Below are positions 1-64,000 of a stretch of 64,000 nucleotides of DNA, piece after piece; the stretch's first letter is position 1, and each line of letters starts with the position of its first letter. Source of the DNA: Chamaesiphon sp. Lineage in GTDB: Bacteria; Cyanobacteriota; Cyanobacteriia; Cyanobacteriales; Chamaesiphonaceae. The stretch covers positions 64,001 to 128,000 of the forward strand of contig CBDFFH010000034.1 of assembly GCA_965246715.1 (NCBI GenBank), read 5' to 3'. Below the pieces are notes generated by a model. It was not told the DNA's origin, searched no databases, and saw nothing but the letters and a program-made list of their open reading frames with translations. The translations under genes were made by a program, and so were the position numbers.

Positions 1-39
1 TGACAACCCGAAATCGTCAACACTATCGAGGATCTTCTT

Positions 40-162
40 GTGAACGTTCAAATTATCTTACCGTTTCTCACCATTCCCTTCATCTTAGGTGCCCTATTTT
101 TCGGCACCCGCAATGGCTTTTATGACTCGGATAAGTATCATGGCAATGGCTCCGCTCACTAA
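40..162 (+). CDS. ndhP: NDH-1 small subunit NdhP (40 aa, not in ORF track)
   Basis: GTG start after GAGGA; translates VNVQIILPFLTIPFILGALFFGTRNGFYDSDKYHGNGSAH, a single TM helix plus the NdhP tail GFYDSDxYHGNGSAH. Confidence 0.85.
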   Translation: MNVQIILPFLTIPFILGALFFGTRNGFYDSDKYHGNGSAH

Positions 163-220
163 CTTGCGACCAACCGATCGACTAGACTGAGAGCGAGCCG
201 ATCGGGACTTATCCTGGATA

Positions 221-1846
221 TTGCCCTTGTCTACCTTATCCCACTCTAGTAATGAAGATCTCGTTTGCCTGCCATATGGAGTCGGTCATGGCAATGAGGG
301 AGTATGTCTACTCATCAAGATCGGCCCTTATCGGGTGTTGCTGGATTGTGGGTTGGTAGATATTTCACCATTAATTGGCGCAGGCGGTCTACCCGTGTGC
401 GATTTTGTGCTGTGTACCCATGCCCATGCCGATCATGCGCGGGGCTTATTAGATCTTCATCGCACCTTCCCCAAGCTACCCATCTACGCCAGCGAAGTTA
501 CCAACCTTCTGCTACCGCTAAATTGGTTGGATGAAGTGGATGAGGTACCCCAGTTCGGGCAAGCTCTACCGTGGCGACGCTCGATCGAGTTTCAAGATGG
601 CTTGACTGCCGAACTCTTTCCTGCTGGACATTTACCGGGTGCGGCGGCGATTCTGCTGACTTATACCGGATTTTATCAGTCTTATAGCGTCTTTTATACT
701 GGCGACTTCTTTCTCTCCAATTCGCGTCTGGTAGAAGGATTACACCTCGACTCGGTTCGCAATCTCCATCCAGATGTATTGATCGTTGAGGGGAGTTATG
801 GCACAGCGCGTCATCCCCATCGGCGCAATCAGGAAAATACCTTGATGGCGCGACTCGATCGAGCGATTACCGAACAGAGGTCGATTATCCTTCCCATCAC
901 AACCCTGGGTATCGCCCAAGAGTTGCTGGTTTTACTGCGGAGCCATCATTTATTTACTGGACGCGACATCGATATTTGGGTAGCTGGATCGATCGCCGCA
1001 GGCTGTGATATTTACTTACAATTGCTGCCGCACTTTCCGCCTGCCGTCCAAAATTTCGCACGGCATCAGTCCTTATTTTGGGATGAAAAAGTTCGTCCGC
1101 ACGTTCGCCCGCTGACACCCGAACAGTTACCGAAGATCCATCAGCGTCCCTGTATTATCATCACTGATGCTGACAGCGATCTCGAAGTTTATACCGAGGG
1201 ACATCCTTTTCCGTGGCTGGTACTCGTCCCCGCCCAATCCCACACTGACACGATCGCATTACCCGCAACAACCGACCGCATCACCGTCGATACCTACTTG
1301 CTCAGCGATCACTCCGATGGTGCTGGCACCGCTCAGTTGATTCATAATATTCGCCCCAAGCATATCGTCTTCGTTCATGGTTCACCGACATATCTCGCCG
1401 ATCTGACTGCTCTCGAAGAACTCCAAAACCGTTATCACCTGCATTCGCCAGCTACGGGGACGATCGTTTCGCTACCGATCGGGGATACTTTTATCCAGCC
1501 CGCACCGCCAGCAGATCCGCATTATGAAGGCGAACTCACCGAATTAGAACAAGCGATCGATATTACCTTACCTACTGCGCTCGCCAGCGACCCTCGGTGG
1601 CACAATTTCTCGGATACTGGCTTGGTTGAAGCTAGATGGCAAGGCGAAGAAATCGTCCTTAGAGGGATTTCTCAGCGCGAAATTCTCAATCGCCAGCAAG
1701 AACTAAATTTACCCCCAGAACTCGCATGTTGCGGCAATTGTCAGCATCAACGCGGTTCTCGCTGCTACAATCCGCGATCGCCCCTGAATGGGTTCAAGGT
1801 GACTCCAAATGGCTATTGTCCGGAATTTGAGTCCGAGCAACTTTAG
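221..1846 (+). CDS. MBL-fold/beta-CASP metallo-hydrolase (probable RNase) with C-terminal Cys cluster
   Basis: LLDCG, THAHADH, AGHLPGA, YTGDF, VEGSYG, SDHSD and VHGS motifs; C-terminal CxxC...C...C. Confidence 0.85.
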   Translation: MPLSTLSHSSNEDLVCLPYGVGHGNEGVCLLIKIGPYRVLLDCGLVDISPLIGAGGLPVCDFVLCTHAHADHARGLLDLHRTFPKLPIYASEVTNLLLPLNWLDEVDEVPQFGQALPWRRSIEFQDGLTAELFPAGHLPGAAAILLTYTGFYQSYSVFYTGDFFLSNSRLVEGLHLDSVRNLHPDVLIVEGSYGTARHPHRRNQENTLMARLDRAITEQRSIILPITTLGIAQELLVLLRSHHLFTGRDIDIWVAGSIAAGCDIYLQLLPHFPPAVQNFARHQSLFWDEKVRPHVRPLTPEQLPKIHQRPCIIITDADSDLEVYTEGHPFPWLVLVPAQSHTDTIALPATTDRITVDTYLLSDHSDGAGTAQLIHNIRPKHIVFVHGSPTYLADLTALEELQNRYHLHSPATGTIVSLPIGDTFIQPAPPADPHYEGELTELEQAIDITLPTALASDPRWHNFSDTGLVEARWQGEEIVLRGISQREILNRQQELNLPPELACCGNCQHQRGSRCYNPRSPLNGFKVTPNGYCPEFESEQL

Positions 1847-1883
1847 CTATCTATACTCGCGGCGGTTTGCGATTTGCGCTCCT

Positions 1884-1906
1884 CGGGTTCCCCGAGGGTT
1901 TAGCGA
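1884..1906. repeat. Dispersed 23-bp repeat CGGGTTCCCCGAGGGTTTAGCGA
   Basis: Identical copy at 31060-31082; both intergenic. Confidence 0.7.
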
Positions 1907-1949
1907 ATCAAGACACAATCGTTGGCAATTCTATAGGTAGCAACTTGGG

Positions 1950-2879
1950 TTATTCTAATAACTTTCCCGTAAGTTTGAGGAAGACATCTTCTAAATTAGC
2001 ACGGCGACGATCGAGTGTCGTTGGTGCTAGCGCAGCAAGGTTTTTAAAAAATAAATCGCTGTGATGCTGAGGAACGGCAATCAGATAATTACTGCCAAAC
2101 GGTAAATACCAAGTAGCTGACTCGGTAGTTAGTCGCTCTAGATCGTTTACAATGATGCCACTGACTTCGATAACTTCAGCGCCCACCGTTCTCGCGATAA
2201 TCTCGCTCGGATTGCCCTCATCGATCGGGCGACCTTGTTGGAGTAATAATAGACGATCGCACAGTCGTTGTGCCTCATCCATATAGTGCGTAGTAAGCAA
2301 TACCCCACAACCACTGTCTTTTAAGTCCCCCACCAATCGCCAAAAATCTTGTCGGGCATGAGGATCTAGTCCGGTCGTCGGTTCGTCGAGAAACACGATC
2401 GCGGGCTGATTGATTAAGGCTCTAGCTAAGACTAGCCGCCGCTTCAAGCCACCAGAAAGCTCGTCGATGCGACTTTTAGCTCGATCGGTCAATCCCACTC
2501 GATCGAGCAATTCTCCAGCTCTCACCCGTGCTGCATGTCCGGTAATCCGATAATGGTGGGCGAAATTAATTAGATTATCGATAACGGTAAAATCGGGATC
2601 GAGATTATCTTCTTGCGTAACGATGCCCATCAATTCGCGTGCTCTGCGGCCATCTTTTTGAACTTGATAATCACCGATTTGGACGAAGCCCCGTGTAGGA
2701 ATTACCGAACCATAAAGCATCCCAACGGTGGTGGATTTCCCCGCTCCATTGGCACCTAAAAAACCGAGAATTTCTCCAGGATGGATCTCAAATGATACGC
2801 CTTCGACGACCGATTGCTTGCCATAATATTTGGATAAATCTCGGGCGGACAGGGTAATATTTTTGGTTGCAGTATTCAT
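1950..2879 (-). CDS. ABC transporter ATP-binding protein (NodI/DrrA-like)
   Basis: GANGAGKST Walker A, LSGG signature, FLDEPTTGLD. Confidence 0.9.
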   Translation of the reverse strand: MNTATKNITLSARDLSKYYGKQSVVEGVSFEIHPGEILGFLGANGAGKSTTVGMLYGSVIPTRGFVQIGDYQVQKDGRRARELMGIVTQEDNLDPDFTVIDNLINFAHHYRITGHAARVRAGELLDRVGLTDRAKSRIDELSGGLKRRLVLARALINQPAIVFLDEPTTGLDPHARQDFWRLVGDLKDSGCGVLLTTHYMDEAQRLCDRLLLLQQGRPIDEGNPSEIIARTVGAEVIEVSGIIVNDLERLTTESATWYLPFGSNYLIAVPQHHSDLFFKNLAALAPTTLDRRRANLEDVFLKLTGKLLE

Positions 2880-2910
2880 CTAGATATTACCTGAATTTTT
2901 AGTTAGAGTT

Positions 2911-2959
2911 GGCGGTTGAAACCGCGCCTATACAAACAAAGTCCGCGTAGGCGGACTAA
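2911..2959. repeat. Half copy of a palindromic MITE-like repeat (AGTCCGCGTAGGCGGACT family)
   Basis: Hairpins GCGGTTGAAACCGC and AGTCCGCGTAGGCGGACT; related copies at 8062-8171, 8904-9002 and a remnant near 39695-39765. Confidence 0.7.
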
Positions 2960-3025
2960 AACAAATAAGTTTATTTTTAATTTAATTACGTAGGGATACC
3001 CTTAGATTGAGATCGATCGAGAGTC

Positions 3026-4468
3026 TTAGGATCGAGCGTTTTTCCAAGTGCCATGGAAACCCATCGGGATGACACTGGGCAAACCAAGTCGGCAGACTGG
3101 GGCATCGTTGAGTCGATCGCAATCGTAGATCCAGACTTCACTCCGATCGACTGCACCATCATAGATTACTGTAATAATCCAACCTTTGCTGTCATCATCT
3201 TTATCAACAACATGAATCGGTTCGGATGGATATAAATCCCGAGCGAGTTCTGCGATAGTTAAACTATTAGATTGTCGATCGAATCTACCGATCGTGCCGA
3301 CTAATTCTCGGTTGAGAATGCTACCAGACTTGTGAGCGGCTAGATATGTGTAGCGCCATTCTCGGCCCACATCGGTGGCTGGGACTAAGGGAAATTCACA
3401 ACTCCGATCGACCAATCGATCGCTACTAATTAAGTTAGCTGAAGTCGGATCGATTACTAATTGCCAAAGTTCGCCGATCGCTTCTGTTTTTGTTTCACCG
3501 GATGCAACTTCTCCAAAAAATTGATTGCTCGCAAAATCTTTGTATCTGACTAAATCGCAGACGATATTACCATCGGCATCGAGACAACCGTTACCAAAAT
3601 GCCATTGATACCAAGGCTCGACGATCGAGCTACTAACTAGGCTGAGATCTTCGCGATCGAACACTAAAATTTGAGTACCGAGTTCTGGCTTCCATTGCAT
3701 TGCTTCACTATAACTAGCCATTCCCAGCAAGACGGGTAATGGTTGAATTGCTACTGGTGGAATACAGAAAAGCAGATATTTACCAACCAATAAAAAATCG
3801 TGAACTAGCGGAATTCGCGGCAGTTTTGTCTGACTATAATTAACGATCTTACCGCTGCGATCGCTCTCATAAAGATTTAGCTTAGTTTGCGCGCCGATCG
3901 AAATACCAAAGTTATAAATACGACCAGAAATCGGATCGACTTTGGGATGTGCGGAATAAACTAATGGTGTAATCTGGGAGTCTAAATTATCCGTGCCGAT
4001 CGTTTCTAATGTTTCCAAATCTAAGGCGTGTGGAGCGCCACCTTCCCACAATGCTAATAATCGATCGGGCAAAGCCAGCACCGATGTATTTGCCGAATTC
4101 TTTACCGATTTACTGGCTCTCTCCCAAATCGGCACTGAGGGTTTCATCCCATAGTTACCATATAAATAGCGATCGGCTTCGCTTTCCGCTTGATAGCCCT
4201 CAGTCTGCACGTACCGATAGACCCCACTAGCAGCCCCGTCAGCAAACTTCACCGCTAAAATTGCTCCATCTCCATCGAACCAGTGTCCCACGCGCCGACC
4301 GCCACGCTCGAGCCGTCCTGGGCCATTTCGATAGAGAGTGCCGCGCAAGCCAGCCGGAATCGCTCCCGTAACGATAGATAGCGGGGTCAGCGGAAATTCC
4401 CGACCGGGATTAGCTAGCGCGCGATTCCAAGTAGGCTGGCTGGTTTGTGGTAGCGAGGTAGTAGTCAT
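3026..4468 (-). CDS. Carotenoid oxygenase (RPE65/CCD family)
   Basis: LYRNGPG, HWFDGDG, SAHPK, VHDF, EFP, EPI and FHGTW motifs. Confidence 0.9.
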   Translation of the reverse strand: MTTTSLPQTSQPTWNRALANPGREFPLTPLSIVTGAIPAGLRGTLYRNGPGRLERGGRRVGHWFDGDGAILAVKFADGAASGVYRYVQTEGYQAESEADRYLYGNYGMKPSVPIWERASKSVKNSANTSVLALPDRLLALWEGGAPHALDLETLETIGTDNLDSQITPLVYSAHPKVDPISGRIYNFGISIGAQTKLNLYESDRSGKIVNYSQTKLPRIPLVHDFLLVGKYLLFCIPPVAIQPLPVLLGMASYSEAMQWKPELGTQILVFDREDLSLVSSSIVEPWYQWHFGNGCLDADGNIVCDLVRYKDFASNQFFGEVASGETKTEAIGELWQLVIDPTSANLISSDRLVDRSCEFPLVPATDVGREWRYTYLAAHKSGSILNRELVGTIGRFDRQSNSLTIAELARDLYPSEPIHVVDKDDDSKGWIITVIYDGAVDRSEVWIYDCDRLNDAPVCRLGLPSVIPMGFHGTWKNARS

Positions 4469-4500
4469 TGGTGAATATTTGGTGAAGATTTTGGTTGAAT

Positions 4501-5844
4501 TTACTCGCCAGTTACAGATAGTCCCTCAACCCAAATGTGCGGACATACACCACCGTTAGTAAATTCTTCCTTCGGTTCGATATGCACGATCGAGTTTAAT
4601 AATTCGCGAAAATCACCAGCAACAGTTGCTGACTCCACGCTAGTTTTTACACCCTTATTTACCACCCAGCCATCGAAGGGCAGCGAGAAGGAACCTTGCA
4701 GTGATTGTACCCCAGCATGGAGAGCTTGGAGATCGTCAATGAGGATGACATTTTCCGCAGTATCGAGATTATAGTTCTCATCGGCTTTCTCGCCACCAGA
4801 CACATGGTAAAAATGCGGCGAAACAGTAATCTTCGACCCCATATTTGCATGTCCCGTGGGTTGAGTATTCATCCGCTTGGCAGTACCCGCACTATGAATA
4901 AACGAAGCTAAAACTCCTTTGTCAATTAGGTTGATACGGCGAGTCGGCGTACCTTCACCATCAAAAGTTTCGATCCCAATATTCTGCGGATGCAGCGCAT
5001 CATCAGCGACAGATAATAGTGGCGAAGCAATCTGCTCCCCCAAAGATTCGGGGGTCGATAAGCTCTGATTATCGAGGATACTTTGGGCATTAAAGAGATT
5101 GGAAAAAGCCCCGAGCAAACTCAAGAACGCATCTGGCGAAAACACGATCGTATATTTACCTGATGAAACCTTTTGATAGTCGAGATGACTGATAGTTTTC
5201 TCAGCGGCTTCGTCGATACATTTTTGGACGTTCAATTTGTCGAAGCTATGGCTGAGTTCAAATGCTCCAGCACTGCGGGGTTTTTTACCTTCTTGTTCGG
5301 TTTTGGTATAGAGATACAGCGAGGTATACGACCGACTATCGCTGCGTACCGCACCGTCACTATTTAGATAAAATTGGTCTACGGATTGCTGAGATAGTCC
5401 ATTATAAGGCACACTCTCGATCGCTTCATGTGTGGCTAACAACTTCTTCTCAGCATCAACCAAACTTTCAATTAATTGCGGTACCGTCGCAGGTTCGCCA
5501 GCTTCGATTTTTACTTCAGCGATCGGTGCAGTCGCCTCTGGGCTAAAATCAGGTGCGTGTTCTTTTATCCCAAAAAAGCTTGCTTCATAAGCAGTTTTCA
5601 GCGCGAGTTCCAAACCATTATCATCGACATCGGTAGTGCTGGTAATTCCGACAGTATTGTCAGTATTCCAGACACGTACAGTAATACCCGATCGATTGGA
5701 AGCCTTGACTTGCTTGGGTTCGCCCTTGTCGACCTGTACGCTGACACTATCGGTAGTCGAACCAGATAAATCGAATTTGGAGATGCCTAGTTTGGTGGCA
5801 ATTTGATGAGCGGAATCCGATACTTGTTGAATATTTAAAGACAT
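4501..5844 (-). CDS. pmbA: TldE/PmbA family protein
   Basis: FDGEGTPT, TGHA and G.FSL motifs; lacks HExxGH; near tldD. Confidence 0.85.
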   Translation of the reverse strand: MSLNIQQVSDSAHQIATKLGISKFDLSGSTTDSVSVQVDKGEPKQVKASNRSGITVRVWNTDNTVGITSTTDVDDNGLELALKTAYEASFFGIKEHAPDFSPEATAPIAEVKIEAGEPATVPQLIESLVDAEKKLLATHEAIESVPYNGLSQQSVDQFYLNSDGAVRSDSRSYTSLYLYTKTEQEGKKPRSAGAFELSHSFDKLNVQKCIDEAAEKTISHLDYQKVSSGKYTIVFSPDAFLSLLGAFSNLFNAQSILDNQSLSTPESLGEQIASPLLSVADDALHPQNIGIETFDGEGTPTRRINLIDKGVLASFIHSAGTAKRMNTQPTGHANMGSKITVSPHFYHVSGGEKADENYNLDTAENVILIDDLQALHAGVQSLQGSFSLPFDGWVVNKGVKTSVESATVAGDFRELLNSIVHIEPKEEFTNGGVCPHIWVEGLSVTGE

Positions 5845-5969
5845 TTTTACTGATAGCTAGATTAAGCTTTGTAGATATTGTGTAATGGAAATACTATTTC
5901 GAATGATTGGGAATCGATAGGTTTCAAGATGTAGATTAAAATACCTGTAAGTTAAATTCACACATACGT

Positions 5970-6320
5970 ATGCCAATTTGCTCTAACTGTCGTCAGGGTT
6001 TTGACTCTGGCCATACCTTCTGTCCAAGATGTGGGGTATCTGTTTACAATCGCGGTCGTTTTGGACTAGATATCATTAGTGTTGCACTCTGGACAATCTG
6101 TAGTATCCCACTCATCGGTATTATTTTTTCGATAATCTCAAATTCAGCAGATCCATTTTGGGTATCCCTATATATTGCATTAGCAAGTTTTCATATATGG
6201 AGTATTTTTTGGGCTTATGGAGATGCACAAGCGCGCGGCAAGTCTGGATGCGGAGTCGCTTTACTCGTCATACTTTTATCTTGGATTGGATTACTTATTT
6301 GGGTTATATTTCGACCTTAA
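5970..6320 (+). CDS. Small membrane protein with N-terminal zinc ribbon
   Basis: CSNC...FCPRCG followed by three hydrophobic segments and DAQARG. Confidence 0.65.
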   Translation: MPICSNCRQGFDSGHTFCPRCGVSVYNRGRFGLDIISVALWTICSIPLIGIIFSIISNSADPFWVSLYIALASFHIWSIFWAYGDAQARGKSGCGVALLVILLSWIGLLIWVIFRP

Positions 6321-6345
6321 AAGCAGTAGAGACAGAGACAGAATT

Positions 6346-6453
6346 CTGTAGGGTGGGCACTGCCCACAAAAGTTATCGACTCAATTCAAACAACTTTTAT
6401 TGTTATCTAAATTGCGATTGAAATTGATGCGGTGGGCAGTGCCCACCCTACAG
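6346..6453. repeat. REP doublet (REPIN-like), perfect 22-bp inverted repeat
   Basis: CTGTAGGGTGGGCACTGCCCAC (6346-6367) and its exact reverse complement (6432-6453); GTAG foot plus hairpin. Confidence 0.85.
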
Positions 6454-6457
6454 ATCT

Positions 6458-7942
6458 TTAACGTCCACCCACAGTAATCGAATCAACCTTAATATGCGGT
6501 TGCCCAACAGTCACATAAATACTGCCACTTACCGAACCGCAGAAACCAGCAGCCAAACCCAAATCCTCCGAACACATCGAAATCTTATTCATGATTTCCT
6601 TGGCTTCGCCGATGAGCGTCGCCCCTTTCAATGGCTTCGTAACTTTACCGTTTTCAATCAGATAAGCCTCATCCACCGAGAAATTGAATTGTCCGGTCGC
6701 ACCGACGCTACCGCCACCCATTTTCTTACAGTAAATACCCTTATCGATCGAACCAAATAACTCATCCAACTTATACTCCCCAGGAGCGATATAAGTATTC
6801 CGCATCCGACTCGCTGCTGCATAAGCATAACTGCTGCGTCGTCCGCTCCCCGTGCGCGGATGTCCCGTGCGGATCGAGCCAGCTCGATCGGCGATAAAAT
6901 TCTTGAGGATGCCATTTTCGATCAATAATGTCCGCTGGGCGGGCATGCCTTCATCGTCCATATCGATCGTGCCAAATGCATTACCCGACAAGCCTTCATC
7001 CCATGCTGTCAGACTTTCGTGGGCGATTTTCTCGCCTTTCATGTCGATAAAGGGGGTAGTGTTCTTCTCGATTTGGGTAGTTTCGAGCAAGTGTCCACAA
7101 GCCTCGTGAAAGATCACGCCGCCAAACTTATTTGCCATGATAATCGGATAAGTCCCCGATTCTACATAGTCAGCATAGAGCATTTTACCAGCCGACTCCG
7201 AGACATCTTCCGCAGTACTGCCATAATCCCAGCTAGTCAAAAATTTGGGATTGCTAGTATCGCCTACCCGTTGACCGATCGAGGAAATATTATCGCCATC
7301 GGCGCATAATAAGTTATAACCGACCGACTGCGTGAGGCGGATATCCCGCGCAAAGGTACCATCGCTAGCGGCGACTAAAACCTCTTGCCAATCGCGGAAA
7401 TAAGCCGCGCGCCGAGATTTGATATGCGTAGCCGTCTGTTTGAGCTTGCCATTTGCTGCGAGCAGGACTTCGCCCATCTCCTTCATCGAACTGCACTCGC
7501 CCAACCAGCGATCCTTGCCCTTTTTCGTCGCGTAATCTCGCAACAGTTCGAGATTGATTTCGGGGACGTAGGAATTGGGGGCGGGAATGTGCAATCCCAT
7601 AATGCCTAATGCTTTCTCTAACGTCGCTCTGAGTCCCAAGAACGAGAGATCGTTGGTGCTGACATAACAATCCGCCTTGCCTTTAAATACTCGTACTCCT
7701 GCACCTGTAGAAAGGCGCGGGGAAATACTCGTAATCTGGTCGTCTTCCGCCAGCGAGCTAATATAATTCGATCGCTCTAAGAAAAACTCGACAAAATCCG
7801 CACCAGCAGCCCGTCCCAAGCCCAATAATGTTGCCAGGGGTGCTTCCCAGGTTTCATCAAACCGATGGATGGTCGAGGTGTAACTCAGATTTGGTAATTG
7901 TCTAGAACGCAAAAATGATTTGGGATCGATCGAAAGAGTCAT
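6458..7942 (-). CDS. tldD: TldD family metalloprotease
   Basis: HEACGHLLE zinc motif, DDEG, RMRNTY, C-terminal GQPH...ITVGG. Confidence 0.9.
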
Positions 7943-8061
7943 GAAGCCTTCTCCTGGGATGCTTAACTTATTGTAACAAGCAGAGCTAGATGTGGGTATT
8001 CGGTATCGAATTTATCCATCCTGTTGTTAGAGGTTGTCTGAAAAGTCAGATCTTTGGTAGC

Positions 8062-8171
8062 CTAGCGATTAAAATCGCGGCTACATGTGCAAAACCTGCC
8101 TACGCAGGTTAAAGAAACTTTTAGTCTGCGTAGGCAGACTTTGTATCACTAGCGGCGGTTTCAACCGCTAG
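8062..8171. mobile_element. MITE-like palindromic element
   Basis: Terminal CTAGCG...CGCTAG with internal hairpins AACCTGCCTACGCAGGTT and AGTCTGCGTAGGCAGACT. Confidence 0.7.
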
Positions 8172-8334
8172 CTACTTTTCAGCCAATTTCTAAAGGTGCT
8201 CCTCGATCGCCTCATCCTGAGAACCTGTGAACATCTGTGACAATTCCTATCGAATAGTTGAGAAACTTACCTTTATGCAACCAAAGATTTATCCTGATAA
8301 CTATATACAAGTAGTTTTGTTTTGGTAACAACCC

Positions 8335-8640
8335 ATGGACAAGCAGAAATATCGCATGAACTGCACCCTCACATTTAGTGATATTTACGGGCAGATCGTT
8401 ATCTGGTTAATGGTAATTTTTATCAGTCTGGCTTCTGCCTTGTCCTTGTGGAGTACTGCCCGCCAAATTTATGCGCTAGCAACGGTAGGTTTGATCTTAG
8501 TTTTATCACTACCATTCCTATTATTTGCGTTCGTGACTACACTACTCAATCATATTGAATTCGTGCCGCTAGCTGCTGATGAAACCACTAGTAGCAGCAC
8601 CAACACGCACAAGCACAGAGCCGAAGCGGCAACTGTCTGA
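8335..8640 (+). CDS. Cyanobacterial two-TM hypothetical protein
   Basis: 101-aa ORF, two TM segments, CTLTFSDIYGQII motif. Confidence 0.7.
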   Translation: MDKQKYRMNCTLTFSDIYGQIVIWLMVIFISLASALSLWSTARQIYALATVGLILVLSLPFLLFAFVTTLLNHIEFVPLAADETTSSSTNTHKHRAEAATV

Positions 8641-8848
8641 TCGCGATCGCAGTATCGATCGCAGCTACTTAGGCACCAAATCTAACACGACCAAATCGAG
8701 GATAGTTAACGATCGAGTTACTATCCTCTGTTTCGTTTGGTTACGATCGAGCCACACCTACGACCGATTGCCGACAATAATAATCGCCCCAACTTCTGCA
8801 AGAGGTTAGGACGATTATGTTCTTGGGTTGCGATTAATTTGTTTTAAC

Positions 8849-9052
8849 TATTTTTTAGGTGTGGGAAGGGTTAAGGATATTGGCTCCGCTTGGGCATCGC
8901 CTTCGATTGAAATCGAGGCTAGTGGCACAAAGTCCGCCTTCGCGGACTAAGATATATAGTCCGCGAAGGCGGACTTTGCATCATGAGCCGAGACTTCAGT
9001 CTCCAGGCTCCTCTTAACCCGAACTGACGTTATTTTTTAGGTGTGGGAAGGG
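8849..9052. mobile_element. MITE-like insertion flanked by a 22-bp direct repeat
   Basis: TATTTTTTAGGTGTGGGAAGGG at 8849-8870 and 9031-9052; internal AGTCCGCCTTCGCGGACT/AGTCCGCGAAGGCGGACT hairpins; end CTTAACCCGAACTGACGTT. Confidence 0.7.
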
Positions 9053-11096
9053 CGAGTTGCGATCGATCTTTCACAAAGATATCTTCAGGAGTATCCTTGA
9101 GTAATACTTCCCGAATCAATCGTGCGGCCATCCGTTGCGTCAAACCACTGGCGATTTTTTGACCGAAGTTCTGGGTTTCGGATTTGAGTAAAATCTGGGG
9201 AATTTTTGGTAAAACGATCGTCGGATCGAAGCCTTTGGTCTGCTGTAAGATGCCCCAAATACGTTGAATGTGTCCTAGACCCTCAGACATTTGCTGGGGT
9301 TGCTGGGCGGTCTGTTTGACCTCTACACCGATCCCTTTTTGAATCGCGTGGGTAACATTTTGCAGCGTATTATAGCCAAAATTGTCTAAACCTCGAACAA
9401 TTTCATCAGCTAGATAATCGCGAATAAACGTACCGCGATCGGACAGAATATATTCTAAACTCTGATCGATGACTTGATTGAGATCGTACTCATCGCTACT
9501 GCGCGCATTTAAGAGGAGATTTTCCAGTCGATTCCAGCGGAAAGAACCATCTTTAAATAAGAGTTCTTTGAGTGAGTTTCGCAGGTCTGGTGCCGGATCG
9601 GTGAGCAACCGTTTGGCAACATAAGGATAAGCTTTACTGAGAACTTTGAAATCGGGATCGACCGAGATCGCAATCCCTTCTAAGGTGACTAGCGATCGCA
9701 CGATCAACGCATAATAAGCTGGCACCTGAAATGGGAATTCATACATCACTCCCGATAACTGGTCGGTAACACTCTTAAAATCTAAGTCAGCAACATTCGT
9801 GCCAGTCGTGCCAAATGATTTGGTAAATACATCAGTAAAAGCCGGAATAATCGGTCTTAAATCGACATCTGGTGTAAGGAATTCTAGCTTGACAAAATCT
9901 TGCGCCAAGCCATCAAAATCACGATTGACTAAATGCACGATCGCTTCGAGCAACCCATAACGTTGATAGGGCTTAACCTGACTCATCATCCCAAAGTCTA
10001 GATAAGCCAATTTCCCATCTGGAGTTGCTAGCAAGTTACCAGGATGCGGATCGGCATGAAAAAATCCATGCTCTAATAATTGACGCAGCGAACATTGCAC
10101 GCCGACTTCGATCAGATAGGTAGCATTGATGCCTTGGGCTTCGATTTCTTCAAGGTTGGTTAGTTTTGTCCCATCGATCCACTCCATCGTCAAGACGCGT
10201 CTGGCAGTATACGGCCAGTAGATCCGTGGCACGTAAATATCCTGCATCCCGCCATATAACTCGGCAAACTTTTCGGAGTTACGACCTTCATTTTCGTAAT
10301 CCATTTCCTCGAAAATCCGATCGGCAAACTCGTCGATAATCGAAACTAAATTACTGCGGATTTGCGTGAAAGTACTCTGCGCCCAAGCACACAGCGTCCG
10401 CATGATGTGGAGGTCTAATGCGATACTATTGGCTAACCCAGGGCGTTGAACTTTAATCGCAACGGTTTCCCCGCTCCACAGCTTACCTTTATATACTTGC
10501 CCCAATGAAGCTGCCGCGATCGGAATCGCACTAATTTGAGCATAAATTTTATCGGGTCGATCGCCTAATTCTTCTTCGATAAATTGATAGGCAATGTCGT
10601 TAGAAAATGCCGGAATTTTATCTTGGAGCTGAGTCAACTCTTCGAGAAACTGGGGCGGTACGAGATCGGGACGGGTAGATAAGGCTTGGCCGATCTTAAT
10701 ATAAGCAGGCCCCAGCTTTGTCAACATCTTGCGCATCTGTACGGCACGTTTGCCCAGATTTTTTTTCGTGCGCTTGGTAATTTTGTCTAGCCACAATCCG
10801 AATGCAAGGCTGATTATCGGAAAGAAAATACCGATAAATCTGGCAAATACCTTCAGTGGCTGAGTGCTGTAATACTCAGCGATCGCGATCGGATCGTATC
10901 CCAGCCAAGTATCATCGGTAACTTCTTTGACTCGTCTTGAAGGCAATACTTCCGCATCACTCACCAGTTCGGCTGGTACTGTTGGAGGATTTTGGCTAGC
11001 GAATGTAGCATCGGCTCGATCCTGCTCTGGTGACACTTTGCGATTCTCCACTGGAGAAGCCGTGCCGCCGAACTGAGTAGAAGGTGTAGTATTCAT
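9030..11096 (-). CDS. AarF/ABC1/UbiB family kinase
   Basis: LGPAYIKIGQALSTRPD, AASLGQVY, VAIKVQRP, FHADPHPGN, YLDFGM; start placed at ATG 11096 (ORF extends to 11135). Confidence 0.9.
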   Translation of the reverse strand: MNTTPSTQFGGTASPVENRKVSPEQDRADATFASQNPPTVPAELVSDAEVLPSRRVKEVTDDTWLGYDPIAIAEYYSTQPLKVFARFIGIFFPIISLAFGLWLDKITKRTKKNLGKRAVQMRKMLTKLGPAYIKIGQALSTRPDLVPPQFLEELTQLQDKIPAFSNDIAYQFIEEELGDRPDKIYAQISAIPIAAASLGQVYKGKLWSGETVAIKVQRPGLANSIALDLHIMRTLCAWAQSTFTQIRSNLVSIIDEFADRIFEEMDYENEGRNSEKFAELYGGMQDIYVPRIYWPYTARRVLTMEWIDGTKLTNLEEIEAQGINATYLIEVGVQCSLRQLLEHGFFHADPHPGNLLATPDGKLAYLDFGMMSQVKPYQRYGLLEAIVHLVNRDFDGLAQDFVKLEFLTPDVDLRPIIPAFTDVFTKSFGTTGTNVADLDFKSVTDQLSGVMYEFPFQVPAYYALIVRSLVTLEGIAISVDPDFKVLSKAYPYVAKRLLTDPAPDLRNSLKELLFKDGSFRWNRLENLLLNARSSDEYDLNQVIDQSLEYILSDRGTFIRDYLADEIVRGLDNFGYNTLQNVTHAIQKGIGVEVKQTAQQPQQMSEGLGHIQRIWGILQQTKGFDPTIVLPKIPQILLKSETQNFGQKIASGLTQRMAARLIREVLLKDTPEDIFVKDRSQLALPTPKK

Positions 11097-11316
11097 TGGG
11101 ATGACAATAATTAGCCCTGTTAAGTATTGTAACAATATTTGTGAGTTTACAGGAGATAATATTCATCTTACTGGTAGTCTCGAAATTTCAATCTGGGTCT
11201 TCCACACCCTTAGAGATCGGAATGCCGTCTCTGCCCAATGGGAGAGGCACTGGCAGTAGCCAAACTCCGATGCTCGCAACCATTACTCGCGAGCGCTCCA
11301 ACCCAGTTAGGCAGTA

Positions 11317-11856
11317 TTATGGTTCGGCTGCTAGGATCGAAATCGCTTGTTCGCACCACCTCAACCACCCGTACTCGAACTCGATCCCATTTTTGAGTGT
11401 TAGATAACGCAGCAACTCGGCGCGATCGAATGTTGCGGGATCTGCAAAGAAATTACGTTCGATCTCTAAATAAGTGTCTAAGGTGGCTTGATGTAGCTGG
11501 CGATGATGTGTGAGTTCTCCCAAAATTATCTGTTTATCTACCAAATGACCTGCAAAGATTTTGACCAGCAGCTCGTCCTTAATGTGACTCATCGTTCCTG
11601 GTTGGGCGATCCATTTGCGTAAATATTCCGCTCCAGCTGGGGTAATCGACAACAGGCGCTTATCGGGACGACCAGATTGGTGGATGATTTCAGCATCAAG
11701 ATAGCCTTGCTCTTCTAATTTGGTCAGTTCGCGATAGATCTGCTGTTGAGTGGCATACCAAAAGAAGCCGACCGAACCTGCGAACTGTTTGGAGAGGTCG
11801 TACCCACTGGAGCAGCCATTACTTAGGGTTGCCAAAATTGCATGAGCTAGAGACAT
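11317..11856 (-). CDS. PadR family transcriptional regulator (with C-terminal Vir_act-like domain)
   Basis: MSLAHAIL..SGYDL..FFW..QQIYREL..RPDKR..ITPAG. Confidence 0.9.
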   Translation of the reverse strand: MSLAHAILATLSNGCSSGYDLSKQFAGSVGFFWYATQQQIYRELTKLEEQGYLDAEIIHQSGRPDKRLLSITPAGAEYLRKWIAQPGTMSHIKDELLVKIFAGHLVDKQIILGELTHHRQLHQATLDTYLEIERNFFADPATFDRAELLRYLTLKNGIEFEYGWLRWCEQAISILAAEP

Positions 11857-11931
11857 AACGATCGATCGGATTCGAGCAGTGGACAGTATTGAGTTGCCGC
11901 TAGATATTTCCAGGCCGATCGATTCGATCGA

Positions 11932-11988
11932 TTGACATACTCAATAAAGTGAGTATATAGTAATTCGTATGCTCAATAAAGTGAGTAT
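11932..11988 (+). promoter_or_regulatory. Sigma70-type promoter overlapped by two palindromic operators (probable PadR sites)
   Basis: TTGACA 11932-11937, TATAGT 11956-11961; ATACTCA-ATAAAG-TGAGTAT at 11937-11956 and ATGCTCA-ATAAAG-TGAGTAT at 11969-11988. Confidence 0.7.
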
Positions 11989-12102
11989 CCACTCAAATGA
12001 GTAATATATTCGGCTGTCACCGAGACAGAGTAAACGCGATAGCGCTAGAGATTACCGCGCTAGTAATCCAAACAATTGCGATCGAAATTTAGGAGTAAAG
12101 TG

Positions 12103-12549
12103 ATGGCACAAATCATGGCTGGAAGGTTTACAGCGAAAACTGACGAACCCTTGGTAGTTTTTCTGATTGGGATGCGGATCAATCGGTTGGTAGCAATCTC
12201 AAAATGGTGGCCTACCTTCTCGGCAATGGGGCCGATGCTCCAGACATTGCACCAGCATCCGGAAAAAGGTTTTTTGGGAGCTGAAACATTTTTGTACCCC
12301 TGGGGAGTTGGCTTGCTCCAATACTGGCAATCGATCGAAGATCTCACGCATTTTGCTCGCAATCCTAGCGATCTTCACCAACAAGCATGGCAAAAATTCA
12401 ATCGATCGATCGGCGCAGATGGTAGCGTCGGAATCTGGCATGAAACTTATCAGATCGCTCCGAGAAATCACGAATCGATCTATGTCAATATGCCTGTCTT
12501 TGGTTTAGCCGCAGCGACACAGCACGTACCAATGTCCGCTCGTCATTAA
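12103..12549 (+). CDS. DUF4188 family (monooxygenase-like) protein
   Basis: VVFLIGMRIN, LQYW, H..AW..FN, VGIWHETY, ESIYVNMP; AGGAG RBS at 12091. Confidence 0.85.
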   Translation: MAQIMAGRFTAKTDEPLVVFLIGMRINRLVAISKWWPTFSAMGPMLQTLHQHPEKGFLGAETFLYPWGVGLLQYWQSIEDLTHFARNPSDLHQQAWQKFNRSIGADGSVGIWHETYQIAPRNHESIYVNMPVFGLAAATQHVPMSARH

Positions 12550-12610
12550 TATTTACTACAAAAATGCGATCGATCCTCTGGTTACAAATCCTTAAATTGA
12601 ATGTTTTCTG

Positions 12611-12648
12611 AGGGCGGAAGCTATTTTTCCGGGTCGGATGGGTAGTAT
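12611..12648 (+). promoter_or_regulatory. Candidate WYL-regulator operator plus -10 box
   Basis: AGGGCGGAAGCTATTTTTCCGGG (CGGAA-N7-TTCCG) identical to 21187-21209; TAGTAT at 12643-12648. Confidence 0.7.
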
Positions 12649-12676
12649 AGACAGGAATACTACAATTGCCTAGCGG

Positions 12677-13663
12677 ATGAATGACCGTCCAATTCAAATA
12701 GAAAGGTTTTTGGAGATCGATCGCTTGCTACGTGGGCGAGAACGACAGACGAATGGGAGTCTGTCAGAACATTTGGAAGTAAGCGATCGAACTATTCGCA
12801 CCGATCTGAAGTGGATGCGAGATCGCTATTGTGCGCCTGTTGAATTTTGCACTCAAAGAGGCTGGCACTATACCGATCCGGATTGGCGATTGCCAACGAT
12901 CCCGTTACATAAGGGGGAGTTATTTGCGCTGACTCTGGGAGCGCGAATGCTGGAGGCTTTTCACGGGACGACTTATGCTTTGGAGTTGAGAGCGGCGATC
13001 TCCAGATTGAGCGAAAGATTGCCGCAACAGAGTTGGGTAGATTTACAACAATTAGCAGACAATCGAATTAGCTTTCGATCGGGCGTACAAATCGATTTAG
13101 ATCCGGCAATTTGGCAGCAATTGGAAGATGCCTGTCGGGAACAGAAATCGGTGCAGATGCGCTACTATTCACCGCAGAATAATGAGACTACCGATCGAGG
13201 ATTCGATCCCTACCTGCTGCATATTTATCGCGGTACGAATCCTTATGTCATCGGTTATTGTCATTTGCGATCGGATATGCGCTGGTTTCGGGTCGATCGA
13301 ATTCGGAGTTTAACGTTACTGCCAGCTAGTTTCACCCGCAATCCGACGTTCGATCCGCAACAGCATTTAGCCAATATTTTTCAATATGAGGTGGGTGGGA
13401 AGCCTCGCGCTGTGGTGATTTGGTTCGATCCAAAAACGGCACCATTTATCCGCGAACGCCGCTGGCATCATACCCAAGAGATTGAAGAGCACTCTGATGG
13501 TGCGCTGACGTTGAAGATGGTGGTACCTGGAACGAATGATGTGAAGCGATGGGTGTTGGGATATGGGGTAGGCGCGATCGTGCGGGAGCCGCCAGAGTTA
13601 GTTGATTTGGTGTGTAGGGAAATCGAAGGGATGATGAGTGGTTATCAAAATTTAACTGTATGA
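12677..13663 (+). CDS. HTH-WYL-WCX transcriptional regulator (CRISPR-associated)
   Basis: HTH LEVSDRTIRTDL; WYL domain DPYLL..YVIGYCHLR..RWFRVDRI; WCX WVLGYG..VREPPEL. Confidence 0.92.
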   Translation: MNDRPIQIERFLEIDRLLRGRERQTNGSLSEHLEVSDRTIRTDLKWMRDRYCAPVEFCTQRGWHYTDPDWRLPTIPLHKGELFALTLGARMLEAFHGTTYALELRAAISRLSERLPQQSWVDLQQLADNRISFRSGVQIDLDPAIWQQLEDACREQKSVQMRYYSPQNNETTDRGFDPYLLHIYRGTNPYVIGYCHLRSDMRWFRVDRIRSLTLLPASFTRNPTFDPQQHLANIFQYEVGGKPRAVVIWFDPKTAPFIRERRWHHTQEIEEHSDGALTLKMVVPGTNDVKRWVLGYGVGAIVREPPELVDLVCREIEGMMSGYQNLTV

Positions 13664-13697
13664 GAGGTGTATTCAGATGAAAGGAGTGTTAGCCTTG

Positions 13698-13805
13698 GTT
13701 TACTCATTGATTGCGCCACAAGGCGTTGAGCAATATATCGCGTATGCTGCTCGACAGTGTATATTCACTGTTTCATCCATTGACCGCCCCGAGGCGATTT
13801 TAAAA
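13698..13805 (+). CRISPR. Degenerate one-spacer mini-array (CRISPR-like regulatory RNA)
   Basis: 36-nt pseudo-repeat GTTTACTCATTGATTGCGCCACAAGGCGTTGAGCAA (13698-13733) keeps the GCC-N4-GGCG stem and TTGAGCA handle of the main repeat; 36-nt spacer 13734-13769; second pseudo-repeat GTTTCATCCATTGACCGCCCCGAGGCG from 13770. Confidence 0.85.
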
Positions 13806-13808
13806 AAT

Positions 13809-13857
13809 AGCAGCGTACGCTATATACATTGCAAATTTTATAGCTTGATGATATTCT
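13809..13857 (+). promoter_or_regulatory. Promoter of the small ORF/cas operon, with mini-array target and PAM
   Basis: -35 TTGCAA 13829-13834, 17-bp spacer, extended -10 TG-A-TATTCT (hexamer 13852-13857); minus-strand protospacer 13809-13826 with 5' ATG. Confidence 0.75.
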
Positions 13858-13893
13858 ACGATTGTCAGCTAATTTTGTGATGGGTAATTTCAT

Positions 13894-14145
13894 ATGGATG
13901 AGGATCTACAGCATATTTATTCTGAAATTTCAAGTATCAGAAAAGGATTTACCTCCTGTCAAGCAGAGCTAAATTCCTCCCAGGCAAGGCTAGACTCCTC
14001 TCGATCTCGATTAGATGAGGTTGAGTTGCAGATGAGAAATATTGAGGTTTCGCTAGATCGGATCGAATGTTTAGAAAGTAGGGCAGATGTGTATTCTGAT
14101 AGCGGAGATTCCCTCGCTGACTGGCTATGTTCATCAAAACAGTAA
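13894..14145 (+). CDS. Hypothetical 83-aa coiled-coil protein, first gene of the cas operon
   Basis: ORF directly after the predicted promoter, heptad pattern (LNSSQARLDSSRSRLDEVELQMRNIEVSLDRI), ends 8 nt before cas6 ATG. Confidence 0.55.
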   Translation: MDEDLQHIYSEISSIRKGFTSCQAELNSSQARLDSSRSRLDEVELQMRNIEVSLDRIECLESRADVYSDSGDSLADWLCSSKQ

Positions 14146-14153
14146 ATGAGACT

Positions 14154-14822
14154 ATGAATTATTTAGAAATTCAATACAAGCTATGTGGCAAAACCTTACC
14201 AGCCGATCATGGATATGCACTATATTCTGCTATCAAAAAACTTGTTCTAGAGAGGCATGATGTCTATAAAAACTTACTTATAGATGGCTCTTTACATACA
14301 GATATATTAATCTCTAGTATTTCAGGCATACCAGATCGCAATAGAACGATATATCTCAATAAATTCTCACGGTTGCGGTTGCGCTGTCCTAGTGATGAAG
14401 TTCAAGTTTGTTATCGACTATTGCAAAATCAAGTACTCGATATTCAGGGGCATTTAATTAGATTAATTCAGCCGCAATTAACCTTGCCAGAAGTGAGTGA
14501 AACTCTGAGATCGAGATTAGTAACTTTTAAGCTGAAAGATTGGGATGAGCGTGAAGCTCCCGCACATTTTCTCACATCTTGTCAACGAGCCTTAGATCGT
14601 TTGGAAATTCAAGCTAAACCCTTTATTGATAGCGATCGATCTGGAGATCTTGCCAAGCGATCGCTATGTATTCATGGCAAACATGTAATGGGTTACGGGG
14701 TAGTAATTGAGGGTTTAAACCCCGATGATTCGATTAAACTGCAATGTCTGGGTTTAGGTGGGCGTAAGCATTTTGGCTGTGGCTGGTTTTATCCCAGCAA
14801 AGAGGTAGCCGATGCCAACTAA
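14154..14822 (+). CDS. cas6: Type I-B (Myxan) Cas6 endoribonuclease
   Basis: LPADHGYALYSAI N-terminus; G-rich loop GLGGRKHFGCGWF; start at ATG 14154 (ORF track 14127). Confidence 0.92.
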   Translation: MNYLEIQYKLCGKTLPADHGYALYSAIKKLVLERHDVYKNLLIDGSLHTDILISSISGIPDRNRTIYLNKFSRLRLRCPSDEVQVCYRLLQNQVLDIQGHLIRLIQPQLTLPEVSETLRSRLVTFKLKDWDEREAPAHFLTSCQRALDRLEIQAKPFIDSDRSGDLAKRSLCIHGKHVMGYGVVIEGLNPDDSIKLQCLGLGGRKHFGCGWFYPSKEVADAN

Positions 14823-17097
14823 ATTACCTCGTCAGTTACAGACAAATATTTTATTAGCAAAATCATTCAATCCTAAAACAGAAACTTGGCAAGGTGCTTA
14901 TACACTGCTCGGACATACAGTAGCAGTTGTAAATGCGGTGACAGCGATCGTGAATCATTTGGACGATCGATTGATTTCTCAATTTGGCTTAAATTGCGAT
15001 CTATCTTACTTATTAGCAACTGTAAGATTGGCTGCATATTTACACGATTGGGGTAAGGCTAATAGTAATTTTCAGCAGGTAGTGAGAAAGCAGCGAAATC
15101 CACTTGTCAATCCTCAAATGATTCGTCATGAGGTCGCTTCTGTTTTACTCGCATGGGAATTTCGAGAATGGTTGAGCCAAGCTGATGGGGATTTTTATAT
15201 CGCATTAGCTGCGGCTGGTGGACATCATCTTAAATTGGGTGGACGCAGCGGTAAAAGAAACGACGAGTTGGGTGAGTTGAGATTGGGAACTGAGGATGAA
15301 GAACTTCACCTATATACCAGTCATTCTAATTTCAAAGCATTATTAAAATATGGAGTCAGATCGGTAGGATTACCCCTAAAAATCAAGCTGACTCGTAAAC
15401 CTGCAAATAGTTGGTCTGTTAGTGAATTAAAACATACTAAACGGGACGAAATTCGGGCAGAGTTCGATCGATGGAAACCCGAGCCAGTTTTACTTGCAGT
15501 CGTCAAATCTTTGTTGGTAGCTGGAGATGCGATCGGCTCGGCATTACCACCACAGAAAATCGATATCAAAGCCTGGATTGAGGGCGAACTCTCGCAAACT
15601 TTGACTGTTGAAAAGTTAGAACGAGTGATTGAATCTCGGCTCAAACCTGGGGAATCATTACGCCCATTTCAAATCGATTTAGGAGCATCGACAGCACGAG
15701 TTACCCTCGCTAGAGCGGGTTGCGGTACGGGTAAAACTGTTGGCGCGTATAACTGGGCAAAACGTCATGCGATCGATCGGAAGCTGATTTTCTGCTATCC
15801 CACTACTGGTACAAGTACCGAAGGCTTTATTGATTACGTTCACAACCAGTTAGATTCAGAATTACTTCACTCTCGCGCCAATGTCGATCTCGAAGAATTT
15901 AAGAAACAAGAAAAGGAAAAAGAATTGACTGAACTTGCGGCTACAGGCGAAGAAGTCGATGCGGGAGATGGTACGGAAAATGAGACGGCTAAAAAACTCG
16001 AATCATTTAAAGCTTGGGGCAAAGAATCGATCGTTTGTACCGTCGATACTGTTTTGGGATTACTCCAGTGTAACCGCCGCCCGATGTATTTTTTCCCCGT
16101 TATCTCACAAGCTGCGTTTGTTTTTGACGAAGTGCATTGCTATGATGATTCGCTGTTTGGTGCATTACTGCGATTTCTGGAAGTCGTCAAAGCACCGATT
16201 TTGCTGATGTCTGCATCGATTCAACCTTGGCAATTAGAGGCGATCGAAACAGCCGTAGGCGAACCCGTAAATATCATCCAGGGAGCGGCAGATTTGGAGC
16301 AGCAGCCCCGTTATCGCTTTGAATATGCCGATGAGCCAAATTGGGAACGAGTGGCTCAGGAGCTAGAAAATGGCGGGAAGGTGCTGTGGGTTTGCAATCA
16401 GGTGAAAACAGCAATTGGGGTGTATTTAGAGGCTAAGGCAAAAAATTTGAATGCGGTACTCTATCACAGTCGCTATCGCTATCAGGATCGAGTCGAACAT
16501 CATCGATCGGTAGTGGATGGATTTAAACAGGATAAGCCCATTCTGGCGATCGCGACGCAAGTAGCCGAGATGTCATTAGACTTATCCGCAACACTGCTTG
16601 TGTCCCAAATTGCCAATCCTGCGGGGCTGATTCAACGCTTGGGACGGTTGAATCGTCGCTACTGTGGACATGCCTTAGATGCGCTATTTTACCCCGATGG
16701 GGTGCCGGGATATCCCTATGATGAACAAACCGATCTCGCAGAAGGGTTGCGGTTAATCCAGTCATTCGAGGGAGAAGTCAATCAAGCACAACTGGCGGAA
16801 TGGTTGGAAAAATCGGATCTTGGCGGTAAACCTAACAAAGATTCGGTGCTACTCGATGGCAAATGGCGCACTTATCCGACATCGTTACGAGATGCGGGAT
16901 ATACAACCACCGTATTACTGGAAGAGGATTTAAAAATGATTAAATCTCAGTCGGCGGGATTAATTCCGCGTTATACAGTTCCGTTAATTGTGAATAAGCA
17001 AAAGCTGGATAAATGGGAACGATATAAATACTATCCGATCGCACCGACTGCGGAATGGATCTATTCACAAGAAATCGGCGCACGGGAGGTGAAATAG
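14812..17097 (+). CDS. cas3: Cas3 HD nuclease-helicase
   Basis: LHDWGK, HE and GHH HD motifs; AGCGTGKT, DEVH, MSAS, YHSR, ATQVAEMSLD, QRLGRLNR. Confidence 0.95.
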   Translation: MPTKLPRQLQTNILLAKSFNPKTETWQGAYTLLGHTVAVVNAVTAIVNHLDDRLISQFGLNCDLSYLLATVRLAAYLHDWGKANSNFQQVVRKQRNPLVNPQMIRHEVASVLLAWEFREWLSQADGDFYIALAAAGGHHLKLGGRSGKRNDELGELRLGTEDEELHLYTSHSNFKALLKYGVRSVGLPLKIKLTRKPANSWSVSELKHTKRDEIRAEFDRWKPEPVLLAVVKSLLVAGDAIGSALPPQKIDIKAWIEGELSQTLTVEKLERVIESRLKPGESLRPFQIDLGASTARVTLARAGCGTGKTVGAYNWAKRHAIDRKLIFCYPTTGTSTEGFIDYVHNQLDSELLHSRANVDLEEFKKQEKEKELTELAATGEEVDAGDGTENETAKKLESFKAWGKESIVCTVDTVLGLLQCNRRPMYFFPVISQAAFVFDEVHCYDDSLFGALLRFLEVVKAPILLMSASIQPWQLEAIETAVGEPVNIIQGAADLEQQPRYRFEYADEPNWERVAQELENGGKVLWVCNQVKTAIGVYLEAKAKNLNAVLYHSRYRYQDRVEHHRSVVDGFKQDKPILAIATQVAEMSLDLSATLLVSQIANPAGLIQRLGRLNRRYCGHALDALFYPDGVPGYPYDEQTDLAEGLRLIQSFEGEVNQAQLAEWLEKSDLGGKPNKDSVLLDGKWRTYPTSLRDAGYTTTVLLEEDLKMIKSQSAGLIPRYTVPLIVNKQKLDKWERYKYYPIAPTAEWIYSQEIGAREVK

Positions 17098-17100
17098 TTA

Positions 17101-18606
17101 ATGTCAGAACTTACATTGTCGCTACTCGATCCGAATACTTTATTACCCCATCGAGCGGGAATTGCCGGATTAGCACTAGCATTATCTGAGATCGATCCCC
17201 AGGATGCTCCATTAACTTGGAATGTCACTGAAGATGCTGTAAATCTAACTTGGGAAGGTACAGATAAAGATGCCATTCACTGGTTGCTAAATCAAACTTA
17301 TCAGATTCAGAATGGCTATCTCAATGTCCCCGCACTCAAACTCGATTTACAATCCCGATATACATTTACTGAAGGCGTAACGGTGACACTATTACAACAT
17401 AGCAAGCAGCGCAATCGCGAGAAAAATACCGTCTCTTTGAATTTTGCGATCGAAGATGGACAGCCAGAAATTAGATTAGAATTTCGTCCAGTGATTGACT
17501 GCTACTATACTCGCGACATTTCCGATGCTTTCGACAAAAAAGGTAACTTCAAAAAAGCGATCGCGCTTAAAGGTCATCATTTACCTGGATTAGTTGAATG
17601 TTTTGTCAACGGAGCGTATCAAGAATCACCAACTGGATTCCTATCGCTGCTATTTCTCCCCCTTGCTTGCAGCTATTACAAATTGCCTGGATTCCTCGCC
17701 GCCTTAGTAATTCCAGAAGTAATAAACCTGGTGGAATGGGTAGCACAAAGACAGGAATCTTCAGGGCAAATATTTCAACGGCTCAAAGCTCCCTACGCAG
17801 ACTTTCGATCGAGTGGTGCGGGAGAATCCGCTCTTCGCTTTCTATTGCGGCAAAAAGTTATCGCAGGCGCTAAATATCTACCGATTCGTTATTGCGAGGT
17901 GTATCAACTGGGGAAACAACCTTGGGATGGCAATCAATCTTATCTCAAACAAGCCGTATATCGCGTAGAGGTGAAGCCAGAAATTTTAGAGCTATATGAT
18001 ATTGCCGAACAACTATTCCCTGCGAAGATTCGCCTGACTGATAAAGGTGAAAGCTGGCTGGCAATTTCTAAAGTATTGCCCTGGATTTCGGAAAATTTAG
18101 TACGGGGGAAACCTTGGTATAGCGGATTTTATGAATTTTACAAACGCAACGATATCTACGAACGTAAAGGACTAGTGAAAATGACAAATCATCTCACATC
18201 AGACGAACAAATTTTATTTGATGCTATGCAAGGATCTTTTCGGATCTATTTACGTGGGCAAATTATTCAAGCTCAAAAGCAAGGACGTAAACCCGATTAT
18301 CCGCAAATAACCGATAAAGTAATCTATCGCTTGCAACGTCCGAGTACCCAACAAGAATTTGCCACAGCATTAGTCGATTTCTTGAGTCAGTTTCGGAGTA
18401 AAGCCGCTCGATCTGCTGGTAGCCAAATTTATGCGTGGATTCACCGCGAAGGTAACTGGAAACAGGCGAGAGATTTGGTATTACTGGCGATCGCAACTTA
18501 TGCCAGTAAGAAAGAAGATAGTCCCGATGGCGTGGAAATCTCGATCGAATCAAATCCCGATCTGGAAACTGAAAATTCACCAGAATTTGAGATGGATCTC
18601 TCATGA
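17101..18606 (+). CDS. cas8: Type I-B large subunit Cas8 (Cmx8/Cas8a1-like)
   Basis: HRAGIAGL N-terminal motif; located between cas3 and cas7. Confidence 0.85.
   Translation: MSELTLSLLDPNTLLPHRAGIAGLALALSEIDPQDAPLTWNVTEDAVNLTWEGTDKDAIHWLLNQTYQIQNGYLNVPALKLDLQSRYTFTEGVTVTLLQHSKQRNREKNTVSLNFAIEDGQPEIRLEFRPVIDCYYTRDISDAFDKKGNFKKAIALKGHHLPGLVECFVNGAYQESPTGFLSLLFLPLACSYYKLPGFLAALVIPEVINLVEWVAQRQESSGQIFQRLKAPYADFRSSGAGESALRFLLRQKVIAGAKYLPIRYCEVYQLGKQPWDGNQSYLKQAVYRVEVKPEILELYDIAEQLFPAKIRLTDKGESWLAISKVLPWISENLVRGKPWYSGFYEFYKRNDIYERKGLVKMTNHLTSDEQILFDAMQGSFRIYLRGQIIQAQKQGRKPDYPQITDKVIYRLQRPSTQQEFATALVDFLSQFRSKAARSAGSQIYAWIHREGNWKQARDLVLLAIATYASKKEDSPDGVEISIESNPDLETENSPEFEMDLS
18181..18606 (+). CDS. 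cas11: Probable Cas11 small subunit from an internal in-frame start in cas8 (141 aa)
   Basis: AAAGGA at 18166-18171 upstream of in-frame ATG 18181 (GTG 18175 also in frame); helical C-terminal domain. Confidence 0.6.
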   Translation: MTNHLTSDEQILFDAMQGSFRIYLRGQIIQAQKQGRKPDYPQITDKVIYRLQRPSTQQEFATALVDFLSQFRSKAARSAGSQIYAWIHREGNWKQARDLVLLAIATYASKKEDSPDGVEISIESNPDLETENSPEFEMDLS

Positions 18607-18622
18607 AAAATATTCACGACAT

Positions 18623-18705
18623 TGGTGCATTACTGCGGAGACTAACGCACTCTACAATCAACATTTATCTCGTAGGATGTGCAATCGCACCAGCGTAACG
18701 TACCA
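18623..18705. repeat. Degenerate REP-like pair in the cas8-cas7 gap
   Basis: TGGTGCATTAC...TAACGCACTCTAC and GTAGGATGTG...CGTAACGTACCA in inverted orientation with CTAC/GTAG feet. Confidence 0.45.
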
Positions 18706-18737
18706 TCATCAATCTTCAACCCTCAAACATAATTATC

Positions 18738-19598
18738 ATGTCTAAACATTTATTTGCGACCATTGTTACATCTACTGCTGTTGCTGCCAATAACCGAGGT
18801 GAAGGCGATGGTAGTACCTTATCTACCCTCCAAAAAATCACTCGCGGTAACGACCAATACACGACAATTAGTGCTGAAGCAATTCGCTGGGGGTTGCGAG
18901 AATATTTGCAAAATCATCATCCTGAATTAACTAATCGTACCTTCGATCCTGACAAGGATCTATACAACTTTAAAGATGAAGTATTTAGTGCCAAAAAATA
19001 TATCGATGACGATCTATTTGGGTTTATGGACGCAAAGAAGGGGGCAAATAATGAAAATGCTACTAAAAAGCGTCGGGGTGCATTAGAAGTAAGCCGTGCT
19101 ATGAGTCTCGATCCTTATTGGGGTGATATCGCCTTTGGATCTAAAGGTGGAGAAAAAAATAAAACTTCGATTCATAGCACCGAAATTCACTGTACTGCTT
19201 ATCAATATACGATCGCACTTACACCCGAAAGTTTACAAGATTCTCAACGTGCAGCATTAGTACTCGATGCTATTTCCGCCGTGCGTCATGTGGGGGGGAA
19301 TCATGCGCGATTCCTGTATGATTTCCGTCCAGAATCGATCGTTATTCGCGTAACTCAAGATCCTAGTCCGTGGATTATGGATAGTTTTAAACGGATGGGA
19401 GAATCGATCGGTTGTCCGAAATTATTGCGATTGGTTGAAGTTGGTGATGTCAATCCTCACGAACTAATTGTAGCTGGTGAAGTTGCCGATACATTATACG
19501 GTCAAAAGCTTGCAGAGGCGGGTGTAAAAGTATTGCGCGGAGTAAAAGAAGCGATTTCTACCGCTCAAGAATTTTTAAAAACCGAGGTGAAAGCATGA
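18738..19598 (+). CDS. cas7: Cas7 (DevR/Cst2 family)
   Basis: AANNRGEG, LQKI, ISAEAIRWGLR, DDDLFGFM, VGGNHARFLYDF. Confidence 0.93.
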   Translation: MSKHLFATIVTSTAVAANNRGEGDGSTLSTLQKITRGNDQYTTISAEAIRWGLREYLQNHHPELTNRTFDPDKDLYNFKDEVFSAKKYIDDDLFGFMDAKKGANNENATKKRRGALEVSRAMSLDPYWGDIAFGSKGGEKNKTSIHSTEIHCTAYQYTIALTPESLQDSQRAALVLDAISAVRHVGGNHARFLYDFRPESIVIRVTQDPSPWIMDSFKRMGESIGCPKLLRLVEVGDVNPHELIVAGEVADTLYGQKLAEAGVKVLRGVKEAISTAQEFLKTEVKA

Positions 19599-20326
19599 TG
19601 CAATTATATTTAGATTGCCCCTGTACGAGTTTTCCCCGCAGTTTTGCACGGGATTACAAGGAAACCTATCAATATCCGCCGCCATCGACAGTCTATGGAA
19701 TGCTATTATCGCTAGTCGGCGAGATCGATCTGATGGCACATATTGGTGTGAAAATTGCGATCGGGATTATCGGCGACAATCGGCCAATATCTAAAATCGT
19801 TCGCAAACAAAGGAACCATAAATACGATAACGGTGGAAGTGAACACAAGAAGCGAGTTGCTAAATATGGAGAACGAGTTTATCCATCACAGTTATTATCT
19901 AAACCCAATCATCAAGAATTACTTACCGATCTCCAATTCGTTGTCAGTATAAATTCTAGTGCAGAAACTGCTACGCTGAAATTAATCGATTCCCCAAAGG
20001 GGACGCTATGCGAACGCATTGCCGTCGCCTTAGCTACTCCCAGTCAAATTACCCGTTTTGGTGGGTTGAGTTTGGGCGAGTCTTGGTCGTTAATTAATGG
20101 TGTCAGAACATATCGCGAATCCGATGGCGATATTCGGTGGTTGGTGAAAGATAAGCGGGGTTTAATTGGTTTGCCAGTTTGGATCGATCGATCCACCACT
20201 CAGGGGACATTCCAACGATTTAGCATGGGTGAGTTTAGCGAAGATGCCTGGGTTTCTATCTCCCCGCCGATTTCAGTCACTCCCACCACATCACCTAAAG
20301 CTACTCGTAAACCGAAAGTCACCTGA
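19595..20326 (+). CDS. cas5: Cas5 (DevS/Cmx5 family)
   Basis: SFPRSFARDYKETY.YPPPSTVYGMLLSLVG, RFGGLSLGES; ATGA overlap with cas7. Confidence 0.92.
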   Translation: MMQLYLDCPCTSFPRSFARDYKETYQYPPPSTVYGMLLSLVGEIDLMAHIGVKIAIGIIGDNRPISKIVRKQRNHKYDNGGSEHKKRVAKYGERVYPSQLLSKPNHQELLTDLQFVVSINSSAETATLKLIDSPKGTLCERIAVALATPSQITRFGGLSLGESWSLINGVRTYRESDGDIRWLVKDKRGLIGLPVWIDRSTTQGTFQRFSMGEFSEDAWVSISPPISVTPTTSPKATRKPKVT

Positions 20327-20507
20327 AATTTTGCAAGGATCTCCGGCTGTGTCGGATCGATCGCCAGTCGAAATTCCTGTATCCGTTGCCAGCAATAAGT
20401 TTTAGCCTTTTTTATGACTTCGGAGATCCTTAGAAATAGGAATAGTGTAAGGAGAAGAGTGAGTCTCAAGAGTGCAATTATCATTGATGCCGTTAGGCGT
20501 TGAGCAC
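20322..20507 (+). CRISPR. Leader-like region plus solo CRISPR repeat
   Basis: GTGCAATTATCATTGATGCCGTTAGGCGTTGAGCAC at 20472-20507 (36 nt; 3' 23 nt match the array repeat except one base); upstream TGCAAGGATCTC..CTGTGTCG resembles the start of the main leader (23219-23241). Confidence 0.8.
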
Positions 20508-20557
20508 TGAGCGCGAATGTTAAAATACAATTGTCTCAACCACCGAGGTAAATAGCA

Positions 20558-21106
20558 ATGAGCGTTGTAACAGCCAAGTGGAGTTTACAAGATTATCACC
20601 AGATGATCGACACTGGAATATTGGACGATCGAAAAGTAGAATTACTCAGAGGAGAAATAATCGAAATGTCACCTGAAGGGGTCGCTCATTCCTCCTATTG
20701 TCGAGAGACAGGTAAGTATTTGCGCCGACTATTAGGAGATCGAGCCGATATTAGCGAAGCTCATCCGATCGTATTGCCAAATAATTCTGAACCAGAACCA
20801 GATCTGGCGATCGTCAGAATATCACCGACATTATATCGAGATCGACATCCCCAAGTTTCAGATATATTCTGGTTAATTGAAATTTCTAACTCTACGCTAG
20901 TTAAAGATTTGGGCATGAAAAAAGATATCTATGCCGATGCAGGAATTTTAGAATATTGGGTGATGGATTTACAAGCATCAGTGTTAATTGTCTTTCGAGA
21001 TCTGACCACAGATGGCTATCAGTCAGAAATGAGACTGAATAGTGGCACAATTTCCCCATTGGCTTTTCCCGATTTATCGATCGATGTCCAACAGTTATTT
21101 ACCTAA
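20558..21106 (+). CDS. Uma2/DUF820 family PD-(D/E)xK endonuclease-like protein
   Basis: VELLRGEIIEMSP, SEPEPDLAI, LIEISNSTL..D...K...YA.AGI.EYWV. Confidence 0.92.
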   Translation: MSVVTAKWSLQDYHQMIDTGILDDRKVELLRGEIIEMSPEGVAHSSYCRETGKYLRRLLGDRADISEAHPIVLPNNSEPEPDLAIVRISPTLYRDRHPQVSDIFWLIEISNSTLVKDLGMKKDIYADAGILEYWVMDLQASVLIVFRDLTTDGYQSEMRLNSGTISPLAFPDLSIDVQQLFT

Positions 21107-21140
21107 AATGATTTGGATTGACAAAATCGCTGACATCTTC

Positions 21141-21186
21141 AAAATCCCCGACTTCTTGAAGAAGTCGGGGATTTTTTCTTTTTTCT
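21141..21186 (+). terminator. Perfect hairpin with U-tract (terminator/REP-like)
   Basis: AAAATCCCCGACTTCTT-G-AAGAAGTCGGGGATTTT followed by T-runs. Confidence 0.75.
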
Positions 21187-21224
21187 AGGGCGGAAGCTAT
21201 TTTTCCGGGGTGGGTGAGTAAGGT
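21187..21224 (+). promoter_or_regulatory. Second copy of candidate WYL operator plus -10 box upstream of cas4-cas1
   Basis: AGGGCGGAAGCTATTTTTCCGGG 21187-21209; TAAGGT 21219-21224 at the same offset as in the WYL promoter. Confidence 0.7.
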
Positions 21225-21256
21225 AGAAGTATAAGTCTTTACTCACCACTTTTAGT

Positions 21257-22909
21257 ATGTACGCTCTCGCGCCTGACTCCAGTACGATTCGTGTTTCTGC
21301 ACTTCATGCGCTCGCATATTGTCCACGATTATTCTATCTCGAAGAAGTCGAAGAACTCTATACTCAAGATGCTGCCGTATTTGCAGGTAGAAGGCTCCAT
21401 GCGGAACTAGAAAAACAAGAAGATGAGGATTGGGAAGAATTATTTCTCGAAAGTACCGAACTTGGCATTAGAGGGAGAGTTGACGCGCTCCGTACTCGTG
21501 ATGGACTGACTATTCCCTACGAACATAAGCGGGGTAAATGTCATCGAGATAAAGACAAGCAGCCACTAGCATGGGAGAGCGATCGCATCCAAATTCTCGC
21601 TTATGCTTGCTTGTTAGAATCAGCACTTGGGATTGCGATCGAGGAAGGTAGAATTCGCTATCATGCCGATAATGTTTTAATCCATATTCCCGTTGATGAT
21701 GCGGGGCGAAAATTAGTCAAAGAGGCGATCGAAAGAGCCTTTCACCTGCGGACTTCGCCCAGTCGTCCGCCGATTACTGATAACGAGCGGTTGTGCGCGA
21801 GGTGTTCGCTTGCACCTGTCTGTTTGCCTGAAGAAGCGCGGTTAAATCACGATCGCGATTGGCAGCCTGTGCGGTTATTTCCTGAAGATGATACTCGCAC
21901 GATCTTACATATTCTCGAACCTGGTACTAGTGTTGGCAAAAAGGGCGAACAGATTAAAATCTCTCGGAAAAACCAACCGATCGAAACTATTGCCGCAACA
22001 CATGTCGGGCAGGTAGTTCTACATAGTTATTCACAGATTTCGACCCAGGCTTTATATTTTTGTGCAGCGCAAGATATTGGGGTGCATTTGGTTTCTGGCG
22101 GTGGACGTTATCTCGGTAGTTTCGATCCTCGTGGGGGCAGTATTCAGCGACGAATTGGGCAATATCGATCGCTTACTAATCCCGAATTTTGTCTGAGTCT
22201 AGCCCAGAAGTTAGTAACTTGTCGCGGACAGGGACAGCGGAAGTTGTTGATGCGCTATCAACGAGGTTTGAAGAGTGTACCGGATGAGTTGACGCAGGCA
22301 ATCAATCAGATGAAGAAGGTGCTCAAAGAGATTCCGACGGTTAAATCTTTGGAGTCACTTTTGGGTTATGAGGGGAATTTAGCTGCTTTGTATTTTGGTT
22401 GTCTAACTTATATTATTAACGATCGAGTCTCGCCGAGTTTACATTTCGATCGGCGCAATCGTCGTCCCCCCAAGGATCGCTTTAATGCGCTGTTGAGTTT
22501 TGGTTATGCGCTTCTGCTCAAGGATGTGATGAATAGCATCCTGATGGTGGGATTAGAACCCGCTTTGGGCTTTTATCATCAGCCGCGTACTCAGGCTCCA
22601 CCGTTGGCGTTAGATTTGATGGAAATTTTTCGGGTGCCGTTGGTAGATGCGATCGTGTTGAGTTCGATTAATCGCTTGCAGTGGGATGTGAGTGCTGATT
22701 TCACGATCTTGGGGCAGCAGGTGTGGTTGAGCGATGTGGGGAAAAAGAAGTTTGTCAAGCTGTATGAGAGTCGCAAGACGGAGACTTACAAACATCCGGT
22801 GCTGGATTATTCTCTCAGTTATCGGCGATTGTTGGAGTTGGAGGTGCGATTGCTGGAAAAAGAGTGGAATGGCGAAGGTGAGGCGTTTGCAAAGTTAATC
22901 ATTCGGTAA
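21257..22909 (+). CDS. cas1: Cas4-Cas1 fusion (Myxan type)
   Basis: Cas4: YCPR, GRVD, EHKRG, QILAY, CARCSLAPVC; Cas1: GYEG, RNRRPPKDRFNALLSFGY, GFYHQP, DLMEIFR. Confidence 0.93.
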   Translation: MYALAPDSSTIRVSALHALAYCPRLFYLEEVEELYTQDAAVFAGRRLHAELEKQEDEDWEELFLESTELGIRGRVDALRTRDGLTIPYEHKRGKCHRDKDKQPLAWESDRIQILAYACLLESALGIAIEEGRIRYHADNVLIHIPVDDAGRKLVKEAIERAFHLRTSPSRPPITDNERLCARCSLAPVCLPEEARLNHDRDWQPVRLFPEDDTRTILHILEPGTSVGKKGEQIKISRKNQPIETIAATHVGQVVLHSYSQISTQALYFCAAQDIGVHLVSGGGRYLGSFDPRGGSIQRRIGQYRSLTNPEFCLSLAQKLVTCRGQGQRKLLMRYQRGLKSVPDELTQAINQMKKVLKEIPTVKSLESLLGYEGNLAALYFGCLTYIINDRVSPSLHFDRRNRRPPKDRFNALLSFGYALLLKDVMNSILMVGLEPALGFYHQPRTQAPPLALDLMEIFRVPLVDAIVLSSINRLQWDVSADFTILGQQVWLSDVGKKKFVKLYESRKTETYKHPVLDYSLSYRRLLELEVRLLEKEWNGEGEAFAKLIIR

Positions 22910-22916
22910 GATAATC

Positions 22917-23210
22917 ATGGCAGAAATTAGGCATTGGTATTTGGTTTGTTATGATATTCGCTGTCCGAAGCGGTGGCGGAAGGCGTATAAGTTATTGGGT
23001 GGTTATGGGGAGCGGGTGCAATATTCGATTTTTCGATGTCGATTATCACAACGCGATCGGGAAAAATTAAGATGGGAGTTAGAACAGATTCTCACGGCTG
23101 ATGATAGTCTGCTGTTGGCGGGTTTGTGTCATCGCTGTGAGGAGCGGGTGCAAAAGTGCAATCGCTCTGGGGTGTGGGCGGAGAATCCACCGAGTTTTCA
23201 GGTAATCTAG
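22917..23210 (+). CDS. cas2: Cas2
   Basis: YLVCYDI, YGERVQYSIFRC. Confidence 0.95.
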   Translation: MAEIRHWYLVCYDIRCPKRWRKAYKLLGGYGERVQYSIFRCRLSQRDREKLRWELEQILTADDSLLLAGLCHRCEERVQKCNRSGVWAENPPSFQVI

Positions 23211-23480
23211 CCTGAAAGTGCAAGGATCTCTGTCTGTGTCGATCGAGTTTATGTTTAATTTTGCTCGATCGATGATGGTGTCTGGGTTTGCGGGTCGATC
23301 GTCTGTCGGGAGGTGCTTGCACGATTGCTAAGTCTAGTGATGGGTACAGTTTTTACCGATCGATCTCGATTTACAAAAGTGTCGTTTCAGCCTGTCTGGG
23401 CATACTCGATCGATCTTTGTGGTAGGATGCTTGCACAACCACTCAGGAGCCTCTTCCCCATAAGGGTTCTAGCTTCCGCC
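23211..23480 (+). promoter_or_regulatory. CRISPR leader
   Basis: Non-coding region between cas2 and the first repeat; TGCAAGGATCTC...GAGGTGCTTGCA...GGATGCTTGCA motifs; degenerate repeat lies at the far end of the array. Confidence 0.8.
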
Positions 23481-25931
23481 GTGACTATACCTGTGATGCC
23501 GTAAGGCGTTGAGCACTTTATCTGCTTGAAGTTATTTTTTGGGTAATGCGATGTGACTATACCTGTGATGCCGTAAGGCGTTGAGCACTTTCCAGCCGCA
23601 GAGGCTAGCGTCCCCTCAGCACTCGTGACTATACCTGTGATGCCGTAAGGCGTTGAGCACTGAACGCGATCTCCTAAGAGAGCGGGTGAATTCTGGTGAC
23701 TATACCTGTGATGCCGTAAGGCGTTGAGCACTAAGTCTTGCCATTCTTGACCTTGGTCGTACCTTCGTGACTATACCTGTGATGCCGTAAGGCGTTGAGC
23801 ACAGTGACATTTATTTTTTCTTGGTTGGTGTATGCAGGTGACTATACCTGTGATGCCGTAAGGCGTTGAGCACTGATTGGATCTGCGAGTGTCCGCAAGA
23901 GTGTCGAGTGACTATACCTGTGATGCCGTAAGGCGTTGAGCACCTCGGCAAAATGCGCCATTTCGTGAAAAACATCAGGTGACTATACCTGTGATGCCGT
24001 AAGGCGTTGAGCACGTTGAGATAGGATCTCAATTCCAGTTCGACAATTCGTGACTATACCTGTGATGCCGTAAGGCGTTGAGCACTCGATGTTAATCGTG
24101 CCAAATGCCACTTTTAACGCGTGACTATACCTGTGATGCCGTAAGGCGTTGAGCACTAGACCGCTGGTTAGCATGATGCGCAATATGAGCGTGACTATAC
24201 CTGTGATGCCGTAAGGCGTTGAGCACATGAGTAATTGTTGAGTTAGTTTAATCTGTCTAAGTGTGACTATACCTGTGATGCCGTAAGGCGTTGAGCACCT
24301 AGATCGATATCGCCAATTACCCCCTTCTTACTGATGTGACTATACCTGTGATGCCGTAAGGCGTTGAGCACACACGACGGCTAGTTTTATTTATGGGGAC
24401 GTGACGTGACTATACCTGTGATGCCGTAAGGCGTTGAGCACTATTCTTTGGATTCGGGATCGTCGCTTCCATCCTGTGACTATACCTGTGATGCCGTAAG
24501 GCGTTGAGCACAAGAACGCGATCGTGATTCTCTCCCCTACTATGGTGGTGACTATACCTGTGATGCCGTAAGGCGTTGAGCACCTTATTTTAATGCGACC
24601 CGTGGGTTTAAAATCACGTGACTATACCTGTGATGCCGTAAGGCGTTGAGCACCAAGTGCCGAGGGCACGCTATCATCTGCGGCTGGAGTGACTATACCT
24701 GTGATGCCGTAAGGCGTTGAGCACAGATCCACGTAATTTGCTTGATGAAGCGACACGGCAGTGACTATACCTGTGATGCCGTAAGGCGTTGAGCACGTAG
24801 GTAGCTAAACCAGCCATCATCATCCCAATAGTGACTATACCTGTGATGCCGTAAGGCGTTGAGCACGACTAATAAATAATGGCTAGCGATCGGCTCCAGC
24901 TGTGACTATACCTGTGATGCCGTAAGGCGTTGAGCACCCCAGAAAGATCGCCATGGAGAAATTCCATCGAGGTGACTATACCTGTGATGCCGTAAGGCGT
25001 TGAGCACCGGATGAGTGGAGAAAAGGAGCGTCACCGTGGATGTGACTATACCTGTGATGCCGTAAGGCGTTGAGCACCGGATGAGTGGAGAAAAGGAGCG
25101 TCACCGTGGATGTGACTATACCTGTGATGCCGTAAGGCGTTGAGCACCGGCGCGTGTTTATTAACCTCGCGGATAATTACTGGTGACTATACCTGTGATG
25201 CCGTAAGGCGTTGAGCACAGACTGTCGATGCGCAAGGCTACACCACTTGTCGGTGACTATACCTGTGATGCCGTAAGGCGTTGAGCACACTGAACTCTGC
25301 GATCGATACGGACTAGCGAGCTGGTGACTATACCTGTGATGCCGTAAGGCGTTGAGCACGATAGAGATTTGGAAAAAAGCTTTAAGGATAGATTACGAGT
25401 GACTATACCTGTGATGCCGTAAGGCGTTGAGCACACCAGTAGGCAGATTTGGGAAACCTTCGATCGGTGTGACTATACCTGTGATGCCGTAAGGCGTTGA
25501 GCACAAGGCTTAGGTGACATCGCCTGAAATATCGTTCAAGGTGACTATACCTGTGATGCCGTAAGGCGTTGAGCACGTATTAGCGGTATCGATCGCTTGT
25601 TGTAAAGCAAGATGTGACTATACCTGTGATGCCGTAAGGCGTTGAGCACATTTATTCGATGGGTGAATAAATCTAGTATGCAGGTGACTATACCTGTGAT
25701 GCCGTAAGGCGTTGAGCACACAAGTTAGGTATCGACCCTAAAGGTCTACTCAACGTGACTATACCTGTGATGCCGTAGGGCGTTGAGCACTTAACAGTGG
25801 CGATATTGTCTGCAAAGCAGGGTTGTGACTATACCTGTGATGCCGTAAGGCGTTGAGCACTTCTCAAGTAATAACTGTCGTCTTTGAGCTGCTTTGTGAC
25901 TATACCTGTGATACCGTAAAGCGTTGAGCGC
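23481..25931 (+). CRISPR. CRISPR array, 35 repeats / 34 spacers (34-39 nt)
   Basis: Repeat GTGACTATACCTGTGATGCCGTAAGGCGTTGAGCAC (36 nt); variant at 25755; degenerate terminal repeat 25896-25931; counted by hand. Confidence 0.98.
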
Positions 25932-26177
25932 ACACTAGATCGCTCTTTTGTTTCGATCGAGTCTGTCAGTCATAAATTTTGGGCGAAAACCGCTTGAATA
26001 CTTCGCTTGTAACTTCGCCTTGGTTAATCGTCAAGACTTTTTGATAACTGCTTTGAGTAAGTCTCGATCGATCTCTGCAATTCGATCGGCAGTCGATCCC
26101 CACTATTGCTAGATTAGAGAGCGAGATCGGTTATGATAGGAAGCAATGTAATGTAGACTCACGGAGATAGTTGAACG

Positions 26178-26297
26178 ATGGCAACGTTGAAGATCGTAGT
26201 TAATGTTGTAGTAGCAGTATTCCTGCTCGTATTTATCTTTGGCTTTTTATCCAATGACCCTTCTCGGAACCCCAACCGCCGCGATCTGTCTGAATAA
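26178..26297 (+). CDS. psbI: Photosystem II protein PsbI (39 aa, not in ORF track)
   Basis: [39 protein letters not shown]; [12 protein letters not shown] signature; GGAG RBS. Confidence 0.92.
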
Positions 26298-26325
26298 TTA
26301 GGATTATTCGGACTAATAGCAAAAG

Positions 26326-28392
26326 ATGGGGACTAACAGCGTGGGGAAAAAGTCAAATCAGTGTGCGGGTCAGCGCGTCTCCCAAGCCGCTAGGTATTTA
26401 TGCCTCTGTACCTGCTGCTCGATCGGCATTTCTCTACGTCCCGCGATCGCCACACCGCTACCTGCATCTACTGATTTCGGGCTAAATCAGCTCACTTCGA
26501 TACCGCTAACTTATCAGGTCGTCCAAGCTGGAACACCAGGTGCGCCACCGAGCACCAATCTCTATACCAATGGTGGTACGGTCGAGCTAAATGCCGACCA
26601 ACAAGAATTTAACAATAATACTCAGACCATTTATGCCACTGGCAAAGTTGTCCTGCGATTTAATAAAGCAGTGCTCAATGCCGACAGGTTGCGAGTGGAT
26701 CTCAGAACCAAGATTGCTACCGCTGAAGGCAGCGTCTCACTGATTCGCGGACAGCAAATCCTGTATGGGAATCGGTTTGACTACAACTTTGAAGATGATA
26801 AAGGTAGTATCGCCGAAGCTCGCGGTGATATTTTTCAGCCGACATTGGTACGAGATCTCAATATCTTAGAACAACGTACCCCAGCTCTCGCCGGCGAGCG
26901 GCAATTTCCCGAGCCAGTGCTCAGCGAACGCTTACGTAACGACCAGCCGATTACTAGCATTCAAAACACCAGCACCAGTGGTGTTGCCGTTGGTTCAGAC
27001 CAAGATATTCCCTATCAACCGACGCTCAAACCCAAGGGGACGATTAGCCGCTTGCGCTTTCAGGCGGATAAAGTGGATTTTGTCGGCGACCAGATCGACG
27101 CTGAAAAGATTCGCGTCACCAACGATCCATTTTCACCGCCAGAACTCCAAATCAAAGCAGATCGGGCACAATTTCGATCGATTAATAGTGATGAAGATGA
27201 GGTTGTCTTCAGTAATCCCCAGGTTAGAGTCGAGAATAGCTTTGACTTGCCGATCCCGCGCAATCGCTTGGTATTTAATAAATTAGGTAAAGATGCCAAT
27301 TCATTAAACTTTGGATTTGGTTTTGATAGTGAAGATCGGGGGGGGGTCTTTTTCGAGCAAAATTATTACCCGATTTTCGATTCAAAATTTCGGATGACGA
27401 TTACGCCACAGTATTTTATCCAACGTGCTGTTACGGGGTTGAAGCCGATCGATAGTTCGGTATTTGGTGTCAAAACTAGTATCGAAGCAAATGTCAGTCC
27501 CAATACAACAGTCCTAGCTTCGGCAGCTTTAAGTGGATTTGATACCAGTCAATTGAGCAATAACTTTCGGGGCAAGATAAGTGTCAACCAAAATGTTAAT
27601 GTATTTAGTTACCAGCATTTATTAGTTGCCGAAGCTAACTATCGCGATCGAATTTTCAATAATTCGTTAGGACTGCAAGATGTGCAGTCAACGATCGGTG
27701 CGGTATTATATTCACCCACTATCCCGATCGGGAATACTGGAGTCAATTTTGATTATCTACTCGGCGCACAAGTTATCGAGGCGAATACCGATCGGCAAAA
27801 TCTACTCCGACCGAATCGTCCCAACAATCTCGTAACGTTAAACCGCTATCAATCAGCCGCAAATCTGACTAAAAGTTTTCGATTGTGGGAGGGCAAAGGT
27901 TTATCACCAAATGACAAAGCGACTTACAATTATAGTCCCGTTCCAGTTATCCCATATCTCCAATTAAATACCGGAATTCGGAGTGCGATTAATAGCTATA
28001 GTAATGGCGACAACCAATCATTAATCGGCTATAGTATCGGAATTCAAGGCCAAATCGGTAATTTCTCTCGACCGAGTTTTGATTATACCGGATTTAATTT
28101 AAACTATTTTCAACAATTTCCGGGTACCAACTCGCCATTTTTATTCGATCGCATTGTCGATAATCGTGTGCTATCAGCAGGTCTCAATCAACAAATTTTT
28201 GGGCCATTACGCTTAGGAATTCAATCATCGCTCAATCTCGATACTGGCAAACAAATTAGTACCGATTATTATGTAGAATACAGCCGCCGCTCTTACAATG
28301 TGATTCTCCGTTACAATCCAGATTTAGGCTTAGCCTCGATCGGTTTCCGGTTGAATGATTTCAATTGGGATGGCATTACTCCAAGGTTTTAG
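26326..28392 (+). CDS. DUF3769 / LptD-like outer-membrane protein
   Basis: OstA-like N-terminus (ELNADQQEF..ATGKV), TNDPFSPPEL, beta-rich C-terminus ending in F; follows psbI. Confidence 0.8.
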   Translation: MGTNSVGKKSNQCAGQRVSQAARYLCLCTCCSIGISLRPAIATPLPASTDFGLNQLTSIPLTYQVVQAGTPGAPPSTNLYTNGGTVELNADQQEFNNNTQTIYATGKVVLRFNKAVLNADRLRVDLRTKIATAEGSVSLIRGQQILYGNRFDYNFEDDKGSIAEARGDIFQPTLVRDLNILEQRTPALAGERQFPEPVLSERLRNDQPITSIQNTSTSGVAVGSDQDIPYQPTLKPKGTISRLRFQADKVDFVGDQIDAEKIRVTNDPFSPPELQIKADRAQFRSINSDEDEVVFSNPQVRVENSFDLPIPRNRLVFNKLGKDANSLNFGFGFDSEDRGGVFFEQNYYPIFDSKFRMTITPQYFIQRAVTGLKPIDSSVFGVKTSIEANVSPNTTVLASAALSGFDTSQLSNNFRGKISVNQNVNVFSYQHLLVAEANYRDRIFNNSLGLQDVQSTIGAVLYSPTIPIGNTGVNFDYLLGAQVIEANTDRQNLLRPNRPNNLVTLNRYQSAANLTKSFRLWEGKGLSPNDKATYNYSPVPVIPYLQLNTGIRSAINSYSNGDNQSLIGYSIGIQGQIGNFSRPSFDYTGFNLNYFQQFPGTNSPFLFDRIVDNRVLSAGLNQQIFGPLRLGIQSSLNLDTGKQISTDYYVEYSRRSYNVILRYNPDLGLASIGFRLNDFNWDGITPRF

Positions 28393-28397
28393 CTCAC

Positions 28398-29735
28398 ATG
28401 AATCCCCGCCAACTAGCATTATTTGCACTTAACGATCTTGAGACTGGTAGCTTTACAGACGTGGTAGTCGATCGATTGCTAGGAAAATTTCAATTAACTG
28501 GGATCGATCGCAATTTCTTTACTGAATTAGTGCATGGGATCGTGCGGCGCAAGCGCACGTTAGATGCCATTATCGATCGCTTAGCCAAACAACCTGCCGA
28601 GCGACAGCCACCCAATCTCAAGCAATTACTGCGTCTGGGATTATATCAGCTCAGATATCTCGATCGCGTTCCCGATTCGGCGGCGGTCAATACGACTGTC
28701 GATTTAGCGAAAGCTAATGGTTTAGCTGGTTTAGCAGGCGTTGTAAATGGCATTTTACGTCAATATATCCGGCTCCAAGCCGAACGCCAAGAAGTATTAG
28801 ATTTACCTCTAGATCCGATCGGGAGATTGGGTACTTTATACAGCTTTCCCGACTGGCTGATCGAACATTGGCTGACAGAATTGGGCGAAATCGAAACCGA
28901 GCAATTGTGTCAGGCATTTAATACCGCCCCCAAAATCGATCTGCGGGTGAATGTGCTGAAGATCGATCGAGCCAACCTAATCGATATTTTTCAAACTGCT
29001 GGGATTGAAGTCGTGCCGATTCCCAATCTACCGCAAGGATTACAATTTACCAGCAGCGTCGGAGCGATCGATCGATTGCCGGGATACCATGAAGGCTGGT
29101 GGACGATCCAAGATAGTAGCGCCCAACTCGTCACTCATTTATTAAATCCGCAGCCAGGAGAAATTGTTATCGATGCCTGTGCCGCACCAGGGGGAAAAAC
29201 GACCCACATTGCAGAGTTGATGGGCGATACCGGGCAAATTTTTGCAGTAGATAAAACTGCGTCGCGGTTGAAAAAATTGCAACAAAATCTTAGCAGATTG
29301 CAGTTAAGTAACATAAAAATTTTAACTGGGGATAGCTGTGGTTTGGGTGAATTGACTGGCACAGCCGATCGCGTTTTATTAGATGCACCTTGTTCTGGAT
29401 TGGGTACGCTCCATCGACGTGCCGATGCTAGATGGCAAAAGACACCCGCACAAATTCATGAATTAGCCAAGTTACAATCGCAGTTATTGGCAAATACGGC
29501 TACTTGGGTCAAACCTGGCGGTGTGCTAGTATATGCCACTTGTACGGTACATCCGATCGAAAACGAGCGCGTCATTACTCCATTTTTAGCAACCCATCCT
29601 GACTGGCAGATCGAGCTACTACCCAGTGATTCGCCTTGGGCCGATTTTGTCGGTGCTAATGGCGCGATCGAAATTTGGCCCCACCGCCAGCAGATGGATG
29701 GCTTTTTCACGATCGCGCTCCGCCGCCTTGGGTGA
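28398..29735 (+). CDS. rsmB: 16S rRNA m5C967 methyltransferase RsmB/Sun
   Basis: NusB-like N-terminus, IQDSSAQ, DACAAPGGKT, LLDAPCSG, VYATCT. Confidence 0.93.
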   Translation: MNPRQLALFALNDLETGSFTDVVVDRLLGKFQLTGIDRNFFTELVHGIVRRKRTLDAIIDRLAKQPAERQPPNLKQLLRLGLYQLRYLDRVPDSAAVNTTVDLAKANGLAGLAGVVNGILRQYIRLQAERQEVLDLPLDPIGRLGTLYSFPDWLIEHWLTELGEIETEQLCQAFNTAPKIDLRVNVLKIDRANLIDIFQTAGIEVVPIPNLPQGLQFTSSVGAIDRLPGYHEGWWTIQDSSAQLVTHLLNPQPGEIVIDACAAPGGKTTHIAELMGDTGQIFAVDKTASRLKKLQQNLSRLQLSNIKILTGDSCGLGELTGTADRVLLDAPCSGLGTLHRRADARWQKTPAQIHELAKLQSQLLANTATWVKPGGVLVYATCTVHPIENERVITPFLATHPDWQIELLPSDSPWADFVGANGAIEIWPHRQQMDGFFTIALRRLG

Positions 29736-29837
29736 TAAAATGTCCGAGCGGATCGAGCTGAGTGAGTTGTGTGTCGGTCACGAGCAAATTTCAGCCAATT
29801 GATAACTATTATTATTAAGGATGTACTCGATCGAGAG

Positions 29838-29913
29838 AAAAAATCGGATGGCTGAAGATTAATTCAGCTATCCGATCTGCCGATCCTTAATTTGTTAGAG
29901 AGGAGAACACTAA
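29838..29913 (-). ncRNA. isaR1: IsaR1-like iron-stress sRNA (conserved core and terminator)
   Basis: Minus strand AGTGTTCTCCTCTC..AAGGATCGGCAG matches the IsaR1 core as recalled, then hairpin ATCGGATAGCTGAA/TTCAGCCATCCGAT and a U-tract. Confidence 0.75.
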
Positions 29914-30033
29914 ATCGATGACTAGAAGCTAGAACTATCTTTACACCGCCGGCACCGCACGAGCGTACGTCTGAAGCTACTCGGTCGATCGCGGATTGAC
30001 TGCTTGATGTCAGCGAACTTAAGCGATGTAAAT

Positions 30034-30099
30034 ACTATACCTGTATTGAGAATTACTGTCAATACAATTTGAGAGATTATGGCCATAATTTCTCAAATT
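30034..30099 (-). promoter_or_regulatory. Sigma70 promoter with Fur-type box upstream of the IsaR1-like RNA
   Basis: Minus strand TTGACA (30057-30062)-17 bp-TATAGT (30034-30039); palindrome TATTGAGAATTACTGTCAATA overlaps -35; second palindrome TTTGAGAGATTAT-GGCC-ATAATTTCTCAAA. Confidence 0.7.
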
Positions 30100-30124
30100 G
30101 TAGCAATTTAGCCGATCGGATCGA

Positions 30125-30739
30125 CTACCACAGTTGCCACCATGACTTGCCACCGCACCAAGAAACACCAGCGGTAAATTGCCGACCACTTGCAGTGGTG
30201 CCTGTATAAGCCCAATAAACGCCAGAATTGCTGTGATTATTGGGATCTGTAACCGATCGACCGGGTTCGAGCCAACCATTGCGATCTAGATCGTACCACT
30301 CTTGAAATTGCTGAGCGCTGAAAAAGCCGCCAGTAATTGAGTGCAAAACTAAGACATTACCTTTGCGGATATATGCGCCAAATCGATCGATCCGGATCTT
30401 CTCAGTCGATCGATTGGTAATAGTTGTGGAATAGTAGGGTTTGTGGCGGTGTTTACGCTCGCTGTAATGCGCGATCTCCAGTAGACTATTCCCGATCTTT
30501 AACGCTGACAAATCGATGGTTGCAAAAATCAGATCGATATTTTTGTCAAATTTAGGCTGCTGTTCGACAGCAACTTCGATAGTTTGTGGCTCGACTTCGA
30601 TGATTTGGGACGCGGTACTTGCTGAACTGCGCCAAAGCTGCATTTTCTCCAGATCGATCGTGCCGAGCATCCCCGGTTTATCGGTGGTCAGTCGATCGTC
30701 GAGGTTTGACTTGCGTTCTGTTTGCAGTTGCTCGTTCAT
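30125..30739 (-). CDS. Hypothetical protein
   Basis: ORF, probable start ATG 30739; family not recognised. Confidence 0.6.
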   Translation of the reverse strand: MNEQLQTERKSNLDDRLTTDKPGMLGTIDLEKMQLWRSSASTASQIIEVEPQTIEVAVEQQPKFDKNIDLIFATIDLSALKIGNSLLEIAHYSERKHRHKPYYSTTITNRSTEKIRIDRFGAYIRKGNVLVLHSITGGFFSAQQFQEWYDLDRNGWLEPGRSVTDPNNHSNSGVYWAYTGTTASGRQFTAGVSWCGGKSWWQLW

Positions 30740-31558
30740 TAATTGACTACCTAATCTACCGATATTCTGGGTTGTAGATTTAACATACCCACAAAATATC
30801 GATCGATTGCAGCTACCAGCAAGAAAGTCTTCACTCAGGAATGCGATCGAGGGAGCGCACATACCAGAGAACCGAAAAATGTCAATGATGCGACAATAAG
30901 TGATGTTTAGTTCGCGCCATCTCTGGGTACGCTAGAGCTACTCACATCTTGGATCGAAACAAAGTTATTAGTGCTTTAGTGGTTCGTGGCTAGCGATGCG
31001 CGCTCCGTCTGTGCCTACGGCAGGCTTACGCCAACGACACGCCTCGCTTCGCTCGTCTACGGGTTCCCCGAGGGTTTAGCGATCGAGACAGTGGCTAGTT
31101 TTAGTAATCATGAGTACGTTTTGTGGTGATTTCACCAATTTTTATGTACTAGTGCAAGATGTGAGGCAATCGATTAAGCAGATCGCTTTCTAGATAACAC
31201 ATATAGCTCGATCGAGTTATCGCCCATTTTGTATATATTGTCACAATTACTGTTGCGAGGTACACTTAAAGTTTACTCTTAGCTAGATAAAAATGATTTG
31301 CACTTAATAGTTACACTCTATAATAAAGGTCATCTCAATCGACGATCTGAGTAAGCTAACTGTATCGTGATTATCAGTTTTGCATCCAGTATGCAGATTA
31401 AGCTAAGTTGCGAATAGTGCGCCTAAGCTCTGACAATGCGGATCGAAATTATGGCGATCGATCTGGAGATAGAAGAGCTACCTTCGACAGTCACTCAGCT
31501 TGAGTCTGAGGATGTCAATGTAAATGTCCTAAAGTTAAATGTGAGGAGAATCGCCCGA

Positions 31559-33214
31559 ATGTCATCAATATTTTGGAAATCTGTATTTATTAGTCCTGTA
31601 GTTTTGGGCATGTCTGTCTTGCTATCCACAGGGGTAATGGCAGCACCAAAACACAACGGAACCGCTACCCCAGCAGTAACTGGTACAGCTAACGACTTAA
31701 TTTTAAACAAAGCTAGTGGTGCTAATTCTGTCAAACTTGCTGCTGGTGAACCAGCTCCCGCAACGACGACTCCAGCGACCACCACACCAGAAGTCGCCGA
31801 TATTATCAAGCCTAGCGATTGGCAATATACCGCCCTTCAAGGTATCGCTGCTAAATATGGTTGTAATCCTAATTTCAACAACCAGCCCGTTTCGCAAACC
31901 GAATTTGCGCGGGGTCTGAATACTTGTCTCAATAGAGTCGAAACAAGTATCGCACTGGAACAAAAGCCAAAATATCCTCCTTCCACGACTCCTCCAGCGC
32001 CTTCAGCTCCTTATACCCCCTCCAACGCAGCTACCAAAGAAGACCTCGAAGTCCTCAAGCGGTTGACTCAAGAGTTTCGCGCTCAACTGACTGAAATCGA
32101 CAGCAAGATCGTTGCCCAAGACAAAAAAGTCGCTCAACTGCAAAGCACTCAGTTTTCGACTACTACTAAGCTCAAAGGCGAAGCCGTCTTTAATATCAGT
32201 GGTGTTGCTAGTGGTGCAACTCGAAATAATACCATCGTTGGCGATCGCGTCCGGCTCTTATTTGAAAGTAGCTTCACTGGTAAAGATCGGCTCTGGACAC
32301 GTCTGGCCACTGGGAACTCAACTAGCCTCGGCAGTACTTTTACAGTTCCTAGCACCACTGGTGGACAAGTAATCGATACCAATGGTAACAATACCACCGG
32401 GATTGACTGGTTGGCCTATCAGTTCCCTGTCGGTAGTACCAACGTCTATGTAGCAGCCTTTAACGCTCTTCAGGTAGACTATGCGCCTTCCTTCGCACCA
32501 AATTTTGATGATTTCTCTGGTGCTAGTGGTGCAATCGGTGCTTTTTCTGAATCTAGCCCCATCTACAAAATCGGTGGTGGTAGCGGCGCTGGTGCGACTA
32601 TTCCGATCGCGGATACTGGCTTGGCATCTGTTTCGGTCGGTTACTTTGCCTTCAATGCTAACAGCCCTGTGACAGATCGCGGCTTGTTTGGTACGGATAA
32701 TTCCATCCTCGGACAACTCAACTTCAAGCTCTCTCCGCAGCTAGAAGGCGGTTTAACTTACATCAACAGCTCCCACTCCGGCACGATTTATAATGGCACA
32801 GGCGTAATCGTCGGTACTCCATTGGCTAACTCCAGTGCTGGTCGGACTTCGGCTAACTCATACGGTTTAGAGCTGGCATACAAAGCTAGCGATAAACTCA
32901 CCTTCAATGGATTTGCATTGAGAACCGATGCTAGTAAAGGTGGCGCGATCGGCAAACAGGAAATTTGGAGCTACGGTGGTGGCGTGGCATTCCCGGATAT
33001 TGACGGGAAAGGTAGCCTTGCTGGTTTATTTGTAGGTGCCGAACCCTATGTTGGTGGTGCTGGTAATACACCGTTCCACTTGGAAGGTTTCTACAAATAC
33101 AAACTCAGCGAAAATCTCTCGATTACGCCTGGGTTGATCTTCCTGACTTCAACTGATGAACTCAACAAAAATAGTGCATTAATTGGCGTAATCAGAACTA
33201 CCTTCCTGTTCTAA
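31559..33214 (+). CDS. SLH-domain outer-membrane porin (OprB/SomA-like)
   Basis: GAGGAG RBS, signal peptide, SLH-like DWQYTALQ..KYGC..EFARGLN, QFSTTTKLKGE, terminal RTTFLF. Confidence 0.9.
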   Translation: MSSIFWKSVFISPVVLGMSVLLSTGVMAAPKHNGTATPAVTGTANDLILNKASGANSVKLAAGEPAPATTTPATTTPEVADIIKPSDWQYTALQGIAAKYGCNPNFNNQPVSQTEFARGLNTCLNRVETSIALEQKPKYPPSTTPPAPSAPYTPSNAATKEDLEVLKRLTQEFRAQLTEIDSKIVAQDKKVAQLQSTQFSTTTKLKGEAVFNISGVASGATRNNTIVGDRVRLLFESSFTGKDRLWTRLATGNSTSLGSTFTVPSTTGGQVIDTNGNNTTGIDWLAYQFPVGSTNVYVAAFNALQVDYAPSFAPNFDDFSGASGAIGAFSESSPIYKIGGGSGAGATIPIADTGLASVSVGYFAFNANSPVTDRGLFGTDNSILGQLNFKLSPQLEGGLTYINSSHSGTIYNGTGVIVGTPLANSSAGRTSANSYGLELAYKASDKLTFNGFALRTDASKGGAIGKQEIWSYGGGVAFPDIDGKGSLAGLFVGAEPYVGGAGNTPFHLEGFYKYKLSENLSITPGLIFLTSTDELNKNSALIGVIRTTFLF

Positions 33215-33236
33215 TTATCGGCGATTCATGCGATCG

Positions 33237-33287
33237 AAAAGTTGCCAGATAGATGTGATTCATTACACTTTTCTGGCAACTTTTTTT
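33237..33287. terminator. Probable bidirectional terminator
   Basis: AAAAGTTGCCAGA...TCTGGCAACTTTT between convergent genes. Confidence 0.65.
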
Positions 33288-33294
33288 GTGCCAA

Positions 33295-33837
33295 CTATTC
33301 ACTAACAACCAGATATTTAGGTGGGATCGAGCAATATAATTGAGCCGTACCGATCGCCAGGCGATCGTCAGGAAATTTTAAACCGATAACTCCCCCTTTT
33401 TTTAAAATAATTTGATGACAGATTTTACCAAAAATTAATAATTCAGCCCATTCACTCAAATTAGGCTCGTGTCCGACCACCGCTAGCGTATTTATCGGCC
33501 GATTGGTAGCTCGCGCTGCCCAAGCATCCAGCCAAGATTGGAGATTTCCAGCTGGTGCTAAATCTGCGGATATTTCTAGTTGAGTACTAAGCCGAGCATC
33601 CATCAAAATGTCCACAGTTTGCCGCGCACGCACTAATGGACTAGTCATTATCAGATCGAATTTTAGGCCAGATTCGTGCAATCGATCGGCAACTTGTGCC
33701 ATCTTTTTACGTCCTAGTTTAGTAAGCGGTCTGGATTCATCGGTGGCAATTGGGTCGGCGGTAGTCGGATCGATATCGTTGGCGAAGCCTCCCGGAACGG
33801 GAATCGCAATCGCATGACGAATTAGATATAAGTACAT
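33295..33837 (-). CDS. sixA: Phosphohistidine phosphatase SixA
   Basis: LYLIRHAIA, RPLT..G, TSPLVRARQT, VGHEP. Confidence 0.9.
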   Translation of the reverse strand: MYLYLIRHAIAIPVPGGFANDIDPTTADPIATDESRPLTKLGRKKMAQVADRLHESGLKFDLIMTSPLVRARQTVDILMDARLSTQLEISADLAPAGNLQSWLDAWAARATNRPINTLAVVGHEPNLSEWAELLIFGKICHQIILKKGGVIGLKFPDDRLAIGTAQLYCSIPPKYLVVSE

Positions 33838-33990
33838 ATTTTTATTAAGTATTTGTAGCTAATGAGCGTTCGAGTGGATGATAAAAACTGGGTAGCTTGT
33901 TTACAATTTATGATGCTTTGATACATCCATCGATCGATGGGGAATGTTAGAAATGAATCATAAGTGCTTTAGATCTAGGGTGCAGTAGTT

Positions 33991-34689
33991 ATGTCAGAAC
34001 CACATGTGGAAGATTTGGTTATCCACCGCAATCGGCAATTGCGGTGGGAAGCTTTTTTGCCCAAGCGCAAGGCTTGGCTCCAAACACTAATTTTATTGCC
34101 ATTTGGCTTGCCAGTCGCACACTTCTTGGCGGCTAGTTGGCAGTTCTCCATTAATTCGATCTTCGAAGAGCGCCAATATTTGATTGGCATTCTATCGATG
34201 GTGTTTAATCTGTTACTGCCCAGTTTATTTTTTGCCTTCGTATTTCATTGGGGCTGGTTCGTGTGGAGATCGACAGCAGCTCGCTGGTACCCCCAAGCTC
34301 AAGCATTCTGGGCAGGATGCTATGCTACATTGACGATCGCGATCGCATTTGGGGCGGTCGGACTATTTACCAGTAGTTTGGGTGTCTGTGGCAACCCCGC
34401 TTGGAATGAGATCGGACAATCGCTACTGTGTAATTTAGACGGTTATGGGTTTGAATCCAAATCCTGGTTTGGGGTCTGGTTTATTATCGCGGCTTATTGC
34501 TATAAAGTGCGGGACGTATTAGTTGCTAGAGCCAATTCTCTTCAACAAAAAATGTTCCGACAGCGTTACGCACAACCAACAGATCGACCCGATCTTCCTT
34601 CCATAGTTACCGGAGATAGCGACTTAGATCCGCATGAAGATTTCAGAGCTACTACTGGTGAACCAATGACTGTCAAGCTGCAAGACTAG
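33991..34689 (+). CDS. Hypothetical multi-pass membrane protein
   Basis: 232-aa ORF with about four TM segments. Confidence 0.65.
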   Translation: MSEPHVEDLVIHRNRQLRWEAFLPKRKAWLQTLILLPFGLPVAHFLAASWQFSINSIFEERQYLIGILSMVFNLLLPSLFFAFVFHWGWFVWRSTAARWYPQAQAFWAGCYATLTIAIAFGAVGLFTSSLGVCGNPAWNEIGQSLLCNLDGYGFESKSWFGVWFIIAAYCYKVRDVLVARANSLQQKMFRQRYAQPTDRPDLPSIVTGDSDLDPHEDFRATTGEPMTVKLQD

Positions 34690-34775
34690 ATCCGAACTTT
34701 TCATCTCAATGTTAGAATGTGACGAGATCGCGCCGATAGTAACAGCACGCCGTAAGGCGATCGCCATTAAGTACT

Positions 34776-35540
34776 TTGCTAAACCGAAATCATCAGCATC
34801 TTTTTAACCTTGGGAGTTTGTACCGCGTATCGATCGGTACAGCAATTGTTTTGTTGGGATGCTGGGGCTATGTTATCCCGAGCATCGCCAGCCCAAATCC
34901 AATCGCTCAAAATCCCGTTCCATCCGCACCACAACCGAATACCGATCGGATCGATCTCAGCCCGGAAATCATCAATGGTAGCCCCGTCCTTCAAAAATGG
35001 ATGAAGGAAATACCTGATGTGCTCGATGATATCAACAGAGATCCCAGTTTTCGGACGCGGGTGAAAGTTGGTTATTCTCAATATCCCTCTGCGGGACAGA
35101 CTGGTGGCTTTCATCTAGCTGTAGAAGACATGTTCTTTGGTCGCAGCGGACTCTCAGCCAGTGCTAATTATAATGCTAGTTTTGATGGTGTTCGCAGTGC
35201 TTATGGTGCCGACGCTCAATACTATCTGTTGCCATTAGGCGGCTATATCAATATCACACCACTGGTAGGGTTTCGCCATCTGCAAACCGACAAATACAAT
35301 CGCGACGGTCTCAATCTCGGCGTGAAATTGATGCTAGTTCCGTCACGGGGTGGCGGCGCAGATATTTCGCTGAGTCAAAGTTGGGTGGGCTTAGGTGGGA
35401 ATACTGAGACGGGTTTGACGACATTCTCGGTTGGGTATGCTCTTACCAATCATCTCCGCATATCCACTGATATCCAACAGCAAAATGCTAAGGAAAATTA
35501 TGATAGTCGGGTTGGCATCGGTGTTGAGTGGATGCCATAA
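34776..35540 (+). CDS. Exported beta-barrel-like hypothetical protein
   Basis: Signal-like segment, SPVLQKWM..IPDVL.DI..DPSFRTR, alternating beta strands; start uncertain. Confidence 0.7.
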   Translation: MLNRNHQHLFNLGSLYRVSIGTAIVLLGCWGYVIPSIASPNPIAQNPVPSAPQPNTDRIDLSPEIINGSPVLQKWMKEIPDVLDDINRDPSFRTRVKVGYSQYPSAGQTGGFHLAVEDMFFGRSGLSASANYNASFDGVRSAYGADAQYYLLPLGGYINITPLVGFRHLQTDKYNRDGLNLGVKLMLVPSRGGGADISLSQSWVGLGGNTETGLTTFSVGYALTNHLRISTDIQQQNAKENYDSRVGIGVEWMP

Positions 35541-35661
35541 AATTATGAATTATGAATCGCGGTCGAGCAGCTCGATCGCATATGTATATTTGGAGGGTGA
35601 GCACTGCTCACCCGCTATGCTTGAGCTGCGTAACCGTTGACATATCGCCGATCGTGTCTAT

Positions 35662-36015
35662 TTAATTGGGATGCTCGGTTAACTCTGATGGCAGGATAAA
35701 TGAGCCATCTAGGGTAGCTTCGAGATCGGTAGCCTGAATTACGGCATCGATATTTAATTCGCCGTATATGTGGGGAAATAAATTATGGGGATCTGCACCT
35801 TCGTAGCGAATTTCTGCTGTAACCAGAGCGGGATCGATCGAGAGAATAACTAAATCTTTTTTATCTTTAAAAAAACGATTTGCCGAACCGAGAACTTGAG
35901 GTGCTGTCGAACAATGAATAAATCCTTCGGTAGCTAGCGAATCGCTGCGATAAGTACCGATATTTTTGGCTGTTTTCCAGTGGTTTCTAGTGGTAATGTG
36001 GAACATAGAAGTCAT
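35662..36015 (-). CDS. DUF952 family protein
   Basis: FHIT...W, EGFIHCS, FPHIYG. Confidence 0.88.
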   Translation of the reverse strand: MTSMFHITTRNHWKTAKNIGTYRSDSLATEGFIHCSTAPQVLGSANRFFKDKKDLVILSIDPALVTAEIRYEGADPHNLFPHIYGELNIDAVIQATDLEATLDGSFILPSELTEHPN

Positions 36016-36194
36016 AAATAATCTCTCAAAATAGCTTAATTATCGATCGATCTAACCGAAACAGATCGCTTGGGTATTCGTAGACAAATAGGATCTAAAA
36101 TTTAGGTGTTCCTTACTAAATTGCTGTCGTAAATCATCAACGATTGACAAAAACTGCTAGGATGTATCTACTCGAAGCCGAGCGATCGCCGAAG

Positions 36195-36262
36195 AAGATG
36201 GGGAAAGTTTGGTGTAAAACCAACGCTGTCCCGCAACTGTAATATAAGCCAGAATGCCCGTC
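36195..36262 (+). promoter_or_regulatory. Cobalamin riboswitch (3' conserved portion; 5' boundary unclear)
   Basis: GGGAAAGTTTGGTGTAAAACCAACGCTGTCCCGCAACTGTAA...AAGCCAGAATGCCC upstream of cbiM. Confidence 0.8.
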
Positions 36263-36320
36263 ATTTCCAAGGTCTCGGTATGAGCGTCACTTCAAATAAT
36301 GTCTATCTGCGAGGTACGGA

Positions 36321-37091
36321 ATGACAAATACACACCGCTGGAATCGCACCATCAGCCTGGGGTTGATGGCAATATGTAGTTTTCATCAAATTATCGGTTC
36401 GACCCCACCCGCAGCCGCGATGCACATTGCTGAAGGGTATTTGCCAGTACAGTGGGCGATATTTTGGTGGGTAGTTGCATTGCCATTTTTTCTGCTAGGT
36501 TTGCGTTCCCTGACCCGGATTACTCGCCAAAATCCCGAACTCAAGTTATTGCTGGCTCTCTCTGGAGCCTTTACCTTCGTCCTCTCCGCCCTCAAAATCC
36601 CTTCAGTGACTGGAAGCTGTTCGCACCCTACTGGGACGGGCTTGGGGACGATTTTGTTTGGCCCGCTAGCGATGTCAGTCATGGGAGGACTGGTGTTATT
36701 ATTTCAAGCCGTATTACTCGCACATGGTGGGTTGACAACCTTGGGTGCGAATATGTTTTCGATGGCGATCGTCGGGCCGATGGTCGCTTATGTAGTGTAC
36801 AAAGTAGTGCTCAAGACCGGACATCAGAAATTAGCCGTTTTTCTCGCAGCAATGCTGGAAGATTTGCTAACTTATCTGACAACAGCAGTACAATTAGCCT
36901 TAGCTTTTCCAGCCGCTCAGGGTGGTTTTATTGCTTCGTTGATTAAGTTTGTGGGGATATTTGCAGTGACGCAAATTCCCTTAGCAGTTAGTGAAGGATT
37001 ATTGACACTATTAGTCTGGAACTGGCTACAAGATTATGGTCAGCAGGAATTACAAACCCTCAATTTAATTCAACAAAAGAAGGAGGCATAG
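36321..37091 (+). CDS. cbiM: Cobalt ECF transporter S component CbiM
   Basis: Signal peptide ending AAA then [35 protein letters not shown]. Confidence 0.95.
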
Positions 37092-37142
37092 GCGAGCGAG
37101 AATCGAAAATAAGTGAGCTTATTGCCTGATATAAAAATATAA

Positions 37143-37232
37143 TATAGCGGTTCTCATTCTAGAAAAGGGCATTTTTAGTGGCTGGTGACTAGTGGCTAGT
37201 GAATGTACCTCATTCGATTGGGAACCGCCATA
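37143..37232. mobile_element. Small MITE-like element between cbiM and cbiN
   Basis: Imperfect terminal inverted repeats TATAGCGGTTCTCA / TGGGAACCGCCATA. Confidence 0.55.
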
Positions 37233-37289
37233 ATCAATTATCGATCTTTAAAGACGCGCTGTATTTAATATTTAATCTGAAAAGTTTTC

Positions 37290-37634
37290 ATGCAAAAATC
37301 TAATCGAAAGGCTAACTTATTCATAGGATTAGGGGTTGTGGCACTAGCCGTAATTCCATTAATTTTCATCCATGGAGTTGAATTTAAGGGTGCTGACGAT
37401 CGCAGTTCTGCGGGAATTAAAGAGCTTCAACCTAACTATAAACCCTGGTTTAAATCTGTGTTCGAGCCGCAAGGTGCGGAAGTTGAAACCTTTTTATTCG
37501 CGGCTCAAGCAGCGATCGGATCGGGAGTCACTTGTTATATTCTCGGTCTTTACAAAGGACGCACTGAGCGCAGGCAAGAACTCGATCGAGTGGAAAAATC
37601 TTCGCTCGATCGGGTGGATTCGCCGATCGAGTAA
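37290..37634 (+). CDS. cbiN: Cobalt transport protein CbiN
   Basis: F.GADD, YKPWF, EVETFLFAAQAAIGSG. Confidence 0.92.
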   Translation: MQKSNRKANLFIGLGVVALAVIPLIFIHGVEFKGADDRSSAGIKELQPNYKPWFKSVFEPQGAEVETFLFAAQAAIGSGVTCYILGLYKGRTERRQELDRVEKSSLDRVDSPIE

Positions 37635-37991
37635 ATCTCATTCGAGCAAAAATCTATTTCTCGAATGCGGCTTTCCCGATCTATTGGAGAAAATAGTATC
37701 GGTCAATACAAAAATAATTGTCGATCGATCCCATTACCCATTATCCCTTTTAATAAATTGAACCGATTTGGCTTGCGCCAACGCTACGCGAACGTCATAA
37801 ATGCTGGAGAGCTAAGTTAACATTCGCTCGAAAATTGCGAGCGAACGAATGTTTTTCCGAGTAAATTCGCGCTGTCTGGTTAACTATTGGGGTAAGATCT
37901 TTTGCATGTCACTTTACTGACAAATTCAAAATATCGCTAATGATGCAGACTGGGCACGGGGCAAACAGATCGAACCGAGGTAAAACGCAAA

Positions 37992-39656
37992 ATGAGTGAC
38001 GACTTTTCTGCTGAGATCTATGATGCGATCGTCGTCGGATCGGGTGCTAATGGGGGCGTGGCGGCCAAAGAACTCGGCGAACGTGGTTTGAAAGTCCTCG
38101 TGCTAGAGGCAGGGCGAGCGGTCGATCCCCAGGCCGCTCTGGGGCATCCGGTGCAGGATATGGCAAAGCGGTTTTATAACTTGGCGATCTCCCAGCGGCA
38201 GTCATATCAAGCGATGCACCCCGGTTATTGGAAAAATAATCCAGATTTGTTTATTGATGAGAAAGACAATCCCTATACTACACCACCCGATCGACCCTTC
38301 TCGTGGATTCGCGGTCGTCAAGTCGGGGGCAAAAGTCTGACTTGGGGCGGGATTACATTGCGCTTGTCGGATTATGAGTTCAAAGCGGCTAGTCGCGATG
38401 GACACGAGCAAGATTGGCCGATCGAGTATGCCGATTTAGCCCCTTATTATAGTAAGTTGGAGCGGTTCTTTCAGGTGCGCGGCGATCGCGATGGGTTGGC
38501 ACAATTGCCCGATGGGGATTATCAACCGACAATCCCATTGACTCCCGGCGAACTACATCTCAAGCAAGTCGTGGAAACCAAATGGCCCGATCGTAAGTTG
38601 ATCGCTTCGCGGGGGTTTGGATTGCATAAATCCACATTAGCAACAGCTTGGCCGTCGTCTTCCAGTCAGGGTTCTTCACTCCATGTCGCGATCGAGACGG
38701 GGAATGTTACGCTCAAATCTGATGCAGTAGTCAGTCGGGTAATTTTCGATCCTGACACCCGCAAAGCTACTGGGGTAGAATATATCGATCGCATTAACAA
38801 GACCACCCATCGAGTATGCGGGCGTACCATCGTCTTGTGTGCCTCGACTATCGAGTCCGTACGGATTCTGCTCCACTCTACCGAACGTTACCAACCAGGT
38901 GGATTAGTTGACAAATCGGGGCTACTCGGTCGCTTTTTGATGGATCATGTGTCCACTTCCACCTTCTTTTTTATCCCTGGCTTGCAACCACCCGCCAAAC
39001 CCTTCGCTCTTTCTGGTTGCGATAGCTTTTTCATTCCGTGCTTTGTCAATTTAGAGTCCCAAACCGAAGATTTTTTACGCGGCTATGGCATCTGGGGAGG
39101 GGTACAACGCTTCGATTTACCTGGAATCGTGCGGAAAGTGGGGGCAGGATCGATCGGATTTGCGATCGCGCATGGGGAAGTGTTACCCCGCTTCGACAAT
39201 CGGATTCAGTTGAGCGAGGATGTCGTAGACGCATGGGGAATTCCCGTGCCCCATATTGAGTGTGCTTGGTCAGATAACGAACAATCGATGCTAGCACACA
39301 TGCACGCTCAGATCGATGAAACGATCGCTCTAGCTGGCGGTAAACCGATGAAGTTGACGGAGATGTTTCGGATTCCGCTCTTTGGCGAGCTAGTGAGCAA
39401 GATGGAACATACGATGTCTTTTTCGGCTCCTCCAGGCTATTACATCCACGAAGTTGGCGGGGCGCGAATGGGCACTACGGCCACTAATTCAGTCGTGAAC
39501 CCGCATAATCAGTGCTGGGATGCGCCGAATCTATTTGTCACTGATGGTGCCTGTTGGCCCTCTTCTGGATGGCAAAGTCCCACTTTGACGGAGATGGCTG
39601 TTACTGCGCGCGCTTGTGCATTTATCGCTGATGAGATAGGGAAAGGTGGTTGCTAA
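37992..39656 (+). CDS. GMC family oxidoreductase
   Basis: VVGSGANGG, GRQVGGKS..W, WPI.Y, HEVGGARMG, NLFVTDG, PTLT. Confidence 0.92.
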   Translation: MSDDFSAEIYDAIVVGSGANGGVAAKELGERGLKVLVLEAGRAVDPQAALGHPVQDMAKRFYNLAISQRQSYQAMHPGYWKNNPDLFIDEKDNPYTTPPDRPFSWIRGRQVGGKSLTWGGITLRLSDYEFKAASRDGHEQDWPIEYADLAPYYSKLERFFQVRGDRDGLAQLPDGDYQPTIPLTPGELHLKQVVETKWPDRKLIASRGFGLHKSTLATAWPSSSSQGSSLHVAIETGNVTLKSDAVVSRVIFDPDTRKATGVEYIDRINKTTHRVCGRTIVLCASTIESVRILLHSTERYQPGGLVDKSGLLGRFLMDHVSTSTFFFIPGLQPPAKPFALSGCDSFFIPCFVNLESQTEDFLRGYGIWGGVQRFDLPGIVRKVGAGSIGFAIAHGEVLPRFDNRIQLSEDVVDAWGIPVPHIECAWSDNEQSMLAHMHAQIDETIALAGGKPMKLTEMFRIPLFGELVSKMEHTMSFSAPPGYYIHEVGGARMGTTATNSVVNPHNQCWDAPNLFVTDGACWPSSGWQSPTLTEMAVTARACAFIADEIGKGGC

Positions 39657-39851
39657 GAAATTGTTAAATAAAGCCAGTTGCTACCAACATTCTAAGTGGT
39701 TAAAACGACTACTAGTGATGCAAACTCCACCTATACCGACTAGGGATATTCAGTCCGCCTCAGCGATTCAAAATTCAAACTGATTCGGATATCTCGCAAT
39801 TGGTAAAAGCGATCGAGCCAGCGATCGTTTTTATATCTCTTTCAAGATCCA

Positions 39852-40699
39852 AGGGGCGGGTTTATGCGATCGATTATGAGTATTTCTAAAAATCTCGATC
39901 GAACCCACCAATAACCGATCGCATGTTACCATCCACGAATCCTATTAATCGAATCAAACATTATCATCTACATACGATCGAATCCCGTTGGCGTAGCCTA
40001 CCGAAGGTAATCGATATTTGCTCGCAGGGTTGGGTGGGTTCGATCGATCTTTCTGGAGTTTAGCGATGATTATTAGCATAAATCCGCCCCTACAGATCCC
40101 ATGACATGAGATCGAATCATTTAGGTACGATGAAATACAATCCCGATTTCAATCATCGGCAATCAATCAGACTCACCGGATATGACTATTCGACATCTGG
40201 GGCTTATTTTATTACGATTTGTACGCACGAACGTGAATATTTATTCGGTGATGTTGTCAATGAAATAATTCAATTAAATACAGTTGGTGATATTGCCAGA
40301 TCTCATTGGCAGCAATTATCACAGCATCACCCAAATATTATTATGGATGAATCGATCGTGATGCCCAATCATCTACATGGGATTATTATTTTAGAATCAT
40401 CAACAGATAGCACAAAGTCAATCTCAGAAATCATTCGCGGTTTTAAAACATTCTCAGCTAAGGCAATTAATAAGAAACGTTGTTTACGTAGCGTTCCAGT
40501 CTGGCAAAGAAATTATTACGATCGCATCATTAGAAGCGAATTAGAACTCGATCGCATCAGGCAATATATTATCTACAATCCCCGAAATTGGGACACAGAT
40601 AAAAATAATCAAAATCAATCCTCCATCCACACAGATCTGTAGGGGCGGGTTTATGCGATCGATTCCGAATAATTCTCAAAATCTTAACCGAACCTGCCC
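39852..40699. repeat. Three REP-like units flanking the RAYT gene
   Basis: AGGGGCGGGTTTATGCGATCGATT...CGAACC at 39852-39909 and 40634-40699; inverted copy ending GCATAAATCCGCCCCTACAGATC at about 40033-40098. Confidence 0.8.
40130..40642 (+). mobile_element. REP-associated tyrosine (Y1/HUH) transposase, RAYT
   Basis: RQSIRL..YDYS, YFITICT, VMPNHLHGII, WQRNYYDRIIR, YIIYNP. Confidence 0.9.
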
Positions 40700-40820
40700 A
40701 CACACACCAATAACCTAATTGCTATTTATCTCACTATTTAGAACCACGAAGAGTTGACACTTCTAATGAGGCGATCGTAATTTGGCTTGTAACTGCGCTC
40801 TAATAACCACGAACCGTTGC

Positions 40821-41858
40821 TCAATCGCCTTCCTTCAACAGGAAACGGTTGGAAATTGCTTTAAATGACATTCTCCCCATAAGTACGTTGCTGTATGTTT
40901 CTTCGATCGATCGAATCACAATTCCTTCCCGCTCATTGCTGGTATTGGGGTATTTGCCCTCAGCCAACGCCAATAATGATGTTTGGTTGTGGGCGAATTC
41001 CTTGCCAGTTTCTACGACTTCCGTAGACGTTAAACCGTTATTTATAATAAATTTATGCGCCGCTGCATGAGCTAAATAACACGCGTTTTCAATATCGTAG
41101 ATGTTGAAGACAAACAGTGAAATTTCTTTTAATCCCAAGCGATTCTTTTGAATTCCAGGGCCACAAATTTCGCCTTGGATGGCAAGGTGAGGCGATTGCC
41201 GCAAGATTGCTTCGACGCCGTATTTTTCAGCCACCCGCCAGTAATAATTACCACCAGCTTCGAGTGAATAATTGCGTCCGCAAGCATGAAACTCGCCATC
41301 GCGCGGATCGATACAAAATGTGGACGAGGTGCCGTCATATTTCAACGTGATGATGTAAGGCAAACCTTTTAATTCATCGATTACTTCCGGTACGCTCTGA
41401 ATCCGCATCTCATCGGTTTTGGGGATAAAGCCAGGAAAGTTTGCCCGAAACCCACCCATGTTTGGCGGTGCGGGTGGCTCGTATTTAACAACACCCAACA
41501 GTTCGGTGACATCATCGCCAGCACTGGCTGCTGCCATTTTCAATTCCAGTGAATCAATGGGGAGTAGCAACCCTTGAGAAAGTGCGCCGCGTAGTTTCAT
41601 CGTCCGAATCCGAAACTTGTCAGGACGGATGCATTCATCTCCTGATTCAGCAGTTTTCGATCGCCATAAAAAGCGAAATACTTCGATATCTGGCGGTACG
41701 GCATCGATTTCGAGGAAGACACCGAGGCTACCTGGCGCAAATTCACCTTTTTTGACGACACATTGCCAACCGTTAATTCGCGCGAGTTCGATCGCATCGG
41801 CATTCGCGATTGGTAGAATTTCAAGTACCCTCTGGATACTAGCTAATTTCCGTTGCAT
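40821..41858 (-). CDS. ATP-dependent RNA ligase, DRB0094/Rnl2-like family
   Basis: MQRKLASI, LRG.LSQGL, PKTDE.RIQ, KYDGTS, QGEICGPGIQKN, REGIV, SFKAIS. Confidence 0.88.
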   Translation of the reverse strand: MQRKLASIQRVLEILPIANADAIELARINGWQCVVKKGEFAPGSLGVFLEIDAVPPDIEVFRFLWRSKTAESGDECIRPDKFRIRTMKLRGALSQGLLLPIDSLELKMAAASAGDDVTELLGVVKYEPPAPPNMGGFRANFPGFIPKTDEMRIQSVPEVIDELKGLPYIITLKYDGTSSTFCIDPRDGEFHACGRNYSLEAGGNYYWRVAEKYGVEAILRQSPHLAIQGEICGPGIQKNRLGLKEISLFVFNIYDIENACYLAHAAAHKFIINNGLTSTEVVETGKEFAHNQTSLLALAEGKYPNTSNEREGIVIRSIEETYSNVLMGRMSFKAISNRFLLKEGD

Positions 41859-42020
41859 TGTTCTTGGTGCTAGCTATTTTTGTGATTAGTGTAACTACAG
41901 CATCGCTCTTGCTAATTCCAGTAACTAAGTTGAGAATCGCCGACGGATCTTTGAAGAGCGGATTAATGTAGACGATTTATGGTAGGATCGCTTCGCCATC
42001 ACAACCTGTTTGTAGATATT

Positions 42021-43166
42021 ATGTCCGTTTCTACGGTATTGCCTGCGCTACTCGTCCTAGCTGATGGGACGACCTACTCTGGTCACTCCTTTGGAGCGAT
42101 GGGTACGACCATTGGAGAGGTTGTATTCAATACTGGGATGACTGGCTATCAGGAAGTACTTACCGATCCTAGTTATAGCGGTCAAATCGTCGTGTTTACC
42201 TATCCAGAATTAGGTAATACAGGTGTCAACCCCGATGATGAGGAATCCCAATTCCCCCAAATTAAAGGGGCGATCGCGCGAAATATTTGTTATCGTCCCA
42301 GTAACTGGCGATCGACGGCTTCTTTACCTAAGTATCTCCAGCATCACAATGTTCCGGGGATCTATGGGATCGATACTCGTGCGCTGACCCGAAAATTGCG
42401 ATCGAGTGGAGCGATGAATGGAGCGATCTCGACTGAAATTCTCGATCCGGCGGAATTACTCAATTTGGTGCGTTCTGCGCCAGATATGACAGGACTGAAC
42501 CTAGTCGATAATGTCACGACGGCGGAAGTCTACGAGTGGTCGGAACCCAGCGAAGCCATGTGGGAATTTAAGCCCGAGTCTAGCTCTACCGAGACATTTA
42601 CTGTTGTCGCACTAGACTTTGGAGTCAAACGCAATATCCTGCGGCGGTTGGCTAGTTATGGGTGTCGAGTCATCGTCGTCCCTGCGGATACCTCAGCTGC
42701 AGCAATTCTCAGCCACAATCCTGATGGGATCTTCCTTTCTAATGGCCCTGGCGACCCCGCCGCCGTGCTGGGAGGTATTGCGACTACTAAAGAGTTATTG
42801 GGCGCTAACAAGCCGATTTTTGGCATTTGTATGGGTCATCAAATCCTGGGATTATCCATGGGGGCTGAAACCTTCAAGCTTAAATTCGGTCATCGCGGTT
42901 TAAATCAACCCGCAGGTTTGACCCAGACTGTGGAAATCACTAGTCAAAATCATGGGTTTGCGATTACCGCCGCATCTTTAGGTGCCGATGTCGAGATTAC
43001 TCATCTCAATTTAAACGATCGGACGATCGCGGGGATGCAACATAAAACTCTGCCATGCTTCTCAGTACAGTACCACCCAGAAGCGAGTCCTGGCCCCCAT
43101 GATGCTGATTATCTGTTTGCCAGATTTGTCGATCGGATGCGGACGGCTAAAGGTCAGATAGCTTGA
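42021..43166 (+). CDS. carA: Carbamoyl-phosphate synthase small subunit
   Basis: [40 protein letters not shown]. Confidence 0.97.
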
Positions 43167-43322
43167 TGAACTGTCGCTCGAATCCTTACTCCCGCTCTCC
43201 TAATCCCCCATCCCCCAAAGTAAAGTTGACAAGATCCCCGTAATTTGTGATAAATCCAGAGTATCGTTCTAGAGCGATCGCAAACTAAATAATTCATTTA
43301 AGCAAAGTTTAAGGAGGCTATT

Positions 43323-43691
43323 ATCGCTGAACCACTAACCCTAACCGTGAGTCTGCGAGGCACTCGCGAAATAAGAGAAAACTATCAACTCTTCCGCCTC
43401 ACTGGTCTGATGGACGCATTTTCCGAACCAACTTTTAAAAAGGTGATGGATAAATGCGTTGAAGAAGGCCCCAAAAATCTGATTTTGGATCTGTCGAAAA
43501 TTGATTTTGTCGATAGTTCTGGACTCGGTGCCTTGGTGCAGCTGGTCAAAAAAGCTCAGGGTGTCGAAGGCACCGTGCAAATTGTCACTAATGCGCGAGT
43601 GACACAGACCGTCAAACTCGTCCGCCTGGAACAGTTCCTGTCACTGCAAACATCTGTCGATGCTGCTGTCGCCAAAATCGATCCAGCGTAA
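43323..43691 (+). CDS. STAS-domain anti-sigma factor antagonist (start possibly ATC 43323; ORF track GTG 43347)
   Basis: LDLSKIDFVDSSGLGALV; AGGAGG 5 nt before in-frame ATC. Confidence 0.85.
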   Translation: MAEPLTLTVSLRGTREIRENYQLFRLTGLMDAFSEPTFKKVMDKCVEEGPKNLILDLSKIDFVDSSGLGALVQLVKKAQGVEGTVQIVTNARVTQTVKLVRLEQFLSLQTSVDAAVAKIDPA

Positions 43692-43898
43692 GTGCTGAGG
43701 ATGGGTCACGGGTTAGAGGATGATGAAGATTGGGAATCCGAAGAAAGAGACAACAGATCTCCCCCTCCCCCGCTCTCCCCCTCTTCCTGTCCCCACTCTC
43801 CAAAATTAATGTCGAAATATATGAATTTGTACCAGTTTTGAGAAATATTGATAAAATTAGAAGGCTAAATCAAAGTTTTCTAGTTACTAGCGATCGCT

Positions 43899-44330
43899 GT
43901 GGGTGAATCCGAGCTACCATCCAGCTGGCAACAGCTCAACCCTCTCATCCCCCCAGATCGAGTGCCGCAACTGTCACCAGCAGCCCTAGCATATTTGGGA
44001 GACGCTGTGTACGAACTACACGTTCGCAGTAAATTTTTGATGCCGCCCAAGCGATCTCATGTCTATCATCAACAAGTTGTCGCTCAAGTCAGAGCAGAAG
44101 CGCAATCTAGCAATTTGAAACTACTTCTACCACATCTGACATCCGCCGAATTGGATGTATCGCGCCGAGGACGAAATGCAGCGAGTGGTCGTCCGCGTCG
44201 CCTCGATCCCGAAATTTATCAGCAAGCTACCAGCTTTGAGACTTTAATCGGTTATCTTTACATTACCAATCCCCAACGGCTCGCGCAGTTACTCGCCCTG
44301 CTCCAATTCGATCCGACTCCATCCTCCTAA
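43899..44330 (+). CDS. mrnC: Mini-ribonuclease III
   Basis: LAYLGDAVYEL, RRGRNA, Y.QATSFETLIGYLY; upstream of rlmB. Confidence 0.9.
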   Translation: MGESELPSSWQQLNPLIPPDRVPQLSPAALAYLGDAVYELHVRSKFLMPPKRSHVYHQQVVAQVRAEAQSSNLKLLLPHLTSAELDVSRRGRNAASGRPRRLDPEIYQQATSFETLIGYLYITNPQRLAQLLALLQFDPTPSS

Positions 44331-44347
44331 TTTTTTAGCTAACATAT

Positions 44348-45817
44348 ATGACATTTAAACCTCGTCGCTCCGGCGCTGGTAAACCTTCGCCGCGCCAAGG
44401 AGATCGAGATCGATCGGGCAGTGGGGAACGCGATTTTCGCCCCAGCCGCAGTCAAGACAACAGAAGTAGTTTCGACAAACCCAGTCGCCGTGACGATGCA
44501 CCGCGCCGCAGCGAAGGTGGAAGTTCGGGTTATCAGGGTCGTGACGATCGCCGTCCGAGTAGTGACAGTAACGGCGAACGCAGCCGTCCGCCTCGGAATA
44601 CCGATGGCGCAAGGAATTTCGATCGCGATCGCAGTTACCGTCCTCACAATGGTGAAGGCGGCGCTAATTTCGACAGACCGAAACCGAGTGTAGGCGATCG
44701 GGGTGCAAAACCCCGCACAGACAAGCCCGATTGGGGTGTGCCTCGTCCTGGTAAGCCTAGTACATTTTCACCGCGTACAGATAGCTATAAGCCCCGCCGA
44801 GATGACGCTGGTGGCGATAGTCGTGGGAGTTATCGACCCGATCGCGGGCGGGATGCTAAGCCTAGTTTCAATCGCGACGATAGTTCATCGTCTTTTGGTA
44901 GCAAACGCGACTTTAATCGCAGCGACAGACCTGGATTCAATCGCGATGACAAATCTTCATCCTTTGGGGAGCGCCGTTCGGGTACATACGATCGGAATAA
45001 TCGCGGTGGTTGGCAAGATCGTCCCGATCCCGAAGTCACCGAGGAAGAAGTCACTGATTATCTGTATGGGAAGCACTCTGTCTTCACCGCGATCGAAAAC
45101 GAACGCCAAATCAATCGGATTTGGGTACTCGCCAAACTCCGTCATCATCCCGCATTTTTTACCCTCATCGCCCAAGCCAAAGCCAATGGTACCGTCGTCG
45201 ATGAAGTGGATGCCCAAAGACTGGGATATCTTGCCAATGGGGGCAATCACCAGGGAATCGTCGCACAAGTCGCACCCCATGACTATATCGAACTCGAAGA
45301 ATTGATCGAGCGCGCCAAAGCCGCATCTGAATATCCAACGATCGTGGTCTTGGATGGCATCACCGATCCCCAAAATCTCGGATCGATCGTCAGAAGCGCT
45401 GAAGCTCTTGGCGCTCATGGGGTAGTCATTCCCCAACGTCGTGCTGTCGGGATCACCTCCACTGTCTTAAAAGTGGCCGCTGGCGCATTAGAGCATCTGC
45501 CCGTCTCGCGGGTCGTCAACCTCAGCCGAGCTTTATCACAACTTAAAGAAGCTGGATTCTGGATTTATGGCACAACTGCTGAAGCCGAAGTAGCAATCTA
45601 TAGCGTTGATTTTACCGATCGCCGTCCGATCGTCCTCGCGATCGGCTCTGAAGGAGAAGGTCTGAGCTTACTGACGCAGAAGGGTTGCGACCATTTGGTC
45701 TCGATCCCCTTGACAGGTAAAACCCCAAGCCTGAATGCTGCCAATGCCGCATCGATGTGCTTGTATGAAATATCCCGTCAGCGTCTGTCAAATACGTTAC
45801 GACTATCTGAGCGGTAA
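44348..45817 (+). CDS. rlmB: 23S rRNA Gm2251 methyltransferase RlmB with long low-complexity N-terminus
   Basis: [39 protein letters not shown]. Confidence 0.93.
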
Positions 45818-45914
45818 GCAAGTATTTTGGGATTATTTAAGATCTCTGGCTTAATAAATCTTCAATTTCTTCAGTCATTAATCAACCTCTTTGGAATCAG
45901 CGGAATCTAAACCA

Positions 45915-46208
45915 ATGAATATTCAGGATATTTGGAGCAGCGCTCTCCATCTCGTCGGTCAAGCTTGGTGGGTAGAAATTACGACAGAACGACCACACTG
46001 CACGTATTATTTTGGGCCATTCGCGACCGCTGTAGAAGCTGATGAAGCTAAAGCTGGTTATGTTGAGGACTTGGAAGGCGAACTAGCTCAGGGTATCCAA
46101 GTAGCAATCAAACGCTGCAAGCCTACCCAAATCACGATCGAGCATGAAGAAGCAGTTCAAGATAACTACAGTCAAAGCAAAACTTCAATGAGCGGTCAAT
46201 TAGGTTGA
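45915..46208 (+). CDS. DUF1816 family protein
   Basis: AWWVEITT..P.CTYYFGPF, GYVEDL, IKRCKP. Confidence 0.85.
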   Translation: MNIQDIWSSALHLVGQAWWVEITTERPHCTYYFGPFATAVEADEAKAGYVEDLEGELAQGIQVAIKRCKPTQITIEHEEAVQDNYSQSKTSMSGQLG

Positions 46209-46234
46209 GGCAGAATCGCAACCCCACCAACTTT

Positions 46235-46262
46235 GTAGAGACACCCGGTGGGTCGTCTCTAC
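46235..46262. repeat. REP-like hairpin between convergent genes
   Basis: GTAGAGACACCCGGTGGGTCGTCTCTAC. Confidence 0.6.
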
Positions 46263-46471
46263 GATTCCTAAAATAACTCTAGTTCGATCCCCGCCTCAAC
46301 TTGAGTCAATCCCAAACCATAGCGCAAGAATAATAACCGATCGGCTGCTATTTATTTTCCGAAATTCGATCGAGCCGCACCTTTTTTCCCTTTGAAAATA
46401 GGATACGAGCGCGGAAAGTCGTCATCGAGCCTCTCCTGATATCAGTAGCACCCATACCTAAACCACACACA

Positions 46472-47428
46472 CTAGTCATAGGTTTGCTCATTTACTTCAG
46501 TAACATTGAAGAGTGGTGGAGAATCGCTTCTAGTTCTAAATTTTCGGGTGAACTTTTTATTGTCCGTTCCGATCGTGAAAGACCGATCGGCAAGTTGATA
46601 GTTGACTGGTGACTTATCGATTCTGGCTCCAACAATACTAACAACTTGCGGTTGAAGTTTTAGCAATGTCTGAATTGGAATCCCTAAATTAAATCCTGTT
46701 TTCGGGGGATTTTCCCCATTAATAGTTTCTGTCTCTGAAGCTCGATTGTCGAGATCGCCTCGTCCGTGAATAGCTACAATTCTACCAGCCGCATCCATGA
46801 CAGGACCACCACTCATTCCTGCTCTAGTGATATTGGTGTAATACATCTCATAACCATCGTCCGCTATTTGAGGATTACCATTACTTGATTCTAATCTTGA
46901 AGAAACCATCCCACCAGTAAATTGGAACGCAATTCTCGTAATTGCCATACCAGGTTTAGGGAAACCAGCAACATAGACAGGGCTGCCTTCATCTGCATAT
47001 TCTGAGTTCCCAAGCGTCCCAACCTGAAAAGTATCACTACTTTCAAAGAAAATTTCTGCTAGATCGACACTGGGAATTATTTTAATATTTTTGCTTTCTA
47101 CATTAATTGAAATCCTTTTTCTTTCGCCCGAACTATTAATCGGGATCGGTGTAATAATCTTATAATTAGTATCGTCTCTGATAACATGTGCTGCGGTCAA
47201 GACTGTATAAACATTCTTGCGTCCGCGTTCGACCCGACCGATAATTACACCAGAACCAAAACCTCCTTCGGCTGATTCAATTCTGACTACAGTTTTTTTG
47301 GCGATCGAGCCGACTTCTCTTGCCAAAATTGCTCTAGCTTCCCGACGGGCAGCATCAGATTGAGGCGGAGCGATTAGTACGGTAGTAATTGTCAAACAAA
47401 TGGGGATGAAATAACGGTTGAAGAACAT
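46472..47428 (-). CDS. Exported trypsin-like serine protease
   Basis: GSGVII, LTAAHV, VDLA, GMSGGPV, VAIHG; signal peptide from ATG 47428. Confidence 0.88.
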   Translation of the reverse strand: MFFNRYFIPICLTITTVLIAPPQSDAARREARAILAREVGSIAKKTVVRIESAEGGFGSGVIIGRVERGRKNVYTVLTAAHVIRDDTNYKIITPIPINSSGERKRISINVESKNIKIIPSVDLAEIFFESSDTFQVGTLGNSEYADEGSPVYVAGFPKPGMAITRIAFQFTGGMVSSRLESSNGNPQIADDGYEMYYTNITRAGMSGGPVMDAAGRIVAIHGRGDLDNRASETETINGENPPKTGFNLGIPIQTLLKLQPQVVSIVGARIDKSPVNYQLADRSFTIGTDNKKFTRKFRTRSDSPPLFNVTEVNEQTYD

Positions 47429-47572
47429 AAATGATAAATGATAGATAGATGATTTAAGTTGACTGTTGCCGATCGCGATCTGGACAGACAAGTCGAGATC
47501 TACTCATACAGTTGGACTTTGATATTTTCCAGAATCTAAGCATTAGACAAGGCAAAAACGATCGACTCGGTG

Positions 47573-50500
47573 TTATTGCTTCACCTTCTGCGGACAGGCA
47601 ATGCTAGTCCCCGTCGGCTGTCCCTCACTCCCCGCAGCAATCAGGGTAACTTTTCCCTTACCATCAAATACCCAACCCACTGCTGGAGGTGCTAGCTTGA
47701 CGGGATTAGTTGTCGCATTACTCACTGTTTGCTGGCTGCTGGCAGCGCGGGTATCTTGCCAAATGACATCACTAGTCAGTGGATCGTTCGCATTCGGTGG
47801 TAGTCCACCGCGCCCCGCCACAGTTAATTTATTCTCGCGGTTGCCAGCACTACAGGCTTGCGAGATCTGATTGCTGGCATCGGTAGGTACCTTCGGAAGT
47901 TCGGTACTGTCTTTGCCTGGATCTGTACCTGGGGTGGTGATATTGACTGTGCCATTTTGTCCGAAGGTGGAACTGGCAGTAATATCATTGGTAAATGGCG
48001 ATCCTATGAGGCGATATTGGATGCCAAATAAACCTTGACTGTCGATCTTGACATTACCACCATTACCCCCATTAGCATTAGCGTTAATATCATTATTACC
48101 TGGAGGGGCAATAATTAAGGGGCTACTAATGGTGATATTGCCACCATTCCCATTTCCACCGTTGGAGCCAGATTCACTCGAAATAGCACTATTATTTCGC
48201 ATCAACAGCTTGTCGCCAAGGAAGATGCTAATATCGCCCCCCGTCGCAGTACTCCCAAACGATGTAACAGCACCCTGATTTAGTAGCAGCAATCGATCGC
48301 CAGTAATCGAGATATTGCCAGCTTGTCCCGTACTCAGGCTACTAGTCGTTACTAGAGAAACGTTGTTAAGTTGAATCGATCCTTGGACGTTGAGATTAAT
48401 ATCGCCTGCTTTACCAGTCCCCTCTACTTTCGTCGTTTGGGATGTAATAGTGGCAATAGAACTATTGTTAGATAATTCTATTTCCCGTGCGGTAATATTA
48501 ATACCTTTACTATTACCTACTCCAGTTGGAGCGATTGCACTAATAATTGCTCCTCGATCGACAAGCAACTTACCCTGAGTATCAAGGGTGATTTTACCCG
48601 TATCACCCCGTCCAGAAGTACTACTATTAATCAAAGATCTATCTGAAGTTTTGGGGTTAATTGATGATGAATTATATCCAGATATCTTAATGTCTCCATT
48701 AGTTTTGATATTAATATCTCCCGCATTCCCTTGAGCAGATTGTAACGTACTAGTGGCAATGAAACTATTGTTAGCTAGTTCTATTTCTCGTGCGGTAATA
48801 TTAATACCTTTACTATTACCTACTGCATTTTCAGCGATCGAACTAGAAATGCTCCCATTATTAACAAGAGATAGCTTACCCTGAGTACCGATCGTAATTT
48901 TACCCGTATCACCCCGTCCAGACGTATCACTATTGATAGCTGATTTATTTGAAGTAGTGGGATTAATGGACGATAGATCGAATCCAGAGATCTTAATATT
49001 TCCTGTCGTTTTAATATTAATATCACCAGTATTACCTTGGCTATTTGGCGATGAACTTGTGTAAATAAGACTACGATTAGCTATTTCTAACTCTCGCGCA
49101 GTGATATTAATACCTTTGCTATTGCCGACTGCATTTTCAGCGATCGAATTACTAATCACTCCATTATTAACAAGAGATAGCTTACCCTGCGTATCGATCG
49201 TAATTTTACCTGCATCACCTTGTCCTGAAGTATTACTACTGATTCCCGACAGGACGGAACTAGTGGACGATGGATCGAATCCAGATATCTTAATATCTCC
49301 TGTCGTTTTAATATTAATATCACCAGTATTACCTTGGCTATTTGGCAATGAGTTTGTAAAAATAGTACTACTATTAGCTAGTTCCAATTCGCGGGCAGTG
49401 ATATTAATACCTTTGCTATTGCCGACTGCGTTTGAATTAATTGCACTACTAATCACCCCATTATTAGCAAGAGATAGCTTACCCTGAGTATCGATCGTAA
49501 TTTTACCCGTATCACCTTGCCCAGACGTATTACTAGTGATTTGCGATAGGACGGAATTAGTGGACGATGGATTGTATCCAGATATCTTAATATCTCCTGT
49601 CGTTTTGATATTTATATCTCCGGCATTCCCTTTACCATCCACTCGATTTGCTTGTGATGTGTTTGTAGCAATATAACCGCCATTAGCTAGTTCCAATTCG
49701 CGGGCAGTGATATTAATACCTTTGCTATTGCCGACTGCGTTTGAATTAATTGAACTACTAATCACCCCATTATTAACAAGAGATAGCTTGCCCTGAGTAT
49801 CGATCGTGATTTTACCCGCATCACCCTGTCCAGATGTATCACTAGTGATTTGCGATATGACGGAACTAGTGGACGATGGATCGGCTCCAGAGATCTTAAT
49901 ATCTCCAGTGGTTTTAATATTAATATCTCCCGCATTCCCTTGATCATTTAGATTGTCACTGAAAATAATGCTGTTATTATTGACAGCTAAACCGCCATTA
50001 ACGGTAATACCAATATTTCCAGCATTACCCTTTCCAATTGTTGCTGTTGATATATTCGAGTTAGTGACAGCTAAATTGCCATTAACTATAAAGCTAAGAT
50101 TTCCAGCATTACCCGTTCCTGCTGTTGCGGTTGATATACCAGAGTTGATAATATCTAAAGTACCAGCCTGAATTTTAATATCGCCAATACTCCCTTCAGC
50201 TCCAGAGCGCAAAGTATTCTTAATAGTCGAGTTATTCAGACTAACTTTACCTGTGGCATCGATATTAATATTTCCGCCAGGTTTGGTTTGCACTCCCGAA
50301 TTTGTGTCCAAACCTGCATCGATCGCGGTAAGTAGGGTACTTGAGTTTGCACCTGCGTTGAGCAAATCGAGATTATTAGCACTAATATTAATGCTACTAC
50401 CATTAGAAGTAGCATTATTGAAAAATGTATTAACGGTATCTAGAGTGCCTGTGGCACGAACTGTTATTCCCGCTCCATTAGTCAACAAGACATCACTGTG

Positions 50501-51256
50501 TTGCAATCCAGTGCCACCGAATACCAAGCCATTATTATCGAGAGTAATGCTACCAGCACCCTTCAATCCCCCAATATCTATCCGTCCCCCAGGCGCGATA
50601 ATTTTACCACCGCCCGTACTGCCGTCGAGGGTGACATTGCCACCGAGCAAACCGATGTATTGACTGTTATTCGGAGTTTGGAGCGTCCCAAAATTGCTAA
50701 TCGCGCCATTGCCCCCACCCAGATTTAAGCGAGAGACATCAAACAACACATTTGGCGAGATACTCAATAACGGTGCATCACCATTCGGATTAGTCCCAAA
50801 CGTAATCTTGCTGCCGCCAGCGACTAAATCGATACTATTGGCAGTACTCCCCACAAATGCTTTACCGACATTTAACTGAGCATTTGTCCCAAAGGTGATG
50901 CCATTGGGATTAATCAAAAAGAAATTCGCGCCATTGCTATTGACTGTCCCATTAATATCCGAAAATAAATTCCCCGTCACGCGGGTGATAATATCCCGAT
51001 TGCCGACTGGATTGATAAAATTAGCCTGTCCGTTCGTCGGTACAGAAAAATCGGTAAAGCTCTGAAATAGCGTTTGTCCCGTCCTCACGCCACCTGTAAT
51101 CGTAAAGTTGTTACCACTCCCCGATACTTGAGTGCCGAGGGTTTTATCGGCTACCGGAATTCGATTAGATGGTTGATAGGTTTGAGCATGGGTAGTTTGG
51201 GTGGTGAGAACTAGACCGATGAGCGTGAGGAAGGACGGCAAAAATTTAGTTTTCAT
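47573..51256 (-). CDS. Filamentous haemagglutinin N-terminal domain exoprotein (TpsA-like)
   Basis: Signal peptide, LFQSF.DFSV, FFLINPNGITFG, beta-helix repeats, C-terminal GRGGLPP. Confidence 0.9.
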   Translation of the reverse strand: MKTKFLPSFLTLIGLVLTTQTTHAQTYQPSNRIPVADKTLGTQVSGSGNNFTITGGVRTGQTLFQSFTDFSVPTNGQANFINPVGNRDIITRVTGNLFSDINGTVNSNGANFFLINPNGITFGTNAQLNVGKAFVGSTANSIDLVAGGSKITFGTNPNGDAPLLSISPNVLFDVSRLNLGGGNGAISNFGTLQTPNNSQYIGLLGGNVTLDGSTGGGKIIAPGGRIDIGGLKGAGSITLDNNGLVFGGTGLQHSDVLLTNGAGITVRATGTLDTVNTFFNNATSNGSSINISANNLDLLNAGANSSTLLTAIDAGLDTNSGVQTKPGGNINIDATGKVSLNNSTIKNTLRSGAEGSIGDIKIQAGTLDIINSGISTATAGTGNAGNLSFIVNGNLAVTNSNISTATIGKGNAGNIGITVNGGLAVNNNSIIFSDNLNDQGNAGDINIKTTGDIKISGADPSSTSSVISQITSDTSGQGDAGKITIDTQGKLSLVNNGVISSSINSNAVGNSKGINITARELELANGGYIATNTSQANRVDGKGNAGDINIKTTGDIKISGYNPSSTNSVLSQITSNTSGQGDTGKITIDTQGKLSLANNGVISSAINSNAVGNSKGINITARELELANSSTIFTNSLPNSQGNTGDINIKTTGDIKISGFDPSSTSSVLSGISSNTSGQGDAGKITIDTQGKLSLVNNGVISNSIAENAVGNSKGINITARELEIANRSLIYTSSSPNSQGNTGDINIKTTGNIKISGFDLSSINPTTSNKSAINSDTSGRGDTGKITIGTQGKLSLVNNGSISSSIAENAVGNSKGINITAREIELANNSFIATSTLQSAQGNAGDINIKTNGDIKISGYNSSSINPKTSDRSLINSSTSGRGDTGKITLDTQGKLLVDRGAIISAIAPTGVGNSKGINITAREIELSNNSSIATITSQTTKVEGTGKAGDINLNVQGSIQLNNVSLVTTSSLSTGQAGNISITGDRLLLLNQGAVTSFGSTATGGDISIFLGDKLLMRNNSAISSESGSNGGNGNGGNITISSPLIIAPPGNNDINANANGGNGGNVKIDSQGLFGIQYRLIGSPFTNDITASSTFGQNGTVNITTPGTDPGKDSTELPKVPTDASNQISQACSAGNRENKLTVAGRGGLPPNANDPLTSDVIWQDTRAASSQQTVSNATTNPVKLAPPAVGWVFDGKGKVTLIAAGSEGQPTGTSIACPQKVKQ
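48400..49950 (-). repeat. About five intragenic tandem repeats of 75-80 codons
   Basis: GDINIKTTGDIKISG...GKITIDTQGKLSL...AVGNSKGINITARELELAN recurs with high DNA identity; boundaries approximate. Confidence 0.85.
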
Positions 51257-51330
51257 CGTAGTAGTGTAAACGGAGATTGTGCTGGACTGAGGAAATGGGA
51301 AACTCGGTATTTATCTATTTCTAAAGCTAT

Positions 51331-53733
51331 TTATTGCCAATTACCAACCAAGACAAATGGTGCCCAAAAGTAGGGAGAGCGATATTTAGGATTGCGGAGC
51401 AGAGCTTGTTGCGCCTGTCGCAACGATTCGCCTTTTCTCAGATTTTTATTGGCTAGATTTTGGTAAAGATTAATCATCAAATCTTGAGTAGACTCGTCAT
51501 CAACCCGCCATAAGGAAGCGATCGTACTTTTGGCTCTCGCCCTGACAGCTACGCCTGCCAAACCTAATGTAGCACGGTTGTCTCCAGTGGCTGTTTCACA
51601 AGCACTCAATACCAATAAATCGATCGCATTACCAGCGCGAGTGCCGCGATCCTTGAGCAGATTGCTAAATTGGTCGAGATTGAGTCGATCGTTCCAAGTT
51701 AAAATATAAGTATCTTCAGCTTTAGAACTAAACTGTCCATGCGTGGCAAAATGGACGATCGGGGCATTACTAGCAACTAAATTAGTAGAAACAAGTTTAT
51801 TATTAAATTGTTCGTTAAACAGTGTTTGATGGGGCAATAACCGTCCGATCGATTCGATTTCTGCTTTGGTATTTGGTAAAGCCGAAAATTTTTGATTGCT
51901 TTCAGAGATACCACCTAATAAAGCTTGCGATCGAATTCGATCTGTCGGATTTTGGGGTGGAACTAGCTGCAAGCCTGGTGTTAACGCTAGATTATAACTC
52001 TCGACTAAATATTTATTGCCATCATACAATACTGACATCGGAATATTGCGGAAGGCTCCATCTAAAACAAAGACTAAAGTTTTAGTTTGGGCGGCGGCGA
52101 GATCTCCCGCGAGAGGAGCGAGGAGGAGAGCGTAGATTTGTTGGGACTGTTGTTTGAAGGCTTTTTCTTGCTGCGGATTAAAACTAGGAACTTGAATTTT
52201 GCTTTGCAGTCCAGCTACAGTTTCTTCGACTGTTGTTGCAGCTATTTTTTGACTATAATAACGCAGTGGTTGTCCAGGAATAGATGCAATTGTAGCAACT
52301 CGATCGGGTAAAATAATTGGATAAATTACTGCTGCCGATCGATCGATTTTATCTAGTTGGACGGTATATGTATCCAAACAACCTTGACGCAGAAAATTTT
52401 CTAATTCGGCTACTTGTAGTGATTCGATCGTCTCGCGAACATTGGCTAAATTCTCTTCAGATATTTTCTTACCATCTCTTAATAAAAGGTTGACATATTC
52501 CCGATAGACTGGTTCGACGCTATCGCGAAAGGAAAATTGGAGATCGGCATCGATCGCATTGAGATCGTTGCGGAGTAATTTGAGATGATTAATTGCTTGA
52601 CGATAAGCTGAAGTTGCAGTTTCCAGATCGAGATCTCTAGGATTGCTAGCGGTAATAATTTTACCCAGTTGCCAATCGAGCCGATAGGCAAGATCTGGAG
52701 CTGGCAGATTTTCAGCAATTACTAGTGCTTTTTGAGTTAAATTCTTGGCTTCTGCATTTTGACCTGTTAAGGCATATAGACTACCCAAAGAGCCGACGGC
52801 TTGAGCTTCGCCGCGCAGATCTTTAATGATTCTAGCTTGCTCGATCGCAGTAGTCAATAGTCGCGCAACTGGCATTAATATCTCTCGATCGACAGTGCCA
52901 GTTTCTTGATTATTCTTGATAGTTTCTGCTAAATTAATATAAGCATAAATCGTACTGCGACTAGGCGCGATCGAGTCTAAAGTCTTTCGAGTATCCGTTA
53001 AGAATGTCAGCGTATTCGGTGCAGTTTTCTGGGTTGACTGAGTTCGATATAAATTAATCTGAGCCTGGATTCTAACTAGTGGTACAGCATTTGGCGCAAT
53101 CTTTTGATAAGTATCGATCGCTGCTTGTTCTTGTTCCGCACCGCCGATGAGATTGAGCGTCGTTCCCAAGCTTAAATTAATGCGATCGATCGCCGCTCGA
53201 TCTTGAAGCGATGTGGCAATCTTGAGGGATTGAGTCAGCGTTTCCTTCGCACCTAAAGTGATACCTTGATTATTGGTATTTGTCGTTTTTTGTTCGAGCA
53301 ATCTGAGGGCGCGGAGTGAGTTACCCAGTCCGAGTAAGCCCTGCATTTTCAGCTCTGAATCTGGTTGCTGCTGGAGACTAGTATTAACTTCTTGTAAAGT
53401 TAATGCTGCTTGTCGATAAAATCCTAGCGATTGGAGAGCTTGAGCCTGGTTAATTTTAGTACCGATGATACCTTTAGCATCTTTAATTCGGGTATAAAGT
53501 TGATGCGCTGCTTGCCAATCTGCCAATGCTCGATCGGGTTTACCTGCTGCTAAAAATTCGCCACCGCGTTGATTTAATGTTTGAGCGGCTGTCAGGAGCG
53601 GATTGTTATTAGAATTTACCGTGTTATTTTCAGCAGTTGCAGTTGTGGCAGTAGGAAGATTATTCGCAGTTACGGGCAATATTGTCAGGATACTGAATAA
53701 GAGAATCGATCTATATATGTTGAGGTAATTCAT
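51331..53733 (-). CDS. TPR-CHAT domain protein (caspase-like protease)
   Basis: TPR-like helices; VHFATHGQF and LVLSACETA catalytic His/Cys; ASLWRVDD; PYFWAPFVLVGNW. Confidence 0.92.
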   Translation of the reverse strand: MNYLNIYRSILLFSILTILPVTANNLPTATTATAENNTVNSNNNPLLTAAQTLNQRGGEFLAAGKPDRALADWQAAHQLYTRIKDAKGIIGTKINQAQALQSLGFYRQAALTLQEVNTSLQQQPDSELKMQGLLGLGNSLRALRLLEQKTTNTNNQGITLGAKETLTQSLKIATSLQDRAAIDRINLSLGTTLNLIGGAEQEQAAIDTYQKIAPNAVPLVRIQAQINLYRTQSTQKTAPNTLTFLTDTRKTLDSIAPSRSTIYAYINLAETIKNNQETGTVDREILMPVARLLTTAIEQARIIKDLRGEAQAVGSLGSLYALTGQNAEAKNLTQKALVIAENLPAPDLAYRLDWQLGKIITASNPRDLDLETATSAYRQAINHLKLLRNDLNAIDADLQFSFRDSVEPVYREYVNLLLRDGKKISEENLANVRETIESLQVAELENFLRQGCLDTYTVQLDKIDRSAAVIYPIILPDRVATIASIPGQPLRYYSQKIAATTVEETVAGLQSKIQVPSFNPQQEKAFKQQSQQIYALLLAPLAGDLAAAQTKTLVFVLDGAFRNIPMSVLYDGNKYLVESYNLALTPGLQLVPPQNPTDRIRSQALLGGISESNQKFSALPNTKAEIESIGRLLPHQTLFNEQFNNKLVSTNLVASNAPIVHFATHGQFSSKAEDTYILTWNDRLNLDQFSNLLKDRGTRAGNAIDLLVLSACETATGDNRATLGLAGVAVRARAKSTIASLWRVDDESTQDLMINLYQNLANKNLRKGESLRQAQQALLRNPKYRSPYFWAPFVLVGNWQ

Positions 53734-53903
53734 ACATTTGAAGTTATTTAAATTCGATCGAGCTGATTAAAAATATTGGCGATCGGCGTAGATCTGAGGG
53801 TACCCAGAAAGGGCACCCCTACCCAATTAATCTGTAGGGGTACCCTAACAATCTCTGCTATTACTAATATCTCCATATTGGTGCAAGATGTGAACAAACA
53901 TAT

Positions 53904-55712
53904 TTAAAACGATCGATTGTAATTGAGCGAAAAATAAAATCCGTTTTCTTGACCAGTGCGCTTAATCGTATCGATCGATTTAAACGGAATCCCATAATCT
54001 AGTCTGGCACTGAAATTATCCCCACCTTGATAGCGCAATCCTAGTCCACCAGAAGCGATCGTACTGGGGTTCGGATTGGGACTGGGGTTATTTGGTTGAT
54101 TCCAGCCCAAACCAAAATCCAAAAAGGGGACGATTTGCAATATTTGCTTGCTTTCTGGCGGCGTGAAAATCGGGAATCGCACTTCCGCACTAGCGATAAT
54201 CCCGTTATCTGCGAGTAATAAATCCTGACGATAGCCGCGCACGGTATCTTGTCCCCCCAAGCCAATTTGTTCGAGAGCGAGTAAGGGTCGATCTGCTAGT
54301 TGAGTTTCTAATTTGAATAGGAAGATACTATTGGGAGCCAAAGCCCGAACGTACTGAGCCTGTCCGCGCCAACTCAAAAATTGACTATCTGGCGAACTGG
54401 AATTGGTGGTCGCACCGAGCGCATTTACGCCCAGACTAACTTGCGATCGTAATGCGAAAACTTGCTGGGTATCCTTAACTGTATAATCCTGGAAAAAACG
54501 CGCTGCTGTCACCCTCGTCAAGCCATTAGCATCCGCACCAGGCGTGGGATATGCGATCCGTTCGCCGATGACGGAGAAGAGATAGCCCGTATTCGTCTCG
54601 CGCCGAGCTACTGTGACTCCCAGCGCAAATTCTTGGGATGGCGTTTGAACGATCGGTTGGCGATAAGTCAACCCAAAATCTTGCCCATTACTATTGATAT
54701 CCAACCGATCGAATGGTGATTCGATTACCCGACTCGCAGAGTTACTATATTGAAAGCGGAGTGTCCCATTGCGCGGATTTAGTGGCAAAGTATAGTTAAA
54801 ATCAAAGGCGCTACTCGCCTCACTTTTGCCATAGGCGATCCCAATTCCATCACCCACACCCGTCAGATTATTCTGGGATGCAGAGACTTGGGCTTGAATT
54901 TCGCCCACACTCGGAGTCCGATTATTGGCAATATTGATGCTCGTTTGCCAATTGGGAGTTTCGCTGATTTTGAGCTGGACGATGCTCGTACCAGGTTGCT
55001 GTCCGCTGACTAGTTCCGTGCTGATACTTTTAATCAGTGGATCGAGTTGCAACAGTTGTAGACTCTCGATCAATCGATCGATCTTCAGGACTTTACCCGC
55101 ACCCAGCGCGATCCGACTCTTAATATAATTGGGGTCTAATCGCCTAGTCCCAGTAACGACAATATCTTCGACCCGACCTTCAATAACTTTAATCTCGATC
55201 GTCCCACCTTGAGCATCGAAAGATTGATTACCTGGAATATAAGCCCCAGAATTGATATAGCCATTCTTGACATATAACTGAGTAATCTCGCTGGAAACTT
55301 GGAGCAGTTGGGCAAAGTCAAGAGGTTTGTTGGTATATTTTCCGGTGATTTGAGCGAGGTCGGCGGGGGTAAAGACAGTGCTACCAGTAACTTCAAAGCG
55401 TTTGATAACGATCGAGTCTGGGAGGTTAGTCGGCGCAATTGGTTGGCGGGGGAGATTTTGAGTAGGAGTGCTAGGGAGAATTTCCTGTGAGGGTGGGAGT
55501 TGAGGTTTGGGTGGTGGTTCGACGGGTTGAGGTGCAGGTCTTTGGAAATCGGGACGTGGTAGAGTTGGCGTTGCTTGGGCAAGATCTCCTTGAGTTGTTA
55601 TCTGGGGAATTGTGGCCGCAAATCCGACAGAAATATTTAGAATCAGCAATAATGCACTTGAAATTGTAGATATTATAGTAAATGAATTGAGGTTTAAAAT
55701 TGATTTAAGCAC
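53904..55712 (-). CDS. ShlB/FhaC/HecB family transporter (TpsB)
   Basis: POTRA (LYVKNGYINSGA), VRGY motif, C-terminal barrel ending in F. Confidence 0.92.
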   Translation of the reverse strand: MLKSILNLNSFTIISTISSALLLILNISVGFAATIPQITTQGDLAQATPTLPRPDFQRPAPQPVEPPPKPQLPPSQEILPSTPTQNLPRQPIAPTNLPDSIVIKRFEVTGSTVFTPADLAQITGKYTNKPLDFAQLLQVSSEITQLYVKNGYINSGAYIPGNQSFDAQGGTIEIKVIEGRVEDIVVTGTRRLDPNYIKSRIALGAGKVLKIDRLIESLQLLQLDPLIKSISTELVSGQQPGTSIVQLKISETPNWQTSINIANNRTPSVGEIQAQVSASQNNLTGVGDGIGIAYGKSEASSAFDFNYTLPLNPRNGTLRFQYSNSASRVIESPFDRLDINSNGQDFGLTYRQPIVQTPSQEFALGVTVARRETNTGYLFSVIGERIAYPTPGADANGLTRVTAARFFQDYTVKDTQQVFALRSQVSLGVNALGATTNSSSPDSQFLSWRGQAQYVRALAPNSIFLFKLETQLADRPLLALEQIGLGGQDTVRGYRQDLLLADNGIIASAEVRFPIFTPPESKQILQIVPFLDFGLGWNQPNNPSPNPNPSTIASGGLGLRYQGGDNFSARLDYGIPFKSIDTIKRTGQENGFYFSLNYNRSF

Positions 55713-56154
55713 GAGTTATTAGTTATTTGGTTGAATATTTTGCAATAAATATTATCTAAATCCCAGCTATTTGCTTATCAGATTTGGAGAATCAACACTA
55801 TTTACCATTAGTTTTCCTGGCGCTCCCACATTAACTAAAGTCTCTTTTCAACTATTAAATACCAATTTAGACTATCAAATACCAAACCCATAAATGAAAC
55901 TTTTGAACTATTTAAGTCATGCTTAACATAGTGTAGCAGGCTGTGAAAGCCCATATTACTTAATATTAAACTAATAGCGCATATTATTTATCAATTTTTA
56001 CTTACCAGAAAAAGTACGCTATTTATCGTAGTTAGTAAATTATTTGACACGAGAGATCGATTGCGACCGCTCAAGCCGTTCGGTAACTAATCTAACGTGA
56101 GTTCGGGATAAGTAAAGGAGCAGAAAAGGGGCAAATCACGTTAAAATAATTTGC

Positions 56155-57066
56155 CTAAACTCCCTCCACAGCTGCTCGTAATTGCCCATGATTTTTAGCT
56201 AATATTTCCTCAGCATGAGGTCGATCGATTTGAGTCCAGTGCATCAACAGCGCCACTTTTACCGATCGACCGCTAGCTTCCAATAGCTTCCTCGCAGCAT
56301 CGCGTTCCAACTGCGTCAGATCTTGAATCATTTGCAACGCGCGATCGAGTAACTTGGTATTGGTCACGGCAACATCCACCATCCGATTGCCATAGACCTT
56401 ACCCAACTTGACCATCGTCCCGGTTGAGAGAATATTTAACGCCATCTTGGTCACAGTGCCTGATTTTAGCCTAGTAGAACCCGATAAAATCTCTGGCCCC
56501 ACAATTAACCTAATTTCGATATCGGCATTGCTGGCGACCTGATTTGCTGGCACACAAGTCATGAAAATCGTCCCTGCACCCCGAGCTTTGGCCGCATCGA
56601 TCGCGCCATGCACGTAAGGAGTCGTACCACCAGCTGCAGTCCCCACCACCACATCATGTTTGCCGATCTGCCGATCGACCATTGCTTGGGCACCATCGCT
56701 AGCAATATCTTCTAAACCTTCCGAGCTTTTCACCAATGCCCCCGCACCACCTGCGAGAATTCCTTGTACCAGCTCCGGCGGCGTGCAAAACGTGGGTGGA
56801 CATTCCGCCGCATCGAGTACGCCCAAACGACCGCTAGTGCCCGCCCCGATATAAAACAATCGACCCCCCTGACGCAGCGAGTCGGCAATAAAATCGATCG
56901 ATTTGGCTAATTCCGCTCTAGCACTGGCGATCGCATTTAGAGTATTTACATCTTCTTTGTTAAATAAATCTACCAGTTCCAAACTGCTGAGTCGATCGAG
57001 ATTGGCACTATTGACATTTACCTGTTCGGTTAATAAATGCCCCCTGGTGTGTAGATTATTTGTCAT
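56155..57066 (-). CDS. murQ: N-acetylmuramic acid 6-phosphate etherase
   Basis: GAGTSGRLGVLDAAECPPTF, GPEILSGSTRLKSGT, GKVYGNRMVD. Confidence 0.96.
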   Translation of the reverse strand: MTNNLHTRGHLLTEQVNVNSANLDRLSSLELVDLFNKEDVNTLNAIASARAELAKSIDFIADSLRQGGRLFYIGAGTSGRLGVLDAAECPPTFCTPPELVQGILAGGAGALVKSSEGLEDIASDGAQAMVDRQIGKHDVVVGTAAGGTTPYVHGAIDAAKARGAGTIFMTCVPANQVASNADIEIRLIVGPEILSGSTRLKSGTVTKMALNILSTGTMVKLGKVYGNRMVDVAVTNTKLLDRALQMIQDLTQLERDAARKLLEASGRSVKVALLMHWTQIDRPHAEEILAKNHGQLRAAVEGV

Positions 57067-57119
57067 TTCTGCTTTAAATTCCCCTTCTCGGAGGGGTTAA
57101 GTATAAGTTCTGGCTATGT

Positions 57120-57494
57120 TTATAACAATCTTTCCAAGCGTTTGCGCATGGCATCGAGATCGATACTCTCCTCTTCTGTCTCAACTTGCGGTTGCTTCCG
57201 TCCCTCTGGTTGCCAATCGGTTTCTTCGATATTCTGCGATGGTGGTGTTACCAGCATTTCCGCAGTCACAAGGATGCAATCATAGTCGGACTCTTGACAA
57301 AATTCTTCGATCTCTTCGGGATCGATGCCTTCAACAGTCGGTTTGGGGAAGTCTTCAGCCTCCAATTGATCGGCATAGCGCACCGCGTCATCTTCTTGCT
57401 CGAACATTAAAATCACATTGCGATCGCCAACTTGGGTGGAATAAATTCCCTCATTGTCGGTGCGAGCATTAAATAATAAGACAAATACACTCAT
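57120..57494 (-). CDS. DUF3110 family protein
   Basis: VFVLLFNARTDNEGIY, FEQEDDAVRYA..LEA.DFP, RKRLERLL; start ATG 57494. Confidence 0.85.
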   Translation of the reverse strand: MSVFVLLFNARTDNEGIYSTQVGDRNVILMFEQEDDAVRYADQLEAEDFPKPTVEGIDPEEIEEFCQESDYDCILVTAEMLVTPPSQNIEETDWQPEGRKQPQVETEEESIDLDAMRKRLERLL

Positions 57495-57689
57495 AATCTC
57501 GTGCGTGTAGTATTTGGTATTTAGTGTGAATTTAAAACTATTCCCTAAACCGCAATTTCCATCATAAGCTGGAATGGCGTAATGGGGATCGATTCGACTG
57601 AGGGAATAGGGGATAGGCAAGGTAAAAACAGTACTTAATACTTACTTTAAGTAGAGCTAAGATTGTCGATCGCATCTAGCATCTAGCCA

Positions 57690-58403
57690 CTAGATGGATC
57701 TGCCATAATAAGCCTGAAGGGGATGTTGGGGATCGACTTGGTTATTCAACCACGCCCACAGTTGGTCGCCGATCGAAAAATGCCACCATTCTGCTGGATG
57801 CCGAGCAAACCCCGCATAATTCATAATTTGACATAATATTTGGCGATTGCGGTGGTATTGTTGGGCGATCGGATCGGTTGCATCGCTAAAATATGCTGGT
57901 TGCGATCTTGCCGACATTTCATCGATCGGTGAACCCATATCCACCGCCATGCCCCGCTCATCTACTAGTGTCAGATCGATCGCCGCTCCGGTACTATGTG
58001 GTGGTGGGGTGTCTAAATCGAAACTCGGAATCGCCCAAATTTGGTAAACATCTTGCCAAATTTGCTCTGTCTGCGCTGGCGATAATCGAGCCAGATCCAA
58101 GCCGCGATCGGCTACTGTGTGCTGGAATGTATAATCCACCATATATTGCTGGACTTCCACAGGACGATAGGCATCAAAGATTTGAATCTGCCACCCAGGA
58201 TGTAAGTGTTGCAATTTTTCTTGCGCTTGAATTACCCGATCGAGTACGCCCTGACGGAGATAATAAGGTGATTTTCCAGCATAATCTGCACCACATTTAA
58301 TATACGGGTGCGGCATTTCGACAGCAAATAACCGTAATGGAATGGGGACTAAAGCTTCACCACATTCTTGAATCGGAACTTGGCGGTAGGGTTTCATCTG
58401 CAT
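57690..58403 (-). CDS. D-Ala-D-Ala dipeptidase (VanX-like, M15D)
   Basis: IFDAYRP, PHSTGAAIDLTL, EWWHF. Confidence 0.9.
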   Translation of the reverse strand: MQMKPYRQVPIQECGEALVPIPLRLFAVEMPHPYIKCGADYAGKSPYYLRQGVLDRVIQAQEKLQHLHPGWQIQIFDAYRPVEVQQYMVDYTFQHTVADRGLDLARLSPAQTEQIWQDVYQIWAIPSFDLDTPPPHSTGAAIDLTLVDERGMAVDMGSPIDEMSARSQPAYFSDATDPIAQQYHRNRQILCQIMNYAGFARHPAEWWHFSIGDQLWAWLNNQVDPQHPLQAYYGRSI

Positions 58404-58405
58404 GG

Positions 58406-58681
58406 CTAGTGATGACGATCGCAGGGCGGATGCTCTTCATCAACGATCTTACTACTACGATCGCCAGAAATCTCCGGTACGGGATCGTAGCCGCCAGGAT
58501 GGAAGGGATTGCACCGGAGAATCCGCATGATGGCGCGATAACTACCAGAGATCGCACCAAACCTGTCGATCGACTCGATCGCATATTGAGAGCAAGTCGG
58601 CATAAATCTACAACTAGGCGGAAATAACGGCGAAATAAACTTACGATATCCCTGTACCAACCAGATTAATAGCTTTTTCAT
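58406..58681 (-). CDS. yidD: Membrane protein insertion efficiency factor YidD
   Basis: [35 protein letters not shown]. Confidence 0.95.
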
Positions 58682-58826
58682 ATCACTATTTTAGTCTAAC
58701 GATCGTTCCTACCGCTACCTAATATTGTCGAGTAGGCAGTGTCCAGCTTCAGGGTTTGAGTCTAATCCTAACTAGCGAATTTTTGTGTGGATTAATTACT
58801 ATTGTTATTGAGCAATTTGGGTCTGA

Positions 58827-60230
58827 CTAATTAGATTTTGCAACATATAAATAGACATCATCTTGGTGATAATTGAGGTTGAATGCTTGAGAACTCTCAA
58901 CTCGCGCTTTGATTTTTTGAACTGTTTCGGTATCGCTATTCCACCCTGGATGTCGTTCGTTTAATAATATGTATTTAAATGGTTTGAGATCGATCGCGGC
59001 ATTTTCCTTAAAAGTCAACATAATTACCGGGCGATGAGTTAGATGTGGTGATATCTCCCCAACGGTCAATACCGCGCCGGCATCTTTAATTTTGGTAATT
59101 GCAACTGTCGTAGCTCGATTGGTATCGATCGAGGATAAATAAGTAGACCAAAAATAGCCGATCTTACTCAATAATATAAAGGCGATCGTCGACCAGATTA
59201 AAATATTTCGTCGTGTTTTCAAAAAAGATCGATCGGCAGCAACAGTGCCAATAATTGCGATGAATAGAAATGGTAAAATTGGCAAAGAGTATTGATGGAC
59301 TAAATTTCTTTGGGTAGAAGCTGTGGACAAAATATTCATCACCAGCATCGGAATCGTACTAATTAACGGCGCTAGTTTTTGGGGAGATAATCCCCAAGCT
59401 AAAGGGAGAATCAGGAAGGCAAGATATTCTAAAGTATCGCTAGAAAATATTTTCCCTAGCACTAAATTAGGCTTAAAGAGTAGATTTTTGGCTATTTCGC
59501 CAATCGAACTGCCGAGATAACTATATCTGGATACGGCGGCTGGTTCTGTACCACTAAATGCTGGAATAATTAACTGGGTAGCGATAATAAACCATGATAA
59601 TCCGAGCAGTATGGCGATCGCCCCATACATTCTCCGCTTTTCAAAGAAAATCAGCCATATCCCCATCGCAATCACAGTCAATGATAGTACAGCTTTGCAA
59701 CTTAAAATCGCGATCGTTGCCAGTATAAATAAGAGCGTGCGATGACTTCTAGCAGCTAAAATCGCAATGAAAAACCCTGGTAATGCGATTACTTCTGGAT
59801 GAAAATCAAATAGGCTTTTATTGAATACCAGTGGATATAGTAGATAAGTAAAGACAATCGTTGTCGATTGGAAACTATTTATACCTGCTTGTAAAGATAG
59901 ATAATAAAGCGGAAATCCAGCACCTGCTAAAGCTACTGCTTGGATCGCAAACAACCAATGGACATCAGGATAAATCCAATACAATAAAGCGATTGGGTAA
60001 AAAATTATCGCAGCATGGTCGCCCAGAATATGAAAGCCACCGAAAGAGACGATCGGGTTTTGACCTGTAGCAATTAAATAAACTGCTTGGTCGAACCAAC
60101 CGAGATCGTAACCATGCGATTGATAGAGCCAATGGCGCAAACTACTACAACTAAAAAAGATTGCCCCAGCAACACCGATCCCGATTGTCACTGGATAAGA
60201 TTTAAACCAATTGCTCCTGAGTAACGGCAT
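58827..60230 (-). CDS. DUF2079 family membrane protein
   Basis: YDLGWFDQ, LGDH, FDFHP; multiple TM segments. Confidence 0.85.
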   Translation of the reverse strand: MPLLRSNWFKSYPVTIGIGVAGAIFFSCSSLRHWLYQSHGYDLGWFDQAVYLIATGQNPIVSFGGFHILGDHAAIIFYPIALLYWIYPDVHWLFAIQAVALAGAGFPLYYLSLQAGINSFQSTTIVFTYLLYPLVFNKSLFDFHPEVIALPGFFIAILAARSHRTLLFILATIAILSCKAVLSLTVIAMGIWLIFFEKRRMYGAIAILLGLSWFIIATQLIIPAFSGTEPAAVSRYSYLGSSIGEIAKNLLFKPNLVLGKIFSSDTLEYLAFLILPLAWGLSPQKLAPLISTIPMLVMNILSTASTQRNLVHQYSLPILPFLFIAIIGTVAADRSFLKTRRNILIWSTIAFILLSKIGYFWSTYLSSIDTNRATTVAITKIKDAGAVLTVGEISPHLTHRPVIMLTFKENAAIDLKPFKYILLNERHPGWNSDTETVQKIKARVESSQAFNLNYHQDDVYLYVAKSN

Positions 60231-60426
60231 AAAATAATTTATAGGTTAGTGTTGGCGAGAGCGTCGATTTTAGATTTAGAACATCTCGATCTATGCCTGC
60301 ATAACCAGGCTCACTATAAATAAATACAAAAGCCCAAATAAGTGTAAGTATTATTAATGGAAGTAGAAAACATCTGAACTAATGTATTGCTTCGTCACAA
60401 TCTGCATCGATAGTTTCCCCAATACC

Positions 60427-61122
60427 ATGCGCATAGCTTTCACTGACTCCAACCTCTGGTTCCGGATTTTCACAGTACCAGTATATGTTGGCGCGATCGT
60501 GCTCACCGCCGAACTACTTCATCGCTATACCGCCACCTCCCCCGAACAAGTTCGCAAAGTAGTGCATATCGGCACGGGTAATGTAATTTTACTAGCTTGG
60601 TTGCTGCAACTTCCTACTTGGGTGGGAATTGCTTCAGCGGCTGTAGCGGCGATTGTCACGCTGATTTCCTATCGCTTGCCAATTTTACCAGGGGTGAATA
60701 GCGTCGGGCGCAAGAGTCTGGGGACGTTTTTTTATGCGGTGAGTATCGGCGCATTAACGGCAGTATTCTGGCCGTTGCAACTCCCATATTATGCGGTCAT
60801 TGGAATTTTAATTATGGCTTGGGGTGATGGATTGGCGGCGATTATCGGTCAGAAATACGGCAAGCATCCTTACACGATCGTCGGCAATACCAAGAGCTGG
60901 GAAGGGACACTAACGATGCTAATCGTCAGTTATACGATCGTGTCGCTCGTGTTACTAAGCGTGCAGGGGAATATTTGGCAAACTTGGGTAGTCGGCATTC
61001 CAGTAGCAATTGTGGCGACAGCAGTAGAATCGATCGCGCAGTGGGGTTTGGATAATCTCACGGTTCCCTTAAGCGGTGCTGGTTTAGCCTATATCCTCAA
61101 CCAGTTGCTGATTACAGCATAA
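60427..61122 (+). CDS. Phytol/dolichol kinase family (VTE5/SEC59-like)
   Basis: RKVVHIGTG, WGDGLAAIIG, KSWEG, DNLTVP. Confidence 0.88.
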   Translation: MRIAFTDSNLWFRIFTVPVYVGAIVLTAELLHRYTATSPEQVRKVVHIGTGNVILLAWLLQLPTWVGIASAAVAAIVTLISYRLPILPGVNSVGRKSLGTFFYAVSIGALTAVFWPLQLPYYAVIGILIMAWGDGLAAIIGQKYGKHPYTIVGNTKSWEGTLTMLIVSYTIVSLVLLSVQGNIWQTWVVGIPVAIVATAVESIAQWGLDNLTVPLSGAGLAYILNQLLITA

Positions 61123-61188
61123 TCTACACATATCTACACATATAGGTATTCACTACTGAGGATTGATGTCAAGTTTTCCCACGTTAGG

Positions 61189-61473
61189 ATGAACTCAAGC
61201 ACTTACACAGTAGACAAATTTATGAAAGTTGTAAATATTAACGTTGCCCCCACCCCTCCTGTATTAGGCGAGCCAGTAGTTTTTCAGCCCAAATTTAACG
61301 ACCACAGTGAGACATTGAGTGCGACCCGGGCTTGGTCGTTGTTTTTCACTGGTGGGAAATCCGAATTGGCACTCGGTTCCGAGCCAGTCTTCGGGCGAGC
61401 TGCGACTGCAGCAACTGTGGCGATTGCCGCTGTAGGCGTGATCTCTTCAGTAGTCCTAGTTGGTGTATTCTAA
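61189..61473 (+). CDS. Small hypothetical protein with C-terminal TM helix
   Basis: 94-aa ORF, RAWSLFFTGG, hydrophobic tail; start uncertain. Confidence 0.55.
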   Translation: MNSSTYTVDKFMKVVNINVAPTPPVLGEPVVFQPKFNDHSETLSATRAWSLFFTGGKSELALGSEPVFGRAATAATVAIAAVGVISSVVLVGVF

Positions 61474-61504
61474 TTCGGTCGCTCGTGCCATCAAAATCAA
61501 TTAC

Positions 61505-61546
61505 AAAATATAGAGACTCGATCGCCGATCGAGTCTCTATATTTTT
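61505..61546 (+). terminator. Hairpin terminator containing CGATCG cores
   Basis: AAAATATAGAGACTCGATCG-C-CGATCGAGTCTCTATATTTT. Confidence 0.65.
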
Positions 61547-61685
61547 GTGCCGATCGGCGATCGGTCACAATATAAAGAGCCAAACCCTCGTAAAATAGTT
61601 GAGACAAGGATTTTGCCCCATTAGCGTAGCCTCCGCTGCGCGGAATCGCGGGGAAGATCGTCCCGCCCTCCACTTTCTAGCACCA

Positions 61686-62609
61686 ATGACTAGTACCCAA
61701 AATATCACCGATGCGCCGATCGCCACGTTCGATCTGGTAGCATATCTGGCCGAGCGACAGCCTCGCGTCGAAGCGGCTTTAGATGCAGCGATCCGCCCTG
61801 CCTACCCCGACACGATCTACGCCGCGATGAGGTACTCATTATTGGCTGGTGGTAAGCGGCTGCGACCGATCTTGTGTTTGGCTAGTTGTGAAGCGATCGG
61901 TGGTAGCATAGATGTAGCTATGCCAACAGCTTGCGCCCTAGAGATGATTCATACCATGTCACTGATTCATGACGATTTACCCGCCATGGACAATGATGAT
62001 TATCGGCGTGGTAAGTTAACCAATCACAAAGTTTATGGCGAAGACATCGCGATCTTGGCCGGCGATGGGTTATTGGCTTATGCTTTCGAGCATGTCGCCA
62101 CCCAAACCCAGGGCGCTAATCCCGATCGCCTCATCAAAACGATCGCGCATTTAGCTAGAGCAGTCGGTGCAAATGGATTAGTCGGCGGACAAGTGGTAGA
62201 TTTGGAGTCGGAAGGCAAAGCAGATATCACCGTCGAGACCCTGACTTATATCCACCAACACAAAACTGGCGCGCTGCTCGAATCATCGGTTGTTTGTGGC
62301 GGGCTGCTCGCAGGTGCAACCGCAGTAGAAATCGAAAAATTAGCTCGGTTCGCTCGCAATATTGGTTTGGCTTTCCAGATCGTCGATGATATCCTCGATC
62401 TGACGGCGACTCAAGCCGAGCTGGGTAAAACTCCTGGTAAAGACTTGGAAGCTCAAAAAGCTACTTATCCCAAATTGTGGGGATTGGAAGAATCCAAACT
62501 TCAAGCCGACAAACTCGTTGCTGAAGCTAAAACTATTTTGACCGAATTTGGCGATCGCGCGATTCCGTTGCAAGCTTTAGCCGACTACATTACCGCTCGC
62601 AAAAACTAA
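61686..62609 (+). CDS. crtE: Geranylgeranyl diphosphate synthase
   Basis: [42 protein letters not shown]. Confidence 0.93.
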
Positions 62610-62649
62610 CTTCCCCTTGCTTCATTCCTCCTCATTTTAGGTCATTTGC

Positions 62650-63129
62650 GTGGTTAATCAGGCAGCCCCTCTTCTAAACGATATCAGTCAAATTTTGGAC
62701 AATCAGATTTTGCTAGTCGCAGTCGCTGCTTGTCTGATCGCGCAAGCGATCAAACTGACGATCGATACGCTCCAAAATGGTAAAGTTAGCGTCAAAGTTT
62801 TAACCACAACCGGCGGGATGCCGAGCGCCCACTCAGCGCTAGTTACCGCGCTCGCAGCTGGAGTCGGGCAAAGTTTGGGCTGGAAGAGTGCCGAATTTGC
62901 GATCGCGACAATTTTTGCGATCGTCGTGATGTACGATGCCGCTGGAGTCCGTCAAGCCGCCGGGAAACAAGCCCGCATTCTCAATCAAATGATCGATGAA
63001 TTATTTTCTGACGACCATAAATTTAATGAAGAGAAACTCAAAGAATTATTAGGACATACCCCCGTCCAAGTAATTGCCGGTGCTGTGTTGGGAATCGCGA
63101 TTTCATGGCTATTTTCTGTCGTTGGTTAA
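62650..63129 (+). CDS. Divergent PAP2 family protein (DUF212)
   Basis: GGMPSAHSA, VMYDAAGVR, LGHTP. Confidence 0.9.
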   Translation: MVNQAAPLLNDISQILDNQILLVAVAACLIAQAIKLTIDTLQNGKVSVKVLTTTGGMPSAHSALVTALAAGVGQSLGWKSAEFAIATIFAIVVMYDAAGVRQAAGKQARILNQMIDELFSDDHKFNEEKLKELLGHTPVQVIAGAVLGIAISWLFSVVG

Positions 63130-63537
63130 AGCGCGACGAATTATTTGCTCAAGCGTGGAAGTTTAACGATCGGAAATTCAAAAAATCTGCACACATGCAT
63201 ACAACCGATCGTGCTCGCAAGCTGTCTTAGGCGGTGCGGTTGCTCGGCTATTGCTAGTGATTCGATCGCCAGAAATATCGCATGTTTACGGTAATCCGAA
63301 CGAACACCTCGACATATCCTCACAGCTATTTTCAATCTAAATTTGGAGTGGTAGCAGTAATAATTATCAAATCTAAATTTTTGATGAAATTCAGCAAAAT
63401 AAAGTTTGACAAGCTATACAATTATGGGGTACAAGTATAAAAGAGAACTTCTACCGCGCACAGCAATTCTAAGTTAGAACCAGTATTCAGTGGGAAGTCA
63501 ATCTTAATTAAGCATTAGAGCAATTAAATCTATATCT

Positions 63538-63756
63538 ATGACTCAGCAAGTGCTTCACCCAATGGTGAAAATGCAACGTCAAGTTGAATCTTTGGTAGCA
63601 TCCAAGATTCTCAAAACTACCGATGGAATTTGGAAAATCGCCTTTTTGTATGGCGACAAATGGCAACACTGGAAAAACGAACTGCTCGACTTTGGGTTTA
63701 CCCTCCAAGATCCAGTTAGCGCTCTCCTCGAAGTCGAAGCTTGGGACGAAGAATAA
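63538..63756 (+). CDS. DUF4327 family protein
   Basis: HPMVK.QRQV.SLV, IWKIAFLYGD.W.HWK.EL..F.F..QDP. Confidence 0.85.
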   Translation: MTQQVLHPMVKMQRQVESLVASKILKTTDGIWKIAFLYGDKWQHWKNELLDFGFTLQDPVSALLEVEAWDEE

Positions 63757-64000
63757 ATAATCGGTAACTTGTAATTGGTAATTGGGCGTTGCTCGATTGC
63801 GGCATGAAATGCCTTGGAAATTGAATCGAACAAGTGAGAAGTAAGCGCCAGTAGCAGTTCTCATGCTGGATCTCTGAATCGATCGCGCTAAGATTACAAC
63901 CATCGAATTCGCCGATCGAGATATGTTGCCACAGGATGATTACCCTGGCACGAGTAAATTACAATTTTCGACACGCATCATATTGTTAATCTATCCCGAT

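Follow-up and report, generated by a model that had tools for sequence, protein, structure and literature searches.

Small RNAs that guide Cascade to a promoter make up a known mechanism class, the CreR/CreA type, which was described in 2021–2024 and to which a sequence-only reading had already assigned the element discussed here. In CreR, as presented in the main text by Liu et al. (bioRxiv 10.1101/2023.03.10.532045), there are two degenerate repeats of which the first keeps its 5' handle, and a partial, PAM-flanked match lies at the cas promoter. Our element has the same layout, and type I-B is among the CreR subtypes named there. The CreR RNAs that were tested come from haloarchaeal I-B, I-E and V-A systems and, unlike the present element, have no cargo gene; that main text has no mention of cyanobacteria, WYL or Myxococc. 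Shmakov et al. (bioRxiv 10.1101/2023.03.03.530964) report mini-arrays in ∼19% of bacterial I-B loci. Their I-B mini-arrays aimed at the cas6 promoter, with a degraded distal repeat, are similar to ours, as are the gaps between cas3 and cas10d in I-D loci, where TA and other cargo lies behind predicted targets. No description of a single cargo family common to I-B2, I-C and I-D was found in the text of that preprint. In CrePA (Shu et al., bioRxiv 10.1101/2024.01.05.574328) a mini-array, its target and an ORF of ∼100 aa share a gap in the cas operon, again as in our case. The cargo there, CreP, is a toxic KilAC protein that is nearly confined to I-F loci according to the preprint text. Another likeness is CRISIS (Shu et al., bioRxiv 10.1101/2024.12.27.630466), where a crlRNA keeps non-cas genes within type I operons repressed, the I-C PAM is TTC, mismatches are found at positions 6 and 12 as here, and the target lies some 40 nt upstream of the TSS. 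The CRISIS systems covered in that text come from I-C loci; they are either enzymes, membrane proteins or systems of several genes. For the Cascade itself, the closest study is that of Lu et al. (PMC11096372) on the Myxan I-B Cascade of Synechocystis PCC 6714, whose accessible text gives an AYG PAM, a crRNA of ∼71 nt, recruitment of Cas3 after full R-loop formation and a flipped sixth base, the last of which the sequence-only reading had stated for type I Cascades. In the literature that we searched, mainly open-access papers and the main text of the bioRxiv preprints, no description was found of such an element in cyanobacterial I-B2 loci or of its cargo family, and the CRISPR-regulation papers searched by term do not mention cyanobacteria.

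The locus that we describe lies in a 64,000-nucleotide stretch of Chamaesiphon sp. DNA (the window; positions are on its plus strand unless stated otherwise), and its closest relatives are also labelled Chamaesiphon. The genes are arranged as WYL, cas6, cas3, cas8, cas7, cas5, Uma2, cas4/1, cas2 and array, which is type I-B2 (I-MYXAN); a search of the genome gave no further copy of these genes. The assignment follows from a Cmx6, a Cmx-type Cas8, a DevR-type Cas7, a Cas3 and a Cas4/1 fusion, with TIGR02807, TIGR03485, TIGR02585, TIGR01587 and TIGR03983 all above cut-off. The first gene encodes an HTH-WYL-WCX transcription regulator (12677–13663; Pfam PF13280 and PF25583). Upstream of it is an inverted repeat, CGGAA-N7-TTCCG (12615–12631), with an identical second copy upstream of cas4/1 (21191–21207). 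The repeat is a candidate WYL operator that would link WYL to the adaptation genes. There are seven exact copies of it in the genome, and it is also found in L001, again at the two positions, and in front of WYL in L002, L041 and L088. The interference genes are cas6 (Cmx6, TIGR02807; 14154–14822, with a likely start at 14154 and the longest ORF from 14127), cas3 (14812–17097), cas8/cmx (17101–18606), cas7 (18738–19598) and cas5 (19595–20326). In the 3' part of cas8 (18175–18606), in-frame GTG/ATG starts behind AAAGGA are a candidate internal Cas11 start, giving 141–143 aa. The cas4/cas1 fusion and cas2 (21257–23210) are followed by the main CRISPR array (23481–25931), which contains 34 repeats whose 5' part is intact, a degenerate final repeat, and spacers of 34–39 nt; spacers 22 and 23 are identical (25008–25111). 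Between cas5 and Uma2 (20326–20557) there is a partial leader, one repeat (20472–20507) and a trailer. Since L001 has a long array at the same place, the window contains a collapsed array there. This lone repeat was considered as a second regulator and rejected, as no target was found for it.

The mini-array is found between WYL and cas6. Pseudo-repeat 1 (13698–13733) is 36 nt long and identical to the array repeat at 20/36 positions; it keeps the four-pair stem (13714–13725), for which a hairpin is predicted, and seven of the eight bases of the handle (13726–13733). It is followed by a spacer (13734–13768), of which the first 18 nt (13734–13751) are the guide, and by pseudo-repeat 2 (13769–13804), where the stem (13785–13796) is kept and the handle is missing. 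The sequence-only reading had described both pseudo-repeats correctly and had placed a 36-nt spacer between them. Its spacer length has to be corrected. The second stem ends at 13796, at the distance from the start of the guide (63 nt) that a regular spacer-repeat unit would have, which gives a spacer of 35 nt and a predicted mature RNA of 71 nt. It is characteristic of the CreR/CreA type that a lone repeat with a Cas6 stem and a 5' handle is followed by a degraded second repeat. A candidate extended -10 (TGnTAnnnT, 13687–13695), predicted to serve the guide RNA, is kept in 5/5 aligned loci. An Rfam search gave 0 matches. A folding prediction for the naked RNA has handle and guide folded on themselves, which counts against the best explanation given below. 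Just 5' of pseudo-repeat 1, the window and many relatives have a purine-rich stretch and a start codon, giving an ORF that runs through the mini-array (13677–13880). As a coding sequence this ORF was rejected; its length is not conserved, and in L001 a stop interrupts it at guide position 12.

The target of the guide is a partial protospacer at 13826–13809 on the minus strand. As the sequence-only reading stated exactly, guide nt 1–18 match it except at positions 6 and 12, i.e. at 16/18 positions, and only 3/18 of the next 18 positions match. Such a seed-anchored match, with mismatches at 6 and 12 and too short for a full R-loop, is again typical of CreR/CreA-type RNAs. The protospacer is flanked by 5'-ATG-3' (13827–13829, minus strand), which is taken as the PAM on the basis of the sequence, of a PAM-blind test (below) and of the published AYG (PMC11096372). 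The complement of this ATG shares one base with the -35 box of a predicted promoter (13829–13857), made up of TTGCAA (13829–13834), a 17-nt gap and TATTCT (13852–13857), with an upstream TG that makes an extended -10. The overlap and the two promoter boxes had been described before and are correct, but the promoter is not listed by the consensus scan, where it reaches 8/12 matches against a cut-off of 9. It therefore stays a prediction supported by conservation, with the -35/extended -10 geometry kept in L001, L002, L103 and L104. If every sixth base is ignored, the target is the best non-self match of the guide in the 6.1 Mb genome (a run of 17; next best 13). It is also the sole ATG-flanked site in the genome with a seed of at least 9/10, beside one weaker ACG site (9/15). 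A 15/15 match within the same 700 nt was found for 0/3000 shuffled guides and 0/33 array spacers. The array spacers gave no protospacer in 50,697 phage records nor in the genome itself, so the PAM could not be read from them.

Using cas6 or cas8, 76 locus records were collected, of which about six are duplicates, one has no cas hit and many are incomplete. Among them, 17 distinct loci have a stand-alone repeat with a partial target (L016 and L023 judged by eye), either upstream of cas6 or between cas3 and cas8. Five loci can be aligned over the whole WYL-cas6 gap, and here a change in the guide at a paired position goes along with a corresponding change in the target. The changes are compensated in 5/5 cases between the window and L002, in 7/8 between the window and L103, and in 7/7 between L002 and L103; this is the guide/target covariation that the sequence-only reading had proposed to look for. 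Two further contig runs added only two substitutions, both outside the paired part of the guide. In the PAM-blind test, the best site of each guide was taken with the PAM ignored, for 24 stand-alone repeats with 18 distinct guides. These were hand-picked with their matches already known, and many of them are related; targetless lone repeats near arrays or behind cas5 (L004, L017, L041, L076 and the one ending at 20507 in the window) were excluded. In this hand-picked set the best site is preceded by ATG in 23/24 repeats (17/18 distinct guides), compared to 0/33 array spacers and 50/3000 shuffles, and position 6 is mismatched in 19/23. The one miss is L106, where ATG is present and the target has a one-base bulge. 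Both in L106 and in L144, the target has no base opposite guide position 6, the flipped position, and the remainder matches. ATG had been named before as the reported PAM of cyanobacterial I-B/Cmx8 Cascades; the test bears out ATG itself, while the published PAM is AYG and not only ATG (PMC11096372). Having a target flanked by the PAM of the system itself is a further trait of CreR/CreA-type RNAs. A second stem was detected in 14/15 loci checked, and in nine of these it ends 62–67 nt past the guide start.

These comparisons also bear on the idea that guide and target are an inverted duplication or an RNA/DNA hairpin with no relation to Cascade. In the window the two copies are indeed inverted, at a distance of ∼90 nt, and a read-through transcript might let them pair. 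However, most relatives have the target in the same orientation as the guide, as a direct copy, and this arrangement rules out a hairpin; the PAM that follows the subtype and the mismatches at 6 and 12 are further points against it, and we regard it as extremely improbable. Two variations on the arrangement were seen among the relatives. One guide can have two PAM-flanked targets (L007, L009, L022, L035, L113, L115, L116, L127 and L149), and in L115, L116 and L127 one of the two starts at the ATG that opens the longest cas6 ORF. Extra repeat-like stems are found within presumed cas mRNA leaders, upstream of cas6 in L069 and L070 and in the cas8-cas7 gap of L016 (8762–8829), and could be sites where Cas6 cuts mRNA of the system itself.

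Covariation, the ATG recovered without regard to the PAM, the position-6 mismatches and the conserved second stem all support the earlier claim of a Cascade-guiding RNA aimed at a promoter. The element is almost certainly a regulatory RNA of the CreR/CreA-type class. On the sequence evidence, it is very probable that the crRNA-like RNA of the mini-array guides the locus's own I-B2 Cascade, and that it represses the cargo together with cas6-cas3-cas8-cas7-cas5 without cutting. The individual steps, from transcription, Cas6 cleavage and loading to repression, cargo/cas co-transcription and release, are modelled on work on CreR, CreA and CRISIS. The mini-array would most likely be transcribed from the extended -10 at 13687–13695 or by WYL read-through, and Cas6 would cut after each stem, leaving a crRNA-like RNA of ∼71 nt. 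Cascade loaded with this RNA would bind the ATG-flanked 18-nt partial target at the predicted -35 box. There the R-loop would be too short for Cas3, so that no cleavage would follow, and RNA polymerase would be blocked at the -35 box. As cas6 likely begins 8 nt past the cargo stop, one promoter would serve the cargo and the interference genes, which would give negative feedback. Repression would lift when crRNAs dilute Cascade, when Cascade is lost or when anti-CRISPRs inhibit it.

In a rival arrangement, the guide would mainly silence the cargo and the cas genes would be expressed mostly from a WYL-controlled upstream promoter, with little feedback on cas. WYL abuts cas6 in the cassette-free relatives L005, L007, L008, L016 and L041, the candidate WYL operator lies upstream, and no terminator was found behind WYL, before the mini-array cassette, so read-through could bypass the repressed promoter. 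Against this, the likely cas6 start so close to the cargo stop means that transcription from the targeted promoter should continue into cas6. WYL read-through would also transcribe the cargo, though bound Cascade might block read-through. Silencing mainly of the cargo is in our view improbable, and joint repression of cargo and cas genes is preferred.

The cargo is an 83-aa coiled-coil protein (13894–14145) with the C-terminal sequence YSDSGDSLADW, belonging to what we call the PYSxDG family. As in CrePA and CreTA, it is a small conserved gene directly behind the targeted promoter. The 83-codon ORF has no Pfam or NCBIfam family above cut-off, and its model consists of one long helix and a short C-terminal helix (pLDDT 89). 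It is under purifying selection, with pN values clearly lower than pS in those CRISPR-linked pairs that were tested (for example 0.028 vs 0.142 and 0.084 vs 0.31). A word search with the lone protein as query found no relative. A profile search gave 211 representatives at 50% clustering; among the best 150 of these, 139 have at most 170 aa, and 106 of the 139 carry the C-terminal motif, with the consensus EL-C-x-x-D/N-PYS-x-DG-D-A-I-CN. The family comprises well over 100 sequence clusters. It was not found in viral contigs or phages, nor in plasmids apart from one chance-level hit. Solved structures returned generic coiled coils only, a fold search in viral models had no match at E≤0.001, and all leads for the cargo from an atlas search were <0.9. 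PADLOC gave weak coiled-coil matches (E ∼0.003–0.009) in 2/24 members, and overall no enzyme domain, catalytic fold or structural match was found. The cargo tree (36 rows, 68 columns) has support for 5/33 branches and therefore cannot order events. The protein was rejected as CreP proper, having no KilAC or other family above cut-off and a locus of type I-MYXAN, not I-F. In contrast to CreP, the cargo is a coiled coil with a PYSxDG tail that occurs in three other subtypes. The CRISIS systems are set apart by their descriptions (10.1101/2024.12.27.630466), none of which, in the preprint text, fits a soluble coiled coil of 60–110 aa.

In the Cmx records the cargo is present in 6/76, always with a guide (6/6), and those six or near-copies were used to build the profile. 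An order-wide sample (33 of 401 genomes) contained 28 new cargo loci: 15 in type I cas operons, 10 behind an unknown gene of ∼290 aa, and three elsewhere. Twelve of the 15 cas-operon loci have a clear guide and PAM, two have weaker ones and one has none; no clear guide was seen in L121. For the 10 loci behind the ∼290-aa gene, no cas gene lies within the region in view, and a guide was absent wherever we inspected them for one. In a class-wide sample, taken from 30 of 401 genomes, there were 29 other loci, of which L153, L155, L157 and L158, generic coiled coils without the motif, were dropped before counting. Of the 25 motif-bearing copies left, 24 are in cas loci, six of them I-B2, six I-C and 12 I-D (the subtypes of L131 and L149 were judged partly by eye, and the query alignment already contained two of the 24). 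In 22/24 the cargo lies behind a guide with the PAM of its subtype, ATG for I-B2, TTC for I-C and GTT/GTC for I-D; 18 of these were found by script and four by eye, two of the four with a one-base bulge. GTN is the PAM of type I-D. Some of these I-D loci may be included in Fig. 6 or the supplement of Shmakov et al. (10.1101/2023.03.03.530964). The small ORF had been seen before as a mere passenger; instead, its family is conserved and found repeatedly behind guides of this kind in three subtypes. Where the guide is absent (L142) or the target bulged (L106), the cargo looks broken, which is anecdotal; L143 has an intact cargo outside the reach of the targeted promoter.

Outside CRISPR loci, the protein that precedes the cargo is all-helical, ∼290 aa long and often encoded beside a hemC-like gene (L109:508–1383, L101, L102, L110, L111 and L122–L124). 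In one case, P0052, cargo and partner are fused in a single protein. The partner model has a pTM of 0.82; no family match and no PDB match were found, and the atlas search gave nothing usable. A second, unrelated cargo also occurs behind ATG-aimed guides. It has ∼86 aa, is excisionase/HTH-like by weak PHROG hits, and fills the cas3-cas8 gap of seven I-B2 loci (L006, L016, L023, L026, L027, L032 and L085), with L022 similar. It begins with a QL(T/N/S)L(L/F) stretch reminiscent of a sliding-clamp-binding motif.

If the system were plain CreR autoregulation, the guide would only tune cas, and the cargo would be a harmless co-regulated accessory or adaptor whose tail binds a partner, either a Cas protein or the ∼290-aa protein. 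Loci with a guide and no cargo (L069, L070 and L073) are consistent with this, as are the cargo copies without cas genes beside the ∼290-aa partner, the fusion to it, the operon-member-like position between cas6 and cas3 in L113, L115, L116 and L127, and the lack of a catalytic fold. However, the cargo is missing from 70/76 Cmx records, so Cascade does not need it. Its occurrence with three unrelated Cascade types is easier to reconcile with a host target than with a Cas subunit, and the unrelated HTH cargo takes the same slot in seven loci. We consider plain autoregulation unlikely. Because the cargo family recurs behind guides in three subtypes, guide and cargo together look more like a CreA-type cassette, i.e. 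a guide with a repressed cargo, than a bare CreR. As a tentative proposal, the cargo could be a growth-inhibiting or abortive effector that makes Cascade loss costly, similar to CreP and CRISIS. This is favoured since the cargo is absent from most Cmx loci, is found with three unrelated Cascades, and looks broken in L142 and L106. Counted against toxicity are the copies with the ∼290-aa partner outside cas loci, the P0052 fusion, L143 and the absence of a catalytic fold. An accessory or adaptor function is ranked behind the effector, as a rather doubtful option. More guardedly than the effector role as such, we suggest that the PYSxDG protein might be a portable, non-enzymatic cyanobacterial toxin or abortive-infection effector, used with the ∼290-aa partner outside CRISPR and brought under the control of Cascade in three type I subtypes, with a guide rebuilt each time from the repeat and PAM of the subtype, which would make it a shared dead-man switch against anti-CRISPRs.

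With the regulatory RNA, a known class now reaches into the cyanobacterial I-B2 branch, and its covariation is unusually clean and reads out the PAM without any protospacer. What is new is an unannotated small-protein family that three type I subtypes keep behind guide-targeted promoters. If the cargo is toxic, it would be a new anti-anti-CRISPR effector in cyanobacteria and would offer a ready screen for cyanophage anti-CRISPRs. It would also be relevant to the repurposing of endogenous cyanobacterial type I systems, because loading Cascade with other guides would derepress the cargo.

Follow-up and report, generated by a model that had tools for sequence, protein, structure and literature searches.

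A conserved small-protein family behind predicted CRISPR guides in type I-B and type I-D loci of cyanobacteria

An 83-codon open reading frame (ORF) lies just upstream of cas6 in a type I-B CRISPR locus of Chamaesiphon sp., within a 64,000-nucleotide stretch of contig CBDFFH010000034.1 (the window). We found that this ORF, judged by its substitution pattern, is a conserved gene under purifying selection (dN/dS of about 0.2) and not a chance frame. The CRISPR-like guide and the PAM-flanked target upstream of it are, by comparison among relatives, also real. The ORF is likely a cargo repressed by Cascade and not a Cas subunit. Our preferred reading, for and against which we see about equal weight, is that a small helical protein sits behind the guide, that Cascade likely keeps the gene and the cas operon down, and that the product would inhibit growth or a developmental step once Cascade is lost, titrated, or blocked.

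The window contains an intact Myxan-kind type I-B system, comprising a WYL gene, cas6, cas3, cas8a1, cas7/devR, cas5/devS, a Uma2 gene, cas4-cas1, cas2, and a 34-repeat array (Table 1). In the cas8a1/cas7/cas5 block, models TIGR03485 and TIGR02585 matched above their cutoffs, and TIGR02586 scored 105.7 against a cutoff of 111.5. The ORF begins with ATG and its stop codon ends at 14145. The sequence confirmed the original prediction of a Ser- and acid-rich heptad ORF between the targeted site and cas6: 16 Ser and 17 Asp/Glu are present among 83 residues, there are two hydrophobic heptad registers, and the stop codon is followed after 8 nt by the cas6 ATG at 14154, the start that homologues use.

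Table 1. Features of the cassette and of the surrounding CRISPR locus, in window coordinates
Feature	Coordinates	Strand	Evidence or remark
HTH-WYL-WCX transcriptional regulator, upstream of the cassette	12677..13663	+	Pfam WYL 4.9e-20, WCX 1.7e-18
67-codon ATG frame through the mini-array (possibly incidental)	13677..13880	+	
First degenerate mini-array repeat, predicted to supply the 5' handle of the guide	13698..13733	+	20/36 identical to array repeat, 11/12 at 3' end; hairpin kept
36-nt spacer of the CRISPR-like RNA; guide is the first 18 nt	13734..13769	+	
Degenerate repeat 2, hairpin predicted to be kept, 3' handle lost	13770..13805	+	12/36 identities with the register fixed; less secure than repeat 1
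Protospacer (13826 to 13809) and ATG PAM (13829 to 13827)	13809..13829	-	Mismatches at guide positions 6 and 12
Predicted promoter, -35 TTGCAA, 17 nt, -10 TATTCT	13829..13857	+	1-base overlap with PAM; score 8/12
83-aa protein with a heptad helix (about residues 3-62) and a conserved C-terminal tail (about 59-78); its cyanobacterial family is unnamed	13894..14145	+	
cas6 (type I-MYXAN Cmx6)	14154..14822	+	TIGR02807, 158 bits, above cutoff
cas3	14812..17097	+	TIGR01587 and TIGR01596, both above cutoffs
cas8a1/cmx1, cas7/devR, cas5/devS: Cascade predicted to carry the guide	17101..20326	+	Reading frames intact
cas4-cas1 fusion, cas2, main CRISPR array (34 repeats, 23481-25860)	21257..25860	+	

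Elsewhere in the locus, a lone repeat between cas5 and the Uma2 gene (20472-20507) is identical to the array repeat at 28 of 36 positions, and the sequence following it has zero ATG-PAM targets in the genome. A 48-nt repeat, 79% identical, is found upstream of WYL (12604-12651) and of cas4-cas1 (21180-21227) and is a candidate for a shared operator or promoter of the two. The main array carries two identical spacers in succession near 25000-25100, two spacers that are 88% alike, and a spacer (number 30) with an 18-nt match on contig C25.

The mini-array upstream of the ORF is degenerate, and its guide partly matches a PAM-flanked site, as in the CrePA/CreTA class. Pairing between the spacer and its target (13809-13826, minus strand) covers every non-sixth position through 17, behind an ATG PAM. 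This PAM is compatible with the A-Y-G preferred by a Myxan I-B Cascade, which flips every sixth base (PMC11096372). The target is unique, with 1 ATG-PAM match of at least 11 nt in the 6.1-Mb genome and 0 among 200 shuffles. It lies about 325 nt upstream of cas6, with the ORF alone, on the same strand as the cas operon, in between, and we found no terminator-like sites in 13500-14300. In the closest relative, L002, one spacer change is paired with a change in the target, and three other relatives (L004, L011, and L012) have different guides, each with a matching target at the same place. A mini-array guide of this kind in a type I-F1 system is reported to repress without cutting (10.1101/2023.03.03.530964).

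The predicted promoter is 65 nt upstream of the ORF and adjoins the guide target, and its -35, its spacing, and a TAnnnT -10 are kept in L002 and L004. A consensus promoter scan did not list this site (TTGCAA-17-TATTCT, 13829-13857) and listed another plus-strand site at 13780-13808, which abuts the opposite end of the target. The ribosome-binding site of the ORF is weak (-3.7 kcal/mol), and those of cas6, cas7, cas4-cas1, cas2, and WYL are as weak or weaker. Because weak sites are common to these five genes of the locus, the lack of a strong Shine-Dalgarno sequence, which had earlier raised the suspicion that the ORF might be untranslated, is no argument against its translation.

Relative to L002, the ORF has a dN/dS of 0.18 (0.028/0.158; Fisher P = 0.005), and the L011/L012 pair gave 0.22 (0.089/0.401). 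Seven other homologue pairs ranged from 0.25 to 0.40, and one further pair was identical. The indel that separates the ORF from its L002 homologue is the in-frame loss of one heptad, and the conserved tail residues are encoded by several synonymous codons. Members of the family are 61 to 150 aa long and consist of a long helix of variable length followed by a conserved tail with the consensus L-x-x-x-V-[DN]-P-[YF]-S-x-[DS]-G-D-[SA]-x-[AC]-[DN]. Among 67 distinct tails (from 82 sequences), the L, the S, and the Y/F were each found in 66, the G in 63, and the last-position D/N in all 67. A structure model of one family member (not the window ORF) has a high-confidence helix at residues 3-51, followed by a flexible tail with a short helix at its end. 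We do not claim a likeness of the tail to phosphopantetheine acceptor tags, Gre/DksA tips, or the YabA layout; the Ser that phosphopantetheine acceptor tags need is Ala in 28 of the 67 tails.

We used several collections to place the family. A single-sequence search with the ORF returned 2 candidates, none significant, and the ESM Atlas held no match of at least 0.9 for the ORF or for the family member P0043. Reading upstream of cas6 in relatives revealed four homologues in the same slot. Profile searches yielded 22 proteins, then 12 more short representatives, and then 18 further matches, from several cyanobacterial families. Of the 52 profile representatives, 12 short ones were fetched and all have the tail, 2 had been identified before, and the other 38, mainly long coiled-coil proteins with multiple stretches, were left out. 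Cyanobacterial genomes were the ones searched for the family, and weak matches without the tail were dropped (3 of 5 inspected in one search and 4 of 13 in another). Among named records, those nearest to the ORF are from Chamaesiphon, and a strong match was present in 5 of 27 Chamaesiphon genomes, always at this position. The window's own genome has no paralogue and no host protein carrying the tail. Pattern searches gave 227 matches in metagenome contigs and 19 in viral contigs, none confirmed, and a pattern for the module DNA gave 0 matches in the metagenome contigs; phage and plasmid collections, queried with P0043 only, gave no match. A family tree of 48 rows and 74 columns left 19 of 45 inner branches open and is silent on how many recruitments took place and in what order. 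That the ORF is a chance or decayed frame without function is barely credible. The null single-sequence search, the low Atlas recognition, and one frameshifted copy would fit such a frame, but the profile searches find the family, under purifying selection, in several cyanobacterial families, and the dN/dS values largely refute it.

The family has no name in the libraries searched: Pfam, NCBIfam, PHROGs, PADLOC, and the PDB sequences gave generic coiled-coil matches only, and the matches to PADLOC defense models were to single coiled-coil members. We saw no catalytic, enzymatic, or membrane domain in the libraries searched. A KilAC domain was specifically absent, with no Pfam match at E values up to 0.1 and no consistent PHROG match. 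None of the Cas family models of Pfam, NCBIfam, and PADLOC matched the ORF.

We surveyed guides in 21 loci for which DNA was available, namely, 6 Myxan I-B loci, 8 type I-D loci, and 7 loci without nearby cas genes. A PAM-flanked guide target was present upstream of the ORF in 6/6 I-B loci and 8/8 I-D loci, each with the PAM of its subtype, and in 0/7 non-CRISPR loci. Under a strict test, the count was 10/14 (5/6 I-B and 5/8 I-D), with the target 83 to 100 nt upstream; the count of 14/14 needed relaxed rules in four loci, allowing a bulge at position 6 (L109 and L108) or a target 409 nt (L057) or 591 nt (L130) upstream. With these relaxed rules (bulge at position 6, 800-nt flank), 0 of 100 shuffles matched for each of the four added loci, and the non-CRISPR count was still 0/7. 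The L109 and L108 guides fit only with crRNA base 6 bulged, at 15/15 and 13/15 scored positions, respectively, which suggests that a one-base deletion may be tolerated at the flipped position 6 of the guide. The I-D targets are flanked by GTT or GTC and agree with the GTN PAM reported for an archaeal I-D system (PMC7544194). Because near-identical pairs occur among the 14 guide-bearing loci, these reduce to about 10 independent guides.

In all six Myxan I-B copies, the gene is directly before cas6. The eight I-D copies have it right after cas3' and before cas10d. It is directly before cas10d in L126, MntA-HepT lies between in five loci (L024, L031, L127, L128, and L130), and YhcG lies between in two (L057 and L108); these names come from model matches for L031, L057, and L108 and from likeness of frames for the other loci. 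From its position behind the small ORF and ahead of cas10d, the MntA-HepT pair or YhcG/DUF1016 nuclease is predicted to be controlled by that guide as well. The original prediction that the ORF is a CRISPR-repressed cargo, the first gene behind the targeted site, is well founded in these targets at 14/14 CRISPR-linked loci, the promoter itself being a predicted one. The prediction had named a lack of conserved homologues as a point that would count against it; we found homologues, purifying selection, and guide targets upstream in every CRISPR-linked locus examined. A guide at this place is also expected from cas autorepression alone, so its presence does not prove that repression exists on account of the ORF. 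In L109, the copy carries a frameshift although the cas genes next to it look intact, so the gene looks dispensable.

The slot before cas6 was then compared across 64 Myxan cas6 loci (L109 was found separately and is outside the 64; L084 was left out of the guide count, its match being a repeated spacer in a true array). In 18 of the 64, WYL is within 70 nt of cas6, with no guide and no cassette. Another 11 have a guide and target, which are accompanied by this family in 5, by an unrelated HTH-like ORF of 71 to 103 aa in 3, and by no ORF in 3. Thus, the cassette is optional, and the same slot holds an unrelated small gene or none. On a metagenome contig (run X3, one contig, depth 4.9), the cassette is absent and the WYL-cas6 gap is 86 nt versus 577 nt; 9 of 271 bases separate the WYL piece of that contig from the window. 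At synonymous sites, the ORF is closer to its L002 homologue than cas6 or WYL is (P = 0.004 and 2e-6, respectively), and the 230-nt noncoding part, identical at 219 of 230 positions, is far closer than the synonymous sites of the flanking genes. The closeness of the ORF at synonymous sites fits a recent exchange of the cassette.

The HTH-like ORFs form a second small-protein family in the guide-targeted slot (L009:977-1288, plus strand; L063:2213-2428, minus strand; L071:2221-2448, minus strand), with weak HTH matches, an "IL....W..I" pattern common to their C termini, and, toward the N terminus, a QLS[IL] stretch that may resemble a sliding-clamp binding motif. This second family is a candidate for a second CRISPR-repressed effector.

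These surveys bear on whether the ORF product acts on the CRISPR machinery itself. The ORF had been correctly described as no recognized Cas family, since it has only sub-cutoff coiled-coil matches in Pfam and NCBIfam. The accompanying suggestion of an accessory Cascade subunit was not supported: the family occurs in 5 of the 64 Myxan cas6 loci and also in I-D and outside CRISPR. A related possibility is that the product is a Cas modulator or anti-CRISPR decoy, induced on Cascade failure, that binds Cas6, Cas3, Cascade, or an incoming Acr and restores or sharpens immunity. Acidic helical peptides are common protein-binding modules, and the ORF is first in the predicted cas transcript, 8 nt from cas6. 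DevI is reported to weakly and positively autoregulate its operon (10.1101/2023.07.26.550624). Against a modulator are its rarity among Myxan cas6 loci, its place beside two cas6 clades that are about 37% identical, its sharing with I-D, whose Cascade is very different, and at least 18 copies with no cas gene nearby. We consider this possibility improbable.

The copies outside CRISPR loci speak to what kind of cargo this would be. At least 18 such copies were inspected, and no cas gene was present in the 3 to 18 kb read around each. The seven that entered the guide survey are all intact and all without a guide, which means that the family can be carried without Cascade. These guide-less intact copies make an acutely lethal toxin less likely. 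In four of the seven loci, the small ORF follows a gene of about 290 aa, X (L112:8341-9219; further X loci are L151-L180), which occurs in 38 of 141 genomes of another cyanobacterial family and is absent from the window's genome. Among 30 X loci that were fetched, 13 have the small ORF behind X, 2 have the two fused (L178 and L180, fusions that may be deletion products), and 15 have X alone. Most of the paired loci adjoin a gene that we take to be hemC. An X homologue on a plasmid (NC_019731.1) lies between integrase genes, and another non-CRISPR copy of the small ORF is near a phage-like replication gene (L141). X is helical (model pLDDT 80) and had no match among Pfam, NCBIfam, PHROG, or PDB sequences or by Foldseek; its best VIA hit, with Z of 5.6, was to a designed helical protein and is uninformative. 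We set aside a toxin-antitoxin pairing of X with the ORF, as X stands alone in 15 of 30 loci and is broken beside an intact small ORF in 3 of 13. Because the usual neighbor can be broken while the ORF stays intact, no obligatory antitoxin is apparent.

The guide might instead autorepress the cas operon, as in CreR, and the ORF might be a non-toxic, co-regulated helper, a host-derived regulator or adaptor that tunes physiology (e.g., a repair, replication, or stress pathway) without arrest. The intact guide-less copies at 7/7 non-CRISPR loci would suit such a helper, as would its stable chromosomal pairing with the 290-aa gene in 13 of the 30 fetched loci, with 2 more fused, and the 3 of 11 guide-bearing cas6 loci without the ORF indicate that the guide works without cargo. 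A helper leaves unexplained, however, why the family comes first after about 10 unrelated guides belonging to two subtypes, where toxin-antitoxin and nuclease genes share the slot. We regard a helper as somewhat unlikely, though deserving of consideration.

It could also be that the RNA or the act of translation matters and the protein is secondary, either with a toxic RNA in the manner of CreT or with a translated leader, cleaved by Cas6, that links read-through from WYL to cas6. Published CreT toxins have mini-ORFs, with the RNA as the toxin. A frame of at least 67 codons runs through the mini-array in 7 of 9 loci, compared with 1 to 3% of rough shuffles each. This ATG frame has 67 to 93 codons and begins just after the WYL stop codon (window, L004, L011, L012, L063, L071, and L072); it is cut to 22 codons in L002 and is absent in L009. 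Many homologues carry it in the reading frame of the effector ORF, and of 61 database proteins, 20 are annotated as repeat read-through fusions of this sort. Against a role for RNA or leader, conservation is at the amino acid level with synonymous variation, the ORF has 65 to 110 codons and not 2 to 5, and the leader frame is broken in L002. We judge it very improbable. A further repeat-like hairpin was observed in the leader about 96 nt before cas6 in L011 and L012 and also in L065, L069, L071, and L083; it is possibly a Cas6 cleavage site on the cas mRNA itself.

We return to the reading in which a protein cargo is held down by Cascade. The mini-array would be transcribed and the guide cut out by Cas6, as the kept hairpin and 3' handle suggest. 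Cascade would then pair over 18 nt at the -35 and block RNA polymerase without licensing Cas3, as with other mini-arrays; the pairing is seen in the sequence, and the repression is a prediction. On loss or inhibition of Cascade, the ORF would be derepressed together with cas6-cas5. The heptad helix likely oligomerizes and would present several copies of the tail to a host protein, and a host partner is likelier than a Cas partner because I-B, I-D, and CRISPR-free loci all make use of one family. As with CreP and DevI, a dose-dependent arrest would likely follow, penalizing carriers of anti-CRISPRs or loss of cas genes. More tentatively, we suggest a cyanobacterium-specific "tripwire" family, in which a coiled-coil scaffold shows a DPYSxDGD peptide to one conserved host protein and which has been repeatedly captured from non-CRISPR loci into I-B and I-D, with a new guide each time, so that two unrelated Cascades would arm the same arrest switch. 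Such a tripwire may carry a second lock, the mini-array read-through frame cut by Cas6.

CRISPR-repressed protein toxins known so far come from one family in type I-F. The cyanobacterial family described here, so far unannotated, is a second protein family for which guide control is predicted, and it occurs in two subtypes behind about 10 independent guides. Its guide-free copies are natural controls for asking directly whether one and the same protein acts as a tripwire behind a guide and as an ordinary gene elsewhere. The near-invariant tail offers a handle for identifying the host target. The family also matters for editing tools built on cyanobacterial I-B and I-D systems, in which deleting cas genes or expressing an Acr could carry a cost when such a cassette is present.

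The closest known system is that of CreP, which arrests division on Cascade inhibition in the type I-F system of Acinetobacter baylyi. As reported (10.1101/2024.01.05.574328), CrePA shares with our module two degenerate repeats, a guide of about 18 nt to a PAM-flanked site upstream of a small ORF within the cas locus, and cargo relatives outside CRISPR loci. In contrast, CreP is a phage-derived KilAC domain found in I-F only, and here we observed an unrelated helix-plus-tail protein of cyanobacteria in both I-B (Myxan) and I-D, for which searches of phage and plasmid collections with P0043 gave no match. The dev operon of Myxococcus xanthus has as its first gene the 40-aa DevI; loss of DevTRS derepresses the operon, overproduction of DevI blocks sporulation, and most Myxococcus isolates are without devI, according to two reports (10.1101/2023.07.26.550624, PMC8730458). 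The window resembles it in having a Myxan-type I-B system (with model matches to DevR, DevS, and Cas8a1) and a small, optional first gene of the operon. The two are likened by position and not by sequence, and they differ in that DevI has 40 aa versus 83, that an explicit mini-array guide and target are visible here, and that our family also occurs in I-D. By these analogies, the module would work like CrePA or DevI yet is not CreP, and it is only a candidate member of the toxin class.

Mini-arrays before cas6 (I-B) and before cas10d (I-D) are already published (10.1101/2023.03.10.532045, 10.1101/2023.03.03.530964). CreR, as described there, shares the mini-array upstream of cas6 or cas10d, the target in a promoter region (here a predicted one), the PAM, and the mismatches at positions 6 and 12. 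It differs in that CreR is defined by the absence of a toxin gene, whereas here a conserved protein gene lies between the target and the cas gene. CRISIS (10.1101/2024.12.27.630466) likewise involves guide-repressed promoters of non-cas genes in CRISPR loci, genes that also occur away from CRISPR, and I-B-regulated Abi-like genes are mentioned; the examples considered here are enzymes or multigene systems, unlike the ORF protein, which has no enzymatic domain. CreTA of haloarchaeal I-B also places a guide-repressed element between cas genes, but CreT is an RNA with a mini-ORF, and here an 83-codon protein gene has a dN/dS of about 0.2. The word "cyanobacteria" occurs zero times in the searched text of the main CreTA, CrePA, CreR, and mini-array papers, and a ribosome profiling study of Synechocystis reports other CRISPR-linked small ORFs and not this one (10.64898/2025.12.20.695498). 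Such loci might be listed in the tables that accompany the mini-array and CRISIS papers. The logic of a guide-repressed cargo is already known from these systems; the family, and its deployment in two CRISPR subtypes, did not turn up in the papers searched.
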